A stretch of DNA of 25,741 nt, taken from the NCBI GenBank assembly GCA_043812975.1, contig JBDRLP010000032.1, forward strand, positions 1-25,741, given 5' to 3'. A model generated the notes under the pieces. That model saw only the letters and a program-made list of their open reading frames with translations. It was not told the DNA's origin and ran no database searches. This DNA is from Candidatus Iainarchaeum sp. GTDB lineage: Archaea > Iainarchaeota > Iainarchaeia > Iainarchaeales > Iainarchaeaceae. Positions 1 to 25,741 of this stretch are shown here, piece by piece. A program made the position numbers and the translations under genes. Position 1 is the stretch's first letter. Each line of letters begins with the position of its first letter.

Positions 1-1590
1 ATGGCACTTACAATAAAAAAACTCTCAATTAACATAGGCAAAATGGACATACTCCATGATGAGAGCATTGGAATAGCTGATGGTTACAAAGCAGGTCTTA
101 TTGGCAGAAACGGAGTAGGGAAAACCACATTACTCAAAGCAATCCTTGGAAAAATTGATTACACAGGAAGCATAGAATTCACAGGCAAAGCTGCTTACTT
201 TTCACAGCACGTTGAACTGGACATGGATAAAACAGTACAGGAAACTATTGATGAGAGTGCAACAATCCATCACCAAGGAACATTTGAACAGGAAATAAAA
301 GAAATAGAAAAAAAACTTGCAGATCCAGCACTATATGAGGGGGGCAGCAAAGAAATAACAAGAATAACAAACCGTTATTCAGAACTGCTTGCAAAAAAAG
401 CAGAGCACAATTCCCCAAAACCTGTAAATAAACTAAAACCCGTTCTGCAAAAACTCGAAATTCAGGAATCATGGCTTAATCAAAAAGTCAGCTCTCTTTC
501 CACAGGACAAAGAGCAATAATTGCACTCGCACAAATTTTATCTTCAGATGCAGATTTTCTTTTATTAGATGAGCCAACAAATCATTTGGATTTTAAGAGA
601 CTTGATATCCTTGAAAATTATTTGAAAACATTCAAAGGAACAGTACTAATGGTAACACACGACAGATATTTTCTGGATAGGGTATGCAACACAATAATAA
701 AAATAGAAAAAGGAAAACTCAAAAAATACAACGGGAATTATTCTGCTCATTTGAAAGCACGCGAAGCAACATTCGAAGCCCAACAAACAGCTTATACTCT
801 TGAAAATAAATACCTTGCAAATGAAAAAGACAAAATTGCAAGAATCGGAAAAAGCCCGTTGAAAGTCAGTCAGGGAAAATACAGAGAAAAACAACTGGGA
901 AAACGCGAAGCTGTAGAAAAACCAGATTTGGATAAATCACAATTCAAAACCCACTTTGATGCTTCTCCGATAGATTCAAACATAGTTCTGGAAATGGCAG
1001 ACTTATCTGTTGGTTACACAAAAGCATTAATTGAGAATATAAACCTGAACATAATCCCAGGACAGCGCACTGTATTAATAGGAGAAAATGGACTTGGAAA
1101 AAGCACTTTATTCAAAACAATTGAAGGAAGAATACCTCAGCTTTTCGGAGAACTGATTTTTGATTCGCGTGCAAAAATAGGCTATGCTGATCAGGAACTA
1201 AAAGATTTAACAAGCACAGCAACACTTTATGATGAAATACACGCTAAATTAAAAGACATGTCAAAAACCAGACAAAACTTATCAATGATGGGTTTTATTT
1301 CAGATGAGGAAGTGTTCAAGCCTATTTCACAATTATCAATGGGAGAAAAATCAAGACTTAACCTGCTTAAAATCCTCATTGAAAAACCAAATTTGCTTTT
1401 ATTAGATGAACCAACAAATCATTTGGATATTGACGCGCGAGAAATCATTGAAACTGCATTCCTAAATTATGACGGGGCAATTCTTGCAATATCTCACGAT
1501 AGATATTTCATAAAAAAAATAGCACACAGAATACTAAAAGCAGAAAACAAAACAATCAAAGAAATCCCATTAAAAAATTGGATGGATTAG
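1..1590 (+). CDS. ABC-F family ATP-binding cassette protein (ribosome-associated, no TM domains)
   Basis: Two ABC domains: Walker A GRNGVGKT and GENGLGKS, signatures LSTGQ and LSMGE, DEPTNHLD twice, THDRYF and SHDRYF switch motifs. Helical interdomain linker present. Confidence 0.92.
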   Translation: MALTIKKLSINIGKMDILHDESIGIADGYKAGLIGRNGVGKTTLLKAILGKIDYTGSIEFTGKAAYFSQHVELDMDKTVQETIDESATIHHQGTFEQEIKEIEKKLADPALYEGGSKEITRITNRYSELLAKKAEHNSPKPVNKLKPVLQKLEIQESWLNQKVSSLSTGQRAIIALAQILSSDADFLLLDEPTNHLDFKRLDILENYLKTFKGTVLMVTHDRYFLDRVCNTIIKIEKGKLKKYNGNYSAHLKAREATFEAQQTAYTLENKYLANEKDKIARIGKSPLKVSQGKYREKQLGKREAVEKPDLDKSQFKTHFDASPIDSNIVLEMADLSVGYTKALIENINLNIIPGQRTVLIGENGLGKSTLFKTIEGRIPQLFGELIFDSRAKIGYADQELKDLTSTATLYDEIHAKLKDMSKTRQNLSMMGFISDEEVFKPISQLSMGEKSRLNLLKILIEKPNLLLLDEPTNHLDIDAREIIETAFLNYDGAILAISHDRYFIKKIAHRILKAENKTIKEIPLKNWMD

Positions 1591-1600
1591 TTTTGTTTTT

Positions 1601-1616
1601 GTTAGGTTCGCCTGAC
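1601..1616. terminator. Small hairpin GTTAGG-TTCG-CCTGAC between convergent genes, preceded by a T-rich tract
   Basis: 6-bp stem (one G-T) with UUCG loop, following TTTTGTTTTT at 1591-1600 directly after the ABC-F stop. Confidence 0.35.
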
Positions 1617-1636
1617 GGCTTTAGATTTCAATCAGA

Positions 1637-2083
1637 CTAAACTCCGCAAACTGTTTTGATTATAGTACCGTCAGCAGCAACAGTGAAAACGTATTCATCT
1701 CTATCATCGCCAGTGACATTTTCAAAAGAAGGATATAGAACAAAGACATTATAAAAAACAGAATTAATTTTTACTGCCCTTTCAATTTCTATCCCTTGAG
1801 GAAGCGCTTTATGCGGAGCAAAAATAAAATCACTAACAACCTGCATTGCCTCGGCTTCACTTGTAACAACAGTGTTTCCTTCAAACAGAATCTGGTCAGG
1901 CCCCTCATCGCACCAGCACAAATCAGTCATACAACCAAACAAACTACAAACATCTTCCATTGAATTTACACATTCACTTTTAACAGGAGCTGATTCTATT
2001 CCGTTAAAATAAGCAGGCCTAGGTGGTTCATTACAACCTGAAAATAAAAGTATTAAAACCAATAAAAAAATCAGAAGCTTCAT
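1637..2083 (-). CDS. Putative lipoprotein, Cys-rich, unknown function
   Basis: Signal peptide with lipobox LLFSGC. Cys cluster C..C..C..CWC and a C-terminal Cys. Confidence 0.75.
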   Translation of the reverse strand: MKLLIFLLVLILLFSGCNEPPRPAYFNGIESAPVKSECVNSMEDVCSLFGCMTDLCWCDEGPDQILFEGNTVVTSEAEAMQVVSDFIFAPHKALPQGIEIERAVKINSVFYNVFVLYPSFENVTGDDRDEYVFTVAADGTIIKTVCGV

Positions 2084-2398
2084 TTACTCCCACTTCCCAA
2101 AAAAACTGTCAATGTTAAAATAATAATCAATTATTTCACCATTTTGGCACTCAACCTTGAGAACATCATACATTTTGTCCTGCGCATCATAATCAATTGT
2201 TTGCTCAAGAACTTCTTTTGGACCGCCGCTTTCAGGACATGCCTTATCAGTTAAGTAATCGTACTCCATTCCAACACCCACTTCCTCATTGTCAGCCTGA
2301 ATTACAATTGCATTCTCAATCGTAGTGCCTTTTTCAACTGGTTCGGTACAACCGCTAAAAGCAACTAACACCAAAATCACAAAAATCGCTTTTTTCAT
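2084..2398 (-). CDS. Putative lipoprotein, unknown function
   Basis: MKKAIFVILVLVAFSGC lipoprotein signal (second ATG, at 2398, preferred). Acidic mature domain ending YYFNIDSFFGKWE. Its stop abuts the next gene's start. Confidence 0.75.
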   Translation of the reverse strand: MKKAIFVILVLVAFSGCTEPVEKGTTIENAIVIQADNEEVGVGMEYDYLTDKACPESGGPKEVLEQTIDYDAQDKMYDVLKVECQNGEIIDYYFNIDSFFGKWE

Positions 2399-2436
2399 GT
2401 GCAAATATAGGTTAAATGTAATATATAATTATTATT

Positions 2437-2483
2437 AATACAAAATAATTTGCTAATGAATACAAAATAATTTGCTAATGAAT
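2437..2483. repeat. Perfect tandem duplication of 22-nt unit AATACAAAATAATTTGCTAATG
   Basis: Copies at 2437-2458 and 2459-2480 plus 3 nt of a third, in the divergent promoter region upstream of arsM. Confidence 0.9.
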
Positions 2484-2520
2484 TTAAAATAAGTTATAAT
2501 TCTAATTTCTATTGAGCAAT

Positions 2521-3243
2521 ATGACTAAGAATATTAAAAAAATAGTAAAAGAAAGTTATACTAAAATTGCAAAAGAAGAACAAGGATGCTCCTGTTCTAA
2601 TGACCGAATATCAAAATCAATAGGTTACAGTGAAGAAGAACTATCAAACGTGCCAGAAGCAAACATGGGGCTTGGTTGTGGTAATCCTACGGGTCTGGGG
2701 GAAATAAAAACAGGAGATGTTGTTCTGGATTTGGGAAGCGGAGCAGGAATTGATTGTTTTTTAGCATCAAAAAAAGTGGGAGATACCGGAAAAGTTATCG
2801 GAGTGGACATGACTGAAGAAATGATAAAGCGAGCAAAAGAAAATTCTAAAAAATATGGTTACAAAAACACCGAATTCCGATTAGGAGAAATTGAAAAACT
2901 CCCAGTAGAAGATAATTCCATTGACGTGATAATAAGCAACTGTGTGATAAATCTTTCACCAGATAAGGAAAAAGTTTTCAGAGAAGCACACAGAGTACTA
3001 AAAGAAAATGGTAAAATGTACGTTTCAGATATTGTACTATTAGAAGAACTTACCAAAGAACAAAGAGAAAATGATGAACTAATTTCCTGTTGTGTTGGAG
3101 GAGCACTCTTGAAAGAAGAATACTTAAAAAAAATTCAAAGTTCGGGGTTAAAAGCAAAAATACTCAACGAAGATAAAGAAATAAGCAAGAGACAATACAA
3201 TGGTCTTGCATTGGAAAGCTTGAAACTAGAAATTACAAAATAA
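2521..3243 (+). CDS. arsM: Arsenite S-adenosylmethionine methyltransferase
   Basis: N-terminal CSC, GLGCGNP, SAM motif [20 protein letters not shown], late CCVGGA. ATG at 2521 preferred over TTG at 2512. Confidence 0.9.
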
Positions 3244-3369
3244 CACACATATCTGGCAATTCAACAAAAATTTAATACTTAGACAAGCTTTTTATAAAGA
3301 AACACTGCATAATTTATTAAGAAAATGAATAAATTAAAATAAATAATTGCAATCGATGGGGGCCGAGCA

Positions 3370-4077
3370 ATGTACACAGTTGAAACACTTGATTATTCTA
3401 TTGAAAGAACCAAATCATGCATACACGGATTAGACGAATTGATTCAAGGCGGATTTCCAAAAGGAAATCTTATTGTTGTTTCTGGCGGTCCGGGAACAGG
3501 AAAAACTGTTTTTTGCTGGCAATTTCTTCACGAGGGAATTAAACAGTATGATGAACCAGGAGTTTATGTGGCTTTGGAAGAACCAGACATAAACATTGTA
3601 AGAGGCGCTAAACAATTTGGCTGGGACATGCTGGAACACATAGAAAACGGAAAATTACAAATAATTAATTCTGAACTTTACGATTTTGACAGGTTAAAAG
3701 AAGCAATTGAAAACTCAATCTTCAGTATTGGTGCAAGACGTGTTGTTATAGACCCCGGAGTAATATTCAAAATGTTCTTCACTGATAAATTTGATGCAAG
3801 AAAAAGAGTAATGTCTCTTGGAAAAATGTTAAAACAAATAGGCTGCACAACAATAATTACAAGCGAAGCTGATTCAAATGGAAACGGACAAATTTGGGGA
3901 TTAGAAGAATTTTTAGCTGATGGAGTAATACAGTTACATCATACAGCAATTAATGATAAGTTTGAAAGAAAACTAGGAGTCATAAAAATGCGTGGCACTA
4001 GAATTGCTGAAGAACGAAAAAAAATGGAAATAACTGACAAAGGAATAGTTGTCAACGGGAAAAAACTTCACAAATAA
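3370..4077 (+). CDS. KaiC/RAD55-like single-domain RecA-superfamily ATPase
   Basis: GLDELIQGGFP, Walker A GGPGTGKT, YVALEE, EEFLADGVI, IKMRGT. Confidence 0.88.
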   Translation: MYTVETLDYSIERTKSCIHGLDELIQGGFPKGNLIVVSGGPGTGKTVFCWQFLHEGIKQYDEPGVYVALEEPDINIVRGAKQFGWDMLEHIENGKLQIINSELYDFDRLKEAIENSIFSIGARRVVIDPGVIFKMFFTDKFDARKRVMSLGKMLKQIGCTTIITSEADSNGNGQIWGLEEFLADGVIQLHHTAINDKFERKLGVIKMRGTRIAEERKKMEITDKGIVVNGKKLHK

Positions 4078-4140
4078 TAGAACAAACTATCAACAATCTG
4101 ACCCAATCCTATTTTATTTTCTCACAACCAATCAATAGGT

Positions 4141-4827
4141 ATGCAGGAAACACTGAATTTTGGGAAAAGTGAAAAAAAGAAAGTAAAGGAAGTTCTGGCT
4201 AATTTTGAAGAAGCTGAAACAACTAATTATTTTGAAGAAAAACGAGCAAAGCATGAAGGCTGTACAATTACCCTTTATGATTCAGGAAAATTATCAATTC
4301 AGGGAATGGCTGCTTCTAAGGTAAAAGAAGAAATTCTTTCAGCAATGGGTTTAGAACAGGAATTAATTATTGGAATAGATGAAACCGGAAGAGGAGAAAG
4401 AGACGGACCAATGGTTATTGCAGGAGTTTTGGCTGATAAAAATTCTTTAAGAGAAATGAGAGACAGTAAAAAAGTAAGCGATATTGCAGGCAAAGAAAAA
4501 ATTATTTCAGAAAAAATGTTAGGGTCGGTTATTGTTTCTTTAAATTCTGAATTAATTGATTTTGCAAGGAATAATGGAAAAAATCTGAACGAAATCGAAG
4601 CAGAAATAATTGATAATATTGCAGCAACTCTTTCTTCTTTTGGAGGAGCAAAAATAATTGCTGATGGTGCTCCTTTGAAAGTTAAAAACAAAAAAATTAA
4701 TTTCAAACCAAAAGCTGATGATTTAGAACCTGTTGTTGGTGCTGCTTCCATTATTGCAAAACACTCAAGAAACAACTCTCAGGATAAAAAAGAAAGAAAA
4801 ACTTGGAAAAGAAAAAACGACGAGTAA
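4141..4827 (+). CDS. Type 2 ribonuclease H with N-terminal TBP-like (RNase HIII/DUF3378-type) domain
   Basis: ITLYDSGKLSIQG (TBP-like repeat motif), IGIDETGRG, GPMVIAG, RDSKK, IIADG, KADD..VGAASIIAK. Confidence 0.8.
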   Translation: MQETLNFGKSEKKKVKEVLANFEEAETTNYFEEKRAKHEGCTITLYDSGKLSIQGMAASKVKEEILSAMGLEQELIIGIDETGRGERDGPMVIAGVLADKNSLREMRDSKKVSDIAGKEKIISEKMLGSVIVSLNSELIDFARNNGKNLNEIEAEIIDNIAATLSSFGGAKIIADGAPLKVKNKKINFKPKADDLEPVVGAASIIAKHSRNNSQDKKERKTWKRKNDE

Positions 4828-4831
4828 TAAT

Positions 4832-5029
4832 TTACTCGCTTATTTCTTCCCTTGAACCATCTTCATTGTACTTGTAGTTTTTATCGTCTTCTTCGTCTTT
4901 AGTTTTTGCGTGCGAACCATCACAAAATGGTTGGTTTTTACTTAAACCACACATACAAATCCATTTTGATTCTTCACCAACTTTTACTTCCATTGGCGCT
5001 TTATCTTCTTTTACAATTAATCTTGCCAT
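4832..5029 (-). CDS. CDGSH iron-sulfur domain protein
   Basis: WICMCGLSKNQPFCDGSH motif. True start MARLIV at 5029 with a GGTGAT SD upstream; the longer ORF-track start is unlikely. Confidence 0.92.
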   Translation of the reverse strand: MARLIVKEDKAPMEVKVGEESKWICMCGLSKNQPFCDGSHAKTKDEEDDKNYKYNEDGSREEISE

Positions 5030-5102
5030 TAAAAAATCACCTGAATATAATAAGGAATAAAACGATATAAATAAGCATTCCAATAATTCAAAAAGAGTAG
5101 AA

Positions 5103-5552
5103 TTAAGCTGTTGATCTGTAAACCATTTTATGCAATTGTTTTGGTGAAAGTTTTCTTGTTTTCTTTTTTCCATTGCCCTTAAAAGAACGGGATTTTATAG
5201 TCATATTTTTGTTCTGTAACTCTACAAGAATTTCTTTAATGCCGATTATTTCTGCTTCAACAGTTGAACGAAAATTATCAAGCTTTTCAACCTTTCTTTT
5301 GAAAGAAGGACTTACTCCTTTAGAAGTTGAATCCTCTAATTGCTTTTCCAAAATATAGAGCCTTTTATGAGCTAATTCAATTTTTTTTTCGAGAGGCATT
5401 AAATTAATGTTTTTCGGATGAATAATCACTGCTCCAGGTTCATCTTCTTCAACAACACTGTTTCTTGTTTTTGTTGAACCTACAAAAAACAACAAGACAT
5501 TTCCAAATACTAATGAAACTATTAATACCACTAAAAATATTGTTATCGGCAT
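5103..5552 (-). CDS. Hypothetical membrane-anchored coiled-coil protein
   Basis: N-terminal hydrophobic helix, heptad-like charged region, basic tail. Start at ATG 5552 or TTG 5570. Confidence 0.7.
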   Translation of the reverse strand: MPITIFLVVLIVSLVFGNVLLFFVGSTKTRNSVVEEDEPGAVIIHPKNINLMPLEKKIELAHKRLYILEKQLEDSTSKGVSPSFKRKVEKLDNFRSTVEAEIIGIKEILVELQNKNMTIKSRSFKGNGKKKTRKLSPKQLHKMVYRSTA

Positions 5553-5579
5553 ACTAAGAAATTGGCTCAAAAAGGTATT

Positions 5580-6335
5580 TTAAATGTTGTTGCCAAACAA
5601 AGTATTAAAATTCTTACCAGTAGCCTCTGAAACAGCTTCAAAATCAACTTTTTTGAGTTCTGCTACTTTTTCACAAACCTTCGGAATCCAAGAAGGTTGA
5701 GATTGCTCTCCATTAAAAGAAACAGGAGCATCTGTTTCAAGCAAGAGGTTTTCAAGAGGAATTTCCTTTACAATCGATGCTGAACCGGCATCATTCATTA
5801 TAATCGGGCCACAGGAAAGATAATACCCAAGAGAAACAGCCCTTACAGAGGTTTTTTTGCTGTTAGTAAACCAGTGCATAAGCACTTTTTTAGCCCCCCT
5901 TTCCTCTAAAATGTCAAGGCATTTGGTTTCAGCATACCTTGAGTGAATTACCAAAGGCCTATTGTTCTGGATTGCCAAATCTATAAAATGCCTGAATAAG
6001 TGTTCCTGAAACTCTTTCTGAATTTCGTCAGTATGCTTAAAATCAAGGCCTATTTCTCCAATAGCAGTGGCTTTTGAAAGGTTATTTTTAATTAACTCAT
6101 AAGCCTCTTTCTGTTCAATTTCACTCATTTTAAGCAGATCCGCGGGGTGTATTCCGAGAGCAATTTTTATATTTGAGAATCTTTCAGCAAGGCTGAGGTT
6201 TGCTTCAATACTTTTTTTGTTTGTAGCATTGGAAAGAACTAATTTGACATTCTCTTTTTCCGCATCCTTCATTATTTCTTCGGGGTTTTTGAACCAATCT
6301 AAATGACAATGTGAATCAACTAACAATTTACACAC
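5580..6335 (-). CDS. tatD: TatD family hydrolase/deoxyribonuclease
   Basis: DSHCHLD, GIHP, IGEIGLD, VIHSR, MHWF, LLETDAP. Confidence 0.93.
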   Translation of the reverse strand: MCKLLVDSHCHLDWFKNPEEIMKDAEKENVKLVLSNATNKKSIEANLSLAERFSNIKIALGIHPADLLKMSEIEQKEAYELIKNNLSKATAIGEIGLDFKHTDEIQKEFQEHLFRHFIDLAIQNNRPLVIHSRYAETKCLDILEERGAKKVLMHWFTNSKKTSVRAVSLGYYLSCGPIIMNDAGSASIVKEIPLENLLLETDAPVSFNGEQSQPSWIPKVCEKVAELKKVDFEAVSEATGKNFNTLFGNNI

Positions 6336-6387
6336 CTTTTATAAAATTTCTCCCACATAATCGATTAAGAACAAAAAACATATATGG

Positions 6388-7581
6388 TTGATGTCAATGC
6401 AGGAAAATGAAGAAACTAACCAGAAAACAAATCAAGAAACTAACCAGGTTACACCACCTACTAAAGAACAGTTCATGGATGCTGGTGCAAAAAAACAGGA
6501 AAAAAATACAGGGGTGCCGGTTTACTTAATGGCAATGCTTGTTCTTCTTGGACTTTTAATCGGCCTTGGAATCAATATGTTGTTTTTTCCTCAGCCTGAA
6601 ATTCCAGACCCTGGAATTAACCCTGATTTGAACAACATCAATGATACTGAATACAGATCCGTGCCAATTACAATGATTTATACGGAGGATTGTGTTTCAT
6701 GCAGAACAACAAACACAATAGAGGAACTTTTTATTGTCAGGCAAATACCTTACACTCTAAATAAAGTAGAATTTAGTTCCGCAGAAGGACAGGAACTACT
6801 AAAACAATTTGATCTTGAAACTTTACCAACCGCACTTATTGATGCCGAAAAAATAAAGTTTTATCCTTCAACTAAAACAAACTTTGATGGGGTTTTCAAG
6901 CTGCAGAATAACAAGTACATTGCGCCTGAATTAAATCTGGATAATGATTCTTATTATTCAAGTTATTATCTTGAAAAACCAGTTGAGTTTTGCAGATCCG
7001 AAAAACCATCAATAGTTCACTTTGATGATTATTATTCAGAAGAAAGCATCAACGCAAAAAACACACTCTACGCATTCATGAATGATTTTAACACAAGTGT
7101 TGATTTCAAATTCAGTTTTACACAGCTTGTTTCAAGAGATGAAAACGCAGTTATTGGAAACATTTTTCTTACATGTGCAGGAGAACAAAACCAGTATGTT
7201 GAACTTGAACAGATGATTACAGGAATTTACTGTAACAATCCTTTCAAAGGAGACGAAACAATAATCACCGTCCCTGAAATAACAGGGTGCAGAACACTAA
7301 GTGAACACTACGGAACTGCATTAAGCCAATTTGAATTAGATGTTGCCTTAGGAAGAACAAGTGTTGATATTAATTCATTCCTTAGTTGTATAGGAAATAA
7401 AGATGTTTTATTAAATAATGCAGAAAAAAATGCAGCTGACTTAGGTTTAACAAAAATTCCTCCAGGAGGAATATTCCTGCTTGATTGTGAAGAAACAACT
7501 TCTTTAACAAACCTAAAAAAAGATTTTTGTAATAAGCACCCTGAAATAGAGGCCTGTTCTGATGAAGGAACAGAACAATAG
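6388..7581 (+). CDS. Membrane-anchored extracytoplasmic thioredoxin/DsbA-like protein
   Basis: Single TM helix, YTEDCVSC (CxxC), LPTALI cis-Pro-like strand, and a second DsbA-like region with extra Cys. Confidence 0.6.
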   Translation: MMSMQENEETNQKTNQETNQVTPPTKEQFMDAGAKKQEKNTGVPVYLMAMLVLLGLLIGLGINMLFFPQPEIPDPGINPDLNNINDTEYRSVPITMIYTEDCVSCRTTNTIEELFIVRQIPYTLNKVEFSSAEGQELLKQFDLETLPTALIDAEKIKFYPSTKTNFDGVFKLQNNKYIAPELNLDNDSYYSSYYLEKPVEFCRSEKPSIVHFDDYYSEESINAKNTLYAFMNDFNTSVDFKFSFTQLVSRDENAVIGNIFLTCAGEQNQYVELEQMITGIYCNNPFKGDETIITVPEITGCRTLSEHYGTALSQFELDVALGRTSVDINSFLSCIGNKDVLLNNAEKNAADLGLTKIPPGGIFLLDCEETTSLTNLKKDFCNKHPEIEACSDEGTEQ

Positions 7582-8161
7582 TGTTTTTCTTTTCAAAGAC
7601 GAAAAATATTCCTGTCCAAAAACAGTTTATTTTCCGTCAGAGGACTCCTATTTTTTAGCAGAGAATGTTTCAGTGCCAAAAAATTCTTTTGTGATTGATT
7701 TAGGCTGTGGTTCAGGAATACAAAGTTTGAATGTGTTAATGCAAGGTGCTTCAAAAGTAATTGCAATTGATATTAATGAAGAGTGCCTTGAAACAACAAA
7801 AAATAATTGTGAACAAGCAGGTTTTGCAAAAAAAATTTTTACTTTAAAATCAAGTTTGTTTGAAAACTATTCCGGAGAAAAAGCAGATGTCATAATATTT
7901 AATCCTCCTTATGTTATTAGTGATGAAATAAAATACCTTAATCTTGATGGCGGGAAAAAAGGAAGAGAAACTCTGGACAGGTTTCTTAAACAGTTCCCAA
8001 AACACCTGGAAAAGAAAGGTGTTTGTTTTTTTCTGCAAACCGACCTCAATGGTTACAAAGAAACTGAAAAAATGTTAAAATCGACTAGGCTTAAAACCAA
8101 AATTGTTGCCAAAAAAAAGAGTTTTTTCGAAGAACTCTCTGTTTATAAATCTGAATTTTAA
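7562..8161 (+). CDS. HemK2/MTQ2-type (release factor glutamine) methyltransferase
   Basis: VYFPSEDSYFL, DLGCGSG, IFNPPY, DGGKKGRE. Confidence 0.88.
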   Translation: MKEQNNSVFLFKDEKYSCPKTVYFPSEDSYFLAENVSVPKNSFVIDLGCGSGIQSLNVLMQGASKVIAIDINEECLETTKNNCEQAGFAKKIFTLKSSLFENYSGEKADVIIFNPPYVISDEIKYLNLDGGKKGRETLDRFLKQFPKHLEKKGVCFFLQTDLNGYKETEKMLKSTRLKTKIVAKKKSFFEELSVYKSEF

Positions 8162-8164
8162 TTT

Positions 8165-8353
8165 CTAAGTCATTCCTTTGTCTCGCCTTTTCTTTTCAAG
8201 AGCTAAAAGTTTTTGAAGTGCTCTTGCTTGTGCTTTATTTCCGTTCCTCAAAGCAGCCTGATATTCAGCTAATAGATTACTTCCTGAAGATCGATTCCTT
8301 TTCCCGCTTCTCTTCCAACTAGTGGATGCTTGACGCGATGTGCCTTTTACCAT
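8165..8353 (-). CDS. Small basic hypothetical protein
   Basis: 62 aa, Arg/Lys-rich. GTGAT SD-like motif upstream. Fills the gap between neighbours. Confidence 0.55.
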   Translation of the reverse strand: MVKGTSRQASTSWKRSGKRNRSSGSNLLAEYQAALRNGNKAQARALQKLLALEKKRRDKGMT

Positions 8354-8466
8354 GAAAAATCACTTAATAGTAATACTAATAATTATGTCAAATTTAAATG
8401 TTTGTTTTATTAGTTTGCCTAAACACGAATAGTTGTTTTTAAAACGATTTATCCTGAACTTTCTTT

Positions 8467-9528
8467 ATGCCAATTAATGCTTCTATTGAATTTGACCAGG
8501 CTAAAGAAAAATATGATGCGGCAGAAACACCAAGCGAAAAGCTTGCTGCTTTACAGGAAATGCGTTCTACTGCTCCATCACACAAAGGAGCTGAACACCT
8601 TAGGGCAGAAATATCAGGAAAAATATCCAAACTTAAAAAAGAAATGGAAAAACAAAAAATCCAGGCAAAAAAATCATCAGGACATTCAATTAACATCAAA
8701 AAAGAAGGAGATGGTCAGATAACAATTCTTGGTTTGCCAAATTCCGGGAAGAGCTATTTACTGAAAGAATTAACAGGAGTTAATGTGTTAATAGCTCCAT
8801 ACCCTTTTACCACTACAAAACCAGAAATTGGAATGATGGATTATAAAGGTGCAAAAGTGCATCTTGTTGAGGTTCCTGCTATTGTAAAAGATGCGAGCAA
8901 AGGAAAATCAAATGGTGCAAAATTATTGAGCTTGGCAAGGAATGCTGATGCAATTATAATAACTTATTCTGATGATAAGGAAAAAGAAATTGTTATAAGG
9001 GAATTAAAAAATTCAGGAATTATTGTTAATAGAAAAAAACCAAAAATATTGATTACGCACTCGCAGTACAAAGGAATTACTATTTCTGGAAAACAGTTTC
9101 TTAAAATGAGTCTGAAAGATTTTAATTCTGTACTGAAAAGTTTTGGAATTCATAATGCAAGTGTTATATTAGAAGAAGACACTACTATTGAAAAAATCTC
9201 AGAGGCTTTGGATGACACCATTGAATACAGAAATTGTTTATTAGTTAAAAAAGGCATGCATTATGAAAAAGAAAAATTGAAAGAAAAAATTTTTTTTCTA
9301 CTGGAAAAGATTATTGTTTACACAAAAAGACCTGGACAGGAACCTGATTACAAAGACCCGGTCGTTCTGAAAAACGGATCTACTATAACAGAAGTTGCTA
9401 ACTTTGTTCATAAAGACGTTGCAAAAAACCTTAAGTATGCCAGAGTGTGGGGTTCGAGTAAGTTTGATGGTCAGAGGGTTTCAAAAAAATACAAATTAAA
9501 AACAGGGGATGTTGTTGAACTATCATAA
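8467..9528 (+). CDS. DRG/OBG-family GTP-binding protein with C-terminal TGS domain
   Basis: N-terminal helical PSHKGAE region, G1 GLPNSGKS, G2 YPFTT, TGS VYTKRPG...YARVWGSSKFDGQRV...GDVVEL. Confidence 0.88.
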   Translation: MPINASIEFDQAKEKYDAAETPSEKLAALQEMRSTAPSHKGAEHLRAEISGKISKLKKEMEKQKIQAKKSSGHSINIKKEGDGQITILGLPNSGKSYLLKELTGVNVLIAPYPFTTTKPEIGMMDYKGAKVHLVEVPAIVKDASKGKSNGAKLLSLARNADAIIITYSDDKEKEIVIRELKNSGIIVNRKKPKILITHSQYKGITISGKQFLKMSLKDFNSVLKSFGIHNASVILEEDTTIEKISEALDDTIEYRNCLLVKKGMHYEKEKLKEKIFFLLEKIIVYTKRPGQEPDYKDPVVLKNGSTITEVANFVHKDVAKNLKYARVWGSSKFDGQRVSKKYKLKTGDVVELS

Positions 9529-10407
9529 TTATTTTTTATTAGAAGATTTTTCTGTATCATCAAGATTCTGAACTTCAATTCCTTTAGTATCTACTTTTTG
9601 AGGCGGCTTGTTTTTCCTAATGTAAAAAGAAATCCCTACTAAAAATAGGATTCCGAAAACCAAAAGAATAACATAAATGTCCCTGTTCTGAACATCAAGA
9701 GAAAATGATTTTTCCAATAAATGCCTTCCGTTAGAATCATCAAACCAAACTCTCAAAGAAAGATTTTTCCTTCCAATGCCGCTCCCAAGAGAAAACAAAA
9801 ACTCAGTATTAGAAACTGTCTGACCAGGCTCAATGAAATCTAATTCAAAAGGCAGGCTATCAACAACAACTGAATCAGTAGAAACAAGCTCTGCTTTAAT
9901 ATTATGAATTTTCTCGGAAGAGTTATTTGTTAAATCAAAGAAAACACTCCCGCTTTCATCAGGTCCAAGGGAAGTTCTGCTTAATCTCGCATTAAAAGCA
10001 AGTCCTGAAGGTTCAACCATTAAACTGGTTAAAGATGAATTTGTCATTTCAGATACTCCAAAATCAGCTCTTATTTCAAGGGGCTTAGCAGAAATATCAA
10101 GCGCTTTTACATTGAAAACATGTTCCTCTTTAGCTCCTGGTAACATCTTTCTGATAGTAAAATGTCTGTCAACCCTGTCTTCATTATCAACAACAAGCGA
10201 AAGTTCTTCAGGAACACTCAAAGAAACCTGAACATTTTCCACAGGATTATTAGAAATATTAACAATCACAAATTTGTATTCCTTAACCTCAAAAGGATAC
10301 AAGGAAGTATCACCATCAGCACTTGTGGGTTCTATAATAAGTGCAACCTGCGCACTTGCTATTGAAGAAACTAATAACAAAAACAAAAATACAAAAATTT
10401 TATTCAT
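9529..10407 (-). CDS. Secreted/membrane-anchored Ig-like (COG1361/CARDB-like) surface protein
   Basis: Signal peptide MNKIFVFLFLLLVSSIASA, two beta-rich repeats (LPGAKEE, IEPGQTV), C-terminal TM. Start at 10407 overlaps the upstream stop. Confidence 0.7.
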   Translation of the reverse strand: MNKIFVFLFLLLVSSIASAQVALIIEPTSADGDTSLYPFEVKEYKFVIVNISNNPVENVQVSLSVPEELSLVVDNEDRVDRHFTIRKMLPGAKEEHVFNVKALDISAKPLEIRADFGVSEMTNSSLTSLMVEPSGLAFNARLSRTSLGPDESGSVFFDLTNNSSEKIHNIKAELVSTDSVVVDSLPFELDFIEPGQTVSNTEFLFSLGSGIGRKNLSLRVWFDDSNGRHLLEKSFSLDVQNRDIYVILLVFGILFLVGISFYIRKNKPPQKVDTKGIEVQNLDDTEKSSNKK

Positions 10408-11701
10408 AAATATCCAGCTCCTCTGGTTTTTCAGCAACCATACCTTTGATCTTTCCCCTGTTATTAAATAAATACAAAATAATTAAAACCACTACAAGTA
10501 AACCCGCTATTAAAAATAGGAAATCCTGAGAAATTCCAGGATTATAAATAACTTCCTTGAATCCTTTTTTGTAAACAGCAATAGCCGCAGCAATTGCTGT
10601 TAAAGCATATTCTTTTGCACCATCAAAATTCCTTTCTGATTCAAACTTTATTACTCTTGAATAATCCTGTTCAAGTTCTCTTACTTTTGACTGATTTTCC
10701 CAAAGAGATTTATTTTCAGGAGCAAGGATATAACTCTGAATTTCAAACAAAGAAGAAAATTCCGTGTCCTTAGAAATTTTTTCATTATCCCCGTAAATCA
10801 GATTGTAAACTTCATCTTTTGCAATTCTGTTATCAAGTTCATCAAGTAAAGAGTCTCTTCTCAAAGAACTTGTAAATAAGGCTGAATCAAAAGACTCATT
10901 AATTTGAGCAGCATCAAGATTGTAATTTCTTAGGGCCTGTGACCCTTGAGAGAGCTCTAAAATTGAAAACAATTGAGATTTTGTCTGAGCATCAAAGTCA
11001 GCAAGGGAAATTTCGTTCTTTAACTTATCAACGTTGCTTTTATAAGAAAGACTTGAGTCATTCAAACTTGAAATTGAATCAAACACATCATCATAAGCAT
11101 TATTCATTTCTGTAAAAGATTCCTCTGATGGTTTTGTTACAAAATCATTCTCAACCTGTGAAGCATCAGCAATTTTTCCGGAAATTTCAGAAGCATCAGA
11201 AGCCATTCCCTGCAACTCGTTTTTCAAAGAAGCAAGATTTGCAGAAAACCCTTCGCTGTTCAGAGTTGTTTCAACAGCATTCAGCTGAAAAATTTCATCA
11301 TTAAACTCCAGAGCCATCTCATTGAAAATAGTCTGGTACTTTTGTGTAAAAACCCAGTCAACTCCCGGATTGGATGAGATTGATGATTTTAACAACTGCA
11401 GTTCCCTCAGGTTTTCAGCAATCCCGAAAAGATCCCTGTTAATCGCCCTTGAAACTGAAAGTTCACCGGATTTAACGTCTACTGCAAAATAAGTAAGAAC
11501 TGTATTTCCTGCGGTTAGAGGAATAACCCAGTATTCATCATCATTCACTTGCATGGTTACATTTGGCGGAGTATACGTTTCACCATCATAAAGGAAATGG
11601 TTGGAATTTGCCACAAAATTTACTGCATCATTGCTGGAAATTGCAAAAACAAGCGAAGCGCTGAATAAAGCAAAAATAACCAGAAAAACCCTGAATTTCA
11701 T
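10400..11701 (-). CDS. Secreted, C-terminally membrane-anchored helical protein, unknown function
   Basis: Signal peptide, long coiled-coil-like acidic region, C-terminal TM helix. Confidence 0.75.
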   Translation of the reverse strand: MKFRVFLVIFALFSASLVFAISSNDAVNFVANSNHFLYDGETYTPPNVTMQVNDDEYWVIPLTAGNTVLTYFAVDVKSGELSVSRAINRDLFGIAENLRELQLLKSSISSNPGVDWVFTQKYQTIFNEMALEFNDEIFQLNAVETTLNSEGFSANLASLKNELQGMASDASEISGKIADASQVENDFVTKPSEESFTEMNNAYDDVFDSISSLNDSSLSYKSNVDKLKNEISLADFDAQTKSQLFSILELSQGSQALRNYNLDAAQINESFDSALFTSSLRRDSLLDELDNRIAKDEVYNLIYGDNEKISKDTEFSSLFEIQSYILAPENKSLWENQSKVRELEQDYSRVIKFESERNFDGAKEYALTAIAAAIAVYKKGFKEVIYNPGISQDFLFLIAGLLVVVLIILYLFNNRGKIKGMVAEKPEELDIYE

Positions 11702-11788
11702 CTATTTAAATAAAGCGTTGAATAATAAAAACCTTATTAATGGCAAAATATAGGTTAATTTAAATATCAAGGGTTTCTTCTTTTTAGT

Positions 11789-12343
11789 ATGAGTTCAAAA
11801 CTAGTGAATTTTCTAAATTCCCTGATAACCGCAATCCGCGCGGGAAACATGCGGGACTTAAAGAATATTGCAAATGACGCCATTAAAGAAGCTACTTTAA
11901 ACAGCGACACTAAACTTGCAGAAACAGCTGTGCTTGCTTACACATTTTACAAATTTTATTCCAAAGAACACATAATCAAAAATGATAGCTGGCCAAAAGT
12001 ACGGGAAATAATAGTTGATTCTCTGGAAAAAAGTATTCAGGCAGCAATGAACAACAAAGATGAAAATTTTAACAAAAATATTCAAAGTGTTGTAAAAGAA
12101 ATCAAGGTTATTGATGACAGGTTAAGCCACTATGCAAGGAACATTTATGAAAAAGCAAAAATCAAACAAGCATCAACAGCATACGCATTAGGAATGAGTA
12201 TTGGACAATCCGCAATCCTTACCGGAGCTGATCCAAAACAATTACAAATGTATATTGGTGCAACAAAAATCCACGATGAACAAAAAAACAGCAAAAGTCT
12301 TAATGAAAGATTAAACAGCTTGAAGGAGTTGCTTAAAGAATGA
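11789..12343 (+). CDS. Helical protein with C-terminal UPF0175-like HTH (putative antitoxin/regulator)
   Basis: AYALGMSIGQSAILTG resembles UPF0175 LYxxGxISLGKAAELAG. ATGA overlap with the downstream PIN gene. Confidence 0.6.
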   Translation: MSSKLVNFLNSLITAIRAGNMRDLKNIANDAIKEATLNSDTKLAETAVLAYTFYKFYSKEHIIKNDSWPKVREIIVDSLEKSIQAAMNNKDENFNKNIQSVVKEIKVIDDRLSHYARNIYEKAKIKQASTAYALGMSIGQSAILTGADPKQLQMYIGATKIHDEQKNSKSLNERLNSLKELLKE

Positions 12344-13020
12344 AAAAAATTGTTGTTGATTCAAGCAGTTTAATTACAATGTCCAGCAGCTGTATTCTCA
12401 AAATAATGAAACACCTTACAGAAAAAGAAAGTATAAAATTTATAATTCCTGAATCAGTTTACTATGAAAGTGTAGAAAGGCCGCTTAAAATAAAAAGATT
12501 TGAACTTAATGCTGTGAGAATCAGGAGTGCGGTACAGGAAGGCTATATGGAAATAAAAAAAACAACTCCGCAAATAAAAAAAACAATGGATGAGTTAAGC
12601 ACTATAACAGCAAACATTTGTTCTGCAAATGGACAAAAATTAAGGTTAATTAATTTAGGAGAAGCTGAAACTTTGGCTTTGATGAAGGAACTAGATTCAA
12701 AAATTCTCCTTATTGATGAAAGAACAACAAGAATGTTGATTGAAGAACCAGAAAATGTAATGAGTTTTCTGGAAAGAAGACACAGATGCAAAGTTACTCT
12801 TAATAAAGGGGAAATGAGTAATTTCAGAAACTTTTTTAATAAAATACAAGTAATAAGATCTGTTGAGTTAATAGCATTAGCTTATGGAAACGGTGCTTTT
12901 GAACAGGAAATACCAAAATCCAAACAGGCTCTTGAAGCAGCACTTTTTGCAGCCAAGTATGCAGGATGTTCCGTTTCCGCTTCAGAAATTAAGGAATTTA
13001 TTAGAGAGGTGAGAAATTGA
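12340..13020 (+). CDS. PIN-domain nuclease (DUF3368-like)
   Basis: IVVDSSSLI, IPESVYYE, LGEAETLAL, LLIDER: the acidic PIN active-site residues. Confidence 0.82.
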   Translation: MKKIVVDSSSLITMSSSCILKIMKHLTEKESIKFIIPESVYYESVERPLKIKRFELNAVRIRSAVQEGYMEIKKTTPQIKKTMDELSTITANICSANGQKLRLINLGEAETLALMKELDSKILLIDERTTRMLIEEPENVMSFLERRHRCKVTLNKGEMSNFRNFFNKIQVIRSVELIALAYGNGAFEQEIPKSKQALEAALFAAKYAGCSVSASEIKEFIREVRN

Positions 13021-13469
13021 TTACTTTAGCAGAAAAAGCTGATACAAAAGAACTGAACGAAATCATTTCCAAAGAATTTCCTTACAAAAAACTTTCAAAA
13101 GAAAACATAGCTCAAAGAATCAAAAACCCCTCTACAATTATACTGAAAAAAACATTCAGAAAGCGGATTGCTGGTTTCATTGATGTTGAGGTAAAGGAAA
13201 ACACGGGTTTCATAAATGCGATTTCTGTAAAAGAAACCTACCGGAGAAAAGGATTCGGAAAAGAACTCATAAATTGTGCTCTTGAGGTTTTAAGGCAGAA
13301 TAATATTCTTGAGGCAAAACTGCTTGTGAAAAAAGAAAATCTAATGGCTAAAAAATTTTATGCCTCGATAGGATTTACATTCCAGATAATGCACAGCAAA
13401 AAAATCGAGGACTCGATAATAGAAGTATGGAGAAAAGAACTCCTTGAAGAAACAAATTATTTAAACTAA
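13017..13469 (+). CDS. GNAT N-acetyltransferase (RimI-like)
   Basis: ISVKETYRRKGFGKEL acetyl-CoA motif A and NLMAKKFYASIGF motif B. TTG start overlaps the PIN stop. Confidence 0.88.
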   Translation: MITLAEKADTKELNEIISKEFPYKKLSKENIAQRIKNPSTIILKKTFRKRIAGFIDVEVKENTGFINAISVKETYRRKGFGKELINCALEVLRQNNILEAKLLVKKENLMAKKFYASIGFTFQIMHSKKIEDSIIEVWRKELLEETNYLN

Positions 13470-13477
13470 AAAAATAA

Positions 13478-14911
13478 TCAATAAGCTTTTGCAAAATAAA
13501 CCATTTCTTTGGCTTCTTTACCGCACTTCACGCATTTTCCTGAAACATTTTTCTGGTCAAACGGAATGCATCTGGAAGTTGCGGTTGTTTCATCCTTGAT
13601 TTCTTCTTCACAGGAACTTGTATGACAGAACAAAACAAAAACCATTTTCTTATTACTAATTGCTTTTTTGAATTCGCTCCAGTTTTTAGCTTCAACAATA
13701 TTAGCATTCAAAAACTTTTTTGCTTTTTTGAACATGTCAGCGTGCATTTCTTCCAGAATTTCACTGACTCTTATTTTGATGTCTTTTTCCTTGACAAATT
13801 CTTTTTTACCATTGTCTCTTCTGACAACAACCACTTGTTTCTTTTCAAGATCCTTTGGACCAAGTTCTATTCTTACTGGAATTCCTTTTAATTCCCAGTC
13901 ACTGAATTTCCATCCAACGCTGTAATTATCCCGGTTGTCAACAAAAGCATTGACTGATTTTAATTCCTTTTCAAGTCCGGAGCATTTTTTCAGTACTTTT
14001 TCCCTGGTTTTTTCAAACAAAATAGGAACAATAACTGCTTTCTGCTTTGCAATCCTCGGAGGCAACACTAAACCTTTATCATCTCCGTGAACCATTACAA
14101 TAGAACCAATAAGCCTTGTTGAGAATCCCCATGAACTTTGCCAAGGCAATTGTTCCTTGCTTCCCTCATCCAAAAACTTTAATCCAAAACTTTTTGCAAA
14201 ACCCTGCCCAAGATTATGGGATGTTCCCATCTGCAGAGCTTTTCCATCCGGCATTAGTGCTTCAATTGTTGTTGTGTACAAAGCACCTGCAAACTTTTCA
14301 GCATCAGTTTTTACTCCCGAAATAACAGGAACAGCCAATAATTCCTCAACCAGTTTTTTATACTCATTCAAAAATAATCTTACTTCCTTATCACATTCTT
14401 CTTTAGTAGCATAAACACAATGTCCTTCCTGCCACAAAAATTCCCTTGTCCTCAAAAATAATTTTGTCTGCTTTACTTCCCACCTGAGAACATTACACCA
14501 TTGATTTATTCTAAGAGGAAGGTCTCTCCATGAGCGAATCCATTTTGCATAAGAATCATACATAATAGTTTCAGAAGTTGGCCTGATTGCCACTCTTTCC
14601 TCATCATCGTCCTTTTTTTCAATCCACGCAAGTTCAGGCTCAAAACCCTCTGCGTGTTCTGCTTCTTTTTTGAAAAAACTTTCAGGAATCAAAAGCGGAA
14701 AATAAGCATTACTTACTTTGTGCTTGCCAATAGCCTTGTTGAAATAACTCTGGATAGCTTCCCAAAGAGCATAACCGTGCGGCCGAATAATCATAAACCC
14801 CTTTACAGGACCGTAATCAGCTAAACCAGCTTTCTGGACTACTTGATTATACCACTCGCTGAAATCCTCATGCTTTTTGACTGTGATTCCTAATGTTTGT
14901 TCTTCTGCCAT
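13478..14911 (-). CDS. proS: Proline--tRNA ligase, archaeal/eukaryotic type
   Basis: FSEWY, RPTSET, LRTREFLWQEGH, GTSHNLGQ, SWGFSTR, GIPVRIELGPKD, C-terminal Zn-binding region ending FAKAY. Confidence 0.97.
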   Translation of the reverse strand: MAEEQTLGITVKKHEDFSEWYNQVVQKAGLADYGPVKGFMIIRPHGYALWEAIQSYFNKAIGKHKVSNAYFPLLIPESFFKKEAEHAEGFEPELAWIEKKDDDEERVAIRPTSETIMYDSYAKWIRSWRDLPLRINQWCNVLRWEVKQTKLFLRTREFLWQEGHCVYATKEECDKEVRLFLNEYKKLVEELLAVPVISGVKTDAEKFAGALYTTTIEALMPDGKALQMGTSHNLGQGFAKSFGLKFLDEGSKEQLPWQSSWGFSTRLIGSIVMVHGDDKGLVLPPRIAKQKAVIVPILFEKTREKVLKKCSGLEKELKSVNAFVDNRDNYSVGWKFSDWELKGIPVRIELGPKDLEKKQVVVVRRDNGKKEFVKEKDIKIRVSEILEEMHADMFKKAKKFLNANIVEAKNWSEFKKAISNKKMVFVLFCHTSSCEEEIKDETTATSRCIPFDQKNVSGKCVKCGKEAKEMVYFAKAY

Positions 14912-14972
14912 TTTACCACTAAAGAATAATCATAAGAGTAATTAAAAGATTTAGGTTTAGACTAGAGTTTTT

Positions 14973-14986
14973 AAAAAAAAGAAAAA
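14973..14986 (-). terminator. Oligo-T terminator after tRNA-Pro
   Basis: TTTTTCTTTTTTTT on the minus strand, beginning 4 nt after the discriminator base. Confidence 0.6.
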
Positions 14987-14990
14987 GGTG

Positions 14991-15113
14991 TGGGACCAGG
15001 AGGATTTGAACCCCCGTCGTAAGCTGATTCGGAGTCTTTTCCCGAGGGTTTTTTTCCCGTGGAAAAAAAGGCTCTCCCAAAGCTTAAATGCTACCAGACT
15101 ACACCATAGTCCC
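14991..15113 (-). tRNA. tRNA-Pro(UGG) with 50-nt canonical intron (15026-15075); CCA not encoded
   Basis: Acceptor GGGACTA/TGGTCCC+A, D-arm GTGT..GCAT, anticodon stem TAAGC/GCTTA, anticodon TGG at 15079-15077, T-arm GGGGG-TTCAAAT-CCTCC. Intron at 37/38 with BHB: TTTG/CGAA helix, bulges GG|A and TC|A. Confidence 0.95.
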
Positions 15114-15210
15114 ATTCTTGAAACCCATAGTGCCAACGCCAGTGCTAACTGGCATATCGTACCCAACCGACGAAACGGTTGGGCTACACCATAGTCCCAA
15201 ACTCAAGAAT
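15114..15210 (-). ncRNA. Structured RNA element/leader upstream of tRNA-Pro, unknown function
   Basis: Minus-strand hairpins CCCAACCG-TTTCGT-CGGTTGGG and ATGCCAGT-TAGC-ACTGGCGT, enclosed by CTATGGTGT/GCACTATGG and ATTCTTGA/TCAAGAAT stems. G-U pairs favour the minus strand. Confidence 0.55.
15184..15199 (-). repeat. Exact 16-nt direct repeat of the tRNA-Pro 5' end (other copy 15099-15114)
   Basis: CTACACCATAGTCCCA occurs at 15099-15114 and 15184-15199, 85 nt apart. Confidence 0.92.
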
Positions 15211-15225
15211 TTCTGTATGACAAGT

Positions 15226-15233
15226 ATTTTAAA
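15226..15233 (-). promoter_or_regulatory. TATA-like box for the leader+tRNA-Pro transcript
   Basis: TTTAAAAT on the minus strand, about 28-35 nt upstream of G15198. No AT-rich box at the equivalent distance from 15113. Confidence 0.45.
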
Positions 15234-15286
15234 GCAATAATTTACACACAAAAAACATATTATAACAATCTACCAATAAAAAATAT

Positions 15287-17149
15287 ATGGATTTTTCAGA
15301 ATTAGCAGGTTATTTTGATAAAATAGAGAATATTAGTTCCCGCCTTGAAATGACTGTTATTCTGGCAGAATTACTGGAAAAAGCCAAAAAAGATGAAATA
15401 AAACAGATTATTTATCTTTCACAGGGGATTCTGGGGCCTAACCACATTGCACTGGAAGCTGGGTTAGGGGAAGGTTTGATTGAACAGGGTCTTGCTAAAG
15501 CTAATGGTTATTCAAAAGATGAAATAAAAAAAAGCTATAGGGAAATCGGAGACCTTGGTCTGGTAGCAGAAAAATATTCTGAAAAAAAGAAACAACAAGC
15601 ATTATTTTCAGAAAAACTTTCAATAAAAAAAGTATTTGAAAATTTTTTAAAAATGTCAAACCTTGAGGGAAAAGGAAGCCAAGAATCAAAACTCAAAATG
15701 TTTGCGGAACTATTAAACAGTGCTTCACCAAAAGAAGCAAAATACATTGCAAGAATCCCCCTTGGAAATTTAAGGCTTGGAGTTGGCGACCCGACAATAA
15801 TGGATTCACTTGCAACTAATTATTTTTCAGAATTTACAAAGGACAAAAAAATAGTGAAAGAAATTGAAGCAGAATTAAAAGAAAAGAAAGCCGGAGGTAC
15901 TCGTAAGAGTGAAGAAAAAAGGAATGACGAATTTGAAAGAAAAGCAAAAGCAAGAATAAGAAAAATGATTGAAACAAGGTATAATATTCATTCTGATCTT
16001 GGAGCAATAGCAGAAAAACTGAAAGAAAAAGGCCTGAAAGGTCTGGATGAACTGCAGATAAAAGCAGGAACTCCAATAAGGCCAACACTTGCTGAAAGGC
16101 TTCCATCAGCCAAAGAGATTGTGGAAAAAATAGGCAAGTGTATTGTTGAAGCAAAATATGATGGTTTCCGATTACAAGTACATAAGAATAAAAAAGAAGT
16201 AACTATTTTTTCAAGACAAAGTGAGAACATGACTGAAATGTTTCCGGATATAGTTGAAGCGGTAAAGAAACAGATTAAGGCAGATGAAGCAATTTTTGAA
16301 GGAGAAGCACTTGCATTTAATGAAGAAACACAGGAATATTTTCCATTCCAGATTACAATTCAAAGAAGAAGAAAATATGATATTGAAAAAAAAGCTATTG
16401 AATTTCCTTTGAAACTTTTTGTATTTGATATTATGTTCCTTAATGGAACAAACTGGATGGAAAAACCATTCATCGAAAGAAGAAAAAAACTTGAAAGCAT
16501 AATTAAAAAAGGAAATTTGATTGAACCGACAAAAAAGATTTTTACTGATGACCCTGAAAAAATAGAAAAATTCTTTTTAGAAAATGTAGAAAGTGGTTTG
16601 GAGGGGATTATTGCAAAAGACCCGACTGCAAAGTATATTGCCGGAGCCAGAAAGTATGCTTGGATTAAACTAAAAAGAAGTTACAAAGGAGAACTGAACG
16701 ATTCTGTTGATGTTACAATAATAGGTTATTTTGAGGGAAAAGGAAAAAGAACCCAGTTCGGTTTAGGAGGGCTTCTTACTGCAGTTTATGATACTGAAAC
16801 AGATTCCTTCAAATCAGTTGCGAAAATAGGAACAGGAATGACTGAGGAAATCCTTAAAGAACTTGAATCTAAGCTTAGTAAAATAAAGGAAAAAAAGAAG
16901 CCTGCAAGAGTAGATTCAGGAGTAGAACCTGATTTTTGGGTAAAACCAAAATATGTGATTGAAGTTGTTGCTGATGAAATAACCAAAAGCCCAACCCATA
17001 CTGCAGGAAAAGATTCAGGCCAGGGTTATGCACTCAGATTTCCAAGAATGATTAAATTCAGGGAAAAGAAACCAGAAGAATCAACCACTGTAAAAGAAAT
17101 TATCCAGATGTATGAAAAACAAGGTAATGTACAGCTAAAAGATGCTTAA
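15287..17149 (+). CDS. lig: ATP-dependent DNA ligase
   Basis: EAKYDGFRLQVH (motif I), IFSRQ, EGEAL, FVFDIM, EGIIAK, WIKLKRSY, ALRFPRM. Confidence 0.97.
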   Translation: MDFSELAGYFDKIENISSRLEMTVILAELLEKAKKDEIKQIIYLSQGILGPNHIALEAGLGEGLIEQGLAKANGYSKDEIKKSYREIGDLGLVAEKYSEKKKQQALFSEKLSIKKVFENFLKMSNLEGKGSQESKLKMFAELLNSASPKEAKYIARIPLGNLRLGVGDPTIMDSLATNYFSEFTKDKKIVKEIEAELKEKKAGGTRKSEEKRNDEFERKAKARIRKMIETRYNIHSDLGAIAEKLKEKGLKGLDELQIKAGTPIRPTLAERLPSAKEIVEKIGKCIVEAKYDGFRLQVHKNKKEVTIFSRQSENMTEMFPDIVEAVKKQIKADEAIFEGEALAFNEETQEYFPFQITIQRRRKYDIEKKAIEFPLKLFVFDIMFLNGTNWMEKPFIERRKKLESIIKKGNLIEPTKKIFTDDPEKIEKFFLENVESGLEGIIAKDPTAKYIAGARKYAWIKLKRSYKGELNDSVDVTIIGYFEGKGKRTQFGLGGLLTAVYDTETDSFKSVAKIGTGMTEEILKELESKLSKIKEKKKPARVDSGVEPDFWVKPKYVIEVVADEITKSPTHTAGKDSGQGYALRFPRMIKFREKKPEESTTVKEIIQMYEKQGNVQLKDA

Positions 17150-17189
17150 ATACACGAAATTATATACTACTTTACCTATTTTTTAAAGC

Positions 17190-17435
17190 ATGGGAAAAGT
17201 AAGTTATTGGATAGAAAAAATTCTTTACTTAAGCATTGGTTTACTGGTTGTTGTACTTTTGCTTGGTTGGTTAAAAATCTGGAGTATGGATCTGAACAAT
17301 TATTTCCTGTTTGTGGGTGACTTTGAAAGCGTTCTGGTTTTGATTGTAATTGTAACAGGAATAACTTTCGTTTTAGAAAAACTCTGGAAATGGGAAATAC
17401 ACCAGATTTTCAAGCCTAAAAGGAGGAGAAGATAA
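17190..17435 (+). CDS. Small two-TM membrane protein
   Basis: Two hydrophobic helices and a basic C-terminus. TAATG overlap with the next gene. Confidence 0.7.
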   Translation: MGKVSYWIEKILYLSIGLLVVVLLLGWLKIWSMDLNNYFLFVGDFESVLVLIVIVTGITFVLEKLWKWEIHQIFKPKRRRR

Positions 17436-18373
17436 TGGTTGAGTTTTCAGTTTTCAAATTAGCAATAGCTTCAATTATTACAATAGCATTGCTGTTAATT
17501 TTAATAAATTTATTTAGTAATTCTCCAGAAGAAACCATTAGAATTTTGAGGGAATCCATTGACCTTGCACAGGCCAATGAAGGAAAATTATTTACAAAAG
17601 ATCTCCTCCTGAACAGAGATTTTGCAGTAAAAGCATCTTTGTTAGATTCACCAAGCAGGAATGCGAGGTTTGAATGCACAAGCGCAGGAACATGCGACCC
17701 TAACAAAATTACTATTGAACCAAGAAAATTAATTGTGAAGAATCAATTTTTAGTGCCTGCTCATTTCAGGTGCAAAAGAAAAGAAATCCTAAGCGATTGT
17801 GTTGTTTATTTTGGCGAAACACCAGCAAATCTTGAAACAGAGATAATTGCTTTGGAAGAAAATGTTAAAACAGGAGAAAATATCAGCATTGCATTTGAAA
17901 CAACAAACAACGGTTCTCTTGATGCAGTTGATAATCATTACAAAATTGAAATTTTTCAAATAAAAATAGATGGTCCTGTTGAAAACCTGATTTTGAAGAG
18001 AGAACTTTTTGGAGAAATTGATTTATTAAATCCAAAAGAATCCAAAATAGTTTCACAAAACTTTACACTTGACCTTGGAGGAAACTATTTAGCAAGGGTT
18101 ACTGCAGAAGGAGAAGATTCCGGAATAGGTCTTGATGAAAAACGGTTTATTACAGAAGGAGGTATTTCTGCTTCATGTATTACAAACGGAATTGGAAAAA
18201 GTTTCCTTGAAGGGGGCTTCTGTAAAACACCATATCTTTGCAGCGATTGTGTATATGGTTATGAGTGCTCTGCAAGATGGAAAGAAGAAGGACTAGAACC
18301 TTCATCAATAGAAGAAGTATTTAGGGATAAGGTTTACGTGAAAACAGACCCTATAATCGGGCAATGCAATTAG
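17435..18373 (+). CDS. Membrane-anchored Cys-rich surface protein with CARDB-like domain (possibly pilin-like N-terminus)
   Basis: N-terminal hydrophobic helix EFSVFKLAIASIITIALLLIL, Ig-like FETTNNGSLDA..LNPKESK motif, paired Cys. Confidence 0.65.
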   Translation: MVEFSVFKLAIASIITIALLLILINLFSNSPEETIRILRESIDLAQANEGKLFTKDLLLNRDFAVKASLLDSPSRNARFECTSAGTCDPNKITIEPRKLIVKNQFLVPAHFRCKRKEILSDCVVYFGETPANLETEIIALEENVKTGENISIAFETTNNGSLDAVDNHYKIEIFQIKIDGPVENLILKRELFGEIDLLNPKESKIVSQNFTLDLGGNYLARVTAEGEDSGIGLDEKRFITEGGISASCITNGIGKSFLEGGFCKTPYLCSDCVYGYECSARWKEEGLEPSSIEEVFRDKVYVKTDPIIGQCN

Positions 18374-18380
18374 AAAATTG

Positions 18381-19064
18381 TTACTTATCAACTAACTCTG
18401 CTTTAATAATTTCTAAATGACCAGTCATTTCATTTTGCATTACTTTTTTTGTTTCAACCAATTTTAACTTTTTTTTAAAAATCGGGCCGTCAACAACAAG
18501 ACTTTCATATTCTCCGCCTTCTCCTGCAACATGAAAACCTATTTTTTTATTAAGCTCCAAAAATTTATCGAAAACTTCATCATCAATTTTTTCCCCAAGG
18601 AACTCTTTACTCAAACCCTGAGAAGCAATTCCAGTTATTATAACTTCAAAACCTGCGTCAAGAATTTCCCGCAAATATTCAGCTTGATTTTTGTGCCAAT
18701 GAGGGGCAAAACAATCCAAACCTAAAGAATCACAAATTCTTTTCACTCTATCATACTGGTATTGTGAGAACAATGCTCCTGCACCTATTCCGGTAAGATT
18801 GTATTTTTCTTTTGCTTTCTTGATTGCAATTTCAAGATCCTCAAGTTCTTTTTCTTTTTCACCCTTAGTGCTATGAATAAGTAATGGCAAACCTAAAGCT
18901 TCTGCCTGCAATTCAACCATGTTTATTGCCGGGGTGTGAAACATCCAACTAGCCTTGTTTTCAGACTTCATTGTAATTAGACAGCCAATATTTTCATCTT
19001 TAGACATATAGTGGAAAAGCGTGAAAACCGAGTCCTTGCCGCCTGAAAACAATACTCCAATCAT
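18381..19064 (-). CDS. Diphthine--ammonia ligase (Dph6/MJ0570 family)
   Basis: GVLFSGGKDS PP-loop, SWMFHTP, GALFSQYQ, AGEGGEYESLVVDGPIF. Start at ATG 19064. Confidence 0.9.
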   Translation of the reverse strand: MIGVLFSGGKDSVFTLFHYMSKDENIGCLITMKSENKASWMFHTPAINMVELQAEALGLPLLIHSTKGEKEKELEDLEIAIKKAKEKYNLTGIGAGALFSQYQYDRVKRICDSLGLDCFAPHWHKNQAEYLREILDAGFEVIITGIASQGLSKEFLGEKIDDEVFDKFLELNKKIGFHVAGEGGEYESLVVDGPIFKKKLKLVETKKVMQNEMTGHLEIIKAELVDK

Positions 19065-19182
19065 AAAAAATATGCTGTGGATAAGGGTTATAAAATAAAA
19101 TGCCAAAATTCAGGGAACAAAAACATATTTAATTGTTTAACACTTATTCTATTAAATTAAACTTATTTGGGGGTTTTTGGAA

Positions 19183-20067
19183 ATGGGTTATGAAAAAGAT
19201 TTACTGATTTTACCTTTTGATCATAGAGGTTCGCTTTTGAAAAAATTATTTGGAATTGAAGGACGAGACCCTACTCCTGAAGAAACAGAAAAATATTCTG
19301 ATTTAAAATATATGATTTATGAAGGTTTTCTGAAAAGTCTTGAAATGGGCGTGCCAAAAGACAAGGCTGCTATTTTGATTGATGCTCAGTTTGGAATGAA
19401 AATTATTGAAGATGCAAAAAGCAAAGGCATAATGGTTGCAATGCCGACAGAAAAATCCGGCCAGAAAGAATTTGATTTTGATGAACCGGATTTTAAAGCA
19501 CACATTCAGAGAGTTGACCCTACTTTTGTAAAAGTTCTTGTGAGAATGAATCCTGAAGACGAGGAAGAATTAAACAAAAGACAACTCGGAAGATTAAAAC
19601 AAATTAGCGAATACTGCAAAGAAATTGGGAAAAAATTTATTTTTGAATTATTGGTTCCTGCAACTGAAGAACAAGCAGGGGATAATTATGATTTGGATAT
19701 AAGGCCAAAATTAATGGTTCAGGTAATAAAAGAAATCCAGAATTTTGGTGTTGAGCCTGATGTCTGGAAACTTGAAGGTGTTTCAAAACCAGAGGATTCA
19801 GCTGCACTGGTTGAACAATGCCAGGCTGACGGCAGAACAGCAGGAATAATTACTCTTGGAAGAGGAGAGAATGCTGAAAAAGTAAAAGAATGGTTAAAAG
19901 TAGGGGCTAAAAGCAAAGGTATAATTGGTTTTGCAGTAGGAAGAACTGTTTTCTGGGAACCAATGAAAGCATTGAATGATGGAAGCATTTCAAGAGAAGA
20001 AGCAATCGAACAGGTAAAAAATAATTACAAAAGTTTGGTTGATTTGTGGAATAGTGAAAGGGTTTAA
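19183..20067 (+). CDS. DUF2090/LacD-like class I aldolase-fold protein
   Basis: ILPFDHRGSL, FVKVLVR, FELLV, PDVWKLEG (putative Schiff-base Lys), LGRG, GFAVGRTVF. Confidence 0.8.
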   Translation: MGYEKDLLILPFDHRGSLLKKLFGIEGRDPTPEETEKYSDLKYMIYEGFLKSLEMGVPKDKAAILIDAQFGMKIIEDAKSKGIMVAMPTEKSGQKEFDFDEPDFKAHIQRVDPTFVKVLVRMNPEDEEELNKRQLGRLKQISEYCKEIGKKFIFELLVPATEEQAGDNYDLDIRPKLMVQVIKEIQNFGVEPDVWKLEGVSKPEDSAALVEQCQADGRTAGIITLGRGENAEKVKEWLKVGAKSKGIIGFAVGRTVFWEPMKALNDGSISREEAIEQVKNNYKSLVDLWNSERV

Positions 20068-20387
20068 GCTCTTTCTTCCCGATTTTTTAATTTTGCTAAA
20101 AAAAATCAAATTTTAAGTACCTTGTTTTTTGCCCAATGGATCCCGGATAGATTATAAAAATCCCTTTCAAGATGTCTTACTTTTCCCATTTTCCTATTTA
20201 AGGACAAATTCTCTTTTTCAATTAATCTGAGTTTTGATTTCAGATTCAAATAAGCTTGCTTTCTACAAAAACCAGTTCAAACTCCTTTGGAGAAACGCAC
20301 GAAAATAAAAAAAGAAACTGATAAGGCAATAAAAAGCATTTTAGAAATAGAATACTCAGTAGAAGGATTTAATAAACACTAAAAAAA

Positions 20388-20606
20388 CTAGTTCTTGGCA
20401 GCCACGAGCAGATTTTTCACGTTCACCTGTGAAAATGATTCTTTTGGGATTCTTTTGCTCGCGTCAAGTAGTTCTATTCCTAGGAGATTGCCTTTTTTGT
20501 CCAAATCAATGACTGTGAAATCATCTACTTTTTTGTTCATGTGAAAGTCCCCTTTCCTGAACTCTATGTACATGGCATCTGCTTCTTTGTCGTAACTAAT
20601 ATCCAT
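20388..20606 (-). CDS. DUF2283 family protein (putative antitoxin)
   Basis: ISYDKEADAMYIEF, IDLDKKGNLLGIELLDAS. Confidence 0.88.
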   Translation of the reverse strand: MDISYDKEADAMYIEFRKGDFHMNKKVDDFTVIDLDKKGNLLGIELLDASKRIPKESFSQVNVKNLLVAAKN

Positions 20607-20607
20607 A

Positions 20608-20820
20608 TTAAAACCAATATACCGTTATTACTTTTAAATGTTTCTGAGTATTTTCTGCAACAACCTCAATTTTTCCCCTTCCAAACGCCTTTTGAAAGTA
20701 GTGTTTGCCGCCCTTTTTCTGTGTTGAATCAGGATTTTCTATCGCACCAATTATCTCCTCCTTAAGAATCCCCCTTTTTCTGAGCCTGAACTCAGCATGG
20801 CTTGTAAAAACTATTTTCAT
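20608..20820 (-). CDS. DUF4258 family protein (putative RelE-like toxin)
   Basis: FTSHAEFRLRKRGI..I..P, C-terminal VITVY. Directly upstream of DUF2283. Confidence 0.85.
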   Translation of the reverse strand: MKIVFTSHAEFRLRKRGILKEEIIGAIENPDSTQKKGGKHYFQKAFGRGKIEVVAENTQKHLKVITVYWF

Positions 20821-20827
20821 AAGATTT

Positions 20828-21724
20828 TCACTTCAAATATTTTTCAGCCAATTGAATTTCTTTTTTCCCGCCAATATAAAGCGGAGTTCTTTGTGAAAGG
20901 GAAGTTGGTTTTATTTCGTGCAGAGAATGTTTTCCATTAGAACTAAAACCGCCTGCTTCTTTTGCAAGCAAAGCCATTGGGTTTCCTTCAAAAATTAATC
21001 TTAATTTCCCTTCAGACTTGTTTTTCAAACCAGGATAGCAGAACATTCCGCCATAATTTAAAATCTGATTAAAATCAGGAACAAAACCGCCTGAAAATCT
21101 TAACTTGTAACCTTGTTTTTCCAAATCAGAAATAAACTTCGAATGTTTTGGAGTCCAGTCTTTTCTCAATCCCCCTGAACCGTAAATTTTTCCATCCTGA
21201 GGAATAAGAATGTTTTCTCTTCTAAGCTCAAACTTGTTTCTTTTGTTCAGAACAAACTCGTGAACTCCATTTTTTGCAGTGTAAATCAAACTGGTTAATG
21301 GACCGTAAAGAATGTACATTGCTCCGTCCATTCGGGAACCTTTTTCCATTACATTTCCTTCATTAAAAAAACCAGCAATAGTGCCGACAGCAAGATTTGT
21401 TTTTATAAGAGAGCTTCCATCAAGAGGATCAAGAGTAACACCATACTCTCCTTTTGCCTTAATAATTTCAACAATCTCATCCTGTTCCTCAGAAGCAACA
21501 GTTCTAACCACTCTTGATCTTTCCATGGCTTTCAAAAACACCTGGTCAGCATACTTATCAAGCTCCATCTGCTGTTCTCCGTGAATATTATGGGTTTTAG
21601 AAAAATCAGAATGCGTCAAAAATGCTTTTTGGACTAATTTGCTCTTTTCGGCAATAGCAACCATTATCTTGGCCATATCCCTATCAACAGCCTCTTTTCT
21701 CAGATGATCTTTAAAAAACAACAA
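20828..21724 (-). CDS. fbp: Fructose-1,6-bisphosphatase class I
   Basis: NIHGEQQMELD, ASEEQD, DPLDGSS, YGP, LRFSGGFVPD, GKLRLIFEGNPMA, QRTPLYIG. Confidence 0.93.
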   Translation of the reverse strand: MLFFKDHLRKEAVDRDMAKIMVAIAEKSKLVQKAFLTHSDFSKTHNIHGEQQMELDKYADQVFLKAMERSRVVRTVASEEQDEIVEIIKAKGEYGVTLDPLDGSSLIKTNLAVGTIAGFFNEGNVMEKGSRMDGAMYILYGPLTSLIYTAKNGVHEFVLNKRNKFELRRENILIPQDGKIYGSGGLRKDWTPKHSKFISDLEKQGYKLRFSGGFVPDFNQILNYGGMFCYPGLKNKSEGKLRLIFEGNPMALLAKEAGGFSSNGKHSLHEIKPTSLSQRTPLYIGGKKEIQLAEKYLK

Positions 21725-21749
21725 AACACCTATTAATTAGGAATTAGAA

Positions 21750-22820
21750 ATGAATAAAAAAAGAGCTTTGATAGAATTTAACGTGAAGAACAAAAAACCT
21801 AAAATATTAGTCATTGGAACCGGAGGTACAATGAGTGCAAAACCTTACAAAGGCACCTTTAAGTACGGAGAATCTACTCAGGAAGACCTCATAAATATGA
21901 TACCGGAGTTAAGGGAAAACTTCGATATAGACACTACTAACCTTTTCAGAATGGATAGTTCTGATATGAAACCCGAGCATTGGCTGACCTTGGCAAATAC
22001 TATTTATTACAAAATGAAAGATTATGATGGAATTGTTGTCACAATGGGAACAGACACCATGCACTATGCGGATACTGCAATCGCATTCCTGATTCAAAAC
22101 AACAATATCCCGATTGTTTTTACAAGCTCTGTAATTGACCCTACTCAGATTAATACTGATGCAAAAAGAAACATAAAAAATGCTATTTATGTTGCAGCTA
22201 CTGCAGACATCGCAGAAACAGTTGTTGTTTTTAACGGGAACATTCTAAGAGCAACACGAACAAAAAAAGTAAATGCTTCTGAGTTTGATTCTTTTATGGG
22301 TTCAAGCAAAATACCCCTAGGGAGAATAGAACATTTAATAAAATTCAACAAAGAACATAAAAAAAGATCAAATAAAAAACCAAAATTATACACTAAACTA
22401 GAAACAAAAATAGGAATGATAAGAGTTTATCCTGGTTATGATGGTGAAAGAATAAAAAGAAGTATTGATTATGGTTTGAAAGGAATTATTTTGGAGGGTT
22501 TTGGATTAGGAAACCTTCCTTTAATGGATAATTCTATGAAAGAAGCAATAAACTATGCAAACAAAAAAAATGTGCCGATAATAATTACAAGTGACTGTTT
22601 TTTAGGAAGGGATTGGAGAGAACTTTACAAAGCAGACATAGGTGAAAGATTAAAAGGACTGAAAATTATTCCTGTTTACGATATGCTGACAGAAACTGCA
22701 TATGTAAAATTGATGTGGGTATTAGCTCAAACACAGGAATTTTCAGAAGTGAAAAAAATGATGCAAAAAAGATACGCAGGCGAAATATCAGACGACATAA
22801 CCATAAAAACAGTGATTTAA
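21750..22820 (+). CDS. Type I L-asparaginase-like protein (GatD paralog lacking the N-terminal domain)
   Basis: IGTGGTM, MDSSDM, TMGTDTM, PIVFT, GIILEGFGLGN, DMLTETAYVKLMWVL. Real start may be the in-frame GTG at 21783. Confidence 0.85.
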   Translation: MNKKRALIEFNVKNKKPKILVIGTGGTMSAKPYKGTFKYGESTQEDLINMIPELRENFDIDTTNLFRMDSSDMKPEHWLTLANTIYYKMKDYDGIVVTMGTDTMHYADTAIAFLIQNNNIPIVFTSSVIDPTQINTDAKRNIKNAIYVAATADIAETVVVFNGNILRATRTKKVNASEFDSFMGSSKIPLGRIEHLIKFNKEHKKRSNKKPKLYTKLETKIGMIRVYPGYDGERIKRSIDYGLKGIILEGFGLGNLPLMDNSMKEAINYANKKNVPIIITSDCFLGRDWRELYKADIGERLKGLKIIPVYDMLTETAYVKLMWVLAQTQEFSEVKKMMQKRYAGEISDDITIKTVI

Positions 22821-22821
22821 T

Positions 22822-24159
22822 TTGGATTGGAAAACATTTCTCAAAAAAAACAAGCTGGAAGAAGGACAACTTGTAAAAGTAACTGATGGAAAACAAGAAC
22901 AAATTGGAAACATTATACCAAGTTCTGGAAACGATAAGGAAATCCTTAGATTAAAGTTAAACTCAGGTTACAATATCGGAATTAAGATTTCTGACAAATT
23001 AAAAGTAGAAAAACTTGAAGGAAGTAAAAAAGTCAGCAAAGGAAAAAAAACAATAGTAAAACAAAAACCCGGTTTGCCAAAAATAGCTATTCTTCACACC
23101 GGAGGCACAATTGCTTCTCGCGTTGATTACAGAACAGGAGCTGTTTATTCTTCCTTTGATCCGGATGATTTACTAGCAATGTTTCCTGAACTTTTGGATA
23201 TTGCAAACTTTTCCTCAAAACTAATTTCAAATATGTGGAGTGATGATCTTAGATTCACGCATTTTGAAGCAATTGGAAAAGCAGTTGAAAAAGCTTACAA
23301 GGCTGGAGCTGAAGGAATTATTCTTGGAATGGGAACTGATAATATGGCAGTTGCTTCCGCGGCAATGGCTTTTGTACTTGAAAAATGCCCGATTCCGGTT
23401 ATTTTTGTAGGAGCTCAAAGGAGCTCAGATAGAGGTTCTAGTGATGCTGCTATGAACCTTATTTGTGCAGCAGAATTCATTGCAAAAACAGATTTTGCAG
23501 GAGTTGCTTTGTGCATGCACTATGATTCAAGTGATGATAAGTGTGTTATTCTTCCAGCCTGCAAAACAAGGAAATTGCACTCTTCCAGAAGGGATGCTTT
23601 CAGGGCAGTGAATGATACTCCTATTGCACTTGTTGATTATAAGAGTAAGAAAATTGAGTTTTTGAAAAAGGATTATGAGAGAAAAAGCAAGGAAAAAATG
23701 GTTGTGAAACCAAAGTTTGAGGATAAAACAGGATTGCTTAAAATTCATATTAATATGTTTCCTGAACAGTTTGAGTTTTACACAAAAAATAAGTATAAAG
23801 GTTTAGTTATTGAGGGGACTGGTTTGGGTCACACCCCGGGACATAACCCTGATGGAAAATTAAAGCTTCATGAAAAGTTTTTTCCTGCAATAAAAAAGCT
23901 TGTTGATTCGGGGTGTGTTGTTGTAATGACAACCCAAACTATTTTCGGAAGGGTTCACATGCATGTTTATGATAAGGCAACTGATTTAGTTGCACAGGGA
24001 GTAATTCCCGGAGAAGACATGCTTCCAAACACTGCTTTTGTAAAACTCGCGTGGCTTCTTGGAAATTATAAAACGGAGCAAGTGAAAGAGCTGATTGGAA
24101 AAAACCTGAGGGGCGAAATCAGCGAGGCTACTCCTTATGAGGAAGAGTTTTTGGAGTGA
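22822..24159 (+). CDS. gatD: Glutamyl-tRNA(Gln) amidotransferase subunit D
   Basis: N-terminal LKLNSGYNIG domain, TGGTIASRVDYRTGAV, GAQRSSDRGSSD, RKLHSSRRDAF, GTGLGH, NLRGEI. Confidence 0.95.
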   Translation: MDWKTFLKKNKLEEGQLVKVTDGKQEQIGNIIPSSGNDKEILRLKLNSGYNIGIKISDKLKVEKLEGSKKVSKGKKTIVKQKPGLPKIAILHTGGTIASRVDYRTGAVYSSFDPDDLLAMFPELLDIANFSSKLISNMWSDDLRFTHFEAIGKAVEKAYKAGAEGIILGMGTDNMAVASAAMAFVLEKCPIPVIFVGAQRSSDRGSSDAAMNLICAAEFIAKTDFAGVALCMHYDSSDDKCVILPACKTRKLHSSRRDAFRAVNDTPIALVDYKSKKIEFLKKDYERKSKEKMVVKPKFEDKTGLLKIHINMFPEQFEFYTKNKYKGLVIEGTGLGHTPGHNPDGKLKLHEKFFPAIKKLVDSGCVVVMTTQTIFGRVHMHVYDKATDLVAQGVIPGEDMLPNTAFVKLAWLLGNYKTEQVKELIGKNLRGEISEATPYEEEFLE

Positions 24160-24165
24160 CTATGC

Positions 24166-24720
24166 ATGCAGATTGAATTAAAAAAAGCAAGGACACTTTT
24201 ATCTCCAAGAATTTGTGCACTAATAAGCACGACGAACGAGGACGGTTCTGTTAATGCGTCACCTTATTCATGGGTGTTTCCGTTTTCATACTCGCCTTTA
24301 CTGGTTGGTGTTGGAGCAGGAAACACAAAAGTAAAACACACGCAGGCAAATGTAGAAAGGGAAAAGGAATTCGTAATCAATTTTATCAGCAAAGACTTTG
24401 GCCAGAAAGCAATTAACCTCGAATCACTTCACGAGAGCAGCCAGCTGGAAGAAGTAGGTTTAAATGCAGTTGATTCAAAAGAAATCAAAACAAAAGGCAT
24501 TGCAGAAGCAAAAATAAGGTTGGAATGCAGGTTAAGTGAAATACTACCAGTAAAAAGAGGAGACCACATCTTACTAATAGGTGAAGTTGTAGCAGCCTAC
24601 GCTGAAAAAATGAATGATTTTGTCCCTGATTTACAGGGAATGGAAACACTAACACACGTGGCAGGAGAAGAATTCAGGCTCGCTGGGGAAAAAGTAATTC
24701 TGGAAAGAAAAAAGAAATAA
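24166..24720 (+). CDS. Flavin reductase-like (DIM6/NTAB family) FMN-binding protein
   Basis: LISTTNEDGSVNASPYSW, HTQANV..EFVIN, LECR, GDHILLIGEV. Confidence 0.88.
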   Translation: MQIELKKARTLLSPRICALISTTNEDGSVNASPYSWVFPFSYSPLLVGVGAGNTKVKHTQANVEREKEFVINFISKDFGQKAINLESLHESSQLEEVGLNAVDSKEIKTKGIAEAKIRLECRLSEILPVKRGDHILLIGEVVAAYAEKMNDFVPDLQGMETLTHVAGEEFRLAGEKVILERKKK

Positions 24721-24728
24721 TTGTACTT

Positions 24729-25220
24729 TCATTCTGGAAGTAGTCTCCAAGCCCAGCCAGACCTTGTTCTCACAGCAGCGGGATAAAACTCCTTTTTTTG
24801 AAAACCACCCAAAGATATATTCATCCGTTTCTTTGATTTTTCTTCATCAGACAGCTTTACCCAATTAGTGGTTACACCGACATTTGAAAATAAAGGTTCA
24901 AAAGTTTTATCGCTTTTAACTACACCTAACCTAAAACCCTCAACAGTTTTTGAGGGAAAAACCACTATAGTACCACTTGGAAAAAGTTTATCGAATGCCG
25001 CCTCAACAGCATCTTTTTTATACGGATACATATAGAGACTAGTTTTTGCTAATTCACACAATTTTTTGTTCATTGGTTTACGCCTTACATCATCACTTAA
25101 AATGGACCTTCTTTTTAACGCATTTTTCAAGTGACCACTTAATTCAACATAAAGTTGTTTATGAGTAATGCTGGTTCTCCTGACACTGTTTTTAGGTTTA
25201 TGAGGACTTTCATGAGGCAT
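24729..25220 (-). CDS. Basic hypothetical protein
   Basis: Long open frame. Start MPHESPHK (ATG 25220) avoids overlap with the divergent wHTH gene. No recognised family. Confidence 0.6.
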   Translation of the reverse strand: MPHESPHKPKNSVRRTSITHKQLYVELSGHLKNALKRRSILSDDVRRKPMNKKLCELAKTSLYMYPYKKDAVEAAFDKLFPSGTIVVFPSKTVEGFRLGVVKSDKTFEPLFSNVGVTTNWVKLSDEEKSKKRMNISLGGFQKKEFYPAAVRTRSGWAWRLLPE

Positions 25221-25256
25221 AGTATAAAGAAGTAATTGAAATAATTTAAAGCTTAC

Positions 25257-25276
25257 TTTATAAGACAAATGTCTCA
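25257..25276 (+). promoter_or_regulatory. TATA box plus overlapping palindromic operator candidate
   Basis: TTTATAAG at 25257-25264, 30 nt before ATG 25287. Inverted repeat AGACA-AA-TGTCT at 25263-25274. Confidence 0.45.
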
Positions 25277-25286
25277 TTCTATTATT

Positions 25287-25490
25287 ATGAAATATCCTAA
25301 AAAAGAAGTAATTGTAAAACTCAAAAAGATTCTGAAAGAACACCCTCACGGATTGTGGGTTCGGGAAATTGCAAGAAAAACAGGTTTGGATAAGGCCACT
25401 GCTTCGCGTTATTTGAGTTCGATGGAAGAAGTTGAGTTTGAATTTATGGGAAGAAACAAGATTTACCGACTCAAAAGCAGAGAAGAATAA
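25287..25490 (+). CDS. Small winged helix-turn-helix transcriptional regulator
   Basis: GLWVREIARKTGLDKATASRYLSSM HTH plus wing GRNKIYRL. Confidence 0.85.
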   Translation: MKYPKKEVIVKLKKILKEHPHGLWVREIARKTGLDKATASRYLSSMEEVEFEFMGRNKIYRLKSREE

Positions 25491-25532
25491 GATTAAAATA
25501 GATTCAAAACAATAGAGTTATAGGTGAAAAAA

Positions 25533-25741
25533 ATGGATTATAAAGTCTTGTTAAAAAGGGATTTGGAAACAGGTTGGTTTGTGGCCGAGGTGCCTTCATT
25601 ACCCGGTTGCATTTCACAGGGAAAAACAAAAAAAGAAGCAATGGAAAACATTAAAGATGCTATCATCGGATACCTTGCAAGTCTGAAAAAACACCCTGAA
25701 GAAAAAATATTCGAAAACAAGGTGGAAATAGAAGCGATTTC
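25533..25741 (+). CDS. hicB: HicB family antitoxin (runs off window end; missed by ORF track)
   Basis: MDYKVLLKRDLETGWFVAEVPSLPGCISQGKTKKEAMENIKDAI. AGGTGA SD at 25522-25527. Confidence 0.9.
   Translation, partial: MDYKVLLKRDLETGWFVAEVPSLPGCISQGKTKKEAMENIKDAIIGYLASLKKHPEEKIFENKVEIEAI

Follow-up and report, generated by a model that had tools for sequence, protein, structure and literature searches.

The DNA in front of a proline tRNA gene in this archaeal genome is very probably the footprint of a small, non-coding, GC-rich hairpin element. We show that a 69-nt element inserted into the D-loop of tRNA-Pro(UGG), after nucleotide 15-17, and duplicated 16 nt of its target. The unit lies on the minus strand of the window (the whole stretch of DNA that was analyzed, 25,741 nt), which comes from a DPANN genome of 1.24 Mb whose assembly is 94.5% complete. 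The duplication rebuilt a complete tRNA gene downstream and left an orphan 5' fragment by the old promoter. A sequence-only reading of this DNA had listed a miniature integrated element at the tRNA 5' end among several candidates, and this is the candidate that the evidence bears out: the element belongs to a multicopy family with its own flanking duplications, and orthologous sites are empty.

The intact downstream unit is a tRNA-Pro(UGG) gene at positions 14991-15113 (minus strand; Rfam RF00005, 46.4 bits, model positions 1-71). It comprises exon 1 (15076-15113), a 50-nt intron at the canonical site (15026-15075, with a boundary ambiguous by 1 nt) and exon 2 (14991-15025), all on the minus strand. 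Because the intron hides the gene, ARAGORN in its default mode, which has no introns, detected no tRNA in the window. With introns allowed, the program finds the gene and labels its anticodon ggg, because two placements of the intron boundary are possible; the corresponding loop of intron-less relatives reads TTTGGGA, which fixes the anticodon as TGG. This was the sole tRNA-Pro found among the 36 tRNAs of the assembly. The prolyl-tRNA synthetase gene, proS, is directly next to it, 80 nt downstream on the same strand.

A 16-mer covering tRNA positions -1 to 15 occurs exactly twice, at 15099-15114 within the working gene and at 15184-15199 upstream of it (both minus strand; 85 nt from start to start). 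No such exact 16-nt repeat arose in 100 shuffles, and 0 are expected by chance. The sequence-only reading had described this second copy and placed a TATA-like box upstream of it; both are there, and the box, TTTAAAATA (15225-15233, minus strand), lies 27 nt before the upstream copy. By eye, no AT-rich box was seen inside the element, and TTTAAAATA is presumed to be the promoter of the whole unit.

Two genomes of the same genus (G003 and G005) have an empty orthologous site next to the same neighbor-gene start. In both, a conserved TATA box runs directly to an intact tRNA-Pro, at the distance that separates box and upstream copy here. Aligned with these upstream regions and measured from the TATA box, the upstream copy thus occupies the place of the tRNA 5' end in its congeners. 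Since both sites are empty and the tRNA directly follows the box in each, the second copy here is the orphan of a target duplication. Read by eye, the site is also empty in G007 and in G008 and G012, the latter two of which belong to the genus of G015, one of the occupied genomes discussed below. Overall, four of the five sampled congeners are without the element, and the fifth gave no tRNA-Pro match.

Could the duplication have been made by the assembler? The genome is metagenome-assembled, and short repeats can mis-join, here by linking two read populations. Four runs were compared with the locus as DNA contigs, and the unit was covered by one short contig (run X1). This contig is 151 nt long, matches 15065-15215 with 0 differences and therefore contains both repeat copies together with the element; it extends just 16 nt past that of the two copies which lies upstream, and the run that yielded it may itself be the source sample. 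Separate assemblies of two other genomes, and metagenome contigs of 103 kb and 49 kb, also show the layout. Sequence spanning both repeats, which had been proposed as a check, thus exists as contig evidence and gives no sign of an artefact, an explanation that we regard as exceedingly improbable.

The 69 nt between the repeats consist of hairpin 1, a linker, hairpin 2 and a tail, all on the minus strand. Hairpin 1 (15162-15183, with arms at 15176-15183 and 15162-15169) was found by inverted-repeat search; it has a perfect 8-bp stem and a TTTCGT loop, directly adjoins the orphan copy and is the family-defining module. The linker, TACGAT (15156-15161), is conserved in the alignment of copies (family consensus GGGT-R-CG-). 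Hairpin 2 (15136-15155), defined from folds and copy comparison, has seven Watson-Crick pairs, one G-U pair and a TAGC loop; it was present in every fold computed, and the module is variable among family members. The tail (15115-15135), delimited from the fold of the leader alone, begins TGGCACT. TTGGCACT bridges the two parts, taking one base from the end of hairpin 2 and seven from the start of the tail, and is common to the element of another occupied genome, G004. Two 8-bp GC-rich hairpins had been noted here and are present, as is the inverted repeat said to bracket the unit, which is perfect over 8 nt (upstream arm 15203-15210, partner 15114-15121, minus strand). It is the only such inverted repeat, and one of its arms lies outside the duplication, in the ancestral flank. 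To judge from the distance to the TATA box, the upstream arm probably precedes the transcription start. A further direct copy of the tRNA start, the third (15125-15136), was at first taken for an older duplication; because the G004 element has the same sequence over the first 8 bases of this copy, it is better read as element sequence.

The element is one of many. BLAST with the hairpin 1 region gave matches at five other loci of the same genome (E 3.3e-5 to 0.0098), and an nhmmer profile recovered 22 family copies at E<1 in its 1.24 Mb. Hairpin 1 shows double compensatory changes at three stem positions (C-G 18/A-T 3; A-T 10/C-G 9/T-A 1; C-G 18/A-T 4). Flanking direct repeats scoring at least 14 accompany nine of the 22 copies, against a maximum of 13 over 300 random sites; a clear flanking repeat is absent from the other 13. 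At tRNA-Pro the repeat measures 16 nt; at the other eight repeat-flanked copies its length varies (14-24+ nt), and duplications across the family range from 14 to about 50 bp. Hairpin 1 begins directly after the upstream repeat, and the sequence of the flanking repeat differs from copy to copy. Family modules are non-coding, 45-110 nt in size and present in dozens of copies, and the insert described here equals other members in size. Its loop reads TTTCGT in place of TTGCGT, as in copy C63 and close to the TTTCGG of C42. Membership is indicated by the hairpin 1 loop with the GGGT-R-CG linker, by the abutting upstream repeat and by the empty orthologous site in G003 and G005. The sequence-only reading had asked for other copies, covariation and empty sites, and all three were found.

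Of 22 other genomes in the same taxonomic family, 13 contain hairpin 1 matches, and none of the 18 genomes of other families does. The zone within 120 nt of tRNA genes makes up 0.96% of this genome but holds three of the 22 copies (P = 0.0012), and family modules are also found at protein-gene starts, at tRNA 3' ends and within a tRNA intron. The tRNA-Gln of this genome has an insert of another hairpin family after position 15. A contig scan used a pattern with three N positions and was too loose: it returned at least 120 stretches, mostly chance matches in bacteria, and nine were taken as archaeal among the matches listed. Terminal inverted repeats were not seen by eye in the other copies. 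In Rfam, the leader is unmatched and the tRNA is the only match at the gathering score, so the statement that no described RNA family has this layout holds for that database; at E up to 1 over six loci, the only matches besides tRNAs were two far below the cut-off, both on other loci. Among open full texts, including a 2026 preprint on prokaryotic non-coding elements, we found no published description of these hairpin elements.

In archaea, tRNA genes are common ground for integrative elements, which target them and leave partial copies of the tRNA behind. The locus might accordingly be the att scar of an integrase-type element, in the style of SSV or pNOB8, that was deleted down to 69 nt, as the sequence-only reading had also suggested. 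The genome has four tyrosine recombinases, and a 5' tRNA-Thr fragment is reported beside a recombinase-bearing insert in Caldiarchaeum (PMC3293823, in part). The recombinases, however, are all on other contigs. The module is present at 21 other sites with differing flanking repeats, which site-specific recombination does not produce, and the insert is sized like other family members, unlike a random deletion remnant. Because the flanking repeat is not constant but differs at every copy, the att-scar proposal is unsupported, and we consider it very unlikely.

The same element subfamily occupies the same tRNA-Pro D-loop site in two other genomes, G015 and G004, and each of the three occupied genomes has a TATA-like box at a distance of 25-27 nt upstream of its orphan. 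The layout, with the same hairpin 1 subfamily before tRNA-Pro genes, was thus found in three genomes (3/215). A metagenome scan returned only the G015 and G004 loci already known, and therefore added no independent case. Occupancy of the tRNA-Pro D-loop by one subfamily in three genomes, with cognate pairing between tail and orphan, is new here. Presence in two genera and absence in congeners could also go back to a single early insertion that was later lost several times, each time precisely between the repeats. The orphan is identical to the downstream copy here (16/16), and has decayed to 13/16 in G015, where A14 is missing, and to 12/16 in G004.

Folded alone, the leader reaches -40.8 kcal/mol, and its tail pairs with the orphan and the three preceding bases over 16 bp, six of them G-U. 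The 'antisense' GCACTATGG, which had been noted to pair with the repeat through G-U pairs, does so with the upstream copy as part of this longer stretch (15115-15135). Cognate orphan-tail duplexes in the three genomes are at -16.2 (here), -16.6 and -18.1 kcal/mol, values reached by 0.25%, 1.5% and 1.75% of shuffles for these three loci, two of which come from one metagenome and whose segments were chosen after the folds were seen. Shuffles of the duplex here averaged -7.7 ± 2.3; with a different null, in which the orphan was shuffled against a 70-nt region, the G015 pairing reached only 0.054. In a 3 × 3 swap, the cognate orphan-tail pair gave the best orphan value in every row and column, and for each of the three orphans, none of 21 non-cognate element 3' regions reached the cognate value. 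In G015 and G004, the intact copy pairs with the tail 5-7 kcal/mol worse than the orphan does.

This pairing is not shared by the family at large. Among the nine repeat-flanked copies of this genome, it is strong only at tRNA-Pro (0.001); one copy is marginal (0.033) and seven show none (0.15-0.86). Guide-like pairing between tail and target as a general property of insertion was rejected, because it is absent from these seven of nine copies; it is also absent from six of seven other copies of the same subfamily (G000 C42 left out). The tRNA-Gln leader likewise had no significant tail-orphan pairing (0.345). The tail-orphan stem looks as if it was selected as a clamp on a decoy, which lends support to a weaker form of the tRNA-maturation switch that the sequence-only reading had offered as a candidate. 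The decaying orphans of G015 and G004 have drifted towards pairing with their own tails. The 16/16 identity here suggests a recent event, though the tail already pairs with the orphan; for a pairing tail to go with identical copies, either the copies must have undergone gene conversion or the tail must have matched when the element inserted.

Recurrence before tRNA-Pro genes in three genomes raises a different explanation, in which orphan, hairpins and tail form a dedicated pre-tRNA-Pro leader that is kept for itself (it might chaperone folding, switch processing or serve as a regulator linked to proS), and in which the empty sites are losses. Its closing stem covaries, and the tRNA stands directly before proS on the same strand. 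Yet most relatives do without the leader, including the four sampled congeners described above, and its modules are ordinary members of a dispersed family that also sits at protein-gene starts, tRNA 3' ends and in a tRNA intron. Furthermore, the three tRNA-Pro elements are not each other's closest relatives, which speaks for independent insertions: the one here is closest to that in the tRNA-Pro(GGG) gene of G004, whereas the G015 element has its nearest relative in a non-tRNA copy of this genome (alignment score 37 vs 17.5 to the tRNA-Pro element here). The G004 insertion is in a different isoacceptor gene, and the UGG gene of G004 is bare. We therefore judge a dedicated leader to be unlikely.

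Two mutually exclusive folds had been proposed for the transcript: (a) a self-contained leader before a normal pre-tRNA, and (b) the upstream copy forming the acceptor and D stems. The first is likely the working state, given the TATA box before the upstream copy, the -40.8 kcal/mol of the predicted leader and the decay of the orphans in G015 and G004. The nearest-neighbor model slightly prefers the orphan as acceptor strand (-84.3 vs -82.6 kcal/mol, 98% of the ensemble), and the working fold must therefore arise kinetically or through tRNA tertiary contacts.

Fold (b) is not supported as a second, non-canonical intron in the D-loop, in which the upstream copy would serve as the genuine 5' exon and the next 85 nt, up to where the downstream copy ends, would be excised. 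At the free-energy minimum the upstream copy does occupy the 3' acceptor strand, tRNA-Cys of this genome has element-like modules in its canonical intron, and non-canonical introns exist in some archaea (passages of PMC4090602). A splice that restores the tRNA, however, cuts equivalent places in the direct repeats, and the 4-bp central helix must therefore be a 4-mer paired with itself. Two of ten registers allow the central helix, neither with flanking helices, so that a bulge-helix-bulge motif (a 4-bp helix plus a flanking helix) is formed in none of the 10 possible splice registers. The type of splicing endonuclease, which had been put forward as a check, also speaks against this intron. 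Just one gene was found for it, encoding a protein of 169 aa that has two domains, one N-terminal and one catalytic; by its domain composition, this is an alpha4-type layout, not the lenient kind, and alpha4-type enzymes are called strict for canonical bulge-helix-bulge sites in the same source (PMC4090602, in part). With the upstream copies degraded in G015 and G004 as well, excision of a second intron is highly improbable.

An insertion followed by clamping of the orphan would have the following consequences for expression. Transcription would start a few bases before the orphan, and the pre-tRNA would therefore have a 5' leader of ~90 nt, made up of orphan, hairpin 1, hairpin 2 and tail. 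During synthesis, the leader could fold into a three-way junction closed by the stem of orphan and tail, which would hold the decoy acceptor strand off the true 3' acceptor strand. RNase P would then cut at the downstream +1, and the splicing endonuclease would take out the canonical intron only. The genome does encode RNase P RNA (97.1 bits, over the cut-off), and it gave no match to PIN_5, the HARP family; whether either was encoded had been another suggested check.

Yeast mitochondrial GC clusters spread in an AT-rich genome and have target duplications of only 2-3 bp; we know of no enzyme for them. They resemble the present family as short GC-rich hairpin elements (PMC4478555, in part), but belong to a different domain of life and have no sequence relation to it. 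Being short, non-coding, multicopy and hairpin-forming, the family also resembles MITEs, REP and REPIN sequences and Rickettsia palindromic elements, and, like MITEs and small palindromic repeats, it is tolerated at gene borders without a transposase of its own (passages of PMC11602168 and PMC10969869). Very high MITE densities are described for some DPANN genomes, and the definition of MITEs given there asks for terminal inverted repeats no shorter than 10-15 bp, along with target duplications of 2-10 bp (PMC11602168, in part). In contrast, the present family is without terminal inverted repeats and has one sharp end (hairpin 1), and its duplications, from 14 to about 50 bp, vary in length rather than being fixed at the short 2-10 bp of that definition (PMC11602168, in part). 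Unlike for REP/RAYT systems, no Y1/RAYT transposase was found in this genome.

Long, variable duplications without recognizable mobile machinery are also known from the 'insertion with long target duplication' of bacterial restriction-modification genes (Nobusato et al. 2000, cited in Furuta, Abe and Kobayashi 2010; PMC2853133, in part), in which the duplication often overlaps a gene end, as it does here. Those inserts are kilobase gene cassettes with repeats from >30 bp to several hundred, seen as single bacterial events, whereas the family here is a 45-110-nt non-coding hairpin module in dozens of copies; in the relevant passages of that source, no archaeal case survived the screen. The tRNA-Thr(GGU) locus of Caldiarchaeum subterraneum shares the succession of 5' fragment, mobile DNA and intact same tRNA, which Sugahara et al. 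(2012; PMC3293823, in part) propose as a route to tRNA gene disruption. Its insert is 1.8 kb and recombinase-coding, as against 69 nt, non-coding and probably co-transcribed as a leader here. The transposed tRNA introns of Thermoproteales (Fujishima et al. 2010, in passages of PMC4090602) are likewise near-identical, short structured inserts in unrelated tRNA genes, including the D-arm. They carry bulge-helix-bulge motifs and are spliced by a lenient alpha2beta2 endonuclease, whereas the element here is without such a motif and has duplicated its target, in a cell whose endonuclease is of the alpha4 type.

The route of movement is the weakest step of our account. We tentatively prefer copy-choice or template switching while heavily transcribed genes are replicated or their breaks repaired, in which the new strand would copy the element from elsewhere and rejoin its own template 14-50 nt upstream. 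A dedicated trans-acting nuclease that makes staggered cuts is nearly as probable. Variable duplications and one sharp end would otherwise fit a retroposon (SINE-like, by target-primed reverse transcription), but the genome gave no match to reverse transcriptase (PF00078). An RNA-mediated origin, with RNA ends as the boundaries of the duplication, was dropped, because a typical duplication length (14-22 nt) and the keeping of a whole gene explain these boundaries. Cas1 was not found in the genome, and the Y1 (HUH) transposase PF01797 had no match in the 94.5%-complete assembly; beside the four tyrosine recombinases there is one TnpB, none of these being on this contig. With no inverted ends, one sharp end and no recognizable enzyme, the element family matches no described transposition mechanism.

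Few intermediates have been observed that bear on the old question of how archaeal tRNA interruptions arise (introns at odd positions, split genes and stray fragments). One concrete route is seen at this locus: a tiny non-coding element enters the D-loop, and the gene survives thanks to a long target duplication. The outcome is a promoter-linked 5' fragment and a structured spacer before the sole tRNA-Pro found in the genome, which suggests that a cell can tolerate a decoy acceptor strand in a pre-tRNA if that strand is paired away. As a more speculative generalization, DPANN hairpin elements might repeatedly strike the tRNA D-loop (15-17) via host replication or repair, rather than by a transposase, each leaving a promoter-proximal decoy 5' fragment, and selection might then make the element's tail a clamp on that decoy. 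If this is true, such loci would be natural intermediates on the way to non-canonical tRNA introns and split tRNA genes: a promoter of its own drives the orphan 5' piece, a structured linker follows, and the second 5' end would be free to decay.

The tRNA gene on the minus strand at 14991-15113 (Rfam, 46.4 bits) was the sole Rfam tRNA found. Intron-less relatives carry the anticodon loop TTTGGGA, which fixes its identity as tRNA-Pro(UGG). Its 50-nt intron occupies the canonical site, and the intron flanks can form the usual bulge-helix-bulge (read by eye from the sequence). A second exact copy of tRNA positions -1 to 15, a 16-mer, lies 85 nt upstream at 15184-15199; none of 100 shuffles matched this duplication. 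The 69 nt between the two copies comprise, on the same minus strand, hairpin 1 with a perfect 8-bp stem, a 6-nt linker, hairpin 2 (seven Watson-Crick pairs and one G-U) and a 21-nt tail, and a TATA-like box precedes the upstream copy by 27 nt. The duplicate, the two hairpins, the upstream TATA box and the 'antisense' described in the sequence-only reading were all confirmed, the last as part of the tail. A single 151-nt contig from a public DNA run, possibly that of the source sample, is identical to the sequence over 15065-15215 and thereby places the two copies and the insert on one short piece of DNA. The prolyl-tRNA synthetase gene (13478-14911, minus strand) starts 80 nt downstream of the tRNA, beyond a T-run and an AT-rich stretch, and an ATP-dependent DNA ligase gene (15287-17149, plus strand) diverges on the other side. 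Given that this is the only tRNA-Pro found among the 36 tRNAs of the assembly, the arrangement must work.

Two same-genus genomes, G003 and G005, have the site empty: in each, an intact tRNA-Pro without insert stands behind the same neighbour-gene start and TATA box, at an equal distance. The region upstream of our upstream copy aligns with the region upstream of their tRNA. This copy, the orphan, thus marks the former 5' end of the gene, behind which the element and a second 5' end were added, a reading that we consider probable. Twelve of 14 relatives' tRNA-Pro loci could be compared (the other two lacked a match to the search pattern), and one has an insert, that of G015, a genome of another genus. 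A pattern search of 215 genomes of the class found the orphan-insert-gene layout in three: this genome; G015, at the orthologous tRNA-Pro(UGG) locus; and the congener G004, on tRNA-Pro(GGG), its UGG gene being bare. The upstream copy matches the gene at 13 of 16 positions in G015, where the invariant A14 is lost, and at 12 of 16 in G004.

A second, non-canonical intron in the D-loop had also been proposed for this locus. Such an intron requires cuts at equivalent places in two direct repeats, so its 4-bp central helix must be a 4-mer paired with itself; this is possible in only 2 of 10 registers, and a flanking helix forms in neither. The one splicing endonuclease of the genome (169 aa, one N-terminal and one catalytic domain) has the alpha4 layout, a type described as strict for canonical sites in the review PMC4090602. 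Given the decayed upstream copies in G015 and G004, the lack of a workable bulge-helix-bulge register and an endonuclease of this type, the second-intron reading is rejected; the inserted element and the structured leader are what stand of the earlier interpretation, and a dedicated switch is at best a candidate role.

The element belongs to a dispersed family for which Rfam holds no matching family, as had been anticipated. With the leader as query, the hairpin-1 region matched five other places in the organism's own genome (1.24 Mb in 68 contigs, 35% G+C, 94.5% complete), all five with a second GC-rich hairpin behind hairpin 1. A hairpin-1 profile recovered 22 copies at E<1, among which the hairpin-1 loop and the linker after it are conserved. 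Double-sided, compensatory changes at three stem positions indicate that hairpin 1 itself is maintained. Flanking direct repeats scoring at least 14 were found at 9 of the 22 copies (300 random sites scored 13 at most); the other 13 lack a clear repeat. The repeats are copy-specific and 14 to 24 nt long, reaching about 50 nt with mismatches by eye. The upstream repeat always terminates at the hairpin-1 start or within a few bases of it, and the opposite junction varies. What is repeated is target DNA: the Shine-Dalgarno sequence and start codon of protein genes, a tRNA-Arg 3' end, the tRNA-Pro 5' end. Three of 22 copies lie at most 120 nt from a tRNA gene, a zone that makes up 0.96% of the genome (P = 0.0012). 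By manual count, 13 of 22 other same-family genomes contain hairpin-1 matches, and 18 genomes from the order's other families contain none. Target duplication, empty congener sites and a multi-copy family bear out the earlier suggestion of a miniature integrated element, here seen as a structured leader.

Individual copies in this genome show varied settings. On contig C65 (2700-2840; L002), a copy is inserted at a protein-gene start codon and flanked by a 17-nt duplication; from the upstream start, a frame of 32 codons now runs across the element and stops at a TGA that overlaps the real ATG (ATGA; translated by eye). The 91-nt canonical intron of tRNA-Cys (C7:428-589) holds the GGGTACGA linker and CCATCTGCGATGG hairpin, so the family also resides within a spliced intron.

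The orphan ends at position 15-17 in all three tRNA-Pro insertions. In most relatives, positions 16-17 read CC, a dinucleotide that the target and the hairpin-1 start may have in common. The G015 element is nearest to a non-tRNA copy of this genome (alignment score 37, against 17.5 to the tRNA-Pro element), and the tRNA-Pro element of this genome is nearest to that on tRNA-Pro(GGG) of G004. From this kinship, together with the placement on another gene, we take the three to be repeated hits on one site, as judged from the sequences. A possible alternative is one old insertion that was later lost, repeatedly and precisely, between the repeats. Repeated hits are our preferred reading. The arrangement recurs at tRNA-Gln(UUG) (C65:11610-11990; L163/L164): beside the ancestral promoter stands a 19-nt duplicate that covers positions -4 to 15 with one mismatch, then comes a 112-nt insert belonging to a different hairpin family, and last the intact gene. 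The site is empty in G005, with the same promoter region.

Other tRNA ends are duplicated too. Downstream of tRNA-Val (C27:74848-74920), a 20-nt stretch spanning T-loop to position 73 recurs; about 27 nt of the 3' end of tRNA-Arg GCG (C23:17921-17994) are duplicated downstream with a reverse-oriented family element; and tRNA-Asn (C58:9266-9341) has a 38-nt near-tandem partial copy downstream after 11 nt. In G013 (L174), a tRNA-Gln 3' half lies directly ahead of a complete tRNA-Gln gene. A marine-metagenome relative of tRNA-Pro (run X4 record 22; window 15074-15107) carries a different GC-rich hairpin, with loop GAGCAG, that overlaps the four initial bases of the tRNA; in our genome, a hairpin sharing this loop adjoins tRNA-Ser(GCU). 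A purine/pyrimidine-tract hairpin (T/C run, short loop, matching A/G run), with many matches here and in relatives, recurs in the 5' part of the tRNA-Pro, Gln, Tyr and Ser(GCU) introns and directly upstream of tRNA-Cys and tRNA-Ser(GGA). The module CTTGCAGAAT...ATTCTGCGAGG occurs both in the intron of tRNA-Arg(UCU) and in the insert of the tRNA-Gln leader, with a related module upstream of tRNA-Ser(GGA). The ARAGORN tRNA-Glu(CUC) with a 1233-nt 'intron' (C53:4440-5767) is either a false call or a large tRNA-gene insertion.

By definition, a MITE has terminal inverted repeats and target duplications of 2-10 bp (PMC11602168); the element family shows neither. 'Insertion with long target duplication' refers to kilobase-sized restriction-modification cassettes in bacteria (PMC2853133), a 5' tRNA-Thr fragment is reported beside a recombinase-bearing insert in Caldiarchaeum (PMC3293823), and alike introns in unrelated tRNAs suggest intron transposition in Thermoproteales (PMC4090602). 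Searches of openly available full-text literature and of one recent preprint gave no account of the element family, nor of a decoy leader held by a clamp. Any mechanism of movement has to explain why terminal inverted repeats are lacking, why one end is sharp and the other ragged, why the duplications vary in length, why unrelated hairpin families behave alike, and why tRNA genes and gene starts are preferred. In our judgement, these traits point to a host replication or repair route, possibly copy-choice at stalled forks, although our confidence in any particular mechanism is low. We rate a family-specific transposase about equally likely. Searches of the genome found no reverse transcriptase, Cas1 or Y1 transposase; four tyrosine recombinases and one TnpB are present, all on other contigs.

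A TATA-like box lies 25-27 nt before the orphan in all three genomes, and none was seen by eye inside the GC-rich element, so the pre-tRNA should start at the orphan with a leader some 90 nt long. The genome encodes RNase P RNA (97.1 bits; full copy on C12), and no HARP-type PIN_5 protein was found in it. A second, partial RNase P RNA match (C22:7438-7569, 42.7 bits, below cut-off, model positions 36-191) sits at a contig end. The thermodynamic model does not separate the two folds: -82.6 kcal/mol when the acceptor stem contains the true 5' end, -84.3 when it contains the orphan. Alone, the leader folds at -40.8 kcal/mol into a three-way junction closed by an orphan:tail stem.

The first tail bases, TTGGCACT, also occur in the G004 element, and the middle of the tail differs between the two. 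Predicted orphan:tail duplexes reach -16.2 kcal/mol here, -16.6 in G015 and -18.1 in G004, with 0.25%, 1.5% and 1.75% of shuffles as good; under another null, G015 reached only 0.054. In a 3×3 swap, the cognate orphan:tail pair ranked first among the orphan values of each row and each column (non-cognate, -5.9 to -14.5), and for none of the three orphans did any of 21 non-cognate element 3' regions of this genome attain the cognate value. In G015 and G004, the tail pairs 5-7 kcal/mol worse with the intact gene copy than with the decayed orphan, which argues that orphans drifted towards the tail and not at random. Among the nine repeat-flanked copies of this genome, only that at tRNA-Pro pairs strongly (0.001); another is marginal (0.033), and the remaining seven fall short of significance. 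Pairing is absent from six of seven further copies that the subfamily has elsewhere, and the tRNA-Gln leader shows no significant pairing. Tail pairing as a general mark of insertion is thus ruled out. At tRNA-Pro, whether the modelled stem is selected appears evenly balanced, the comparison comprising three loci, two from one metagenome, with segments chosen after the folds were seen. Judging from the order of transcription, this stem could be in place well ahead of the synthesis of the 3' acceptor strand, and would then act as a clamp that keeps the orphan, a decoy acceptor strand, out of the way.
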